A DNA stretch of 64,000 bases from IMG/VR virus record IMGVR_UViG_3300031555_003117, positions 10,140 to 74,139 of that record. One strand, given 5' to 3'. Under the pieces are notes generated by a model. That model was given only the letters and a program-made list of their open reading frames with translations. It had not been told where the DNA came from and did no database searches. Position 1 is the first letter of the stretch. The number at the start of each line of letters is the position of its first letter. This stretch comes from a virus (lineage: Duplodnaviria > Caudoviricetes). The position numbers and the translations under genes are program-made. This document shows, piece by piece, positions 1 through 64,000 of the stretch.

Positions 1-1183
1 TTAGTGTACATGGAAATTTCTTTTTGCGCTGACTAAGTTCATAAGCAAATAACTTCGCAAATCTAGCATCCATAGCTCGAAGCGTATGGTAACTGTTACA
101 CCTTCTGGCATGTGCACGCCAAGATTGATAGAACTGAAATGCATCTTCTGGGAGCATCCTCCCTGTATCAACCCACGTTCTAAAAATGTCAAGCTTCCTG
201 CGGATTGAACGAATGCTCACTCTGCCAAGTTTATTTGTAACTTTGCCGTTGTCGTTTAGCGAAAACCGCATTTTAAGAAATGTAAAACTGTGATGTTTAA
301 AAGGTGTAATTACATTCTTTTTGTCACTCATTTGGATGCCAAGCTCATCGGCAATTCTATAAAGACTTTTCTTTATGTCTTCCAGTTCATTCAGATCATG
401 ACTGATAATATATCCGTCATCCATATATCTTCCGTAACCTTTTATTCTGCGCACATCCTTTATATAGTGATCTATCGGATTGGCATAGTCCAAAGCTATA
501 ATTTGTGATATTTCACTACCAAGACCAACACCACGCATACAATCAGAATCCGCATCAAATCCCTGCATTAGTTTAAAATCATCAATATATTCACAAAGCA
601 GTTCATATATACGGTCATCCTTTATTTTCTGACGTGCACGTTTCTTTATTTCATCATGCGGGAGGCTTCTGAAATAACCTTTGAAATCAAACTGGTATAT
701 TCCGCCTTCTGTACCATACACTCTGAAATGATGCTGCAAGTGCCCTCTGAGTCGTTTAATTGCAAAATCCATCCCTTTGTTTTCGAGACTTGCGGCGTTG
801 TCGTATATAAAACTGCGTGAATATGCTTTGGTAAGCAAGTTGCTGCAAAGACACTTTTGTGCAGTTCTTTCTGCAATTGGAAGAGCGTCTATTTGCCTTG
901 CTTTACCATGTTCTATTGTTACAAAGCTATGGAATCCCTTAAAATTCCGCGTATGGTTAAATAGGTCTTTTTGAATCTTATTGCACTCAGATAGTAAGTT
1001 GTTCTCAAAGTTGATCGTGGATGTTTTCCACCGAACACCATCACAACATTTCTTGCCAGCCTTACATAAATTACCGAAGGAGAATACTTCTTCAAAAGTC
1101 TTTCCACCTGCAGCCTGTGCTTTGGCTTCTCTGCGTGCCTTTCTTCTTTGGTATCGAGCCTCATGTCTCTCTACACTGTTCAT
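1..1183 (-). CDS. DGR reverse transcriptase, 3' end truncated by the window edge (at least 394 aa)
   Basis: Manual translation from ATG at 1183: MNSVERHEARYQRRKARR...IYQFDFKGYF...GVGLGSEISQIIAL...GYGRYMDDGYII. YMDD is at 416-427. The frame has no stop before base 1, so it is absent from the ORF track. Lies directly downstream of Avd and TR. Confidence 0.95.
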   Translation of the reverse strand, partial: MNSVERHEARYQRRKARREAKAQAAGGKTFEEVFSFGNLCKAGKKCCDGVRWKTSTINFENNLLSECNKIQKDLFNHTRNFKGFHSFVTIEHGKARQIDALPIAERTAQKCLCSNLLTKAYSRSFIYDNAASLENKGMDFAIKRLRGHLQHHFRVYGTEGGIYQFDFKGYFRSLPHDEIKKRARQKIKDDRIYELLCEYIDDFKLMQGFDADSDCMRGVGLGSEISQIIALDYANPIDHYIKDVRRIKGYGRYMDDGYIISHDLNELEDIKKSLYRIADELGIQMSDKKNVITPFKHHSFTFLKMRFSLNDNGKVTNKLGRVSIRSIRRKLDIFRTWVDTGRMLPEDAFQFYQSWRAHARRCNSYHTLRAMDARFAKLFAYELSQRKKKFPCTL

Positions 1184-1495
1184 AATCGCAAATTGGATGC
1201 TTGTTATATGTACAACGAACAGAACAGATGAAGTATGCAGGCCGCATCAATTCCTGCGCCTTTTTATCCACTCTGTAATGGTTTTACCTAGCTGCGTGAT
1301 GATCTACCCATGAAATCGCGATAACTCCATTAAACCTCGCAACCATGCAAAAAGCGTCCGGGCATTCATATCATATAACGACTTTAGGAATGAAATCCTT
1401 TACAGGATCAGGCTCCAAGGAACGAAATCTCCTTTAAGGGTGGGATAATGCTTCGCATAATATTATGCTACTTGTTCGTATCCCCGAATCTCAGT

Positions 1496-1622
1496 CTTAA
1501 ATCACGGCGCAAACCCATTCGAATTGTAGGCGTTGTTATTGTTCGCACTACCATCGGTATTCACATTGCAGAAGTTGTTGCTGTTGTCCGAATTCACCGA
1601 ACGCAACCACCAATTGCAGGCA
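1496..1622 (-). repeat. DGR template repeat (TR)
   Basis: 127-bp copy of 2213-2339, rich in AAC/AAT codons. Of 13 mismatches to the VR, 12 are at TR adenines. Confidence 0.95.
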
Positions 1623-1650
1623 AGGCCGTCAGATTTCGTCCTGCGTTCTC

Positions 1651-2118
1651 TCACGCCGTCATGCTCATCCTTTCTTTTAATATTTTTTCATATCGTTGTT
1701 TGTCACTTGAAATTAAACCGCGTATTTTGGCATACGCATCATCTGCAAGCTGAATCCATGCTTGAAATACCCTGTCATAATCAGCACGGTTTTTGAAATA
1801 ATTATTTCCGTCGTTCACAAGTTCATATAAGAATGTAATTTCGCTTCTCAATGCTCTTGTTGCACACTTCGCTTCAAGCAAAAGATTATGCCTTGTCAAA
1901 TAATCATTTTCACTCAAAGTCTTGCAAATGAATATATCATTGGCTTTTTCGCAATTTACTACAATTTCCCGAACAAGCTCTAGCAGGCCATTTGTAATCT
2001 CCCACCGATAGCTTTTCGGAAATTTGCGTACAATACGCATTGTTTCTTTGCGCAATTCCTTAGTAATCTGTAGAAATTCGGCTGATGCCGGTGCTCTTGC
2101 AGATTTGTATACTGACAT
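1651..2118 (-). CDS. avd: DGR accessory variability determinant (Avd-like four-helix protein, 155 aa)
   Basis: MSVYKS...RIVRKFPKSYRWEIT...; RBS GAAAGGA upstream; sits between VR and TR. It is the C-terminal half of track ORF 1651..2586. Confidence 0.85.
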   Translation of the reverse strand: MSVYKSARAPASAEFLQITKELRKETMRIVRKFPKSYRWEITNGLLELVREIVVNCEKANDIFICKTLSENDYLTRHNLLLEAKCATRALRSEITFLYELVNDGNNYFKNRADYDRVFQAWIQLADDAYAKIRGLISSDKQRYEKILKERMSMTA

Positions 2119-2146
2119 AGTTCCATCCTTTCTTTTGTGCCGCAGA

Positions 2147-2188
2147 TCCCCCAAAGCGCTTTCAGCTTTCGCTTCTGCGCTTATGGGA
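2147..2188 (-). promoter_or_regulatory. Hairpin just downstream of the VR (candidate DGR target-recognition cruciform)
   Basis: TCCCA-TAAGCGC...GCGCTT-TGGGGGA stem enclosing AGC-GAAA-GCT, about 15 nt after the target stop codon. Confidence 0.55.
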
Positions 2189-2203
2189 AGATTTGATTCA
2201 AGA

Positions 2204-4501
2204 TTAGGCCACCTTAAAGCACGGCGCAAACCCATACGAATAGTAGGCGTTGTTAGTGTTCGCACTACCACCGGTATACACACTGCAGAAGGTGTAGCTG
2301 TAGACCAAATACACCGAACGCAACCACCAATTGCAGGCAGTTGATGTGCCGTTACTCTTGTATTTAATTTTTGAGTTGCCATTTGCATAATAGGCGTATT
2401 GTTTCTGATAGTTCTGCTCGGCGGAGTTTGCATAACTTCGTGTGCCTTGCACCTCAAATTCAGCGGGCAACCAGATCTTCGAAGAGGAGGATGTAACGTA
2501 GCTCGCAGTATTAGAACCGCCGCCAGTGTTATCGCTGTATTTCGTACATGCAGAAATTGCACTCTGCAATGCGGAAGGCAATGCACTTAGGAAAGCGGGG
2601 CAAATTGTCTTGTTCATGTAGCTGCCGCTCCATCCGCCAGAGTTGGTATTGGTAGTATTCATGCGGAATGCTGCCGTTGAACCACTTGAGCCATAGCTGC
2701 TGTCGCAGAACGCAATGTCTACGCCGCCAGATGCAGCCGTTTTACCCATCATAAAGTGAATGCCATTGCCCTCAACGGAGGAGTTGTGGTTGAATCCAAG
2801 AATATAGGCGTAATACGTACCGCTCAGAGATGCCGCACCAACCGTGCCGCTCACTGCCACAGATTTGCGGTCGCCAACACTCCAATAGTTCGCACCCGTA
2901 CCCGCAGCGCCAACAGACTTGATTACACTCCAATCATTGTTTTCAAGTGTAGTGCTAATGGTAGATACTGATACACTAATTGTACAGGTGTCACCCGTGT
3001 AATTATCGCCTTCCGCCAATGTAATTGTAATTGTGGCAGAACCATCGGCAACCGATTTCACTGTAACAGTTGTACCGGAAATAGTAGCCGTTGCAACACC
3101 CGTTTTGTTGGAGGCTACACTCACCGCGCCGTCTCCAGTCTTTGTTATCGTTGCAGACTTTGTAGATCCTGCCGCGCCAGAAATAGTCAGTGAAGTGGGG
3201 GATACCGTAATAGAACCAGTTGCTTTCGCTATGCTCCAAGAAAGAGCAATATCTGCCGTACCGCCGCCCGTCCACTGCGTACTTGTTTTGTCTTTTAGAG
3301 AAATGGTCACAGTGTAATCACCAGCGCCAGATGCGGATGTGTCGCCACTCTGGGTTTGGTATGTTGCATTATAGTTGCTGATCGTGGGCGTCTTTGTATT
3401 ACCGTCGTAGGTAAATGCACTTGTAGTGGTCGGCTTCGTCAAAGACAGTTTGCCAATTGACCAGCTCAAAGACAGGGTAGTAGTAGTATTGTCACTCCAT
3501 TGCGTATTATCGGGATCTGCAAGCGCAACAGTTACGATGTAACTACCAGCAGCCTTGCCCTCCGTATCACCGCCAAGGGTATGATAAGTTGAATTGTAGT
3601 CTTTTAAGCTAACAGCTTGCGTATTGTTGTTGAACGTGTACGTGCCGCTTACAGTGGGCTTTACAAGCGACATCTTTGCAATTGACCAATCAAGAGAAAG
3701 TGCGTCATTTGTGCCATCGCTCCACTGTGTATTATCAGGGTCGTTTAAGACAATAACCAGTGTATAATTGCCTGCATCAGTTGCAGAAATATCGCCACTC
3801 TTCGCGGTGCGGTTCGTATCAATGTTTTGAACAGTTACACTTTGTACCTCGCCATTATAAGTGTATGTGCCAGAAAGAGAGGGTATAGCGATGTTCATTT
3901 TCTCAATTGTCCATTGGAGCTGAATTGCATCGCTTGTATCATCATTCCACTCGGTATTAAGCGGGTCACTTAGGGATACTGTCAGTGTATATGTGCCAGC
4001 ATCTGATGCGGATTCGTCACCGCTTTTGCTCATCTTGCCCGCATCAAAACCATCAAGCGCGACCGTCTGCGTATTGCCAGTATAAGTGTAACTTCCTGTA
4101 ATAGTGGGCTTATCAATTGCAATTCTTTCAATTGTCCACTCAGCAGTTGCAACTCCGCCATATTCCATAATTCCAAGAATAGAGAGAGTGTGTGTGCCTG
4201 CATTGACGGCAGTATTATTTGTAATAATATAATCTGTGCCTTCAACCAGCGTTACACCGTCAAGGACAACAGATTCAACTTTCTGTTCTTTCTCGGTTCC
4301 ATCATATAAAAAAGCTGCGGTCTCCAATGTAACCACAGCATCCTCGATTGATTTTCCAGCCCCCGCAGAAATTCCTCTGATTAGTGGGGCAAGATCATCG
4401 CTATTCGCATCGGTCGGCACTTCAACACCCTTATTTGCAATTTCTTCAAGCGCGGAAGTTACATTGCCTGCAATGCGCGTGATTTCAGATTGAATACTCA
4501 T
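2204..4501 (-). CDS. DGR target: receptor-binding/tail-associated protein with Ig-like repeats and a C-terminal C-type-lectin-fold variable domain
   Basis: Several ~75-aa repeats (kPt.sgtYTYnG..Qtv...D.tatdAGtYtl.v.L.Dp.nt.WsD) followed by the WWLRS...GFAPCF VR. Confidence 0.85.
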   Translation of the reverse strand: MSIQSEITRIAGNVTSALEEIANKGVEVPTDANSDDLAPLIRGISAGAGKSIEDAVVTLETAAFLYDGTEKEQKVESVVLDGVTLVEGTDYIITNNTAVNAGTHTLSILGIMEYGGVATAEWTIERIAIDKPTITGSYTYTGNTQTVALDGFDAGKMSKSGDESASDAGTYTLTVSLSDPLNTEWNDDTSDAIQLQWTIEKMNIAIPSLSGTYTYNGEVQSVTVQNIDTNRTAKSGDISATDAGNYTLVIVLNDPDNTQWSDGTNDALSLDWSIAKMSLVKPTVSGTYTFNNNTQAVSLKDYNSTYHTLGGDTEGKAAGSYIVTVALADPDNTQWSDNTTTTLSLSWSIGKLSLTKPTTTSAFTYDGNTKTPTISNYNATYQTQSGDTSASGAGDYTVTISLKDKTSTQWTGGGTADIALSWSIAKATGSITVSPTSLTISGAAGSTKSATITKTGDGAVSVASNKTGVATATISGTTVTVKSVADGSATITITLAEGDNYTGDTCTISVSVSTISTTLENNDWSVIKSVGAAGTGANYWSVGDRKSVAVSGTVGAASLSGTYYAYILGFNHNSSVEGNGIHFMMGKTAASGGVDIAFCDSSYGSSGSTAAFRMNTTNTNSGGWSGSYMNKTICPAFLSALPSALQSAISACTKYSDNTGGGSNTASYVTSSSSKIWLPAEFEVQGTRSYANSAEQNYQKQYAYYANGNSKIKYKSNGTSTACNWWLRSVYLVYSYTFCSVYTGGSANTNNAYYSYGFAPCFKVA
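2213..2339 (-). repeat. DGR variable repeat (VR)
   Basis: Encodes ACNWWLRSVYLVYSYTFCSVYTGGSANTNNAYYSYGFAPCFK and aligns to the TR without gaps. Confidence 0.95.
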
Positions 4502-4549
4502 CTATTTCCTCCTGTGACATACCAATACTTTAATTGATATGTTGTATAG

Positions 4550-6763
4550 TTAAATTGCTGCAAGTTGTGCAGCCAATCCTTGTATTGCTGCAAGATCAGC
4601 GTAAAAAGTCGATTCCGTATCAGTATATCCGCCAGCTTGAGCTGCCGCATAAGCGCTTTGACCGCTTTCGCCAGTATCGCCCTTCATATTTTTAAATTCA
4701 AAATGAAAGGTTCGTGCAGTATCTGTTCCGCCAAGGCTTACTTCTACTTCGGGCACACCGATGTCATTATTTACATTGGCAGTTGCGTTGATAATAGTTG
4801 CATTCTCGCCATTCATAACATCAATAACTTCTTCGCCATCAATATCAGTAATGGTAAGCCTGTGCCCATCTTCAATATCCGTCGATGTAATAGTGGGTGA
4901 GAACGCGGTTTTGCCAACTTCGTCAATGATATTGCGCACACTGGCGTCAAAGTTGTTTACTTGCGAAACTGCAATTGATGCATCATCGGCAAGGCTAGAA
5001 GCGACATCGGCGCAATCTGCACGGTTTACAACGCCGTCTTTATTATCGTCGTATGTAGCTGCCAACATATCACCAGATCCATCACCGTCTGCGCCATCAT
5101 TAATCGTGGCAGTATGCGTTCCATTCACATCTACGATAGTGACCGTTGTTACTTTGCCCGCTTTCGACACGCTAATTATGGGCGATATGCCATCCGCACC
5201 ATCAAGAATATCTGTTGATTGTGTGCCATTTGCATCTGTAACAGATAAACGATGTCCATCTGTAATCGCTTCGATATTTACGATGGGGGAAACCCCATCT
5301 TCGCCTTTTGAGCCGTTCTGTACTGTAAAATCACTTGTACTACCATCGCTTAGAGTGACAGTCAATACATTATCCCCATCATTTGCGTCTGATTGAAATG
5401 TCTGCTTAACGCTTGTTATACTTATACCGTCTGTGCCGTTAAGGGAGTCCAACCATTCTTCTTCGCTGCCCTCAAATCCATGCTGAGTGGCAATTTCAAA
5501 AGCAGAATCACCTGTATCGCCTTTGTGCCCGTGGATATTTACGGTAGCCGGATTGTCCAATCCCTTATCATTTGTCCAGCTCAAATCGCCTTCGTCAGTT
5601 AGCGACGGCGTAAAAGTAGCACCATTATCGCCAGTGTCGCCCTTAAGATCAACTGTACTTGTTCCGCTTGCAGACGTAAGCGTTAGCTCTGTTCCACTAA
5701 AACTGTGTTCAACAGAAACGCCATTATCGCCAGTGTCGCCCTTTTTACCATCCAATATTTCAAAGGTACTGCTGTCATTTTCGTTTACAACGGTTACTTT
5801 GTGCCCTCCGGAAATAGTCTCAACATTAATTGACGGAGAATAACCAGTATCGCCTTTATCGCCTTTCTCTCCGTGTCTGGCAGTAGCTGTGGTCGTTCCG
5901 TTTTCGTCTGTAATGGTGATAACTGCGCCATCTTCTGTCTCTTCAACATTGGCAGATGGGCTGTATCCATCCATAACATCAAATGTGATTAAGTAATCAC
6001 CATTTTGAATCGTAACACTATGACCACCTTCTATATCTGCGCTGGAAATTGTAGCACGCGGAAGAACAAGCGTCTTATTGGCGATAGTGGGCATTTCATT
6101 ATTGCTTGCAGTGAAGCTTACGATCACCCTGTCTCCATCCTGTGTAAATACCGGTTTGTAATAACCACCATCTTCGCCATTCAGGATTGTAGTCGTAGTT
6201 GTACCGGTTTTATCTGTCACAGTTAATATTGCGCCATCGGACGTCTGTCTTGTCGCAGCAGAAGGTGAATAGTTTGTCAATGTACCATTTGCAATGTATT
6301 TTTCAAATTCACTTTGAACAGTTTCTTCAACAAGTTCGACAGTGGTTCCACTGTGCTCAATCTCGTACATCTTCTGATTGGCTTCGTTAACCATCTCTAC
6401 CAACTGAGCATATAACGAATTTGACACTTCTGTACTATCTGCATTTGCAAGCAGCATGTTTTCATCAATCGTTAATTCAAGATGGTTGCTTGTACCAATA
6501 ACTGCGTTGTTATTTGAACCGAACAACATAAGTAGACACTTACCAGCCTTAATCTCCGCTGGCATATATGCCGCATAGTTTCCGTCAAGATACTGATTGT
6601 AGGCAATATCTCCCTGCCTGAATTGGGCAAATGTAGTCAATTCTTTCCATTCGTTCGGCAGATCAAATATAAACCTTACAAAACGCTGCGTTCCGGCGAC
6701 ATACCTTTTTAAGTTTGTCGTTATCTTCAACTTCTGATTAACGACAGTAACAAGTATATCCAT
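4550..6763 (-). CDS. Baseplate/tail fibre protein with BppU-like N-terminus and collagen-like segments
   Basis: N-terminal AGTQRFVRFIFDLP..W; repeated KGDKGDTG/KGDTGD triplets; located after the lysis genes in the tail module. Confidence 0.65.
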   Translation of the reverse strand: MDILVTVVNQKLKITTNLKRYVAGTQRFVRFIFDLPNEWKELTTFAQFRQGDIAYNQYLDGNYAAYMPAEIKAGKCLLMLFGSNNNAVIGTSNHLELTIDENMLLANADSTEVSNSLYAQLVEMVNEANQKMYEIEHSGTTVELVEETVQSEFEKYIANGTLTNYSPSAATRQTSDGAILTVTDKTGTTTTTILNGEDGGYYKPVFTQDGDRVIVSFTASNNEMPTIANKTLVLPRATISSADIEGGHSVTIQNGDYLITFDVMDGYSPSANVEETEDGAVITITDENGTTTATARHGEKGDKGDTGYSPSINVETISGGHKVTVVNENDSSTFEILDGKKGDTGDNGVSVEHSFSGTELTLTSASGTSTVDLKGDTGDNGATFTPSLTDEGDLSWTNDKGLDNPATVNIHGHKGDTGDSAFEIATQHGFEGSEEEWLDSLNGTDGISITSVKQTFQSDANDGDNVLTVTLSDGSTSDFTVQNGSKGEDGVSPIVNIEAITDGHRLSVTDANGTQSTDILDGADGISPIISVSKAGKVTTVTIVDVNGTHTATINDGADGDGSGDMLAATYDDNKDGVVNRADCADVASSLADDASIAVSQVNNFDASVRNIIDEVGKTAFSPTITSTDIEDGHRLTITDIDGEEVIDVMNGENATIINATANVNNDIGVPEVEVSLGGTDTARTFHFEFKNMKGDTGESGQSAYAAAQAGGYTDTESTFYADLAAIQGLAAQLAAI

Positions 6764-6880
6764 ATAATCCTCCGAACTGCATATAATAGCGTACTATATA
6801 TAGATATTTCGGATTGCAAAATATACTATATATAGTGAGTTTATGCAAATAAAAAGCTGATTTTATTCTTAATATCAATG

Positions 6881-7348
6881 TCAGCCCTCAAGATCGCCAA
6901 CGATTGGAAGACGCCTTACGCGCTCTACAAGCGTTTTAACATATCCATTGCCATGAAAAATCTCAGTATACTCTTGATACATTTCTTCAAGCGATCTCAG
7001 CTTTCCAGCGGAGATTTCGTTCAAGCTTAATGCATCATCGCATGTGTGAACAATTTGATATCGTATCTGTTTAAGATTTACTTCTCTTTGTTCTTCCAAG
7101 GAATATTTGATTTCTCGCAATGAATCCTTGATCTCTTTTAGGGTATCATCATGTTTATTAAGGAGTGTTCGTTGCTTTTCATTTTCATCCTTAATTTTGT
7201 TGTACTTGGTAAATAGTTTATAGAGCTTAATGGCAGCAGTGCAAAGTGCGGCAATTATAGCGCAGATTACAACAATCCACGCTACAATCGTACCAACCGG
7301 AATACCCGCCAATAGCTCCCATATTGATTTTGTGTCCATTACAGGCAC
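6881..7348 (-). CDS. Holin-like membrane protein
   Basis: One N-terminal hydrophobic helix followed by a coiled coil; adjacent to the endolysin. Confidence 0.5.
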   Translation of the reverse strand: MPVMDTKSIWELLAGIPVGTIVAWIVVICAIIAALCTAAIKLYKLFTKYNKIKDENEKQRTLLNKHDDTLKEIKDSLREIKYSLEEQREVNLKQIRYQIVHTCDDALSLNEISAGKLRSLEEMYQEYTEIFHGNGYVKTLVERVRRLPIVGDLEG

Positions 7349-7360
7349 CTCACGTTATTG

Positions 7361-8374
7361 TTATTTCTTATCAAGGTATACCGAAGAACAGTATCCTGCC
7401 ATACCGTTGTAAGTGACCTGCAGCCACTTTGTACCATTAACAACCTGGTATTTCCCAGTGCAGACAACTGTTTTCCCCTTTGGAATAACTGTAAGCACCT
7501 TATTATCTGTACCAGCACCGTATCTCATATTTAGCTTTCCAGTAGTAACATACGCTCCAGAAATCAAACTGGTATTCTCAACAAAACTATAATAGGCTTC
7601 ATTACGATTGCTGGTATAAGCATAACCCTTATCGCAACTGGGGTAAGCGATCTTCAACCATCCATTATTGTTTTTCTCTAGGACTTCAACCTGCGTTCCC
7701 TTTTTAATTACTCCATATGAAGAATATGAAGTGCCAGCACCACTGCGAATATTCATGGCCTGTTTTGCCGTCGCAGTACCAATACCCTTCCCAACATATG
7801 ATGTATTTTTTGAATTGGTTGTAGTACCTACCGCCTCTTCTTCCGCATCGTCTCCGTTATCTAGAACGATGGCTGTATGCCCTTTTACGGAAGTACATAA
7901 GATGTCTCCGCGTAGCAACAGCTTGTCAGAATGAATATACTTGGATGCAGTGTACACTTTGAATAGCCCAGTCTTTTTTAATGCTGTAGCTTCGCTTGCG
8001 GTGTAGAAGTCAGGAACCTTAATGCCGTTGCCGACTTTTACACAAGCATACTGTACACAAACACGAACCAAACGAGCGCAGTCAGTTTCTGTCGGATCAT
8101 CAGCCTTGGATGGATCAAATCCATTATCCTTCACATCATCCCACAGATCTTGATTCTGTAGCTGGTCGTATCCAATATTGTCATTTTTTGCAGCCTTTTC
8201 GCCTGCTTCTGCAATATAAGGGCGCATTTTAGGATCAGTACAGCGAATCAAAACCCAGTCTTTAGAATGATCGTACCAGTTACGAATGCAAACTTCTTTG
8301 CCAGTCTGATCGCCAGCCGTACCTCGAATCGTGCCATTTTCAGATATAGAAGCATGTGCTAATCTTACGCTCAT
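7361..8374 (-). CDS. Endolysin: NlpC/P60/CHAP-like catalytic domain plus two SH3b domains
   Basis: TETDCARLV catalytic-Cys-like motif and GHTAIV; two MNIRSGAGT/LNMRYGAGT SH3b repeats. Start chosen at MSVRL (8374). Confidence 0.8.
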   Translation of the reverse strand: MSVRLAHASISENGTIRGTAGDQTGKEVCIRNWYDHSKDWVLIRCTDPKMRPYIAEAGEKAAKNDNIGYDQLQNQDLWDDVKDNGFDPSKADDPTETDCARLVRVCVQYACVKVGNGIKVPDFYTASEATALKKTGLFKVYTASKYIHSDKLLLRGDILCTSVKGHTAIVLDNGDDAEEEAVGTTTNSKNTSYVGKGIGTATAKQAMNIRSGAGTSYSSYGVIKKGTQVEVLEKNNNGWLKIAYPSCDKGYAYTSNRNEAYYSFVENTSLISGAYVTTGKLNMRYGAGTDNKVLTVIPKGKTVVCTGKYQVVNGTKWLQVTYNGMAGYCSSVYLDKK

Positions 8375-8416
8375 GTTACTATCCCTCCAATACATAAGTA
8401 ATAAAGTGCAGATACA

Positions 8417-8818
8417 TTATGCTGCATCTGCACTCTCAGTCTTGTTTCCCGCAATAATCTCACGAAGAGTATTAAGGGAATTATCAATTTCTTTGTCAAT
8501 CCATTGAATGATTTCTTCCTGATTGGCTATCTTTTTCAGAATGGGATATTCTGCATATACCCTTGCAATTACCTGTGAGCGCTTAATGCTCCCAGCTTTA
8601 TTCCATTCCTCAAAATCCATTTCAGCATCAGTAATCAGTTTAAGAATGCTTTCACGAATATACGATTTTGCAATTTCAACCTTTTCTTCATTGCTCTTGA
8701 CAACGTAACTTTTTACTTTTTTGACCAGCCCAATAATAAGGCCGATTGTCACCATAATCGCAGTCCAGTTGTTGCTGATAAATTCCAGAAATCTGTTTAA
8801 TCCATTTAGAAAATTCAT
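8417..8818 (-). CDS. Holin-like protein
   Basis: N-terminal TM segment and KRSQVIARVY motif; directly upstream of the endolysin. Start chosen at MNFLNG. Confidence 0.5.
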   Translation of the reverse strand: MNFLNGLNRFLEFISNNWTAIMVTIGLIIGLVKKVKSYVVKSNEEKVEIAKSYIRESILKLITDAEMDFEEWNKAGSIKRSQVIARVYAEYPILKKIANQEEIIQWIDKEIDNSLNTLREIIAGNKTESADAA

Positions 8819-8831
8819 GCCGCTTCCTCCA

Positions 8832-9197
8832 TTATTCAAATGCCACAAAACCATCAAGATTCATAATGTCAATAGGCGTCAACTTCTGATTCTCCATTGC
8901 GTCAAGCGAAATGGTAATGGGTTTGAATTCAATTTCAGGTTCAAAATCTCCAAGCTCTTCTAACTCGCCTCTGAATCCAATAAGTCCTTCTCGATCTTTA
9001 AAACGAATTGCACCATCATCACCAATCGTGCCACCGTATTTTTCCATTAGCTTGCGCTCCTGTTCGGCTTCAAACTTATAGGATGGTTCAAGTTGCTTCA
9101 TCAATAGATATACATTATGTGAATCTCGGATAGGGAGAGGCATATTTGCAATGCGGTTCAAAGCATTGTATGCCTTGTTAATCTGATTCTGTTTCAT
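8832..9197 (-). CDS. Hypothetical tail-associated protein
   Basis: 121-aa ORF with RBS (AGAAGGAG) between the tail hub and lysis genes. Confidence 0.5.
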   Translation of the reverse strand: MKQNQINKAYNALNRIANMPLPIRDSHNVYLLMKQLEPSYKFEAEQERKLMEKYGGTIGDDGAIRFKDREGLIGFRGELEELGDFEPEIEFKPITISLDAMENQKLTPIDIMNLDGFVAFE

Positions 9198-9218
9198 GTT
9201 TTTCTCCTTCTTTATGTG

Positions 9219-12200
9219 TTATGTGAATTGGCAAGTGGTAACGCCATGTGTATGAATTTCAGATCCACTGGAATCTGTTCCAAAAGCAATCCAATAGATG
9301 TAAATGTATCCAAGGGAAGAGGGGCTTGAGCAGTTTGTTGCTACTCTAAATGTACACGAACCTGTTCCGTGCATATTTATCATGCAGTTTACAAACTCTC
9401 CGTTGCTCAACGAGGAATAAGTAGCAGTCTTTGCAGTAGCTACAACCGTAGGCTCTGAAGCAAAGCTTACTCCATAAGTTATTCGTGTGGTGATAGAAGT
9501 CCACGTTCCCGTACTTCCACTGGAAGATTCGCCAGAACTGCTGCTGCCAGATACGAGCACCCAATCACCACTATTGTTGTAGTAAGTTGCGCCCGGAATC
9601 ATGCATACTTGTCCATCTACGCCAGATAATGGCAAACTCGATTTGTACGAAACGCCAAGCGTATTCAATGCAGTTTTAGCCATACTTGAAGTCATACCCT
9701 CATGGAATACTCTGTATGTACTGTATGTTCCACCAACTGCAGTTCTTAACGCCAAGGCATCATCGAGGCTAGACTTGTAGTTTGCAGATCGTACTTCCAG
9801 CATTCTTCTGTTATTGCCAGATGTATCATCATATATTGAAATTGAAGTAGCACCCTGATAACTGGTTTCCAAAACGCCAACCTTGCCAGTAGAAGTATTG
9901 TTGTACGTCGGATATAGTCGAATAGTCGGATAGTATGTGTTCTGCATTGTTAGTGTGCCGGTCATCGTTCCGCCTGCAAGTGGCACATAATCTCCACTTG
10001 TTGTTTCACCGGAACTTGAACCGGGCAAATAATAAGGAATACCTCCTACAATGGGGCATGCAACGTATCCGCCACTTGAAATCTGAGATGTCGTTGTAAT
10101 ACTGCTATTTCCAGATTTCACAATACCATATGTGCTTGAATTTGCTGTCGGAACATTAATTGTTCCGTCCAGATCAACGCTAAGCGTAGAACCGATAATT
10201 ACGCCGCCCAAATTTGTTTTGTCGGCAGGTGTGAGGACAAAGCCAGTGCCACTGCCGCCAGCAATTGCTTGCCAACCGCCGCCAGACTTCACATATATTC
10301 CATGCTCGCCCGTCATGGCTTCGCCAGAATAGATGCTCCCAGTCTTGATCCACATCAGCGAATTCGCAGATTTGGAATAGAACAGTAGATAATAGGAACC
10401 CTGTGTGATGGAAAGCCCGTCAATACATGTTAGCGTAATGCTTGCACTACGATCTACGTTTGTACTCTTATTCCATCCAGATGGCGGCGTATAGGATGTG
10501 TTTGCAACCTCCGTATTTGTGTTGCCGCTTGCGCGGAAGAGCTTAATCTTAATGGGGTTAACAAGTTTACTTTCATAAGGCTTGTCTCGGCTTGCGCCAG
10601 AAGGCCACGTGTTAAAAGTAAAGTTTACCTGTATTGAAGATAGCGAAGAAATACCAGAAAGTGTGATATCAAAAGGAATCAAATAACCAGCATGTGCGGA
10701 AGATACTGTACCTGCGCCAACACGCGCATATCCGCTAATGCTATCGCCGTCCAGACCGGTTGTATTCCAATACTCAAGCTTTATGCCGCAATAGGTATCA
10801 TCTCTGTAAGTTTTATAAGATGCAAGTGCCAAATAGCCAGGGTTAGAATATCCGGAATTGTATTGGTGCGATGTAACGACTGCGCCCGACATGGATGCAG
10901 ACGCTGTTCCATCGGAATACAATGTGCAGATATCGCCATTTGTTGTACCGCTAATTCGTTCCATGGCCGCTTCCGATGCAGCTCTGTAAAATCCAACCAG
11001 CATGCCGATAGCGCCTTTATCGCCGCCGCCAGTGCCGCCATTTTCAACAGGAAGGATAAAGTCACTTGAGAATTTTACGTTTCGACCGATTCTTAACTCA
11101 TAGCTGGTTACGCCATCGTAGGTTGAAGACGAAATTTCAAAGATATTGTCTGCGCCTTCTGAATCTGCGCGAACAATAAAGGCACCTTGTATGCTGATGC
11201 CATCTGAACCAATATAAGTACCGCCCGTAGAATAAAGCGTACTTGCACTTCCGCTGTATATGGCACCGCTCTTGATCGTCCATCCGCCAGCTCCGCCAAT
11301 ATATCCTGTATTGGCATAAATATCGCCAGTAATCGACAATACCCCTGTTGATTTGGTATATTTAAATGCACTACCGCCAATGCTGATACCATCGGTTCCA
11401 AGATATGTTCCACCACTTGCGCCAAGCGATGAAGCTGTACCATTGTAAATGCTATTGGTGCCAATGACCCATCCGCCAGTTCCGCCAATGTATCCTCCGA
11501 GCGCAGTAATATAACCGCTCAAATACATATTGCCGTTTTCGTAATAAAGCATAGATGAATCATCTGAACGGAAGAATCCCATTGCATCATTCATTACTTG
11601 GAAATAGGTATTGTCTTTGCCGGTTATTTTCAGGCCAACTTTTTCGTTTAACAGCAGTTCATTGACATTAGAATTTGTAAAATAGATGCCAGTAGTGCCA
11701 TTATAAATGCTGTTGGCAAAGATTCTTGCAGCCTCCGCTTCTTCAGAAGCACTATCCGCCAATACTTTTGCATTGTCTGCAGATGTTTGTGCAGAGTTTG
11801 CTTTTGCGAGTGCATTAAGCGCCTCTTGCTTTGCTGCGTCAGCAGCCTCTTGTGCGTCTACAATTGCTTGATCTTGATAAACGACCCATTTGGTTCCGCT
11901 CCAACGATATAATTTGTTACCTTCGGAAGTGTTAATCCATAGATCGCCTATGGCTGTTGCAGTCGGCTGAGTAGATTGTGCAAACGTAACAATTTTTCCA
12001 TCTGCGGTTGATTGTGCGTCACTGGCAGCATCCAGCGCGGCCTTAAGTGCCTGATTTGTAATATCAACCCATCCACTGTTTGTATATCGAAAAATCTTAC
12101 CATTCGCAGTATCATACCAAATATCATTTACTGCAGGATCGCTTGGCTTTGCACCGTAATAAGTAGTAGTCTTTCCGTCAATGCAGTCGGTAAGTTCTGC

Positions 12201-15188
12201 TTTTAATGCGTCAAGCTCTGCCTTGGTCATTTCATCAATATAATCTTCAATTGGAGTTTCCTCATCATCTCCGCCAAGGATTCTTAGGCTTGTCGCTACA
12301 ACTTCGCCTGTAAATTTCCCTTCTGCTGCTTCAAGCGTACCGATAAAATGAAGATTGCCTGCATTGTCCGCGTAAAGTAGATTAACGTATTGCTCATTCC
12401 CGTCAAGGTCATAATCCTTGCGACGTATCACAAATACATTTTTATCCTCTGGTACATTTTCGCCATTGGTTGTAAGCGTCAAACCATGCTGGTCGAGAAC
12501 GATGCTGTTGTTCTGATTATAAATGCCAACTTTTTCACCAAGGATTAAATTACCTACCAGTGTATCTGCAATTACGCCATATGATTCCTCTAAGTCTCCA
12601 GTTTCGGGATTATAGAATGTAAAATCACCAATGCCAGCCTTGGAAGTCAGCCATCCATCATCCGTCAAATATAAACCACGGTTGATGATCTTTAACTGCT
12701 TATCATCATAATCATCTGTAATCGGCAGATACTGTCTGCATAGAAACCCTCGTTCATCCCATGTAATATTCTGGTCTTTGGCACTGTCTACAATCTTCAT
12801 CTTCGTCAATGCCAAGCCTTCAGTTACCCAGCCATCAAGAAACGTCTGTGTTTTCTTTGCGCTTCCAGCCTGTCGCTTCACAGAGTCATAAGAAGATGCC
12901 ATGGAATATGCTTGCCGCAATATACTCTCACTGTCGCTTGAAGCATCTGCTGCACGGATAACATCTGAAAAGGTTATGGAAATATTTTCTAGATTATCAT
13001 AATCTATCTCGTATGAAATCAGCCTGAGTCTGTAAATTTCACCGTCAACATTAATTCGAAGCCAGTTGCCCACCTTGAAATTATCCACAATCACCTTAAA
13101 TTCTGGCATTACAAGTAGATTCTTTAGCGTCGCAGTGATTGAATGCTGCAGAGTCGCAGATTTAACCAATTCTTTCTTGGCAATCTCCATGAATTCCAAT
13201 GCGTTTGCGAATAACTGTGCGTTGTCTAGACCATCCGAAATGTAGTTTTCATTGCGAAAAGTGGATTCTCTGCGGTAAGTATGGAATTCCTTCCATAGAT
13301 CCGTTCCAAGATATGCTTCGAAATTCAAGGCGTCCTGAATGGCATTATTTTCATCAATAATCAAGTTTTGCAAGCCATCAGCAATCAGATCGCCATCTCG
13401 ATCAAATGAACCAATAATAATGGCAATTTCGCTTTCTCGTAATTTCATTTCAGCCTGTATTGCCATCAGCTTTTGATAGTAGGGGAGATAAATTGTCTGA
13501 TAAAGGTCTTGCTCTTGGCTTGCCCATGTCTCATCATTTGCAACGCCTTGCTCAATTAAGATATCAAGGCATGCTTGACAGGCATCGGCAAAGCTCTGTA
13601 GGCTTGTTAAACAGTATCTGCGGAGTCTGACCTTAAAATTACCCAGGCTCAGTTTGAAAAGTCCACTGATCTCAGTCGGACTTTCTGATGCGCCGCTTAC
13701 AGCCTTTTCAAGTCGCTGATAAATGAAATCTGTATAGTTATCAGTGATCGTTATACTTATAGTAGAACTGTCGGCGGTGTCTTCCTCGTCAGAATAATTT
13801 GTAACTGTAAATACGCCGCTCCATACGTTGCCGCTATAATTGCTGCTCTTTACTTTTACCTGATACCGTGGATCAATCAGCGTTTTGGCCATTGCCAGAA
13901 CAGAGCTTGTCGCAGTTGCATGCGAACAAATTGAAAGATCTGTCACAGCCACGGGGGAGAGTGCGCCCGAAGTAAGCCTGTCTGCCTGATCATCAGCGCT
14001 CGTGTCTGAAATTTCCACGCTCGGCATCAATGTGTTCTGCAAGATATGATAAAAATCAATTGTATCGTAATATGCGTTCATCAGCGCCGGATAGCCGACG
14101 ATGGGCGATGCTATGGTTCGAATGCCTGCCCTGTATTCGCTATATTTTTCAACAAGGTTGTTGTACGCTGATAGCACATCTGCCCTGAATGAAATTTTGT
14201 GCTCAAGCTGATAGTATCGGTAGAGATCATCATAGCTTTGCAGACGCGATCTTAAACCGTCACTCATGTCATTCCTTGTGGAATTCGGGAAATACCATAT
14301 ATAGCCACTGCCGTTTGGGTTGCAGTTAACTAGCGTAGCGGTCATCAGATCATCACCGGCTTCAAGTTTAAAGCAATTCTTTACGGATGCATTGTCTGAT
14401 GCATATGTAATCCCATCTGCAAGGTTTTCTTTAGAAATATAAATCCCCGTATCTTCACCATAGCCAAGGCGTATGTTTTCACTTTCGCAGTTTGAACATG
14501 TGTGAAGGAACTCTCCACGGGTTTTGCAATCATAGCAATAAGATTCCAGATCATAAATGCTGATCTCGCGCTTTATGCCGCCATCGCTATTCATGCCAGA
14601 ATCAATGATGAAGATACAGTTTATCTCTGTGGCAATCTCCTGAAATGCATCATAAATGCTGATTTCGTTAAACTCAAAGGTGCGCTGAATCTTCGCAATG
14701 CTGGCATCCACATGTTTAATCGTGTAGTGTGGCGCTTTCTCCATTATGCGGTTCAACAGAGACGCATTCGGATTTGTTTCATCAAACAGAACCGTTACCT
14801 CATAATCGTCTCTTGAGATATCGGTTTCAGTATTAATCTCTATACCATAAAGATTGATCTGAGAAAGTTCCGCTTCGCCAATGGATACAGCAGAAATATG
14901 TTTAATTACTTCTGCATCATCAACAAATTCTACATAGATTTCAAACCAACGATCATACTCTGGACAATAGATTAGCCGAAAATCTTGAACTTCATCCCAA
15001 ACGGGGTTTATCAGTTCACCTATATACTTATGAACTTCAAATTTAAAGTCAAAGCAAGCGTTTAAGGAATCTACAGCTTTTAGATTATAAGCAACGACTG
15101 ATCCAAGCCGCTTTCCTCCGCGTGTTGACAACATTAAAGTTGGCTGAATTACGTTATACGAATTATCAAATTTTATTTTCACTGCCAA
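9219..15188 (-). CDS. Large tail/baseplate hub-spike protein (1989 aa)
   Basis: Follows Dit. Contains DGKTTTYY..P....DIWYDT repeats and many GGWxI glycine-rich beta repeats; the C-terminal domain resembles a gp53/H-type lectin (YGVSFASEPTVV...YWIAFG). Confidence 0.75.
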   Translation of the reverse strand: MAVKIKFDNSYNVIQPTLMLSTRGGKRLGSVVAYNLKAVDSLNACFDFKFEVHKYIGELINPVWDEVQDFRLIYCPEYDRWFEIYVEFVDDAEVIKHISAVSIGEAELSQINLYGIEINTETDISRDDYEVTVLFDETNPNASLLNRIMEKAPHYTIKHVDASIAKIQRTFEFNEISIYDAFQEIATEINCIFIIDSGMNSDGGIKREISIYDLESYCYDCKTRGEFLHTCSNCESENIRLGYGEDTGIYISKENLADGITYASDNASVKNCFKLEAGDDLMTATLVNCNPNGSGYIWYFPNSTRNDMSDGLRSRLQSYDDLYRYYQLEHKISFRADVLSAYNNLVEKYSEYRAGIRTIASPIVGYPALMNAYYDTIDFYHILQNTLMPSVEISDTSADDQADRLTSGALSPVAVTDLSICSHATATSSVLAMAKTLIDPRYQVKVKSSNYSGNVWSGVFTVTNYSDEEDTADSSTISITITDNYTDFIYQRLEKAVSGASESPTEISGLFKLSLGNFKVRLRRYCLTSLQSFADACQACLDILIEQGVANDETWASQEQDLYQTIYLPYYQKLMAIQAEMKLRESEIAIIIGSFDRDGDLIADGLQNLIIDENNAIQDALNFEAYLGTDLWKEFHTYRRESTFRNENYISDGLDNAQLFANALEFMEIAKKELVKSATLQHSITATLKNLLVMPEFKVIVDNFKVGNWLRINVDGEIYRLRLISYEIDYDNLENISITFSDVIRAADASSDSESILRQAYSMASSYDSVKRQAGSAKKTQTFLDGWVTEGLALTKMKIVDSAKDQNITWDERGFLCRQYLPITDDYDDKQLKIINRGLYLTDDGWLTSKAGIGDFTFYNPETGDLEESYGVIADTLVGNLILGEKVGIYNQNNSIVLDQHGLTLTTNGENVPEDKNVFVIRRKDYDLDGNEQYVNLLYADNAGNLHFIGTLEAAEGKFTGEVVATSLRILGGDDEETPIEDYIDEMTKAELDALKAELTDCIDGKTTTYYGAKPSDPAVNDIWYDTANGKIFRYTNSGWVDITNQALKAALDAASDAQSTADGKIVTFAQSTQPTATAIGDLWINTSEGNKLYRWSGTKWVVYQDQAIVDAQEAADAAKQEALNALAKANSAQTSADNAKVLADSASEEAEAARIFANSIYNGTTGIYFTNSNVNELLLNEKVGLKITGKDNTYFQVMNDAMGFFRSDDSSMLYYENGNMYLSGYITALGGYIGGTGGWVIGTNSIYNGTASSLGASGGTYLGTDGISIGGSAFKYTKSTGVLSITGDIYANTGYIGGAGGWTIKSGAIYSGSASTLYSTGGTYIGSDGISIQGAFIVRADSEGADNIFEISSSTYDGVTSYELRIGRNVKFSSDFILPVENGGTGGGDKGAIGMLVGFYRAASEAAMERISGTTNGDICTLYSDGTASASMSGAVVTSHQYNSGYSNPGYLALASYKTYRDDTYCGIKLEYWNTTGLDGDSISGYARVGAGTVSSAHAGYLIPFDITLSGISSLSSIQVNFTFNTWPSGASRDKPYESKLVNPIKIKLFRASGNTNTEVANTSYTPPSGWNKSTNVDRSASITLTCIDGLSITQGSYYLLFYSKSANSLMWIKTGSIYSGEAMTGEHGIYVKSGGGWQAIAGGSGTGFVLTPADKTNLGGVIIGSTLSVDLDGTINVPTANSSTYGIVKSGNSSITTTSQISSGGYVACPIVGGIPYYLPGSSSGETTSGDYVPLAGGTMTGTLTMQNTYYPTIRLYPTYNNTSTGKVGVLETSYQGATSISIYDDTSGNNRRMLEVRSANYKSSLDDALALRTAVGGTYSTYRVFHEGMTSSMAKTALNTLGVSYKSSLPLSGVDGQVCMIPGATYYNNSGDWVLVSGSSSSGESSSGSTGTWTSITTRITYGVSFASEPTVVATAKTATYSSLSNGEFVNCMINMHGTGSCTFRVATNCSSPSSLGYIYIYWIAFGTDSSGSEIHTHGVTTCQFT

Positions 15189-15212
15189 GCGCCATCACCT
15201 CTCTTTCCTCTG

Positions 15213-16031
15213 TTACGGTACATCTTTGATGATCGGGTCATATTGAATATCAATAATACATGGTAAACTAACGGAGATTATATTGCTTCTGTCCTCAAGG
15301 GAATTCTCAATGCGCAAAAAGTGGAAATTGAAATCATTGTATATTTCGTGTGCGCTATCTGACGAGACTAGAATCTGTTCATTTCCCTGAATGGTAATGG
15401 TTTCGCCTTCTGTGCAATTCAAAATCTCCATGAGCGTACCGTTAGTCAGATTCTGAATCCTTAAATTACCGCCTGCATTACATATTACCGTAATATCTGG
15501 ATAAATATATCCAATTTCGTCTGACCTATCAATGATTTCAAATTCTTCGCCTGCATGAATAATTGTTTTTAGATATTGTTCTCTTTCGCCATACCCGAAC
15601 GGCCTGTTCGTTTCCATTGTTAGTCGGAGTCCAAATAGCTTTTTGTGAATCTCTATCTTGTCTATATTAAAACTCGCATCAAAATAGCAAGGGCTATGCT
15701 CCAAAGCGTCTTCGACCACCACCTGAAATTTCAGGAACTGCTTCCGATTAAGCCATCTTACCAGATCCCTGAACTCATCGTTGCTGATCTCCATATCGCT
15801 TGGTTGATACAAATCGGGATTCTTACAAATGTCAAATGTAGTTTGAATACATTCGTCATATTGAGTACCGACACTGTATCGTATTTTACCCTTGTGGTTT
15901 GAAACAGTATTAAATACAATCTTTGAACCTGCATTTACAATATCGGCACCGGATGGACTATTAAAATCACAGATGATAAATCCATAATCGCTCAAATGCT
16001 GTCCATCATACTCAAAATCTAAAGCATACAT
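15213..16031 (-). CDS. Distal tail protein (Dit-like)
   Basis: MYALDFEYDGQHLSDYGFIIC N-terminus; canonical position right after the TMP. Confidence 0.7.
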   Translation of the reverse strand: MYALDFEYDGQHLSDYGFIICDFNSPSGADIVNAGSKIVFNTVSNHKGKIRYSVGTQYDECIQTTFDICKNPDLYQPSDMEISNDEFRDLVRWLNRKQFLKFQVVVEDALEHSPCYFDASFNIDKIEIHKKLFGLRLTMETNRPFGYGEREQYLKTIIHAGEEFEIIDRSDEIGYIYPDITVICNAGGNLRIQNLTNGTLMEILNCTEGETITIQGNEQILVSSDSAHEIYNDFNFHFLRIENSLEDRSNIISVSLPCIIDIQYDPIIKDVP

Positions 16032-16132
16032 AGTACATCCGTACCTTTCTTAGTTTTGTAGCATAGAATGAGTTTTAGGTCTTCATTCCGACCAATTGAA
16101 TGGGTTTAATGCCTCCATTCCGGCTGTACATG

Positions 16133-16159
16133 AAAAGGGGAGGGCAGTCAAACCCTCCC
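16133..16159 (-). terminator. Intrinsic terminator-like hairpin after the TMP
   Basis: GGGAGGG/CCCTCCC stem followed by TTTTC on the minus strand. Confidence 0.5.
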
Positions 16160-16174
16160 GCTTTCCTAAAACCA

Positions 16175-18252
16175 TCAAGTCCAATGGTATTTATATTTTT
16201 CCAGTTTACTCTTTCCCATCATACGGTCAGTTGTCATGGACTGAATAAACTTTTCAAACTTGCCGTCATGCTGCATCTTATACATCAGATCATTATAATC
16301 ATCAACATGGTCAATCGGCATATTGAATTCAAAGTGATTCGTCACGCTACCGATGCTCTCACCGCCAGCCGGTTCGCCCATCCTTGAATACAATTTTTCC
16401 AGAGCAACCGTAGTATCCATTGCCCTGCTCATCACGTGCAGGTTATTCGCCAGCTTAGAGAAATTCGTAGCCTGATCCGGCGTCAGAACTGCTTCACCAC
16501 GTTTCAGCGTGTTCACAGTAATTACGTCATCGCCCTGCATCTGAGCAATTCTTTTCAGTTCGCCTACATAGCCGCCTTCGCTAAAGCCCTGAATCAGCTT
16601 GGAACCATTCTTTGAAACCCAAGCCTTTTCGCCCTTGTAGATAATGGAATGCCAGTTGCCTACGGTTTCTCCGCCGTATTCAAATGTCTGGCCTTCCTTT
16701 ACCGTACCGATGTCCTTGTAGCTCTTGCCTGCACCTGTTCTTACATTCCATCTGCCGTCCAGAATTTCAACCTTCATCGGCTGAGTTTCGGGTTCGTCCG
16801 GTTCTTCCGGAGTAGTCGGAATTGAAGGAGGTGTTATCGGCTCCGTGCTTTCAGGCTCGGTTGGAATGGTAGGCGTTGTGGTGGTCGTATTCGTAATTGT
16901 TTCGCCAGCAGTTGTATTGCTGCGCAGAACCATAGAAGAAACGTTGGCGGAAATACCGTTCAGCACAGCATTCAAGCTCGTAAGCTGAGTAGTGAAATCC
17001 GTGCCATACTTGGTAATAACGCCGCTGATACCACCATCGCCAGACCAGATAGCGGTCATGGTGTTTGAAAGCTTCAAGCCCAGCTTGTCGCTGACCGTTG
17101 TGATCGTATCCTCAATCGTCTTTGAATCGGCGTTGATTGCGTCGATCATGTCAGAAATCAAGGCGTCTGTATCATCAAGACGTTGATTCAGAACGGCTTC
17201 GTAATCTGAGTAGAGGTCGTCAAGAAGCTTTTTCTGGTCTTTGATGTACTGGTCATACTGACTTTCTGCCAGTTCATCTTCGGCTTCTGCAAGCTCAACC
17301 TGCAGTTTTTGAATTCTGGCCTTGTTTTCCTCAGAAGTATCATTGGCGTATGCACTCAATTGCTTCTGAAGCTTCTGTACTTCCGAGGATTGCTTCTTGA
17401 TCTTTTTCTGATAATCATATAGGTCTTTGGCGCTGTCAAGAGATTCTTCATAGGCGTCAATCAGTTCCCGCAGTGAATCCAGTTCCAGATTGATACCTTC
17501 CTCTACCATGTCGATGATCGCTTGCTTTTCTTCCTCTGCCGCAGAAACAGATTCATGCTGCAAACTCAGCAGTTCTTCCCTGCGCTCAATCAGGTCAGTA
17601 TTGTAAGGATCATTGGCAATCTGCTTGTCGATCTTTTCTATCTCATCGGCATACTTTTCTGCCTGTGCAAGATAAGTATTATAATTCTGACCATGCAAGC
17701 CCATTGCAGCCATACCTTCATCAGTTAGCTGTCCGCGCTCAGTGTAGAGGTCTGAGTTTTCCAACAGAGAAATCAGCGTGTTCGCTTCATCTGTAATCTT
17801 GGAAATGCGGTCTTGCACATAGTCGAAGTAAGACCATTCAAGGTTTTGTATCTCTGCGCCATATTCGGCAACGGCAACCTGGCTTTCCTGAATTGCTTCC
17901 TTGGTATCATTGATCTGAATCTGCATTGAATACCAGGCTTCGCTGCCTTCTTCAATTTCACCAGAATTGATACCTTGGCTCATAGCCTGAATCAAATCAG
18001 CCAATCGCTTTTCAGAGATGCCTTGCTTGGATTGTTCAACTGCCTGCAGCTCCTTGTAGAAGTTAATGCTTCCGAGGTAGCCCTGTGCGTCAAGTTGAGC
18101 AATGCCGTTGTTAATGGTATTTGCCCTGTGCTCTTCAAGCGCAAGTTCGTTATCCATCTGGGTAGTGATGGTGTCGAATCGCTCCTGATAAAGAGAAGCA
18201 AGGGATTCATGCAGTTCATCAATCGCATCCTTGCAGTCAAGGGCTTTTTCAT
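16175..18252 (-). CDS. Tape measure protein, exon 4 (C-terminal, includes an SH3b-like domain)
   Basis: Frame is open from 18252 (..YEKALDCKDAI..) into track ORF 16175..18157; WNVRTGAG...WVS segment is SH3b-like. Confidence 0.85.
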
Positions 18253-18354
18253 CGTTATCTTTAGTTGGTTAGCTACACCAACTGGATTGTTAATCCCACA
18301 TAGTTTCCTATGTGACGAGACTATATCTTCTACACTAAAAATAACAGTATGATA

Positions 18355-18382
18355 TTGACATAACAATAAATCTACATATAAT
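18355..18382 (+). promoter_or_regulatory. Sigma70-type promoter for the small peptide
   Basis: TTGACA (18355-60), 16 nt spacer, TATAAT (18377-82). Confidence 0.7.
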
Positions 18383-18548
18383 AAAGATGTGGAAACCACC
18401 GTCAGGTCAGGGTTCTTTTCGTATCGTTTTCTGCCTTGGCGGTTGATGGTAAAAGGGCGGTTGCCTCCTAATTCGACACTCGCGTGAGCTGAAAGGAGGT
18501 GCAATGTGCGGCTCCCGACGAGAATACTTTTTCGGAGGTGAATTGCGC

Positions 18549-18683
18549 ATGAAAGCTATTTCATTTATGGGAGACCTTTGTGGCATCTTAGGATTTATCC
18601 TAACGATTCTATTCCGTGTAATAGACTCTTTTAAATGGAAAGCGAGCCGTCTCGCTACAGACGACTCGCTTAGGGGTATCTGA
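18549..18683 (+). CDS. Small hydrophobic peptide (44 aa; 59 aa if started at 18504), type I toxin-like
   Basis: MKAISFMGDLCGILGFILTILFRVIDSFKWKASRLATDDSLRGI. Strong RBS before both possible starts; one TM helix followed by a basic tail; flanked by convergent promoters. Confidence 0.65.
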   Translation: MKAISFMGDLCGILGFILTILFRVIDSFKWKASRLATDDSLRGI

Positions 18684-18751
18684 GGTCGTAAGCCTCAATG
18701 CCTTTGTATAAGCCTGTTTCTCGTGGCGACCGTCTAGGTTTCCACATCTTT

Positions 18752-18780
18752 ATTATATATAGCATTTTTTATCGTGTCAA
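18752..18780 (-). promoter_or_regulatory. Sigma70-type promoter, convergent (candidate antisense RNA promoter)
   Basis: TTGACA, 17 nt spacer, TATAAT on the minus strand. Confidence 0.7.
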
Positions 18781-19034
18781 GATACATTTTGAGTATATTT
18801 TAGGTAGTCTACCTTTTCGAATCGCCAATCGCTTGCGATCCTACTCCCTTGCGGGATAGTCGTTGAACGTTCCCCTGTTCAGGGCTTCGCTGCTGATTGC
18901 CCAATCCTTACGTTTTTCAAACCATCGCACTTCGGTTTATTTCATCCGTATGCTGTGGTTGTAAGGCTCTAAGGGGTTTCCAGCAATTAAATAGAATACC
19001 CCTATTCGTTACCGAATAGAGGGGCAATTTGTTT

Positions 19035-19636
19035 ACCATTCTGTATAAGAGTCTATAAGTTCAGCGGTTTCCTCGTCATATTCCTTGATGTCGATTGTAC
19101 CGTCATGAACCTTCTTTTTCAGTTCGTCAGACAGGCCAACAGAATTTGCTTCCTGCATATAGCGCTCAAAACCAGCCTCTTGAATTGCCAATTCTTCACG
19201 CATCTTGCGCATCTGTTCTGTTGCCGCTTCAAGTCTCTTGGGAAGCGGCTTAAAAATGCTGGCAAATGCATTTGCAGCCTTTTCAACCAGACGCTGAATG
19301 CGACTGATAGCAACTTCGATCCAGTCTTTGATGGAAGGATCGGATTCTTCATCGGAAGAGCTACTGGAAGAACCTTTGTTTGAGGAACTACTACCTGATG
19401 GTTTAGTCGTTACCTGACCACCGATGATAACCGACCCATTAGCCGTGCCACCATACTCAGTATTGGACGCAAAAGCCGTACCCTCAGCAAGTGCTTTTCC
19501 TCTCGGCGTAATGCCTGAGATTTTACCATTTTTCAGCAATTGCTCTGTCTGCTTATGGTTAAAGATTATGTCGCCCTTCTTGTATTGGAAGAATTCTGCG
19601 CCATAATCGCCGATGGTGAAGTATTTGCCGTTACGT
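19035..19636 (-). CDS. Tape measure protein, exon 3 (602 nt)
   Basis: RNGKYFTIGDYGAEFFQYKKGDIIFNHKQTEQLLKNGKIS...DSYTEW; includes track ORF 19033..19539. Confidence 0.85.
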
Positions 19637-28582: not shown

Positions 28583-30997
28583 ACCCACGTTTTTCAGTGA
28601 GAGTGCAGCAGTTATTGCACCAATAAGCGTAGGTATAGTACCTATCTTTTCAATAACGCCGTCAAATACTGAAAGTATGCCGGTTCCGGCATCAACAAGT
28701 CCCTTTAAAAAGTCAGCCTCAAGAACCGTATTGGAAAGAGACTGCCATGCAGTGGTCAGCTTATTAAGCTTACCCTGTAGTGAATCTACATATGAAGCAT
28801 TTTCCTTTGCCGCAGATCCCGTAGCATTGGTTGCAGCTCTCATTGCTGCTTCTACCTGCTCCCAGTTATTGATCATTGCAGCTACATCACTGGCACGGTT
28901 CTTACCAGCAATCATTTCAAGTACATTGGATTGAACGTTTCCACTGAGAGAATCCCAAACATTGGCAAGGTCATCCATTACTTCATAAGTAGATCGAAGT
29001 TCGCCAAGAGAATCAACCAGGCTTACACCTGTCAAATCCTTCATGGCAGAATTCATCTTAGAAGTAACTTCAATCAACCCTTCAGCATCTTCGCCAATTG
29101 CAGTAAGTTCTTCTGCCGTAGTGCCGCGTAAACGCATTGAAAGCGTTCTAAGTGCGTTACCTGCTCTGCTGGCATTCTGAGTTACTTCAATCATACCCGT
29201 TGCCATTGCTGAAGATTGCTGAATACTATTACCAGCAACTTCAAGCGCAGAAGCACTATTCTTCAAGGCTGCGCCAACATCGGAGGCTTCTACGGCAAAT
29301 TTGTTTCCGAGTTCATTAAAGATGTCGGCAACATATTCTACCGCCTTGGTTACATCGCCGTCTTTAAGTTGAAGTAGCTGATCTTGGAATCCCTTATATG
29401 CGGTCACTAGATCATCAACTGCAGCACCGTGTTCAAGGTCAGTAACATGCTGATACATCGAAGTGACATTAGCAAGCTTTTGTGCATCGTATGCATTAAA
29501 ACCAAGCTTTGCCCAATCAGCAGTTGAATTGATAATATCGGTCAGTTCCGCACCGTATTCTTTGGCCGAAGAAGTCATTCTCTTGTAGAGATTCTTATAT
29601 CCTTCGTCCGTTAGGTTTGTAACGCGGTACAAACCCGTCATTGCAGTGTCAACAGCCAAAACGTTTTGAGCCATCTGTTCAAATACTTCTTTTAATTGGC
29701 TCAAAATCGTTGCTACACTGACATATCTTAAAATACTCCCGAACGCCTTGGTCATCTGTGATCCAAGGGTTTGCCCGGTTTTGCCTAACCTTTCTGCTTC
29801 GATCTTAGTTTGTTCAAATGCTCTTCTGACATTCTCAAACTCTGCACGAGTTAGGCTTCCGCTTGCATTCAACGTACTTAGTCTTGAACGCAAAGCATCA
29901 ATACTTGAGCCGAATTGCCCAGCCGCCTTTGTATTCTTTTGAAGCCAGCTAGACATTTCATTATCAAGCTTGCCTACTTCGATTATACCTACACTTTGCC
30001 TATCCTCAGTCTTAATTGTTGAAAGAGTGCTTTTGACTCTGGTAAGTACAGTTTCAAACTCACGGTAAGATGCAATCAAGTTGTCAGCATCTATATCTGG
30101 CTCCTGCATTGTAGCACTCAGAGTGCGCAATTTCTCCAAATCGTTTGCAACGGTCAATAGACTATGATGCCCCGTGCTGCCAAGCTGCTGATATTGCGTG
30201 GTGACTTTTGCAATGTCAGTTTCAAGACCAACACCACGTTTACCCCCTGCTGCAATAACAGAAAGCGTATCCTTAACCCTTTTAAGAACAATCTCAAATT
30301 CATTATAGGACTGCGCTAATGTATCCGCATCTATATCTGGGCTCTTAATAGTTGAGCTCAAATTCCGCAGCGCTTCCAAGTCGCTCTTGACCATCGATAG
30401 ACTGCGATGCCCTGAATTACTGAAATCCTGGTACTTTGCAGTTACACTTTCGATGCTCTTGTCAAGATTTATACCGCGTTTTCCCTCTGCAGAAATGGTA
30501 GTCAGCGTATTCCTAACCCGCGCAAGCGTGTTTTCAAATCTTTGATAGGATTGTATAAGCGCACCTGCGTCAATATCGGGCGTTTTCATTGTGTCGCTTA
30601 AACTTCGTAGCTTCTGCAAATCGTCCGCAACAATTGAAAGACTATGATGCCCCGTGCTGCCAAGCTGCTGATATTGCGTGGTGACTTTTGCAATCGAACT
30701 ATCTATTTTGCTAAAGTCGAGCGAATCTGCAAGCCTATTGTTGATTCCCCTTGAAAAACTCTGTCCAGAATTTTTAAAAGCGGCGTCAAACTGTTTTTCG
30801 AGACCTGAAAAATTAACGTTGTCAAATGTGATTTTAAATTTATGTTTATCAAGCTCAGACTGAATCTCAGAAACAAATCCCTTGGTATTAAGTGAAATAT
30901 TGCTCAACTTAATTGGCGTTTTGCCTATGCCAGCAACTTGCTCTGGGATTTTTGACGTGTCTAAAATCGCTTGTATTCTAGCTGTATATTCAGACAT
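28583..30997 (-). CDS. Tape measure protein, exon 1 (TP901-like core)
   Basis: VDTAMTGLYRVT...SAKEYGAELTDIINSTADWAKLG...AGNALRTLSMRLRG...IAGKNRA, motifs typical of TMP cores. Exons 1-4 total 9735 nt, giving 3244 aa. Confidence 0.9.
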
Positions 30998-31044
30998 GGT
31001 TATCCTCCCTTAGAAATGAAAAATCACCATGTCAAAATGGTGAG

Positions 31045-32094
31045 TTACAATTCTTCTAGTGAAGTTTGTTTAGTTTTCTTGATGCCTTCTGCACCAAAAT
31101 ATTTTTCAAACTGCTTATCCGCCTCTGTATCAATATATACTTTCAGCATATCCGCAGACTCCCATCCGATCATTTCCTGAATTATATTATCAGGAATGCC
31201 GTATTCATGTAATTTGGTAGTTAGATGATGTCTCATACTGTGCCAGTAGAATGGTCTTCCGAGGATCTGCCCGAAACTTCTTGCCCATGAATCCAACGTT
31301 GTAGTTGGGATTGGTTCATCAAGCCATTGTCCAGCATAGTATTTAGGAAATAACCAATCGGTGTTGATTTTTAGTTCTTTCCTCTGTGCCATCCAGAGAT
31401 CAAGGTAGGGCTTAAATGGTTTGGCAAGTGTATAGATATCTAATAGCTTGCCTCGCGATCCACGCCCTTTAGTTGTTACCTTTTCGGGTGTCTTATATAA
31501 GGCACCCTCACAAATTAGATTATCCTTATCAAAATAACTAACCTTAAATCTGGGAAGTTCCGCCTTGCGCCTTCCATTATTAATTGCAAGTGCAAGCATG
31601 CAAGCTTTCATATATTCCTTGTTTTCAACCAAGATATCCAGCAGTTTTTGCAAATCATCTTCAGTAAACACACTTTTTTCTCGCACTGCAATATCTGCTG
31701 GAGACTCAATTTTACGCACAATTGGTTTATAATCCTCAAATTCATCGTCGAGTATATTTTCTACGTAGTTGCTCAACGATGAAATGGTGGCCTTTACTGT
31801 ACGAATACGCTTAGGAGACCATTTCCATACGTTGATAGCATGACTCTGAAACTTAGCGATCTCGCGTTTAGTTAAGTCTACAAAATGTTTATTCTTATTG
31901 AATTCTAAGTTCCAACACCAAAAAATATGCAAATTAGCCTTATATTGAAATATCGTCCCCTTTGAACGATCAATCGATGAAAGATAGTCAAGGAAGCCTT
32001 CTTCTAAGTCAATGTTATCGGGGTTTACTTGAGCCATCTTTTCATCGGAAGTAATAGTGTTATAAACAGTTTTTCGTCCATCATTTTTACTCAT
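31045..32094 (-). CDS. Tyrosine recombinase (XerC/integrase family)
   Basis: Catalytic-type motifs NNGRRKAEL (R), HSMRH (HxxR), IGW and LKVY. Confidence 0.85.
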   Translation of the reverse strand: MSKNDGRKTVYNTITSDEKMAQVNPDNIDLEEGFLDYLSSIDRSKGTIFQYKANLHIFWCWNLEFNKNKHFVDLTKREIAKFQSHAINVWKWSPKRIRTVKATISSLSNYVENILDDEFEDYKPIVRKIESPADIAVREKSVFTEDDLQKLLDILVENKEYMKACMLALAINNGRRKAELPRFKVSYFDKDNLICEGALYKTPEKVTTKGRGSRGKLLDIYTLAKPFKPYLDLWMAQRKELKINTDWLFPKYYAGQWLDEPIPTTTLDSWARSFGQILGRPFYWHSMRHHLTTKLHEYGIPDNIIQEMIGWESADMLKVYIDTEADKQFEKYFGAEGIKKTKQTSLEEL

Positions 32095-32112
32095 ATACTT
32101 TACCTCTTCTAT

Positions 32113-32529
32113 TTACGGGAAGAAGCTTTTCATGGTTGTATCGAGTGTTTCAGCAATCTTATCTTCAGCCCTGTCCCAGAATCCCTCATTGCCAACTGGC
32201 GGTCGGAGTTTATGGGATGAAGCCAGCGAATGATCGTTTGCAACATCCAATACTGCGTTCATAGATGGATGTTTGCCGGTGGTATATTGATGTGCTGTAT
32301 CCAGATATGCTTCAAACGAAACGGAATTTCCATTTGTAGAAATAGCGGTTGTCTTTGGCGTATCACCTAACGCACCGGTTCTTTGATATACTTTAGGTTC
32401 GGCCTTCGTGTAAAAATCGCCAGTTTCCTCATACATATCAGCTTCTACCTTCGCAGCAACGACTGTGAGCGCCTTTTTGACATCTCGCATCAATGCCGCC
32501 AGCAGTTGCTGGTCGTTCGTTATAACCAT
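32113..32529 (-). CDS. Tail completion protein (HK97 gp10-like)
   Basis: Y.RTGAL motif; position in the tail module. Confidence 0.5.
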   Translation of the reverse strand: MVITNDQQLLAALMRDVKKALTVVAAKVEADMYEETGDFYTKAEPKVYQRTGALGDTPKTTAISTNGNSVSFEAYLDTAHQYTTGKHPSMNAVLDVANDHSLASSHKLRPPVGNEGFWDRAEDKIAETLDTTMKSFFP

Positions 32530-32534
32530 GTAAG

Positions 32535-33083
32535 TTATTCTTCCTTTTTCATCTGCAATATCTTGCCAAACATCTTAGAATCTGCGTAACTTTCCATGAA
32601 ATTATCTACATTAAGTTCGCCATTTTTGATATTCTCTACAATTGCAGAAATAGCTTCGATATTTTCCTTTGTCACAGCATTATTTGCCTGCGTGACTAAT
32701 TCATTGAACATTTTTTTGATTGAACCAAACAGCCTGGCGATAGATCCCCTTTTAGTAGATACAATTTCAAGTGCATCCCTGTGTGCATTGGCAAAGTCAA
32801 GGCAAACACGATCTACATGGATTGCCTTATTGAATTCCTCAATAAATTCCTTATCACACATGATTTCTTCCATTTTAAGAGGATCAGTGGTATCATGTGC
32901 AATTTTCTCATCAAATCGGCTCTCTTTTACACAAAGACTGTAAAATGTCCGCATAGCATTCATCATGCCAAGATGGGGAGTATATTCTCCATTGGCATCA
33001 AAATATTCATTTGCAATCTCGTTTACTACAATAAGGTAATTGACCATACCGAGGTTTGTATCAACAATCATAGTCTTTTCCAT
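32535..33083 (-). CDS. Hypothetical protein
   Basis: ORF with RBS (GGAGG) before MEKTMI. Confidence 0.5.
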   Translation of the reverse strand: MEKTMIVDTNLGMVNYLIVVNEIANEYFDANGEYTPHLGMMNAMRTFYSLCVKESRFDEKIAHDTTDPLKMEEIMCDKEFIEEFNKAIHVDRVCLDFANAHRDALEIVSTKRGSIARLFGSIKKMFNELVTQANNAVTKENIEAISAIVENIKNGELNVDNFMESYADSKMFGKILQMKKEE

Positions 33084-33099
33084 GTTGTTTCCTCCAAAA

Positions 33100-33633
33100 C
33101 TACAATTCATAATTTTTATCTTTTTCAATCTGGTTCACCATATATTCAATATCATAACGGTATTGTGTCCGCAATTTCTTTTGCGGCACAATCACATAGG
33201 GCACTTTGTAATCATCCAAATCTTTCATGTTAAAGCTCTTTTTCGGAATTGTATCTATTAAGGCTTCAAAGCTGTGGATCGGGACAAAAACAGTAGTCTC
33301 ACTAGAACGAAACTCAATCACAAACCCCGCCGTTATTCCATCATATTTGTTCCACTCTCGGAGACCTTCAACTTGATGGAAATGGATATCTCCAACATCT
33401 TCGGATGTTCTTTCAAAAGATATGGATTTACCAGCAACAGTCTTTAACTCCAGTGCGAACAACATATGTCGCCGTGAATCCCAGAGCAGATAGTCAAAAG
33501 GATTCTTTCGGCTAAATCTGAGCTTGCTTCCACCACCAAATGACTGCGCTGCATCCGGCAAACGGTAGAGCAGCATGTAGTCCGGTGCGGATCGCTTTAT
33601 TGCATTTTCAAATTTCTTTCCTATGTTGCTCAT
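33100..33633 (-). CDS. recU: RecU-like Holliday junction resolvase
   Basis: GKKFENAIK...KNPFDYLLW...FALELKT...HFHQ...L, a RecU nuclease motif pattern. Confidence 0.75.
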   Translation of the reverse strand: MSNIGKKFENAIKRSAPDYMLLYRLPDAAQSFGGGSKLRFSRKNPFDYLLWDSRRHMLFALELKTVAGKSISFERTSEDVGDIHFHQVEGLREWNKYDGITAGFVIEFRSSETTVFVPIHSFEALIDTIPKKSFNMKDLDDYKVPYVIVPQKKLRTQYRYDIEYMVNQIEKDKNYEL

Positions 33634-33642
33634 ATATCATTA

Positions 33643-33867
33643 TCATGGCCTGTTTTTCAGCCACTTCTTATATACATAGTTGGTTTCATTTTTCAAATAC
33701 CAGCATGTCAACTTGCCAGGCTCAGTTTCTTTTTCCCAAATAAACTTTGGTTGACAACCGTGCGTAGTATAGAAAATAATCTGCTTAATGCAATCAATTG
33801 CCACTAGGTTTTCACGGCCATAGCACTCGATTGCTTCCTCAAGCGTTTCAAAATATAATACCTTCAT
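33643..33867 (-). CDS. Small hypothetical protein
   Basis: 74-aa ORF with RBS AAGGAGAG. Confidence 0.55.
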   Translation of the reverse strand: MKVLYFETLEEAIECYGRENLVAIDCIKQIIFYTTHGCQPKFIWEKETEPGKLTCWYLKNETNYVYKKWLKNRP

Positions 33868-33973
33868 CTTTCATTCTCTCCTTGTGAAAATGGAAAAAGA
33901 ATAGGGTAGACAAAGCCTAAACATGTGTTGTCAGGATCGTCTACCCTAAAATAAAATACAATACAACACAATG

Positions 33974-34273
33974 TTATTCTTCATCCGTAGCTATAATTGC
34001 CTCTTCATCAGAAACAGTTTCTTCCATTATAGTTGTTTTCTTAGCAGCTCTTTTTCTAGGCTGTTCAATAGTTTCCGCAACAGATGCGGGTCTTTCAATA
34101 TAATCGTCTGCAACAATTCGATACTTGCCATTTTCGTGTAATAGGTTAACTTCCTTTAGATCAGCTCCGATAGCAGGTAGCTGTACTAATTTAGAGTCAT
34201 TAACCTTAACGACAGTTACAAGTGCATTGTTGAGAACGACCTTACAACGCTTAACCATGTCATATCTCCCCAT
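33974..34273 (-). CDS. Hypothetical protein
   Basis: 99-aa ORF in the operon direction, followed by a hairpin near 33902-33950. Confidence 0.5.
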   Translation of the reverse strand: MGRYDMVKRCKVVLNNALVTVVKVNDSKLVQLPAIGADLKEVNLLHENGKYRIVADDYIERPASVAETIEQPRKRAAKKTTIMEETVSDEEAIIATDEE

Positions 34274-34334
34274 GCATCCATATTAATAAGCGAGGATGTT
34301 ATAAGCATCCTCGCTAAAAATGTGTCGCCTTAGA

Positions 34335-35120
34335 TTAGGCAGGGTTAACAGTCAGTTCTTCGGTGATTTCTACCATGTCGAAGATATTCTTTTCGTTATC
34401 TTCCAGCAGATCAAAGGTCAGGGTAACAGAGGCAGGATCGCCCTCAGAAGTGTGAGACAGCTCAAAGCTACGCTGAATGCTTGCCTTGTAAGCGGTCATC
34501 AAGAAGGGAGTCATAACGCCCTGTTCATCCTTGTCCAGAGTGCTCATGGTGATGAAGTAATCACGCGGCAGTGCGCTGTTGTTGAAGCTGATGCGCTTGA
34601 CGCCAGCATCACGCTTTACAACGTAACCCACTTCGAACTTAGAACCAGCAACCAGCTTTTTAGCATCGGCTGCTTCCTCAGTGAACTTGCCATCAGCAAA
34701 AGTGCCAGCAATCATGGCTTCCTCATCGCCAAACTGACCTTCCGGATATACGAATACGGTGCCAGCAACGATTTCACCATTGCCAATAGCCAGCGGCAGT
34801 TCGCCTTCGGTGGCGCAAGCAACAGTGCTCTTGCCAGCATAGGCGGCATCAGAGTGGATTACACCATCAGAAAGCAGAGCGAAGAACTTGAAGGGATAAA
34901 CCTGTGCCTCAATGGTCATAGTACCCTCAAGAGGATTCGCAAAGGCAATTCGACGGGAACCCTTTGCCATGGCGTATACGCTATCACTGGACAGGCCAGC
35001 GGTAGTAGTGTTTGCTGTATCGAAGAACAGGAAGGGAGCCATGGTCTTAAGATCGCGAATATCTACGTCACATACTTGTCGATTAGCTTTATTCAGTTCA
35101 GGCATGTGTATTTCCTCCAT
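34335..35120 (-). CDS. Major tail tube protein
   Basis: YAMAKG..RIAF..P...FELS..SEGDPASVTLTFDLL; followed by hairpin AGCGAGGATG/CATCCTCGCT. Confidence 0.75.
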   Translation of the reverse strand: MEEIHMPELNKANRQVCDVDIRDLKTMAPFLFFDTANTTTAGLSSDSVYAMAKGSRRIAFANPLEGTMTIEAQVYPFKFFALLSDGVIHSDAAYAGKSTVACATEGELPLAIGNGEIVAGTVFVYPEGQFGDEEAMIAGTFADGKFTEEAADAKKLVAGSKFEVGYVVKRDAGVKRISFNNSALPRDYFITMSTLDKDEQGVMTPFLMTAYKASIQRSFELSHTSEGDPASVTLTFDLLEDNEKNIFDMVEITEELTVNPA

Positions 35121-35132
35121 TCAAAACTCGTG

Positions 35133-35963
35133 TTATTTGTCGTGGTTATTTTGATACCAAAGTGATGGATCAAAAGTCTTTTTCTCGTCGCCCCAAACGG
35201 CAGTGCGCGTCCAACCAATTTCGTAGAATGCATTCGCCTGTAGGCGGTTAAAACAATCTAAAAGCTGAAAAATCGTAAGCTCCCAGATATTTACAAAATT
35301 GATAGAAGGGTGTCTACTGGCAACCGCAGAAATTATATTTGGAATCGAATGGTTTTTATCCATCGTTTCCTTTTTCTTTTGCTCCATTTCCTTCTGAGCC
35401 TTTTGCATTCGTTCATACATTGCTTTTGCAATGCTGTTTTTGAACTTTATCTCAGCAGGTTCTTCTTTTTCCTCATCATAAATGCAGCAAACCTGCTGTA
35501 TGATCTCCACGACTTGTGAAAATAATTTATCTGTAATCACACCGCGAATAGAATCCACTGGTATGTCAGAGTCTCCTGGTTCAATATTTCTATCGAACAC
35601 AATAAAAAAGCCCTCCCGATAGGCAACCTTGTCTTCAAAAAAGAAGCAGAAGATTTCTTCAAAAATCTCCCGCACCCAGTCATCACGCTCAATTAAATTA
35701 TACATTGTCATGGAAGTCTTTTCTGCTTCGGTGAATGAATCCCAGATTTCAGAACCATTTTCTAAAAGCTTAGTATAAAAAATCTCCGGTGTAGCTTTTA
35801 AAAATACCTCATACATCATAAATCTTCCGAATGTAATCTGCGCAATGTTTTTAAGCCTTGGTTTGCGAATCGTACCTATGGACAGCACAATTGGTTCGGG
35901 GCTTAACTGCGTACCGTAGTCAAGTTTCATCTGAAGTTTGGTACGCTGAATACCATAAGGCAT
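35133..35963 (-). CDS. Tail-module protein (likely start at MKLDY, 35930)
   Basis: Contains WELTIFQL..CF.RL, resembling tail assembly chaperones. Confidence 0.45.
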   Translation of the reverse strand: MPYGIQRTKLQMKLDYGTQLSPEPIVLSIGTIRKPRLKNIAQITFGRFMMYEVFLKATPEIFYTKLLENGSEIWDSFTEAEKTSMTMYNLIERDDWVREIFEEIFCFFFEDKVAYREGFFIVFDRNIEPGDSDIPVDSIRGVITDKLFSQVVEIIQQVCCIYDEEKEEPAEIKFKNSIAKAMYERMQKAQKEMEQKKKETMDKNHSIPNIISAVASRHPSINFVNIWELTIFQLLDCFNRLQANAFYEIGWTRTAVWGDEKKTFDPSLWYQNNHDK

Positions 35964-36424
35964 CCATAGAATCTTTGGGCATTGTAGACGTCAATGCTGT
36001 CCAACGTCAATTCACCAATGCCAAATTTATTTTTAACGCTTTGATCGTTAATTAACGAATCCTCGACCATCTGAGAAAGAGCGTCGATTCTGTCACCGTA
36101 ATACCCTTCTTTGTAATAGTTCTCAAGAATATCCCGATGACAAATCAAATACATGACTACCCTGCAGGTCTTAATATTACTACCAAGTCTGGGGAATGTT
36201 ACATCATAAAAAATGAATGTATCCGTCTCTGTGATCGTATCGTCAATAAACAAATGCGATTTGACATGTTCCTTGAATTTTTTCTGAATCTCAATGGGCT
36301 TCATTGCAGAAGTATCTCCCAATATCAGCTCTCTAATATCTGCATTCTTGTATAGAGCGCTGTGTATCTCTTGTTTAAACCTGCCCTTTTCGGCAGTGGT
36401 CTTTTGTTTTGCCATATATCGCAC
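35927..36424 (-). CDS. Tail terminator-like structural protein
   Basis: Position before the tail tube module; RIDALSQMVEDSL motif. Confidence 0.45.
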   Translation of the reverse strand: MRYMAKQKTTAEKGRFKQEIHSALYKNADIRELILGDTSAMKPIEIQKKFKEHVKSHLFIDDTITETDTFIFYDVTFPRLGSNIKTCRVVMYLICHRDILENYYKEGYYGDRIDALSQMVEDSLINDQSVKNKFGIGELTLDSIDVYNAQRFYGCLMVFSVPNFR

Positions 36425-36427
36425 TCC

Positions 36428-37498
36428 TTACAAAAATGCCTTTAACACAACATTAAGCTGTACTGGCTCATACGAGTCAGCGCTTAGAGTCAAGATAAAG
36501 CTTTTGTTTATACATTGAGTTTTGTTTGTAGATATTAGAATTGTATCTCCCACATATTCAACATCAAGATCATCCAAGAAATCACATTCAATAGTCCATG
36601 TCGGAGCCACGCCAACTTCAAAGCCGTTGGCATCATAGAATTTTGCAGTATATGAACAAGCATCGAGGCCAACATAAATTATGTCGGAATCATATTCAAT
36701 GTTGCATCTGTTCGGTTTAGCTTGCCCCTTAGCTTCTCTGGGAATATCACACAACCAGTAGCCTTTCCCGTCAACAACATAGTATCCGTCATTTTCATGT
36801 TGCTCATCCTGATAGGCCATAAATGCCGAATGACCGCTATCCTGATAATCATATAGAACAGAATCAAGCCGTGTTACTTTGTATACGGTTATTGGTTTGG
36901 TAACATCACATATTACATCATCGCCAAATTCTTTTTCATATACCTGGCATCGTCTGTCAATTACCATGCGCTGACCAGAATTCAACATAAGGCACTCATC
37001 ATCATCTGGTGTAAGCACCATCAACTGGTCGCTTCTTACAAAATAGTATTTTGTGCTCGTTTCGCCATTATTGTATTGCGAAGCAGAAGTAACATTAACC
37101 CATCGCTGAATAATCCTTCCTTCCTGATTAATCCAAGAAAGATGGAAATTGCAGAAGGATAAAACCGCTTTTTCATAAACCTTGTTATCATCTACCAATC
37201 CAGTTATTAGCCAATATCTTTCTTTATACTTCACATACATGCCAGCTCTGCAGGTTCCGATAGGAACTAGCATTTGTCTATTCAAAGTGCTTAACTTTGT
37301 ATCGGATATCGTATTCTGAATAATTGCTTTTATCGGTGTGCAAACAGAAAGATCGTAATTAAACAGTTCAACATCGGTTTCTAAACCTGAGTCCAATGCT
37401 TCATTAAACCAATCTGTGGCATACTCATCAAGCGCTTCTTTTTCAAAGCCACTAAGCTGGCTGTAAGGTGGATTGATTAAATACCATTCTTTTGCCAT
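36428..37498 (-). CDS. Head-tail joining/closure protein
   Basis: 356 aa; G.YVKYK..YWLI...YEKAVLSFCN..L.W pattern; gene order. Confidence 0.5.
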   Translation of the reverse strand: MAKEWYLINPPYSQLSGFEKEALDEYATDWFNEALDSGLETDVELFNYDLSVCTPIKAIIQNTISDTKLSTLNRQMLVPIGTCRAGMYVKYKERYWLITGLVDDNKVYEKAVLSFCNFHLSWINQEGRIIQRWVNVTSASQYNNGETSTKYYFVRSDQLMVLTPDDDECLMLNSGQRMVIDRRCQVYEKEFGDDVICDVTKPITVYKVTRLDSVLYDYQDSGHSAFMAYQDEQHENDGYYVVDGKGYWLCDIPREAKGQAKPNRCNIEYDSDIIYVGLDACSYTAKFYDANGFEVGVAPTWTIECDFLDDLDVEYVGDTILISTNKTQCINKSFILTLSADSYEPVQLNVVLKAFL

Positions 37499-37509
37499 CT
37501 AATCACCGC

Positions 37510-37911
37510 CTATACATATGCAGTAGGCTTCAAATTAGCAATCATCTGTTCGGCCTTGCTAGTATCATAATCAAGTTCGTTCTTTGCGGCAGTCTTAGAG
37601 CCATTATTGCCATCAATACTAAGATCTTTGCCAACAATAGAAACGCGCTTGTTTACCTTTGAAACTTCGCGCTCCTGATATGACTGTTTCATAAAAGCCG
37701 CCAAAAGATCAATTGAATACCGATCTAATTCAGAACCAAAACTCAGGCTATCCTTGTCAAATGCCAATGGCTCTAACTCAACAGAATATCTGCCGATTGC
37801 TTTTAATAGCCATTCGAGTTTGAGGTCATCCGGTATAATGCTTTTATCTCTGAATGAGGCTTCAAAGCTATCGTATACTTCATTAGCCATTGTATTTGTC
37901 ACGTTGAACAC
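37510..37911 (-). CDS. Head-tail connector-like protein
   Basis: Helical 133-aa ORF two genes downstream of the capsid gene cluster. Confidence 0.45.
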   Translation of the reverse strand: MFNVTNTMANEVYDSFEASFRDKSIIPDDLKLEWLLKAIGRYSVELEPLAFDKDSLSFGSELDRYSIDLLAAFMKQSYQEREVSKVNKRVSIVGKDLSIDGNNGSKTAAKNELDYDTSKAEQMIANLKPTAYV

Positions 37912-37916
37912 CTCAG

Positions 37917-38426
37917 TTATTGAAGTTTGTATCCGGTATAATTCTCGGCAAAGCGAATCTTGCTATAATCATTAAGCTTCAGGCGCTTGATTGCTTGCAT
38001 CATTGCGTACTTCTCAGCTCTGGTGCAAATTTCAGCCTTCAATTTCTTTTCAAAATCAGCCTGTCTCTTTAGCTCAAACAGCGCCTTCACCTTGGCATCG
38101 CTAAAGATATCCTGCTTCTTTTCGCCGTCCTCGGAGTCAAATTCAAGCTCGATCCTGGTGGGGGTGTCTTCTACAAAAATCGTAGCATGACCGCCCATAC
38201 CATCAATGCCAGTGAATAGTTTATTACCGCTCTGTACCTGCGCAATAATTTCATTCCTGGATAGTCTGGTGCTACCAAGCGGAGGGATATTTACATCACC
38301 AATTCCGTCAGCAATTCTTGCAAAACCAACATTCCAGCCAGCAATATTGCGAATCGTAACCTTTGCGTCAAGGTTAAGCGGCTCTTTTACAATAGTATTT
38401 TCTGCCATAATAAATCCTCTTTTCAA
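37917..38426 (-). CDS. Hypothetical virion morphogenesis protein
   Basis: 169-aa ORF in the head module. Confidence 0.45.
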   Translation of the reverse strand: MKRGFIMAENTIVKEPLNLDAKVTIRNIAGWNVGFARIADGIGDVNIPPLGSTRLSRNEIIAQVQSGNKLFTGIDGMGGHATIFVEDTPTRIELEFDSEDGEKKQDIFSDAKVKALFELKRQADFEKKLKAEICTRAEKYAMMQAIKRLKLNDYSKIRFAENYTGYKLQ

Positions 38427-38440
38427 CTAATCTATCGATT

Positions 38441-38629
38441 TCAACTAAAGCTATATTTAGTCTTGTTATATGATTCAATGATCCTGTCTAAGCGTTCTGA
38501 TTTCATAAAAGTCCAGTAGCGCTTACCGCTCCTAGAATTAATCTTCGAAGTGATACAGCGTTCATTGAAAGCAGACAGATAATGAAACAGGCGTAATGAG
38601 TAGCAGAAATAAACATTTTCTTCGCCCAT
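38441..38629 (-). CDS. Small hypothetical protein
   Basis: 62 aa, FCYSLRLFHYL...YWTF; RBS AGGAG. Confidence 0.55.
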   Translation of the reverse strand: MGEENVYFCYSLRLFHYLSAFNERCITSKINSRSGKRYWTFMKSERLDRIIESYNKTKYSFS

Positions 38630-38691
38630 TTACATACATCTCCTAAATAGAAGCAGGGTACATCCTATGACATACCCTGCGATTTATTTAA

Positions 38692-39795
38692 TTAGGCAAG
38701 ACCGCCAATCTGAGTGTCATACAGCACGCCAATCTTGTGCTCATGTCCCTTGGCTACGTCGCAAGCCACTTCGATATCGAAGCGAGTCAGGATCTTGCCG
38801 CTCTTCACATCGTTGCCGGTGAAAGAGGTCAGACCGCCGCGAGTCCAAGTTGCGATGGGAGTCTGAATGCCAGCAGGAATAACGAAAGCAAGGCCAGCAG
38901 GCAGCAGAGTCTTGAAATTGTCGCCATCCTCATTTAGCTGATAGAAATCATAGGGATTGGGCATTTCAGTCAGGATAGCGCCATTATAAGAAGACAGTGC
39001 GCCATTCTGAGCCAGTTCATTCATGGCCTTTTCAGAAATACCAGTAATAGTATTGCCGTTTACAGTACCAACGTAACCCGCCCAAGGGGTGAACTGAGAA
39101 ATTACAGCATAATCACCAACAACAGTGGGGCGGCCATTGCGACGAACATTAAGCAGAACGCCGTCTACGCCGGTCTTGGTCAGGCCAGCGCCCTCGAAGT
39201 GATACTTCACGCCAGAAGCATTCTTAATGGCCTCATAAACGCGCTTCATGATTGCCATCTTAGCACGGTTCAGAATATCAATCTTCACATGCTGAATGCC
39301 TTCATTTTCCTTGCTCATGTCGCCCAGAGCAACGCGACGATAGTCAACTGCGTAGCCACCGGATACGGTGAAAGAGGGCACCTGATAAGTAACCTTGTTA
39401 ATTACAGGGAACACAACGTCGCCATTAGCAGCCTGCTCGCGAGAACGTTCGCCAGCTTCAGTATATACTTCGCGTTCGATGGTCTCATCGTAACCAACTG
39501 CCTGATAGGAACCGAAAATGCCCAGCAGCTTCAGCTCTTCCATAACGGGAGCTTCGATCACAAAGCGGCGCAGAGTATTCAGCTCGGATACGGCCATCAT
39601 ATCGCCGTTTTCGCAACGAGTGCCCAGATCCTTGATGTAATTTACAGCCACATCAGCCTTCTTGCCGAAACGATCCAGAGATTCGCCATTTACGAGAGCG
39701 GCGAAAACTTCAACAACGGGAGAGGTCTTGGTGAACTTGCCGTTGAAAATATCAGAGTCCTTACGGACGTTATTCATCTCAAATGTAGTATTCAT
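38692..39795 (-). CDS. Major capsid protein
   Basis: 367 aa; follows protease and decoration genes; strongly biased codon use; followed by hairpin GCAGGGTA/TACCCTGC. Confidence 0.8.
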   Translation of the reverse strand: MNTTFEMNNVRKDSDIFNGKFTKTSPVVEVFAALVNGESLDRFGKKADVAVNYIKDLGTRCENGDMMAVSELNTLRRFVIEAPVMEELKLLGIFGSYQAVGYDETIEREVYTEAGERSREQAANGDVVFPVINKVTYQVPSFTVSGGYAVDYRRVALGDMSKENEGIQHVKIDILNRAKMAIMKRVYEAIKNASGVKYHFEGAGLTKTGVDGVLLNVRRNGRPTVVGDYAVISQFTPWAGYVGTVNGNTITGISEKAMNELAQNGALSSYNGAILTEMPNPYDFYQLNEDGDNFKTLLPAGLAFVIPAGIQTPIATWTRGGLTSFTGNDVKSGKILTRFDIEVACDVAKGHEHKIGVLYDTQIGGLA

Positions 39796-39828
39796 GTTAT
39801 ATTACCATCCTTCTTAAGCTACTTTTGA

Positions 39829-40254
39829 TTAGGCGCACATAACGCGAGCCTTAACAGCCTTGCCAGTCAGAGTAGTCTTGTCGGTTACTACAAAGTAGAC
39901 ACCGGCAGCGGGGGCAGCATCTGCAACTTCCAGCTTGCCCTCATCATTTGCGGCAAGAATGGTTGCGTTGGCTTCCAGATCAGCATAGGATTTGCCCTCT
40001 GCATAAGCAATATGCTCCTCGTCGATGACCAGCTTCTGGCCTTCCCACGCCTTGACAGCATAACCATTGAGATATTCGCCAGCCTTAAAAGTAACATCCT
40101 TGGCATAGGCGTTATCGCCGGTTACAGTGTTGGATACCAGATAAAGGATGTCATTATCCTTGATAAATGCATAATTGGCAACCTCCTTCTCGGCTTTGAG
40201 AACGGGGTTAATCTTGGCAACTTCAATCATGCCCAGAGTTTCAACCTTAATCAT
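39829..40254 (-). CDS. Capsid decoration protein
   Basis: 141 aa between protease/scaffold and capsid genes, with the same codon bias as the capsid gene. Confidence 0.6.
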   Translation of the reverse strand: MIKVETLGMIEVAKINPVLKAEKEVANYAFIKDNDILYLVSNTVTGDNAYAKDVTFKAGEYLNGYAVKAWEGQKLVIDEEHIAYAEGKSYADLEANATILAANDEGKLEVADAAPAAGVYFVVTDKTTLTGKAVKARVMCA

Positions 40255-40307
40255 GTTTGGGTTCCTCCCTTATATAATGTCAAATAAACATATGATATGT
40301 TATATGA

Positions 40308-41498
40308 TTAGAAAATGCTATCATCTTCCTCTACTTCAGAAGCAGAGTTGATCTCGCTGAAAATGTCTTCAACAGTATCTTCGTGTACAGCATTCTGCTC
40401 TGCAACAACGGCGGCTTCCTTGGCCTTCTTACCAATGCCTTCCCAGATCTTGTTGACAACAGAATTCAGTTCGGCTTCAATGGGGTTTTCGGTGAAAGCG
40501 TTAATCTCAGCCTGAGCATATGCCTTTTCCTCTTCGGTAAACTCCTTGATAGCCTCATTCATTTCGCTTACGCGCTCCTTGGCCTGTGCCTTTGCAAGCT
40601 CTTCGCGCAGCTCCTTCATCTCTTCGTAGAGATTGTCGATCTTCTCATAAGCCTGCTTCAGCTCTTCGCGGCATTCCTCAAGCGCAGTCTTAATCTGCTC
40701 GGAACTGCCAATGACCTCATTCTTTTCGCTGGTAGCAGCTTCTACAAGGGCGTTGGCTTCGTTAATCTTAGCCTCACACTCTTCCTTGCACTTGTTGATT
40801 TCATTTATATGTGCGGTCATCTCGCTAACAGTTTGAGCAACGAGAGCCTTGATCTCAACATCATTCATAGTAGTCATATCCTCCTTGGTGTTTTTGTTTA
40901 GCTCCAGCAAACAAGCCGCATCATCTGCGGGCTGGACGCCTAACAACGCATATCCAGAAAACTGGAATTCAGTGGGAATTCTTCCGAAATCCACATAACC
41001 ATATTTATAAACAATCCCATCGTTATCATCGGTTTTCATTATTTCGACGCTGCCATATAAGGTATCACCCTTTGAAATATCTTTGAGCGTCTTAGTAACA
41101 AAATTATGATAGCAAGAAGCATCTATTTCGCCCTCGCCAATGCAATATTCCTTTACACCATCTTCGGTTTCTACCTCTTCGATATATCCTTTTGTAAAGG
41201 TGCCAATGGTTGTAGCGTTTTCAAAAATGGGCATGCCATCAATAATTCCTGTTTCTCCATGTCCCGATAACTCGGTTCGGTCATCGTCTAAAAACTCGGC
41301 GCGTAGAAACATCCCAGGGATTGTGTCAAGGTTTTTCTTTACATAGCTGCTGATCCATGAAATACCATTTCGGTTGTACTGTGTTCCAACCTTATTTTCT
41401 TCATCGATTGAAGAATCTGGGAATACCTCGCATAACACCATCTTGAATTTTCTACGACCATTTTTCAGGTTTCTCTTTGAAATCTCGAATGTCTTCAT
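40308..41498 (-). CDS. Prohead protease/scaffold
   Basis: N-terminal globular domain (GSVEI...FSGYALLG..PAD) plus a long acidic coiled-coil C-terminus. Confidence 0.7.
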   Translation of the reverse strand: MKTFEISKRNLKNGRRKFKMVLCEVFPDSSIDEENKVGTQYNRNGISWISSYVKKNLDTIPGMFLRAEFLDDDRTELSGHGETGIIDGMPIFENATTIGTFTKGYIEEVETEDGVKEYCIGEGEIDASCYHNFVTKTLKDISKGDTLYGSVEIMKTDDNDGIVYKYGYVDFGRIPTEFQFSGYALLGVQPADDAACLLELNKNTKEDMTTMNDVEIKALVAQTVSEMTAHINEINKCKEECEAKINEANALVEAATSEKNEVIGSSEQIKTALEECREELKQAYEKIDNLYEEMKELREELAKAQAKERVSEMNEAIKEFTEEEKAYAQAEINAFTENPIEAELNSVVNKIWEGIGKKAKEAAVVAEQNAVHEDTVEDIFSEINSASEVEEDDSIF

Positions 41499-41573
41499 TT
41501 TCTCACCACCTTCCAGGCTTTCCTAATAAAAAACAGGCCAAGCTTGCCTGCAAGATTGGAGCGCTATGCTCCA

Positions 41574-43226
41574 TTATTTCTTATCACTTGGACTCGGCAA
41601 TGCATTGCCGTTATTGCTTCGTGATTGAACCGTCTTTTCTGATGGGTTGTCAGTCACTGGTCTACCGCCCTTATTATCGTCAGATGACAATGTGTAGCTC
41701 GTCTGATGCGGTTTATACTTTTCGTATATACCAGATTCAATCTCTTCGTCCAACATGGCGAAGAATACATCTGGCTGAATCCCACATGCAGCGATCCAAA
41801 GGTTCAAGCTCCCACATCCCTGCAGGTATAGATCTTTGATATGCCCGACCATGCTCTTCTTGTTCAGGTGAGTCATGGGTAAGTATTTGCATTCAACCCA
41901 ATTTCGATTATCCTTAATAACGTTTGCATTGATGCACTTATTCAGTTCGCTTTCAATTTGCTCAATCCATTGAAATAGCTGCGAAGAAACAAGTTCAAGA
42001 TTCGATTCCTGAGATGAATAACTTCCGCTACCGCTACCAGACAGAGCATTTGCAGCAAATCCAAGATCAAGTGCGATCTTTTCATCGAGAGACGATTCAT
42101 TTTTCTCATCAAAGATGCTAGTATTTGCAGTATCAAGCGCATTAATTTTTGTGCCAGAAGCTATGGAAAAGAAACTCGTTCCACCACGGTTATTCTTGTT
42201 CATAACTGCAGTTTTAACTGCTTCATGCTGATCCTTCTGCTGAGATTTGGTAAGCGCGGATGTTCCTTTTTCCTTTCCTTCTGGGAAAGTCTGGTATACA
42301 ACGCGGTTGTTCATCTCATTTAGCACATTGCGTTTGGTATCAGTAAAATAATCCCTATATAAAATATCAGATATAGCAGCAAGAACAATCGGTCGCCCAT
42401 ATTGTTCTTCTCGTTTAGATCTGATCTTGTGAGTAATCGTTCTACTATTGTCAAGAATTACCCAATTCCCATTATCATCAGTAGAACTGCGCTTACCTCT
42501 GGAATGATAGGCATCACGGATTTCCTTTGGATATTTCCTGAGCTTTCGTTCACATGATTCGCCACTTGGCTCATTGAAATAATCCAGATTAAAAGCGAGA
42601 ACGTAGGACGAATTCTTTATGCCCACAATTCGTGTATAATCCACTGGCAACGAAATTACACTTGCATTTATTCCGAGCTCGTTAATTTCAGTGATAGTGT
42701 TCACATCGTAATCAGTAAGCGTTTTGCGGTTGTTAACCGGACGATTGGTGGTCTCAAAGTAATAGAACGCACATCCATCAATCATTCCACGGAATAGAGC
42801 ATCGCGAACAATCTCTTTGTCTTTGATTGTTCTGAGCGTAGAAAGCATGCGATCCTTGTTGACTCTTTTCTTATTCTCGCTTTTACCGTGCGGAACAACC
42901 ACTCTATCCAGCGTTGGAAGCGCTGTCATATAGTCAACAGTATTTGTATAAGTACCATTTGCGCTATAAAGGATGTTGGAAATCTCACGCAGCAGAGCAT
43001 TATTCTCCATTGGATTCCGAACCAATGCCGCTAGGTGCTCAGGTTTATACAAATCAAAAATATTCATGCAAAAGTATTGCATTGAATACCGCATAGAACT
43101 ATTGTATGAACAAAATTCGTTGGTATGGTTTTGTTCAGTAGCTTGATTGCGTCCACTAGAATTGTCTTTGCCAGAAGGAGGACGCTTCACTTTGGCAGGA
43201 GTGGGGGAGGGATGTTTATTCTCCAA
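41574..43226 (-). CDS. Portal protein
   Basis: 550 aa directly after TerL; ends with the typical GGRP tail. Confidence 0.75.
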   Translation of the reverse strand: MENKHPSPTPAKVKRPPSGKDNSSGRNQATEQNHTNEFCSYNSSMRYSMQYFCMNIFDLYKPEHLAALVRNPMENNALLREISNILYSANGTYTNTVDYMTALPTLDRVVVPHGKSENKKRVNKDRMLSTLRTIKDKEIVRDALFRGMIDGCAFYYFETTNRPVNNRKTLTDYDVNTITEINELGINASVISLPVDYTRIVGIKNSSYVLAFNLDYFNEPSGESCERKLRKYPKEIRDAYHSRGKRSSTDDNGNWVILDNSRTITHKIRSKREEQYGRPIVLAAISDILYRDYFTDTKRNVLNEMNNRVVYQTFPEGKEKGTSALTKSQQKDQHEAVKTAVMNKNNRGGTSFFSIASGTKINALDTANTSIFDEKNESSLDEKIALDLGFAANALSGSGSGSYSSQESNLELVSSQLFQWIEQIESELNKCINANVIKDNRNWVECKYLPMTHLNKKSMVGHIKDLYLQGCGSLNLWIAACGIQPDVFFAMLDEEIESGIYEKYKPHQTSYTLSSDDNKGGRPVTDNPSEKTVQSRSNNGNALPSPSDKK

Positions 43227-43241
43227 TTCCTTGTCCTCCTT

Positions 43242-43766
43242 TTAGTTTATATATACTGAGTATTCATACTCGTCATTCTTTGAAATCAGATCTTTTTCAA
43301 GCAGCGAAGCAAAATATGAGCCATAGCTGCAAGAAGTATATCTATCCTTGCGATTTGCACCTTGTTCTTTAATAACAATTACACCAGTTTGTTCTTTCTT
43401 TTCATAAACTAGCGCAGTCGTTTCACCAATTAAAGCCTGCGTTTCCAGAAAAGGCGCTTCATAGAAAGATTGAACCTCTGGATCTGGAGATGAAATGTAC
43501 TCTTTGATGTTCGGCAGTATCTCTTCATATGCTTTTTCAAAGCTAATCAGAAAATCAATCTGCTTTCCATCAAGCACATACCTGAAATCATGCGCAATAT
43601 CGCTATTGAGCTTCTGGCTTGCATTAATCGCAAAGATACATGGAAGCGCACCTTCTATCTTAATACGATTAGCAATTGTATCATCATTCATGCATGTCAA
43701 CGGAGCGTATTCGCAATCGCGCTCCTCGTCATACATGATCTTTGCCAACATATCGTATATAGCAAT
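43242..43766 (-). CDS. terL: Terminase large subunit, exon 2 (nuclease C-terminus)
   Basis: IAIYDML...RKDRYTSCSYG; spliced product is 612 aa. Confidence 0.85.
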   Translation of the reverse strand: MAIYDMLAKIMYDEERDCEYAPLTCMNDDTIANRIKIEGALPCIFAINASQKLNSDIAHDFRYVLDGKQIDFLISFEKAYEEILPNIKEYISSPDPEVQSFYEAPFLETQALIGETTALVYEKKEQTGVIVIKEQGANRKDRYTSCSYGSYFASLLEKDLISKNDEYEYSVYIN

Positions 43767-44964
43767 CATTTGTTATCGTATTGGCTTTTTATCCAATACT
43801 TCTGGCAGTTGTCCTTTCTGCCAGTTCAGCATATCTTTTTACCATGGTCTTTTAAGAAATTAAATAGTTGGAATTTAGTAGTATGGCTTTTCCCAAACAG
43901 CCTATGGAATTCAATATGACAATCTTTGCAAAGGGTTATGCCGTTATCTACATCATAGCGAAGGCTGACATTATCCTTCCAATTGTTTATATGATGTGCA
44001 TTTAAAAATACAGCCGTTCCACTCCTGCTCCTGCGACCACATTTTCGGCAAGTATAATCATCTCTTTCAAACACCCTGCGTCGCCAAGTTATATACTCAG
44101 ACGTAGAACGTTCTGCTCTATGAAAAGCAACTCCGCCTTTCCATTTATGGTTGTCAGCACCCGTTTTATGGTAATTACATATATAATATGGAACACCATA
44201 CTTGTCCTGACAAGTGCGCATTGTTTTTCGTTGAATAAGAGTTGATTGCATTGGTGATTTTACACCATAGCGCATAAGATTGGTGGCATAGATTTTCTTT
44301 TGAACTTCCTCAGATCCAAAAGGATTTTCCACACCATATCTTTCAATGTTTGTAATTTTGACCTTCTCCTTTACCTCTGGAAGTAGAAGAACATTTGTAA
44401 CGCCATATTTTGCCATAGCAGTATCAGATATCTTATGTTTTCTGCAATCAATACAACAGTCTGTATGAACTTCAGAATCACGATTTTCTCTAATATATCT
44501 GTACCACGGCTTAGAATATACTTTCTTACAGTAATCGCATTTGATTTCAACTTCTACATTACTTCCATCTGGAAGATCAATAACCTTTAAACAAAATTTC
44601 ATTCCCATAGCTGAAAAGGGGTATCCTTTTTCAACATACCATTTTTTATTTCTTGCATTCCAACTTTGTTGAATAGTTGTGGTTAATAGCATTACATCAT
44701 CCCTTTATATAAAAACGAGATGATATAATTCATCATCTCGTGCATGATATAGAAGGTCGGTGTCTATCCAACAATTCTATCTTATCAAACTTTAGGTAAC
44801 GCAGACTCATGGATGGGTTATAGTCTATCTAAATAGGATCACCATCTATGCGTTGCCCATGACCACGCTTTTAAACATAGCCTTCAGGTCGGATTCGCGT
44901 TTCAGCGTCCCCGATTTTTTCTGCGTTCATAATGACATGTGTTTCCACATGAAACGGCATTGCT
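43767..44964 (-). mobile_element. Group I intron in terL (1198 nt) with an HNH ORF
   Basis: Guide AGCAAT-GCC pairs with 3' exon ATTGCT and 5' exon GGT. P7 variant GCATA (44847-51)/TATGC (43829-33). Ends AAATG|. Splicing gives DTRNAG-IAIYD. Confidence 0.9.
43826..44692 (-). CDS. Intron-encoded HNH homing endonuclease
   Basis: CRKCG...NAHHINNW...NGITLCKDCHIEFH; KYGV repeats; stop overlaps the intron core. Confidence 0.85.
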   Translation of the reverse strand: MLLTTTIQQSWNARNKKWYVEKGYPFSAMGMKFCLKVIDLPDGSNVEVEIKCDYCKKVYSKPWYRYIRENRDSEVHTDCCIDCRKHKISDTAMAKYGVTNVLLLPEVKEKVKITNIERYGVENPFGSEEVQKKIYATNLMRYGVKSPMQSTLIQRKTMRTCQDKYGVPYYICNYHKTGADNHKWKGGVAFHRAERSTSEYITWRRRVFERDDYTCRKCGRRSRSGTAVFLNAHHINNWKDNVSLRYDVDNGITLCKDCHIEFHRLFGKSHTTKFQLFNFLKDHGKKIC

Positions 44965-46278
44965 ACCTGCATTTCTTGTATCTAATACGATATAATCCGC
45001 CCCAAAATCCTCAAAAAGCTGTCGTATGCGAACGGCTTGCTTGGCCGTATCGCCGCCCTGTACAGATTCAATATAGGAAACCACTCTGCGATAGCCATTA
45101 TCTACTACAACATCATTGCTTGAATTTTCACGCTTATGGATCGTCCTTTCTGGTAAAAGTCGCATCAGGGTGAAAATCGAATTATCGTTGCGCTTGTTTT
45201 CAATAAACGCCATATCGCAAGAAACAATTCGGATTTCTCCGTGCTGTTTTTGAATGTCATGCGGGTTTTTACGGTTTGCCCGAACATCCATCGCATTTCG
45301 TGGATAGAATACTTTCTTCAGTCGTTGGTTTTGCTGCAACATTGAATATGTAAAGAATGCATGTTCATTTTCCTTTACACGCTCATTCAAGAATTCAATT
45401 CTCCATGTAAGAGGATCTTGCTTCTTCTTTTCACGCTGCATCTGCCTCATTGTCCTGATATTATGCTTTAGAGTAATACTTTCATCAAAAGCCAAAAGAC
45501 AGGAGCCGTCATCCTTGTGCATTCCATTGAAAGCCTGATCGACGATATTCCACATCCAATGCCCGTTATCAATCCAACTAGAACTGATATAGACATCAAC
45601 AGGCTCCTCCTGTAACTCAACAACCTGCGCATAATACGGGTCAATCATATAAGGAGGTTGCCGTATAGTCTGGAATGGAGAAAGAATCTTGTCATCAATG
45701 ATTTTGTCAATCTGGCGAAACTCCTCTCTGATAACACAGTTAGATCGGTATCCGCGCCCGTTCTCGCTTGCGGGAACAACAGTAATTGTGCTACTATTCT
45801 TGAAGTAGACAATAACTTCGTTCTGATTGTCCTTGATACTTCGAATTTCTCGTCGCAACATAGGAGACATATTCATAAGCTCATTGCGGATCTTTTCCGA
45901 AATAATCAATTTGCTCTGTCCCTTTGTAGCTGATGATAGCGTTATCTTTGCATATGGTCGCAAAATGCACCTGCAGCAAGCGTATAGAGCGATAATGAAA
46001 GACTTTGCCGCAGCACGGCTTGCAACAATCACAATAAATTGGCATATACCCATAAGGTATAATAGTATTGCCTGATAATTGTGTAGGTTGATACCCAGAA
46101 AATCTATCGCAAACCTGTGTAAATTGCGCCTAAAAAAAGTGTTCCAAAGGAACACATGATCCATATTCTGTTCATTTCCAAGAAAGCTGTTATTGGGAAA
46201 TTTCTTATAGAGCTCTTTTTGCCGATCATCCGCATGGCGACTTTTATAGTGCTTACTCGGCGTAGTCACCATTATCAT
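44965..46278 (-). CDS. terL: Terminase large subunit, exon 1 (ATPase and start of nuclease)
   Basis: ASRAAAKSF Walker A-like; GYRSNCVIREEF Walker B-like; SCDMAF and VLDTRN nuclease acidic residues. Confidence 0.9.
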
Positions 46279-47158
46279 CCTCGTCCTTTACACAGAACTC
46301 AGCATCCCTGTCCTGCGTGCCAAACATCAAATTTCGCAACGGCCTTAAAACAAAGCGCTCAAAGTAATCTCCTAAACCATCAAAGTCTTTATACAGCTTC
46401 TTGTTTTTATAGTATTCTTCGGGAGTGTACTGCGAAATGCGTTCCTGCCAAATACCCCAGCAATCATCACTGTTCATGCTGGTATCCTGAACGGTCTTTA
46501 ATCCTGCCTGCGTAAAGGTCTTTCGATAGGATTCAGTCAACTTGTTATAATCGTCAACGCGACCCTCGCGAACAGCACGCATCTGCTGCATCTTCGTATA
46601 ACACAAATCAGTAATGAAGATTTCCTGATTGCTGTCGCAGTTGGGATTTGCGGATTTAAGATACTTATAATGGTCTTCCAGCGTATTATAATCCAAAGGG
46701 CTTGGTAATCCTTCTCCCCACTTGCGAATGAGCGCAGGATCAATCAAGTCTGCATGGTCGTCTTCTCGTTTTTCCAGCTCAATGCTGGATTTCTCGCCGG
46801 TAAAGTAAAACCCGTCATCAATTGTGCAATCAAATGTTTTACCTCTATGTTGACCAAGATTCATATGTCGCATGTATTTACCTACGGCTGTATTATCATC
46901 AATATCACATAGATCAAACACATCGGCATTGAAATAAATATCAAAAGCCATGCACAATCTTTGCATGGCTCTTTGTGAACTTCCGTACATGATCTTGTAC
47001 TTTTTATATTCTAAGACAAGGCAATCCTTACAGATAGGCAAATGCCCAGTATCTGAATAAAGTTCACTGTGACTCCTGAAGTGATTCTTCTCGGCAGATT
47101 CATTTCCGCATTTACAGCACTTATACTTGATTGTTTTCGTTCCAGTATTTGCCGCCAT
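46253..47158 (-). CDS. Terminase small subunit-like protein with N-terminal Zn finger
   Basis: CCKCG...PICKDC; directly upstream of and overlapping TerL. Confidence 0.6.
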   Translation of the reverse strand: MAANTGTKTIKYKCCKCGNESAEKNHFRSHSELYSDTGHLPICKDCLVLEYKKYKIMYGSSQRAMQRLCMAFDIYFNADVFDLCDIDDNTAVGKYMRHMNLGQHRGKTFDCTIDDGFYFTGEKSSIELEKREDDHADLIDPALIRKWGEGLPSPLDYNTLEDHYKYLKSANPNCDSNQEIFITDLCYTKMQQMRAVREGRVDDYNKLTESYRKTFTQAGLKTVQDTSMNSDDCWGIWQERISQYTPEEYYKNKKLYKDFDGLGDYFERFVLRPLRNLMFGTQDRDAEFCVKDEDDNGDYAE

Positions 47159-47175
47159 AAATCCACCTCCGCAGA

Positions 47176-47652
47176 TTAATCATCTGTGCAAAGCAGATTT
47201 CTGATAAACTCTTCAACGCTTTTCCGGTCAATGTTTTCGCATTTGATGCAATCAAAGCATTCCTCAGCTTCAAATTCAAGTTGATAGCAATTATCAGAAT
47301 CCTGACCAATCAGGATTGATGAACTTGCTCGTGCATCAATAAACAGCATATCTGCATCAAACCACAAATATCCGTTTTCATTGCATCCATCTTCGCCCTG
47401 CCATGCAGGTTCAATATTGAGAATCAGATCAGGGTCAAGTGAAATGTAATACTCCTTGTAATATCCATTCACATCACCAGGCGCAATATTGATGGCATCT
47501 ACATCAACGTTAATGCTATCAAGTAGACATCGCATTAATTCAACTGCTTCTTCATAAAAAAGAGCAGCATATACAACTTTTCCGCTATATGCTGCATCTT
47601 GCATAATATCCGCCAATGCATCAATGTCGTGAACATATATCTGTTTCTCCAT
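47176..47652 (-). CDS. Hypothetical protein
   Basis: Acidic 158-aa ORF coupled to the HU stop codon. Confidence 0.5.
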   Translation of the reverse strand: MEKQIYVHDIDALADIMQDAAYSGKVVYAALFYEEAVELMRCLLDSINVDVDAINIAPGDVNGYYKEYYISLDPDLILNIEPAWQGEDGCNENGYLWFDADMLFIDARASSSILIGQDSDNCYQLEFEAEECFDCIKCENIDRKSVEEFIRNLLCTDD

Positions 47653-47939
47653 TACAATTCACCACATTTCTTGACGGCATCCTTGATATTCTTGCTGACT
47701 TTACACTTCACACTCTTAACAGCGGGGAAGTGCTGCATTTCGCCTGTAGCGGGATTGCGTGCGGTGCGCTCTGTGCGTTCAGTTACCTCAAAACTCATAA
47801 AATCTTTGATAATAACCTTTTCGCCATTTACCAGAGCATCAGTAATTTCCCGTGCAAAAGCATCTACTACAGCTTCACAGGATTCCTTTTTAATACCTGT
47901 ACGGTATGAAATTTTTGATACTAATTCATTCTTTCCCAT
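47652..47939 (-). CDS. HU/IHF-family DNA-binding protein
   Basis: KNELVSKI...GEKVIIKDFMSFEV..R..R.ARNPATGE...PA. Confidence 0.9.
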   Translation of the reverse strand: MGKNELVSKISYRTGIKKESCEAVVDAFAREITDALVNGEKVIIKDFMSFEVTERTERTARNPATGEMQHFPAVKSVKCKVSKNIKDAVKKCGEL

Positions 47940-47942
47940 TGC

Positions 47943-49178
47943 TTATTCTCCATCTTTTGTCTTCAGATTTATCGGATAGCAGCACTTTACGCCGTTTGCG
48001 TCAACTACCGCCACCATTTGGGCAGGTGCACCAGTAATTCTCTTTGATACACAATAATCACTACCTGACCCGCAGAAACTGCCGCTTCGGATCAATTTAA
48101 CATCCGCAATATCGTCAAAGCTGTTATGGTGCATATGTCCCATAAAAATAGCAGTAGGCTTATAACCAATCATCATTACCAGCTTTGAAACGCCTGATTC
48201 ACTGTATGAGTCCCAATCGCCATGTACCAGAAGATAATCCTGTTTACGAATCTTCACATGTCCAATTGTTGGATCATAGTTGTCACCGTCAATAAAGTGG
48301 ATGTTCTGAATATGTTTAAGTTCGGCTTTCATGTACCAAGGAATCAGATTGTCCAACCGATTTCCGCGAAGAACCTGATCCTTAAATGATGTGCGGCTAT
48401 GGTTTCCAGCCACACCATTAATATATACGTTTTTAAATGTCAAACTCAGTGCATGTGCGAAAATTGACAATTCCTCTGCGCAATGCTGAACCTGTTCAAT
48501 CAGCGATTCGCGGTTTTCAAGCTGCGTAGTGAAGTGAATCTCGCCATTGATAAGATCGCCAAGGAAGAAAATATAGGCATTCTCCGAATGATGTGCCTGT
48601 TGCACTTCTAAGATCTTCTGATAATACAGGTTAAGTCTCTCTGCAGCTATATCAGAATCGTATTTCCCAAAACGGTTGTCGTTTTTGGCGCCTATATGAA
48701 AATCGGACAGGCAAATCACCAAGTCATTGTCCGAAGAAATTGTCGGCGTGTCATGTGCGGGCATACTACGCACTCCGCGTTCACTGATGATCCGCTCCAG
48801 ATACTTCAAATCATTCTCAGCTCGCGCCTGTTCTCTGAGCGATTTATTCAATTCTTTGCGTTCGTCGAATACTTTTTGCTTTTCCATGCGAATAGCCTGT
48901 CGCTCTGCTCGCATTTCTTTGAGGTAACGATCCTCAGATTTTTCCTCGGCATGTTTGGCTTTGAAGTATTCTGATACAAAAGCGCCGCCAAAAACCGTCT
49001 GAGTGGCTTTGCGCAGCGTATCATAATGGATGTTCAATCCGTATTTGTCAATTATTTCCTGCCAGTCAATATCAATGATCCGATTGGCTTTTGCATAAGC
49101 ATCTGAAAGGCATGCTTCATATAGCTCAGGCGTTAGCCCCAGCTCTTCGATTTTCTTTTTTAAATTGTCCATCATCAT
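47943..49178 (-). CDS. Calcineurin-like metallophosphoesterase
   Basis: SDFHIG, GDLING, GNHSR, VHGD and GHMHH motifs; start chosen at MMMDN with RBS AGGAG. Confidence 0.85.
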   Translation of the reverse strand: MMMDNLKKKIEELGLTPELYEACLSDAYAKANRIIDIDWQEIIDKYGLNIHYDTLRKATQTVFGGAFVSEYFKAKHAEEKSEDRYLKEMRAERQAIRMEKQKVFDERKELNKSLREQARAENDLKYLERIISERGVRSMPAHDTPTISSDNDLVICLSDFHIGAKNDNRFGKYDSDIAAERLNLYYQKILEVQQAHHSENAYIFFLGDLINGEIHFTTQLENRESLIEQVQHCAEELSIFAHALSLTFKNVYINGVAGNHSRTSFKDQVLRGNRLDNLIPWYMKAELKHIQNIHFIDGDNYDPTIGHVKIRKQDYLLVHGDWDSYSESGVSKLVMMIGYKPTAIFMGHMHHNSFDDIADVKLIRSGSFCGSGSDYCVSKRITGAPAQMVAVVDANGVKCCYPINLKTKDGE

Positions 49179-49373
49179 TCTCCTACTTCTGTAGGCACTT
49201 CTGCGATGGTGGCGCTTTTCTAATTCGGGCATATTTACCCTATCCTGGCAACGGCTCAACGCCTAACCCCAGCAAAATCTCCGATTTCACTCCCAGGACG
49301 AGATCCACCATCATCGACCATTCGTGCATAGAAATGCCGACTAATTTGTTTTGTTCTATCTTCCTCAAAGTTA

Positions 49374-49449
<76 letters not shown>

Positions 49450-49452
49450 AAA

Positions 49453-49528
49453 TGGCGCTCGGTACTGGGCTCGAACCAGTGACCCTTCGGTTAACAGCCG
49501 AATACTCTACCAACTGAGCTAACCGAGC
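49453..49528 (-). tRNA. tRNA-Asn(GUU)
   Basis: GCTCGGTTAGCTCAGTTGGTAGAG...CT-GTT-AA...GGTTCGAGCC...CCGAGCGCCA. Confidence 0.93.
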
Positions 49529-49888
49529 ATATGAGCAGAGACGCTTGCTGATCTGCTCATAAAAGAAAAGAAAGGATTAAATGATTGCGGGAATCCGAGA
49601 GTCTGAAAACAACTTATCATCAGTATCGAAACATAGAATAGAAGGAAGACCCTCTCAGCCGCAATGAATGTATAGCCCGCACTCAAAGGTGGCGGAACAC
49701 CTTGAAGCTCAATTTGCACTGGCACAGTGCAATAACCACCGTACCAGCACAAGACACAAAAGAAAAGAGAGAAAGATGAGAACGTAGAGAGCCTATATAC
49801 CCTCCATAAATACCAAAATTTAGACCTTTTGAAAATACCCCTTCAAAACCAGCAAACTTTGCGGGTTTTGAGGGAACTTTTTAGACCT

Positions 49889-50791
49889 TCATTCTGAAAT
49901 TGATAGCGTCTTAACTTTGTCGTAGTACCTCTTATTTCGCTGTTTTTTATATTCAATCTCGGCTTTGTTTTGACATGCTGGGCAACGTTTGCTGCGATTA
50001 TTCTTTGACTTTAGCCAGAATAGATCTCCGCAGTCGATGCATGTACCAGCTTTTACGATTTGTGGCTCAGGGTCTTTGCATATTGCGCAATATTTCCTTA
50101 TTTGGTTCTTGCTTCCCTTAATCAAAATGCCGCATTCAGCGCAATGGACGAAATTTTCGCCCTTGTATTTGCGATACTCATAGCCAAGTTCTCTAAAATC
50201 CGAAATAAAGAGAACTCCGTCTGATTCCTCATCGAGAAATTCAACCCTGTAACTTGCATTGAACATATTTGACAACCTGATTAGCCCTTTTCGATAAAGA
50301 GTTTCTATGCGTCCATGTCGGTCGCCGACAGGATCGGTAACTCTTGCGATGCCAAAAACTTCTTTGTCGCTTGTGCGCACCCAATTGTCATTCTTCGGAT
50401 TGCATCTGTTGTTGAATTTGGCTATGCAGAGCATGGTAAACATCAGGCGCTCTAAAACATCATCGTTCAACGACTTAATGACGTCAAGCTCGCTTGCAGT
50501 AATCCATACGCCGTCTACCTCTCGCAGAGGATATTTGGATGCATTCTTAGCCATCCTCTCAATTAAGCTGTCCCAGTACGACCTATCTTGCGAATATTCG
50601 AAAATGTGCTTTGATACAAACTCATGTAGCGCAGATTCGATTCTTTCGCGCTTATAGCCTTTGTGATGGTAATAATACTTTGCAATCGTAAACAGCGCTG
50701 CCATTGGCTTAACCTTTGGCAGACCATATTTTAAACAATCTTCGGCATATTCTTTTTCATTCAGAATAATCATAGTATTCCTCCGTAACAA
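49889..50791 (-). CDS. Hypothetical protein with C-terminal Zn ribbons, coupled to the RNA polymerase gene
   Basis: CAECG..CAIC..CIDCG..CPAC; overlaps the RNAP stop codon. Confidence 0.6.
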   Translation of the reverse strand: MLRRNTMIILNEKEYAEDCLKYGLPKVKPMAALFTIAKYYYHHKGYKRERIESALHEFVSKHIFEYSQDRSYWDSLIERMAKNASKYPLREVDGVWITASELDVIKSLNDDVLERLMFTMLCIAKFNNRCNPKNDNWVRTSDKEVFGIARVTDPVGDRHGRIETLYRKGLIRLSNMFNASYRVEFLDEESDGVLFISDFRELGYEYRKYKGENFVHCAECGILIKGSKNQIRKYCAICKDPEPQIVKAGTCIDCGDLFWLKSKNNRSKRCPACQNKAEIEYKKQRNKRYYDKVKTLSISE

Positions 50792-51618
50792 CGTGCTCCG
50801 TCATATTGAAATAATTACCTGCGTACATGAATTCACCCATATCATCTGTTTTAATGGGGTAGTGGATAACCGTACGATCTTTATTCGCAAGCCTTTTCAA
50901 TAACACATCACCTACAACATCCCAAACAAACTGCTTAGAATTTTCTTTCGTGTAGCACATATCCAATATAATATCGCACAAATCATCACTGTTTGTACAA
51001 ACTCGTGAGCATTCAGACCTGAAAAACTGTTGTATTTGCAATCTGAACATGTAGAAATATTCCTTGTCTACTTTTTCGGTCTTTGCCTTTATCGCAGCCT
51101 TCATGAGCCTATTGGTGTAATTATTATAAATATCTGATACATCGTTGAAGTATTTTCTAGGAGTTATTGTGTCACTCCTAAGAATAGAGTAGTCAAATTC
51201 GATATCCTTTAAACCGGACTCTTTAAAGGATTTGAATTCTCTCTCAAAAATCCAACAGATACGGTTTATAACACAAGGATTTTCACCGGTGGGGTTGTAT
51301 CTGTTATATCGATCAAGAATTTCCATCATTTCATCTGTCTTAGATTCATATGCCTGCAAATCCTTGATACTCTTGATTCCCAATGAAAAATATCGTCTAG
51401 CTGCAAAGGCTGTACCATTTTTGATATGATCCTTGTATTCTTTTTTGAGCGAGGGATAGATGTAAATCATGAAATAGGGCTTCCGCTCTGCTGAAATGGA
51501 GCGGTTAAACTCCTTCATTGCAACTACATCTGGATCGTCACCATCTTCAATTTTCATTCCTCTGTTACTATACCAGTATTCGGGCATAGGTTTTGCGATA
51601 ATGCCCTTTGCCCTATCA
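50757..51618 (-). CDS. YonO-like RNA polymerase, exon 2
   Basis: DRAKGIIAKPMPEYWY... continues exon 1; spliced product is 927 aa. Confidence 0.8.
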
Positions 51619-52705
51619 CCTTTATACCCTCGGTTTCCCGATATTTAGTAGGGGAGTAGACTATATCATCATCTTATTGACAAATCAATAAGAGCAAGGC
51701 GCTTCCCTGCAGGACTTTCACCTGCGCGGTACGAACTTCATCTTCTGAATCAGAAGGTTTGTTCTAGTCGTTAGACCTTCTGCAACATCGCTGTCGCAGC
51801 TTGGCACTGGATTATCATGCGTATGGTTTATATAGCATCTTTCCATCGTCGATATGTCGCAATTAAATAAACAGTGTGCCGAGGTATGCCTGTAATATCT
51901 GCAATTTCAGAATACTTCTTACCCTCTTTTTCATGTAAGAATCTTATTTTTCTCACATCATCCAAACTGTATTTTGCTCCATTTTTATTATTTTCCATCT
52001 TTCTTTTTGATTCCTCAGACCAAGTATATCCTCTGCTCTTTTCAGACAGCATTTCGCCATAGGATTTACGTTCCTCTGCACTCATGCTTGCAAATCGTCT
52101 TTTCTGAGACTCTGACATCTTTAATTTGGTCTGTTCTGACAATTTCCGGCCAGTCATATTCATTCGATTTTTAGCGCCTATCTTTTTCTTGGTTTCCTCA
52201 GATAAGTGCTTCCCTAAATATAACCCTTGCGAACCACCATCGTGTATATTATAAGCCATCCCCTGTTTCTTATATTTAGCGATTTCTGACATTTCCAACG
52301 CATCAATGTTTTTAATATCATTCATCGAGGTACAATCATGTAATATTACAAACTCAAATGTATCTTCGCCAAATTTCAACCAATCGGATTGCAAATCAGA
52401 ATTGCTGTGTTTGTTTGACCTTAAAAGAGCTTTATGGTGATCCCATCTATCGCCAAAGGAATTCATCGTTTTTCCAACATAAATCTTTTTGTTTGCTCTG
52501 TTTCTTATGCCATATATTCCATAGGTTTTATATACGCTCATATTATCACCTCTATTGATAATATAAACCATACGTTTAGACTTCCCAGTTAGCCGATTGA
52601 TTAACCGCCATTTCCTGCGGCGACTATTCGCTCAATCGACACCTTGCATTTGCAAGTTCACCTTGTTTTTCAATACATATCACTATGTAAAGCGACTATA
52701 TACAA
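51619..52705 (-). mobile_element. Group I intron in the RNA polymerase gene (1087 nt) with a GIY-YIG ORF
   Basis: Guide GTCG pairs with exon CGAT (G.U); core GTCTAACGACTA and GATATAGTC; the ORF is looped out by an 11-bp stem CGTATGGTTTA/TAAACCATACG. Splicing gives QQNTI-DRAKG. Confidence 0.88.
51828..52541 (-). CDS. Intron-encoded GIY-YIG homing endonuclease with NUMOD3-like repeats
   Basis: YGIYGIRN..NKKIYVGKT...RW.HH; HLSEETKKKI/LSEQTKLKMS repeats. Confidence 0.88.
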   Translation of the reverse strand: MSVYKTYGIYGIRNRANKKIYVGKTMNSFGDRWDHHKALLRSNKHSNSDLQSDWLKFGEDTFEFVILHDCTSMNDIKNIDALEMSEIAKYKKQGMAYNIHDGGSQGLYLGKHLSEETKKKIGAKNRMNMTGRKLSEQTKLKMSESQKRRFASMSAEERKSYGEMLSEKSRGYTWSEESKRKMENNKNGAKYSLDDVRKIRFLHEKEGKKYSEIADITGIPRHTVYLIATYRRWKDAI

Positions 52706-54627
52706 ATCGTATTTTGCTGGTAATTTTGGCCGCACATGATGCGGTAGCTCAATGCATCGTATTCCTTCGTACCTGGCTTAAATCCGGCTTGTTTTTCAAT
52801 CATGCTGGTTACATGGTTGGTTACTACGCCGATATCGTCATTGAAGGCAAGTTTGTTCGCCTGAATAATGTCGGCCTCTTCGACAATTTTCTTTTCTGCC
52901 TTGCGCTGCATGCACATGATAGTAGGGGAGTTCAATGTGCGCCTGAGCAGAATAGGATTATCCGTACACATGTTAGTGTCGCCATCGAAGTCGCTGCCGT
53001 TCATCGCTTCGCATGCAGTGTCCCAAGCGTTGTAAATCAGAGCAGTTTCGATATACTGATACCAATGCAGCGCTTCACTACTGGAACATAGTTTCATCTT
53101 ACGGATGTTGTTATGCGCGGTCATTGGAGCCCTGAAGCAAACCAGCTCCGTTGCCCCTTTGTCTATCCAATACTTATGATAGATCTCCTGCCTTTTCAGA
53201 AGTCCGGTAATCTCCATCCCGAACATACTCTGACATAGCGCATATGGATCGCCAGAGATCATCGCATAATTGGCATTTACACGAATCGTGCCGTGCTTGG
53301 CCTTCTGGATGCGATTAGAAATCATCCTCCAGACCTTCTTGCGGATATATGGATCATTAATCATCCGCTTATCAATCATGAGAGCCTTGATATAAGAATC
53401 AAATTCCGCCCGATCAATATTGTCCTCATTCAAGCCGTAGCCGACCAGAAATGCAAGCGTCTTCCTGTAATCTAAGCCCAGCACGTCGTTGATCTCGTCT
53501 ATCGTAGGCTGGCACAATTCCTGCAGCTCTTCATCTGTGAAAGTATAGCTCTGCAAAAACTGATAATTGGTATCACGCACATGCTCCAATTCCATCGGCG
53601 TTGTCTTGGTTACAGAAAACTCGTAGTGGTTTTTCTGGCAATTGGCGTAGTAATCCTCCCAGCTCTCATAGCAGTTCCAGAGCTTTAGCATTGAAGCGGT
53701 AAGAATTACTTCTGCGTCGCGCACATCGCGCTTATGTCCCCAAATATCTGTGATCTCATAAGTTCCAGCTACTTTCTCGGCAAACTCCACGAAGTCGAAG
53801 GTGTAAACCATTCCCTTTGTCCATGAATACCGCGTATTCATACCAGAGATCGTATGCTCGCCATCGCCTGTCAGATATTCATTTACACGTCGAGAGTAAG
53901 AAGGAAGCATTAAACCATACCCATCTGAGTCATTATGCTCAACGGGATAGTCCTTTTCAAACGTCATTACTGGCTCCCCGTCCGCCTCGTCATTGATTAG
54001 AATTACGTCATCCGTAAAATGCGTAATGCAGTCATCTACTACGATAAATCCTTTGGGGTCTGGAAGTGGGGTAGAACCAGAACAGATCAGCGCCTGATAT
54101 GCTTCCAGCTTGGCAGGCACCAGAGGTACATCCTTGTTGCGTCCATTATCTAAGCGTCGCTTCAATTCTGGATAAAGCTCTTCGTTGACGTAAACAATGG
54201 TTGAGTTCTTGATTCCGCCATTGGTTCCGAGGAATCGCCGATAGCGGATGCCATTGATTGAGAATCCCAGATTGGCACGGTCGTAATCTTTATTTGAATC
54301 CATGATGATGCAGACATAATCCTTCTGGAACTGAAGCGCATAGAGCGCATCATACAGGCAGTTGATTACTGCGCGAGTTTCCTTGCTGCGTGGTTTCTTC
54401 TTTTCTGCGCGGATTTTACGATTAATTTCTGCAATCTTGATTTCTGGTTCTTGAACGCCATTAATCTCATCAATAAAGCGTAGTACCTGGCTGTCGCTTA
54501 AAGATACAACAGTTTCCGGATTATTGCGCATTACTTCGCTCAAGTTAAGTGTCAGATCCCATTTTGCTCGCTTCAGCTCTTTGCTGTGCAACTTAAATAT
54601 TAGTCTATGATAGCCTTTCTGCTTCAA
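52706..54627 (-). CDS. YonO-like single-subunit (RdRP-fold) DNA-dependent RNA polymerase, exon 1
   Basis: FRAPM...NGSDFDGD catalytic motif at 52978-52992; DGYGLM; SPbeta-like genomic context. Confidence 0.85.
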
Positions 54628-54644
54628 CTAACACACCCCCGCCT

Positions 54645-55004
54645 TCATCGTTCAAGCCATACTCTGAAACAACGTAGGTGTGGAATCCATTCGGTTCTTA
54701 GCCTCTCATGTTCAAAGCGCAGCAGCTCAGTGATCTGGTAGATGTAAAAACAAAAGTCTTCTTCACCAGCTCGTATAAAGCGAAGGATATCGTTAATGAA
54801 CTTACAGTATTGCTGCCAAAGAGTTTCGCCATAATAAACGTGATCTTCATTGGCATAATTCTCAGTTCGTACCATGCGCTTTCTTTTTGCAGGTTCAACC
54901 ATCATGCGCATTGCCCGAAACTGTGTCTGCCATTGTTCTGGTGTCATGGTAGAATCAGGCTGTCTCTGATTCAAGTTTACTTTTTTTAGATCAATCTTGT
55001 CCAA
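54645..55004 (-). CDS. Hypothetical protein
   Basis: 119-aa ORF with RBS AAGGAG. Confidence 0.55.
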   Translation of the reverse strand: MDKIDLKKVNLNQRQPDSTMTPEQWQTQFRAMRMMVEPAKRKRMVRTENYANEDHVYYGETLWQQYCKFINDILRFIRAGEEDFCFYIYQITELLRFEHERLRTEWIPHLRCFRVWLER

Positions 55005-55046
55005 ATCATTTTTATATCTCCTTATAGGCTGACTGATTATTTAGGA

Positions 55047-55718
55047 TCAGCCGAGTTGACTGGCAAGGATCATATTAATACCTCGTCGCGTTTCCACTAG
55101 CCAGTCATAGGCGCTGTTCGTTCGGTCATGTCTATCTACAAATATTCTTACATTTGAATGCCAATGGCCGTCGCAGTCTTTGTACCTGGGAAGTTCCTCA
55201 CTGTGCAGAATACCGAGATCTTCAAGCGTCCGTATGCAGTTGGAGAGGCTTCGTACAGATATTCCAATTTGGTTTGAGATGCGCTTGAGCAAATTGGAGT
55301 ATACCCGTGGTCTTCCTGCGATATGGAACATATGACATCGCACACATGCCAGCATGAGTAAAACATGCGCATGGTTCATACGCTTACCTTCTCCACAAAG
55401 AAGCTTTCGATAATTGACAATCTTGAAAAACTCGTCCCGGTAGATAATACCAAAACAGTCTGCTCGATTAACCGGTACAACGTTACCGGCGTCCTTGTAT
55501 AGAAATTTGCTGGTATATAAATACATCAGCGTATCTTGTACTTGCTCCATTGCAGAATCTTTGTGTCGGTTCAGCTTGCTGTAACCGCAGAATTCCACAA
55601 AGTCATCGAAGCAGCTCCCAGTCCAGTCAAAGAAGATCGCAGATAGGAATATCAATACGCGCTTGTCTCCAATGTCCTGCTGTTCAATCAGCATGCGCGG
55701 TACTTTGATGAATTCCAT
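55047..55718 (-). CDS. Winged-helix DNA-binding protein
   Basis: KRISNQIGISVRSLSNCIRTLEDLGIL is HTH-like; RBS AGGAGG. Confidence 0.55.
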   Translation of the reverse strand: MEFIKVPRMLIEQQDIGDKRVLIFLSAIFFDWTGSCFDDFVEFCGYSKLNRHKDSAMEQVQDTLMYLYTSKFLYKDAGNVVPVNRADCFGIIYRDEFFKIVNYRKLLCGEGKRMNHAHVLLMLACVRCHMFHIAGRPRVYSNLLKRISNQIGISVRSLSNCIRTLEDLGILHSEELPRYKDCDGHWHSNVRIFVDRHDRTNSAYDWLVETRRGINMILASQLG

Positions 55719-55719
55719 C

Positions 55720-56960
55720 TCTCAACCTCCTTGTCTTCATTACCTGAGATGATTATACCACAATTAGTAAATATGTCAAGTGTTTACGGGAAATATTTTC
55801 ATTTTGTGAGGTAATTGCACTTCCTTAGATATAAATACATATTTGTATATTATATATATTTGTAATACATACACTATTATATATATTATACTCGTATATT
55901 ATATATTCTTCTAATACATATATATAATAGTGTATTCCGCTTGCAACTTCAATTTGCTTGAATAATAAAACCAGAAAGGAAGTTTTTATAGTGATTCTTG
56001 CAGATGAATTTCGTTTTGAAACAGATATCTTTTAAGCCTTCCATTCTCCACGTCGCTTTTGCTCCATGTCGAATGGAAGGTAAACCGCTGTTTTATTCGC
56101 ACATCTATTGACCAGCAAACTTTGCGGTTTGATGATCCAGACAAAATACAAGAATTAATCCAAAGTGTGAATTCAGAACTATTCTCCGAAAATTTGCCGA
56201 AATCTAGCATGATAAAAATTGCGAACTTTGCGGATTATTGAATCGTTTACCAGAATTTCGGGAAATTTCGTTAATTACCAGATATTATGCGATGTTTGCT
56301 AGTTTGTGAAATATAAAAGTGTGATTTCGATGATATGCGAAGTTTGCGGGAAATGTGAGATAGAAGAGGTTATATTGGAATTTTATTGAAAGTGTGAATT
56401 TTTGAGTGAGTGAGTGAAGGAGAGCACATTATACTGTTTCCGGTGATCGGGAATAAACCCAGGATGTAAACATCTCCCCCCCCTATATAGGGTTATATAA
56501 CCCGCAAACATAGCCAGTTTAAACGCAAGTCTGAAATAGTACAAAAAACAGACTTACAAAAACAGGGTTTAAACCCATGTTTCATCCTATGCAGAAATTA
56601 GAAGTATAGAATAAAATGGAATCATAAACATATGAATATATGTTCATATGTAAAATGTTCCGGTTTTGAAATTCGCATATTCCCGAAAAATGAAATTGAA
56701 ATTGTTTTTCAATTTCAAAAATTCGTTAACACGTTAACCGTTAAACATAATTCACACATCCATACAATCTAGTATTCAAAACCATAATCATCAATTTTAA
56801 CCCGCATAAAAATAATCCCTTCTATATATACGCAAACACGAAAAAAAATTCTTGAAAAAAATATCAAGAAAACTATTGACAAACAATATAAAACGTGCTA
56901 TTATCTAATTGTCGCAAGGACAACGGCGCAAAACACCGACAAAATGAAAAGAGGTAAACA
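55720..56960. other. AT-rich non-coding strand-switch region with palindromes
   Basis: No credible ORF; gene orientation flips here; several perfect palindromes. Confidence 0.6.
56876..56904 (+). promoter_or_regulatory. Sigma70-type early promoter
   Basis: TTGACA, 17 nt spacer, TATTAT upstream of the first plus-strand gene. Confidence 0.7.
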
Positions 56961-56962
56961 CG

Positions 56963-57247
56963 ATGCAGATTAAAAAGGCAATGCTAAACAAGCTCAACGC
57001 AATCGCCTGCAAATATTCCCGGTGGGCTGAACCTTCCGAAATTCGTGCATTCTGGCAAGAGCTTAATGCAATCGGTGTTGACGTTGAACCGCTTACTAAC
57101 AGGCGCGACAACGGCGCTGGCTCCTGGCGATGCATTGCAAACTATAGCATTAACGGCGAACAAGTAGAAAATAGTGCGCTTGTATATGCAGTATATGAGG
57201 GAAACCTGGATACAATCCGCAACGAATACACAATTTATTTTTCTTGA
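56963..57247 (+). CDS. Early hypothetical protein
   Basis: 94 aa; RBS AGAGGT. Confidence 0.6.
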   Translation: MQIKKAMLNKLNAIACKYSRWAEPSEIRAFWQELNAIGVDVEPLTNRRDNGAGSWRCIANYSINGEQVENSALVYAVYEGNLDTIRNEYTIYFS

Positions 57248-57292
57248 AAACATGTCAAGAAAAGGCACGACAAAGAAAGTGAGGTTAAACCA

Positions 57293-57601
57293 ATGTTTGA
57301 ACATATTATAACTGTTGGTCTGTTTGATAAGGATAGCAAGCGCCAGGAAGTAACTACAATCGATGCATACAAAATCATTACAAACATTTTCGTTAACGCT
57401 GGCCTGTGCGCCACAATTCTTGAGGCTCAAGGCATTTACCAGCACGACAGCGGCGAAATTGTAATAGAGCCGTCGCTCCGGGTTGAATGTGCAGGCGCAA
57501 CCAAAGAACAAGTTTTAACCTGTATCCGACAGATTAAAGCCGCGCTCAATCAAGAATCTGTTATGTATAAAGTAGTTAAATCTGAAATCGACTTTGTTTA
57601 A
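57293..57601 (+). CDS. Early hypothetical protein
   Basis: 102 aa; RBS GAGGT; stop abuts the hammerhead. Confidence 0.65.
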   Translation: MFEHIITVGLFDKDSKRQEVTTIDAYKIITNIFVNAGLCATILEAQGIYQHDSGEIVIEPSLRVECAGATKEQVLTCIRQIKAALNQESVMYKVVKSEIDFV

Positions 57602-57654
57602 AACCCCTGAAGAGTCTTTGAGAATTAAGACGAAACCCCGTAAGGGGTCGGGTT
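57602..57654 (+). ncRNA. Type I hammerhead ribozyme
   Basis: AACCC-CTGAAGA-GTCTT(loop)AAGAC-GAAA-CCCC(GTAA)GGGG-TC^GGGTT: full consensus core and three stems; predicted cleavage after 57649. Confidence 0.9.
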
Positions 57655-57994
57655 AAACTGCGATCCTTAAAAACTGCAAACCTGCTTTTGAAACTACTTG
57701 AAAAAGCTATATGCAGGCGGTAACGCTCCAGAACAACTGCGGCGGCGGCATATGGCAAAACAAGCAAGTCACACAGGGTTAAACCCTGGGCAGGTATTAT
57801 AAACGCTGTGCAATCCGGCACAGCATGACACACGACATACTAACGACGTTTTGAAATTCTTTTAGAACCGCTTGAGCCTGAAAGAATCACAAGCACGGTC
57901 AGACTATAACAAAGTACCGTTTGCGAAATGCTCTGTAGTTGGTTTAGGGCTTGACATTCAAACATAACGCTTTCAGGCGGTTCAATAAAGCATT

Positions 57995-58396
57995 TTGAAA
58001 GGGGTTAGAACAATGTACAGCTTTAAGGTAGAATATCAGTATAACGCCAGGTTAGACGGTATCAACGGCGTTTTTGAAGGGATGCGCTTTATCAGCGTTA
58101 CAAACTTTGAAGATGTTGAAAACCTGATTTCACAGCTTGCAAAGATTGCAAGGCGCTGCACGTCCTTCCAGTTTACTTTTATACTTTACGACACGAATAG
58201 AAGCAACGACAAAGCTTTAGGACGTATTACAGAATATTACCAGGACGGAAAAAGCTGTTTGCGTTTTATCGCCTGGGATGCTGCAAATTCCTGTGATATT
58301 GACATAACAGAAACCGCAAAAAAGCATATCAAGGTTTTTGTGTTGCGCATGATCGACAAATACAATAGGGAAACAGAAGAAAACGCCAGGATATAA
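57995..58396 (+). CDS. Early hypothetical protein
   Basis: Probable start at MYSFK (58013) after RBS AAAGGGG. Confidence 0.55.
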   Translation: MKGVRTMYSFKVEYQYNARLDGINGVFEGMRFISVTNFEDVENLISQLAKIARRCTSFQFTFILYDTNRSNDKALGRITEYYQDGKSCLRFIAWDAANSCDIDITETAKKHIKVFVLRMIDKYNRETEENARI

Positions 58397-58427
58397 CCCG
58401 GCGTTAGACTGCCCGAAAAAGAATTGA

Positions 58428-58697
58428 TTAACTTTTGTCTAGTTTTTTAGAGCATTCCAAGATCGTATTTGTTCGATAGTTGGCGGTAATCTCGCAATCG
58501 TTTTCAATAAGGCCAAATCGAACAAGCACATTAATTAATATTTCCGCTGCGGCTTCGCTTCCGGCTTGCTGTGCAATATTAATTATTTCTTGGTTCTTCG
58601 CGCCTAGCGCTGAAATACGATCTTTGTTTTGCTGTGTAAATTGATTGTTTAGGAATTCCTCTATAAAAGCTCGGTATAATTCGCTTTTCTTAATCAT
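58428..58697 (-). CDS. Small antisense-oriented gene with its own promoter
   Basis: RBS GAAGGAG before MIKKSELY; upstream TTGCAT-17-TAAAAT on the minus strand. Confidence 0.55.
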   Translation of the reverse strand: MIKKSELYRAFIEEFLNNQFTQQNKDRISALGAKNQEIINIAQQAGSEAAAEILINVLVRFGLIENDCEITANYRTNTILECSKKLDKS

Positions 58698-58932
58698 GAA
58701 AAAATCTCCTTCTATGGCTTCGGACAGTTTGTAAAATTTTACCACACCTTAGAACGTAATGCAAATATAATTTTATTTTGATGCTTGACACCAGATGCCG
58801 CCGCGTGGAAGATGCCGCCGAAACATGAAGAAGTTGAAGGAAGAAGCGCCCACCGCACGCGCTTACATGGAAAGATGCTTGACCGTACCCGCCCACTATG
58901 GCGCGGAAGAACTGGTATATCTGGCACAGTAA

Positions 58933-58995
58933 CAGCCGAAACGGGGGAAACCCCGTCCGCAGGAATTGCCCCACCTGCGCCGATGATGGCAGGGC
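58933..58995 (+). ncRNA. Variant type II hammerhead-like motif
   Basis: GCC-GAAA-CGGGG(GAAA)CCCCG-TC-CGCAGG(loop)CCTGCG-CCGATGA-T-GGC. Stems are exactly positioned; the core has C at U4 and one extra U. Confidence 0.55.
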
Positions 58996-59017
58996 GAAAA
59001 GACAGGAGGAAAAATAA

Positions 59018-59593
59018 ATGAGTAATTGCTATAACCTGGATGGAATTTTGACCGCGCTTAATAAGGAGATCGCGGAAACCGTCGCCCTGCTGGAATCCTG
59101 GAAGAAAGTAACCTTTGCCACGAAGAAGGACGGAAAGCCCTTCGCGGTCATGAGCAAGAATATTGACGGTGCAAGGTATGATAAATATCCTTATGGTTCG
59201 CAGGCTGGACAGTATAACATCGGTGTTACTGCATGGTCGGAATCCTGTGGTTATGTGAATGACACAATCGACCTTTGGTGTCAAGTGCGTTACTTGAAAA
59301 ACCCTGCACAGATTGCAAAGACGGAAAATTATATGCCCGTTGTTCCCGGCCTGCATCAGATTTATAAGTACGATCTGGAGGACATTAAAGCCGCTGTAAA
59401 TGACCACATTTCCCAGCTTGAAAGCAAACTTGCAAGCCTGAACGAACAGAAGGAAACTGCGCACGCTGCATTTACCGCTTTCCGTGCAGCTTATGCGGAT
59501 GCTATCGAAAAGCTCAAGGAAACCATAGGGGAAGGAACCACGCTCTATTATAACGTGCTGGACACTGTAAAACAGGCTTACCCGTATTGCTAA
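59018..59593 (+). CDS. Early hypothetical protein
   Basis: 191 aa; RBS AGGAGG. Confidence 0.65.
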   Translation: MSNCYNLDGILTALNKEIAETVALLESWKKVTFATKKDGKPFAVMSKNIDGARYDKYPYGSQAGQYNIGVTAWSESCGYVNDTIDLWCQVRYLKNPAQIAKTENYMPVVPGLHQIYKYDLEDIKAAVNDHISQLESKLASLNEQKETAHAAFTAFRAAYADAIEKLKETIGEGTTLYYNVLDTVKQAYPYC

Positions 59594-59596
59594 CAA

Positions 59597-62500
59597 GTGG
59601 AGGAAAACGCAATGCACGACAGAGATTATTATACTGCGCAAATTGCCCTTGAAATTGAGAAGATAGAAACCGCTTTGAATACGATCAAGCGCCGCGCCTG
59701 CTGCGCTAGCCCCAACGCAAGCACGGAAACGCTTGAAAACTGGCTTCAATACATTCATTCTGCACGACTTCAGACCGAAGCCGCCGCCATCGCAAAAAGG
59801 ATTTAATAAAATGGAGGTTTTAACAATGAAAACCATCTGCAGCCCCAGGGTAGTTATTGACCGCATTCCCGGAAATTGCAGCCGCTTCAATGTTCAGTTG
59901 TGGTACAGCTTCGACGGCGGGAAAACGTTTGTTTATTCTGGCTATGGAAAATTCTTTGATGATGTTCATGAGAGCGCGGCATTTATTCGGAAACATCGTT
60001 CACCTATACCAGAATTTCCGATTATTACCCAGAAGCGCCAAAGTGTCTATGAAGCAATCGCGGAAAATGACGAGGGAATCCCCATGATCTGCGGTTATCG
60101 TGGCAGGGCTTGCCGTGTGATGGACAAACCGGAAGGGGCAAATCGTGCACTGTGCTATAACTGCAAATTGGCTGAATATTGCCATAATGTGGAAATGATG
60201 GAGTACGCCACACAGGAGGAAACTTAAATGCGCACGATCTACGCACTGAAGAAGCACGCTGCAAGCCTCTATGAAAGGGGCGTGCACAGCGAAAACCTGG
60301 CTGCGATTAAAGCGGAATGCGCTGGACACGATGGCGAAGCCTATTATATTTCTATTCAAATATCTTACATAGAGCAGGAGAAAAGGAAGGAGGCGCGGGA
60401 GTGGTGATTTGGATTCGGTCAAAGGTTGTCCCTAATGCACGTTGGGAGATCAAACAGGAAATTCTCCGCACGGATGCAGGAAACCGCGCATTGAAAGTCT
60501 GCCCGGAAATAATGAAAGAAGAAAACGAATTTATAGCAAATTACAACCCAGTGATCTACTGCAACGATTTAACCGGTGAATCATGGTGTTATGATACAAA
60601 ACTTCCCTCTGGCGGATGGTTGGAAAACATAACGCCGACCTGGGGCGCGGATGGTACGCGCATTTTCAGGGCGTTGATCTGGTGTTGATAATGGAGGTTG
60701 ATTAGGTGTGTCGATTCTGGTTCTTATGAGCGGCGCTTGCCTTATTTGCGCCATTGACGAAGCTATACAGCCGATTCGTAATTACATGAATCGCCCCAAA
60801 GTTTACCGCAAGCAGAACAAAAACAGGAGGTTTGTATAAATGACGTTCAATGAGTTTAAACCCCGTGTATATGGTGAGTATAGGAAAATTTTCAACCGCT
60901 GCCCTTGCAATGTTGAATTGATCGAGGAAACGCAGGAAAAATATATGCGCATTGTCTGCCATATTGCCGAAGAAGCAGATAGAATCAATTCGGATGGTTT
61001 GAACCTGGTTTTCCGGGTTGATTTGCCGGAGGACTACGCAGGCGGGGAACTTCCTGAAAAAGTGAAAATGATTGCTTGTCGGAAATCCTACGCCACGAAA
61101 GACGGAGAAAAGGCGCTGCCCATGCGTCAAACCAGCGGAAGCCCGAAAAAGGTTTTGCGCATGCTGTACCGCAATTTTGAGATTCTGAGAGATGCGCTGA
61201 AAGCGGATTTGCACGCCGGAAAACTTCCTCCTGCATGGGCGCAGGTGGTTTCTGAAAGGATTTGAAGAAATGAAATACCATAAAATCCCAGGCGTTGCAA
61301 TGGATATTTGTACTGCCGAACAAAAGATAGCCTATAACATTGCTTTTAGATTGCATGTTTCGTATCAAGACAAATATAATGCGCTTGATTCTGAATTTAC
61401 CAAATCCGATGCAGTACGGAAAATGGTTGAACGGGGGATGAAGAATTACCGTATGGCTTATGGTTACAGAAAAGACTGTTACAACGAGGATGCAATCTTT
61501 GCCGCTCTGGGTGCTGGTCTGAAGAATTATTTGGATGGAAAATCCCATATAAAGGGGAGTTATGAGGAAATCGGCAAAGCATTTCCTGCACACTACAAGG
61601 AGGTTAAACCATGTTGCATGTAATCGCCGTAGAAGTTCGGAGGTTTTACAAGTGCTATGTTGAGGATGAAAATAGCGAAATGACCGAGAAACAAGCAGAG
61701 GAAAAGGCGCGGCAGATGATCGCCGAAGATGTGGGAAACGCCTTAACCGAAGATATTGAGCTAGATATGGAAGCAGGCGACGTCCTTAGCCTTCGCTATG
61801 ACTACCCTGTGTACGCATAAAACATATCAAGAGTTGGAGGAATATAAAATGGCCTGTGCTGGCTGGTGCGGAAAGTGCTGTGCAGATTGCAAAAAGCCTT
61901 GCGCCCTGGATGCTTCTATGACATGTTCGCCGGATTGTCCATTGCTTGGCTTGGATGGTTTACCCATTAATCCGGCAGAGTGTAGACGAAACGGCTGTAA
62001 TGCCCTGTACTATGAAACATAAACGGAGGAAAGCATGTGAAACGCTATGTGATTGAGTTTGCAAATGATCTTTTGCGAATGGATAGAAATGCGAAGCTCA
62101 TGAAGCCCTGTTACTGGAAAGATAGGAAAAGCAAGATAGGCAGAATCGTACAGGTTTACAAGTCCGGCTTGATTACGGAATGCGAAGCAATGCGGCTGCT
62201 TGCTGATGTATAGGAGGAAACCATGGAAAAACGCTGGGTGATCGTAGCGCAAAACGAAGCCGGAAAGATTGTATTCTTCTATAAATGGATAGACGAAACG
62301 GAACCGGCGCAGCTTGAAAACTTTGTGTATGAGGTGAAGGGCTGGAAGGTGGAAATACTTGCAAAGTATAGGGAAGAAGATGTTATAGAGCATTGCCAGC
62401 TATAAGGAGTAGAACATGGAAAAGAAAAAGCGCTTTCAAATTGTAACCTATTTTACGGATAGCGGATTTGATGATAAGGAAGATACAAGAAGTATTGCAG

Positions 62501-62846
62501 AAGCCCGCAAAATCGTTTCTAAGGAGCATACAGATGCGGACGGAACTGCGGTTTGGGATAGACGGAAAAAGGCTTACAGGCGTGTTTGTGGCATTTTCCC
62601 GACTGAAGAAAGAATCCTGGATTATGCGCTGGTTTACTAGGAGGTGCGCTTATGCTGCATAAAGTCAAAATCATTGAAACCATCAGCAAGACGGAATATG
62701 TAGAAGCGGAAACAAAGGAAGAAGCGGTAAATGTCGCGTTGCAGCTCTATGATAATGGCGAAGTGGATATGGAAAAGAACATTGATCTTGTAGTGCATCT
62801 TCAGTATATCGGCGTAGATGATGAAGAAACGGAGGGAAAAGCGTGA
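59597..62846 (+). other. Cluster of tightly packed small early genes (about 59611-59806, 59826-60227, 60228-60407, 60404-60688, 60840-61265, 61270-61623, 61611-61820, 61849-62022, 62037-62213, 62223-62405, 62416-62640, 62652-62846)
   Basis: Most have a GGAGG-type RBS or overlapping start/stop. 62652-62846 (KVKIIETISKTEYVEAETKEEAV) resembles DpnD/PcfM-like proteins. No other functions recognised. Confidence 0.6.
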
Positions 62847-63298
62847 ACGCTTACTATATTACGATTGTTGATAATCCAATCTCGGATTTTCACAGAAGCA
62901 AGATCATTATTCACAAGCCCAGCGGTTATTACTTCGCAGAATTTGACAGCATCGAGCAGTTGGATTTCTTTGCTGAAACCCTGGGATTTACCTATGAGCA
63001 GTATGATGAACGAACCAGCACCAGCAATGACCGCTACAACTATGGTGTAATGCGTTTCTGCCGAATTTCCCATGAGATTGAGGATAATTCGCCTGGTGGA
63101 TTCTGGAAGCTGTCCGAACTTCCCATTGAAGCAAAGCCCATCAAGGCGCTTTCCAATGGCTCTATCGTAACTTGCTATTACTATAACGACGGAAAGAAAA
63201 TCGGCTTTTACCGCCCGAACCCCAATGCAAAGGAAGTATATCATCCTTTGACGCTGGAACAGCATATTCAGCATGTGAAAATCTATGGTTTGTACTAA
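62843..63298 (+). CDS. Early hypothetical protein
   Basis: 151 aa, translationally coupled on both sides. Confidence 0.6.
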   Translation: MNAYYITIVDNPISDFHRSKIIIHKPSGYYFAEFDSIEQLDFFAETLGFTYEQYDERTSTSNDRYNYGVMRFCRISHEIEDNSPGGFWKLSELPIEAKPIKALSNGSIVTCYYYNDGKKIGFYRPNPNAKEVYHPLTLEQHIQHVKIYGLY

Positions 63299-63315
63299 TG
63301 ACAGGAGGAACAGAA

Positions 63316-63924
63316 ATGGAAATCAGAATCATTAACAACATTCCCGGCGCAAACGTTACCTTTGATCGTGAATTGGATGGAAGTTATATCGTTGAAATCA
63401 CCCAGGAAAGCAGGCTGGCGCTCGGTATGATCGAGTGTGGCGAAACTGTAAAAATCGGAAACCGTGAATATATTGTTCTGGAACAGCTTGAAAGCTCCAC
63501 CGCTGTCATCTGCAAGGAGTTTGCAAAGGAAATGGAGTTCGGCGATAGTGGAGATTGGAAGGAAAGCGCTGTCCGTGAATATTGCAATGGCGAATTCTAT
63601 AACGAACTGGCCGCAGCGGTCGGCGCGGAAAACATCCTGAAGCATACGGTTGATCTTCTGGCGCAGGATGGAATGGGTGTGGGCGAAAGTTCTGAGGAAT
63701 TTGTTTCCCTGCTTACTCTGGATATGTACAGGAAGTACAGAAAGTATTTGCCGAACTACGGCAAGTGGTGGTGGCTGGCTACTCGCCTGAATGCTGATGA
63801 TAAAGATTATGCTCGCATCGTCTGTTGCGTCAATTCCATTGGCGTTCTGTTCTGGTACGACTGTGGTTACTCCTACGGTGTGCGCCCGTTTTGTATCTTG
63901 AAATCTTCAGTTCTTGTATCTTGA
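63316..63924 (+). CDS. C-type-lectin-fold (DUF6273-like) protein with a VR-like C-terminus
   Basis: W.ES.VR.Y.NGEF...VSLLTLD.YRKYR...WWWLAT...YGVRPFCIL; RBS AGGAGG. Confidence 0.7.
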   Translation: MEIRIINNIPGANVTFDRELDGSYIVEITQESRLALGMIECGETVKIGNREYIVLEQLESSTAVICKEFAKEMEFGDSGDWKESAVREYCNGEFYNELAAAVGAENILKHTVDLLAQDGMGVGESSEEFVSLLTLDMYRKYRKYLPNYGKWWWLATRLNADDKDYARIVCCVNSIGVLFWYDCGYSYGVRPFCILKSSVLVS

Positions 63925-64000
63925 TTGAAATGTACGAATAAAAAGGAGGTTCCCGATGATTACAGATGCTACTCTGTGCGTGGTAAATGTTTCATATATG

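What the first reader, a model, noticed from the sequence alone, without database searches (positions are those of the whole stretch)
18355..18780. Type I toxin-antitoxin-like cassette nested in loop L8 of TMP intron 3, with promoters that double as an RNA stem
Seen: two convergent sigma70 promoters whose -10 regions form a perfect 22-bp inverted repeat (ATATAATAAAGATGTGGAAACC, 18376-18397 and 18737-18758). The two -35 hexamers are also mutually complementary in the intron RNA. Between them are a long leader, a 44-aa single-TM peptide on the strand opposite the TMP and a hairpin over its 3' end. Known: convergent small hydrophobic ORF plus antisense RNA is the type I TA layout common in Firmicutes prophages. 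Inference: the repeat folds the insert out of the ribozyme, so an addiction module replaces the homing endonuclease as the intron's maintenance device. The spliced intron would itself be antisense to the toxin mRNA.
Basis: partly seen in the sequence, partly recalled or inferred. Interest (0 to 1): 0.8.

Follow-up and report, generated by a model that had tools for sequence, protein, structure and literature searches.

The report
Toxin-antitoxin-like cassette inside a phage intron
A 426-base cassette that looks like an RNA-controlled toxin-antitoxin pair sits in a loop of a self-splicing intron in a gut phage's tail tape-measure gene. It belongs to a large, so far unnamed family of such cassettes in gut Clostridia, and no other copy found lies in an intron.

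Summary
At 18355-18780 there are two convergent 12/12 sigma-70 promoters, a perfect 22-bp inverted repeat, a 44-aa hydrophobic ORF on the + strand and a hairpin over its 3' end. All of this lies in the P8 loop of a group I intron (18253-19034, minus strand) of the tape-measure gene.

The cassette is not intron-specific. About 95 homologous cassettes occur in viral contigs, Clostridia genomes and gut metagenomes, none near an intron. They share these features:
- both promoters;
- a structured leader with a sequestered ribosome-binding site;
- a 27-32 aa peptide ending in lysines, under purifying selection;
- near-cognate start codons (AUA/AUU/AUC/ACG) in about 85% of copies;
- a roughly 110-nt antisense RNA;
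- a 5'-3' lock in the sense RNA, which is what the inverted repeat encodes.

No Pfam, NCBIfam, Rfam, GenBank-phage or plasmid match exists.

The twin intron 2 carries an HNH endonuclease in the same P8 position, and a sheep-gut metagenome holds an allele lacking intron 3 exactly.

Best reading: a type I toxin-antitoxin-like moron lodged as intron cargo. Toxicity and transcripts are untested. Its role as an intron maintenance device is unsupported. The window copy is divergent, with its stop codon lost and an AUG start.

The parts
18253..19034 (-). Group I intron 3 of the tape-measure gene (782 nt). The 5' exon ends with U at 19035 and the intron ends with G at 18253.
   Evidence: Rfam RF00028 scores 80.1 bits. 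Homologues read ..EW|YEKA.. uninterrupted. A DNA contig in run X9 joins 18251 to 19034, skipping 782 nt.
18781..18807 (-). 5' strand of P8, directly outside the cassette.
   Evidence: Rfam alignment. Fold of the P8 strands with and without the cassette arms.
18330..18354 (-). 3' strand of P8, followed by the P7' strand AAGATATAGTC.
18355..18382 (+). Promoter of the toxin-sense RNA (TTGACA, 16 nt, TATAAT). Predicted start is G at 18389.
   Evidence: 12 of 12 match. The -35 box is conserved at 5/6 or better in 28 of 33 distinct family members although the spacers are not conserved.
18376..18397 (.). Left arm of the perfect 22-bp inverted repeat: the -10 box, the 6 nt between it and the start, and the first 9 nt of the RNA.
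18389..18548 (+). Structured leader of the toxin-sense RNA. It holds the 5' lock strand, a covarying hairpin, the box GGGCGGTTGCC that pairs with the 3' end, a stem enclosing an upstream SD-like motif with ATG at 18504, and the SD at 18535-18541.
   Evidence: Alignments. Pair counts. Folds.
18549..18683 (+). 44-aa hydrophobic peptide ORF (candidate toxin). Its ATG lies exactly where relatives have AUA, AUU, AUC or ACG. The family stop codon is lost, which gives a 13-aa tail.
   Evidence: pN/pS is 0.16-0.46 in four subfamilies.
18642..18669 (.). Conserved hairpin over the ORF's 3' end. On the minus strand it is followed by a U-rich run and is the predicted terminator of the antisense RNA.
   Evidence: terminator-like on the minus strand. 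(helix 6 is 94% paired, 5 pairs with changes on both sides).
18682..18696 (.). Small covarying hairpin in the overlap region.
   Evidence: in helix 7 all 6 pairs show changes on both sides. Alignment.
18723..18758 (+). 3' end of the toxin-sense RNA: a hairpin plus a T-rich run, and the 3' strand of the 5'-3' lock. The same DNA read on the other strand is the start region and -10 box of the antisense promoter.
   Evidence: panhandle in the minimum-energy folds, z -5.6 and -6.2. (helices 1 and 3 are 98% paired).
18633..18745 (-). Predicted antisense RNA of about 113 nt (candidate antitoxin). It is complementary to the last codons and the 3' UTR of the toxin-sense RNA.
   Evidence: Promoter. Alignment and consensus fold. 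Fold.
18752..18780 (-). Promoter of the antisense RNA (TTGACA, 17 nt, TATAAT).
   Evidence: 12 of 12 match. In the family the -10 box is perfect in 34 of 35, partly by the way the loci were found, and the -35 box is 5/6 or better in 29 of 35.
19637..21216 (-). Twin intron 2. Its core is 86% identical to that of intron 3, and it carries a 372-aa HNH endonuclease ORF (19704-20819) in the same P8 position.
Evidence: PHROG 559 HNH endonuclease, E 2e-55.

Best explanation
The 426-bp insert is one member of a widespread family of type I toxin-antitoxin-like cassettes of gut Clostridia and their prophages. The family is absent from Pfam, NCBIfam and Rfam.

How a typical member is built:
- A sigma-70 promoter drives a sense RNA of about 350 nt.
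- Its ribosome-binding site is paired with an upstream CUCC-type anti-SD.
- Its 27-32 aa membrane peptide, ending in lysines, usually starts at a near-cognate codon (AUA, AUU, AUC or ACG).
- Its first 10 nt plus a leader box pair with its last 21 nt, giving a closed, poorly translatable form like hok or aapA1 mRNA.
- A stronger convergent promoter, embedded in that same 3' element, makes an antisense RNA of about 110 nt. This RNA is complementary to the 3' end of the sense RNA and would hold the toxin down. By analogy with txpA/RatA, bsrG/SR4 and the C. difficile systems, it would do so by duplex formation and RNase III cleavage.

The copy in the window:
- It is lodged in the P8 loop of group I intron 3 of a temperate phage's tape-measure gene. 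The twin intron 2 carries an HNH homing endonuclease at the same place.
- The cassette's own inverted ends prolong P8, so the ribozyme core can still fold.
- In a lysogen only the cassette's two host-type promoters would be active. It would then act as a prophage-borne TA or moron.
- During late transcription the unspliced or excised intron carries antitoxin-sense RNA over the whole toxin gene.

Shown: the anatomy, the homology, the selection on the peptide, the RNA covariation, the intron position and the intron-less allele.
Inferred: both transcripts, toxicity, antitoxin action and any benefit to the phage or the intron.
For: - Homologous cassettes: 52 full-length hits (42 distinct) in viral and genome contigs, plus about 40 more in metagenomes.
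- Neighbouring genes differ from locus to locus: SMC, NFACT, FtsH, SpoIVB, HtrA, a CHAP lysin.
- The peptide is a real coding region. pN/pS is 0.16-0.46 in four subfamilies.
- The start position carries AUA 18, AUU 9, AUC 5, ACG 4, AUG 2, GUG 1, UUG 1. The window's ATG aligns to exactly that position.
- RNA structure: 90.8% of cells paired against about 41% when partners are slid. 28 pairs show changes on both sides, against 12-17 in the slid controls.
- The lock helices are 98% paired. Their one-sided changes are mostly G-U in the sense RNA. Panhandle folds have z -5.6 and -6.2.
- The SD is mostly paired in 14 of 14 members folded.
- Both promoters are conserved while their spacers are not.
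- Intron position and ends.
- Twin intron with an endonuclease in P8.
- P8 is prolonged by the arms.
- The record encodes two tyrosine recombinases, so the phage is probably temperate.
- C. difficile type I TAs share the layout: convergent genes, a hydrophobic N-terminus, a lysine-rich C-terminus, in prophages, stabilising them (PMC6563280, PMC7699646).
Against: - No transcript, toxicity or antitoxin activity has been shown for any member.
- No known toxin or antitoxin family matches.
- The window copy is the most divergent member. The family's TGA stop is changed to CGA, the reading frame relative to the hairpin differs, and the lysine tail is replaced by KWK plus 13 residues. Its peptide may therefore be inactive.
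- The antisense terminator (18642-18669 plus its U-rich run) lies on the tape-measure sense strand inside the intron. It should hinder late transcription unless it is read through.
- The family was collected with a pattern from the arm itself, so conservation of that motif is partly by ascertainment.
Confidence: 0.6

Rival explanations
1. The window copy is an inactive, decaying passenger. A once-functional cassette landed in the P8 loop. Only its inverted ends are now kept, because they close the loop, while the peptide gene drifts.
For: - The stop codon is lost, the frame has shifted relative to the family, and the lysine tail is gone.
- It is the most divergent member. Outside its own phage, blastn aligns only the conserved blocks to any other copy.
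- The arms are homogenised to a perfect 22 bp, unlike 35 of 36 relatives.
Against: - Both promoters are perfect 12/12.
- A canonical ATG sits at the family start position with a good SD.
- The change that removed the stop is compensated on the other arm of the hairpin.
- The leader box, the hairpins and the lock are all intact.
- The sequence has 0-1 differences in contigs from three studies.
Confidence: 0.2
2. The family is a small membrane protein with a cis-antisense regulator, but not an addiction or toxin module. It could, for example, be a prophage-encoded exclusion, holin-like or stress peptide whose level is tuned by the antisense RNA.
For: - Weak, sub-threshold resemblance to holins and holin-like toxins only.
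- Many copies lie next to housekeeping genes rather than on mobile elements.
- Near-cognate starts could simply set a low level of expression.
Against: The combination of a sequestered SD, a weak start codon, a 5'-3' lock and a stronger convergent antisense promoter is the hallmark of mRNAs whose product must be kept off. It is shared with hok, aapA1, fst and bsrG (established knowledge; PMC6563280 for Clostridia).
Confidence: 0.13
3. One reading: the cassette replaces the homing endonuclease as the device that keeps the intron in the population. Cells or phages that lose the intron are killed, and the inverted repeat evolved to fold the insert out of the ribozyme.
For: - The payload position is the same as the endonuclease of the twin intron.
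- Intron 3 has no endonuclease gene.
- The arms are uniquely perfect in this copy.
- An intron-less allele exists, so presence or absence is a live polymorphism.
Against: - None of about 95 other cassette loci is in an intron.
- The inverted repeat is a family feature of the sense RNA.
- Post-segregational killing would stabilise the whole prophage, not the intron specifically. It also cannot act in lytic co-infection, where introns are gained or lost.
- The intron-less allele was the more abundant form in the one sample where both were seen: depth 19.4 against 2.5. Contig depths are only a rough guide.
Confidence: 0.05
4. There are no genes at all: the region is only a long structural extension of P8, and the promoter-like and ORF-like features arise by chance in AT-rich RNA.
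For: The arms do form a long stem in the intron fold.
Against: Homologous cassettes occur outside introns, with conserved promoters, a peptide under selection and their own covarying structure.
Confidence: 0.02

Closest known systems
Type I toxin-antitoxin systems of Clostridioides difficile prophages (CD2517.1-RCd8, CD0956.2-RCd10 and relatives; PMC6563280, PMC5961336, PMC7699646)
   Same: Convergent toxin and antisense genes that overlap at their 3' ends. Toxins of 30-56 aa with a hydrophobic N-terminus and a lysine-rich C-terminus. Located in prophages of Clostridia, with a shown role in keeping the prophage.
   Different: No sequence similarity was detectable: there is no blastn match to any GenBank phage record and no family match. 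Features of this family that I do not know from those systems are near-cognate start codons in most members, a 5'-3' lock whose 3' strand is also the antisense promoter's start region, and a stop codon inside the antisense terminator.
hok/sok of plasmid R1 and aapA1/IsoA1 of Helicobacter pylori (from established knowledge)
   Same: The full-length toxin mRNA is held in an inert form by pairing of its 5' and 3' ends, and the SD is sequestered.
   Different: In those systems the antisense RNA targets the 5' region, and activation needs 3' trimming. Here the antisense RNA covers the 3' lock strand itself. These are Gram-negative systems, and there is no homology.
txpA/RatA, bsrG/SR4 of Bacillus subtilis prophage-like elements and par (fst/RNA II) of Enterococcus (from established knowledge)
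   Same: Firmicute type I systems with convergent transcription and 3' overlap or a shared bidirectional terminator. The toxin is a single-pass membrane peptide.
   Different: par uses direct repeats, so that the two 5' ends are complementary. Here the repeats are inverted, so the two RNAs share the same 5' sequence. There is no Pfam Fst or Hol_Tox match.
Phage group I introns with homing endonuclease genes in peripheral loops (for example intron 2 of this same gene)
   Same: Cargo sits in a peripheral loop (P8) that leaves the ribozyme core intact. The intron is an optional element with an intron-less allele.
   Different: The cargo is not an endonuclease but a two-promoter RNA and peptide cassette, with the peptide coded on the opposite strand. 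I found no paper reporting a toxin-antitoxin cassette inside a group I intron.

Membership tests
Group I intron (Rfam RF00028) | Covariance-model score above the curated cut-off | tested here: met
   80.1 bits against a cut-off of 50, E 1e-18, full model 1-253.
Group I intron (Rfam RF00028) | Removal restores the host reading frame; the 5' exon ends in U and the intron ends in G | tested here: met
   Joining 19035 to 18252 gives ..TEW|YEKALDC.., matching the uninterrupted homologues L173, L175 and L176. An intron-less DNA allele skips exactly 782 nt. U at 19035 and G at 18253 were read.
Group I intron (Rfam RF00028) | Self-splicing activity | not testable with these tools
   Needs an in vitro splicing assay or RNA reads across the exon junction. 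No RNA run holds the stretch.
Type I toxin-antitoxin system | Small (under 60 aa) hydrophobic peptide gene that is really coding | tested here: met
   44 aa with one hydrophobic segment. Family pN/pS is 0.16-0.46.
Type I toxin-antitoxin system | Antisense RNA gene with its own promoter and terminator, complementary to the toxin mRNA | tested here: inconclusive
   At sequence level there is a 12/12 promoter, a conserved -35 box, and a hairpin plus U-run. The transcript itself has not been observed.
Type I toxin-antitoxin system | The peptide is toxic when expressed, and the antisense RNA neutralises it | not testable with these tools
   Needs expression tests in a laboratory host.
Type I toxin-antitoxin system | Toxin mRNA folded so that translation is blocked (sequestered SD, long-range pairing) | tested here: met
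   Prediction and covariation only.
Known type I toxin or antitoxin families (Pfam Fst_toxin, Hol_Tox and others; Rfam antitoxin RNAs; NCBIfam) | Significant match to the family model | tested here: not met
   No hit at or above any cut-off for the window peptide or for nine relatives. The best was Hol_Tox at E 2.3. No Rfam match at E of 1 or less to any cassette.
Homing endonuclease gene as intron cargo | Intron-borne ORF with an endonuclease domain | tested here: not met
   Intron 3 has only the 44/59-aa ORF. Intron 2 does have one (PHROG 559, 2e-55).
Miniature inverted-repeat transposable element | Terminal inverted repeats plus target-site duplications, and near-identical copies scattered in one genome | tested here: inconclusive
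   Inverted ends are present. No consistent flanking direct repeats in 42 copies. There is only one copy in this viral record. Copy numbers per host genome were not measured.

The most novel reading that the evidence does not exclude
A type I toxin-antitoxin cassette has been domesticated as the payload of a self-splicing intron. Its promoter-bearing inverted ends were perfected into the P8 closing stem. In lysogens it would stabilise the prophage, and with it the endonuclease-less intron. In lytic growth the intron RNA itself would serve as a full-length antitoxin. This would be a second, endonuclease-independent way for a group I intron to persist.
Probability: 0.12. Interest if true: 0.85.

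Novelty: new variant of a known kind. Interest (0 to 1): 0.66.

Why it matters
There are two points.

First, the work uncovers a large family of type I TA-like cassettes in gut Clostridia and their phages that none of the databases searched names. Gene callers mostly miss them because most toxins start at AUA, AUU, AUC or ACG. The family also has an economical design: one 21-nt element is at once the 3' lock of the toxin mRNA, its terminator, and the start region and -10 box of the antitoxin promoter. That gives a testable model for how weak initiation, SD masking and a 5'-3' lock combine to silence a toxin.

Second, it shows a group I intron loop used as a safe harbour for cargo that is not an endonuclease. 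A sister intron in the same gene still holds its endonuclease, and a natural intron-less allele is available for comparison. That makes the question of what keeps endonuclease-free introns in phage genes experimentally approachable.

Tried and rejected
- Known families: Pfam, NCBIfam and PHROGs on the window peptide and on nine to ten relatives gave nothing at or above cut-off. Rfam at a permissive threshold on the cassette and on four other loci gave nothing.
- ESM Atlas: no usable hit for the window peptide. For L018 there was only a 0.79 lead to a Hol-Tox cluster, below the level that means anything.
- Protein databases: the 59-aa ORF finds only itself. A profile of 16 family peptides finds 14 proteins, none with a functional name.
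- blastn of family members against GenBank phages and PLSDB plasmids: no match. blastn of the whole intron against phages matched only the intron core.
- Expression: no RNA holder is listed for the stretch.
- An intron 3 allele without the cassette was not seen among the contigs of four runs. This is no evidence that none exists.
- Other intron-borne copies: motif scans and Rfam on 24 loci found none.
- Target-site duplications around 42 cassettes: none consistent. The 4-nt GATA on both sides of the window copy is too short to count.
- Upstream extension of the peptide from the leader's GUG/AUG: in frame in 16 of 26 and open in 12 of 26, but the distance is not a multiple of three in 10, and it differs between close relatives L095 and L112. 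I rejected it as a general coding region.
- A nearest donor for the window copy: none. Only the conserved blocks align to other copies.
- One related-loci run failed on a frame error and was repeated.

Full report
**1. The observation**

- The inverted repeat has arms at 18365-18397 and 18737-18769, 33 nt and 88% complementary. Its perfect 22-nt core lies at 18376-18397 and 18737-18758.
- Two convergent promoters each match the sigma-70 consensus at 12 of 12 positions: 18355-18382 on the + strand and 18780-18752 on the - strand.
- Between them lie a leader of about 160 nt, an SD (GGAGGTG) and a 44-aa ORF at 18549-18683. An in-frame ATG at 18504 gives the 59-aa form found in public gene calls.
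- A hairpin at 18642-18669 covers the ORF's 3' end. On the minus strand it scores as terminator-like.
- Rfam places a group I intron over 18297-19044 on the minus strand, at 80.1 bits against a cut-off of 50. The whole insert falls in the loop of the stem after P3', which is P8.

**2. The intron and its ends**

Four viral contigs encode tape-measure proteins about 50% identical to this one. They have neither an intron nor a cassette at this site. They read ..(Q/K)EW-YEKA(I/L)DC.. without interruption. In the window the 5' exon stops at ..TEW and the 3' exon resumes at EKALDC.

Independent support comes from DNA. A 6.3-kb contig from a sheep-gut run joins 18251 to 19034 and skips exactly 782 nt, with exons 3-6% diverged. 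That is a natural intron-less allele. Contigs from three other studies carry the cassette inside the intron with 0-1 differences.

Intron 2 of the same gene is a twin. Its core is 86% identical over 191 nt. The similarity stops at the end of P3' and resumes at the P7' strand, so both introns carry their payload in P8. The payload of intron 2 is a 372-aa ORF that matches PHROG 559, HNH endonuclease, at E 2e-55.

**3. The cassette is a member of a large family**

An exact search with the repeat core found a second cassette in a non-intron setting. A degenerate pattern (the -10 box, five free bases, then TGTGGAAACC) found many more:
- 47 viral loci, about a dozen with two convergent matches roughly 345 nt apart;
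- Clostridia and Oscillospiraceae genomes;
- metagenome contigs, many from gut samples.

A nucleotide profile then recovered 52 full-length cassettes, 42 of them distinct, and about 40 more from metagenomes.

The genes next to them differ from locus to locus: SMC, NFACT, FtsH, SpoIVB, HtrA, an acetyl-CoA hydrolase and a CHAP lysin. None of the other loci has group I core motifs within 1.5 kb, apart from one 9-mer match about 1 kb from the cassette in L185, at a rate expected by chance. Rfam finds no intron in the 24 loci tested. The window's phage is therefore the only intron-borne case in this sample.

**4. Anatomy of the family** (alignments)

*Promoters.* Both are conserved while their spacers are not. 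The toxin-side -35 box is 5/6 or better in 28 of 33 and its -10 box is perfect in 17 of 33. The antisense-side -35 box is 5/6 or better in 29 of 35 and its -10 box is perfect in 34 of 35, although that last figure is partly due to how the loci were found. The antisense promoter is thus the stronger one, as is usual for type I systems.

*The peptide.* It is 27-32 aa, hydrophobic, and ends in two to four lysines. It is under purifying selection, with pN/pS of 0.16-0.46 in four subfamilies.

*The start codon.* The codon at the right distance from a strong SD is AUA in 18 copies, AUU in 9, AUC in 5, ACG in 4, AUG in 2, and GUG and UUG in one each. Close relatives swap ACG for AUG at the same position (L095 and L112 against L169). 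The window's ATG aligns to exactly that codon. Near-cognate initiation is therefore the rule in this family. That probably explains why a profile search of 5.8 billion proteins finds only 14 hits, none with a functional name.

*The stop codon and terminator.* The family stop codon lies in the 5' arm of a highly conserved hairpin. The lysine codons just before it give, on the other strand, the U-run that follows the hairpin. The hairpin is therefore the terminator of the antisense RNA.

*RNA structure.* I tested a hand-drawn structure on 34 distinct sequences.
- 90.8% of cells are paired, against 35-43% when the partners are slid.
- 28 pairs show changes on both sides, against 12-17 in the slid controls.
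- No shuffle out of 500 reaches the observed values.

The leader hairpin, the leader stem, the terminator hairpin and a small 3' hairpin all covary.

*The 5'-3' lock.* Two further helices join the first 10 nt and a leader box (AGACGGTTGCC) to the last 21 nt of the sense RNA. They are 98% paired. Their variation is mostly one-sided and gives G-U pairs in the sense RNA, which would be A-C mismatches in the opposite strand. The pairing is therefore selected in the toxin-sense RNA. Minimum-energy folds of the window RNA and of L018 both close into this panhandle, with z scores of -5.6 and -6.2.

*The SD.* It is predicted to be mostly paired with an upstream CUCC-like stretch in all 14 members folded.

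*What the inverted repeat is.* It is the DNA image of a 5'-3' lock of the toxin mRNA. Its 3' strand, read on the other strand, is the start region and -10 box of the antisense promoter.

**5. How the window copy differs**

It is the most divergent member. Outside its own phage, blastn aligns only the conserved blocks to any other copy. There are three specific differences.
- It has an AUG start.
- The family TGA is changed to CGA, with a compensating change on the other arm of the hairpin. The frame relative to the hairpin also differs, so the peptide ends KWK plus 13 further residues instead of a lysine run.
- Its two arms are identical for 13 nt upstream of the GTGG core of the repeat. The figure is 2 or fewer in 35 of 36 relatives and 6 in one. 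This is what makes the repeat a perfect 22-mer.

In the intron RNA the arms prolong P8 into a nearly continuous stem, at -59.5 kcal/mol against -7.9 for P8 alone. The stem also appears in the fold of the whole intron. The homogenised arms fit selection for a tight closing stem in the intron setting, but this is a single case.

**6. Interpretation**

The architecture matches type I toxin-antitoxin systems. It has a small membrane peptide, several layers of translational silencing, and a stronger convergent antisense RNA that overlaps the 3' end.

The closest known systems are those of C. difficile prophages. They have convergent genes and toxins with a hydrophobic N-terminus and a lysine-rich C-terminus, and they help keep the prophage (PMC6563280, PMC7699646). 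There is no detectable sequence relationship to them or to any curated family. I therefore call this a new variant of a known kind.

The viral record encodes two tyrosine recombinases, so a lysogenic state in which only the cassette's host-type promoters fire is plausible.

**7. What is not supported**

I found no evidence that the cassette serves the intron specifically.
- No other copy is in an intron.
- Post-segregational killing would act on the whole prophage, not on the intron.
- Where both alleles were seen in one sample, the intron-less one had the higher contig depth, which is only a rough guide.

The more economical reading is that the P8 loop is a neutral landing site in a tightly packed late operon. 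An element that brings its own closing stem is tolerated there.

One open problem remains. The antisense terminator points the same way as the tape-measure gene and should impede late transcription.

No RNA data are available. Both transcripts, toxicity and antitoxin action remain inferences.

Noticed in passing
L018:2262-2314 (+) and L007:4155-4209 (-): A RAGATH-31 RNA (Rfam RF03101, 75 and 79 bits) lies about 110 nt beyond the antisense-promoter end of the cassette in two viral contigs that share this flank.
   Followed up: no
window 1201-1482 (-): RT-2 RNA (Rfam RF03077, 76.6 bits), a motif usually found beside reverse-transcriptase genes. Not examined further.
   Followed up: no
L023, L046, L063, L064, L069, L075, L100, L105, L121, L137; metagenome loci L253, L273 (and others): The profile matches only the antisense half (terminator hairpin to right promoter) in many loci. 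These may be orphan antitoxin genes, or cassettes whose toxin half is too diverged to match.
   Followed up: no
Leader of family members (for example L004:~520-568); window 18493-18548: An SD-like GGAGG followed by GUG or AUG sits in the loop of the leader stem. It is in frame with the peptide in 16 of 26 distinct copies (about 9 expected) and open in 12. In L018 it is an AUG-UAG start-stop. It may be a standby or decoy ribosome site, but this is unexplained.
   Followed up: partly
L158:2728-3042 (+) and L133:916-1245 (+): In L158 every ACGG/CCGU box (leader hairpin, leader box, terminator hairpin, 3' lock) has changed to AUGG/CCAU together. In L133 the leader box and the terminator arm changed together. 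This suggests alternative pairings among these boxes, or gene conversion between them.
   Followed up: partly
window 19704-20819 (-): The ORF of intron 2 is an HNH-type homing endonuclease (PHROG 559, 2e-55; Pfam CapR domain, 5e-9). Its stop codon at 19701-19703 abuts the P7' strand of the intron, which begins at 19714.
   Followed up: partly
Run X9, record 25, laid on window 17900-19374: The contig that lacks intron 3 still begins with 60 nt identical to the shared intron core, followed by 1595 other letters before exon 3. That relative therefore seems to keep an intron-2-like element while lacking intron 3.
   Followed up: no
G000:C1:302-823 (-) and window 31123-31671 (-): Two tyrosine recombinase (Phage_integrase) genes in the 74-kb viral record, one of them at the record's end. 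The window also holds two tRNA genes at 49377-49528 (-).
   Followed up: no
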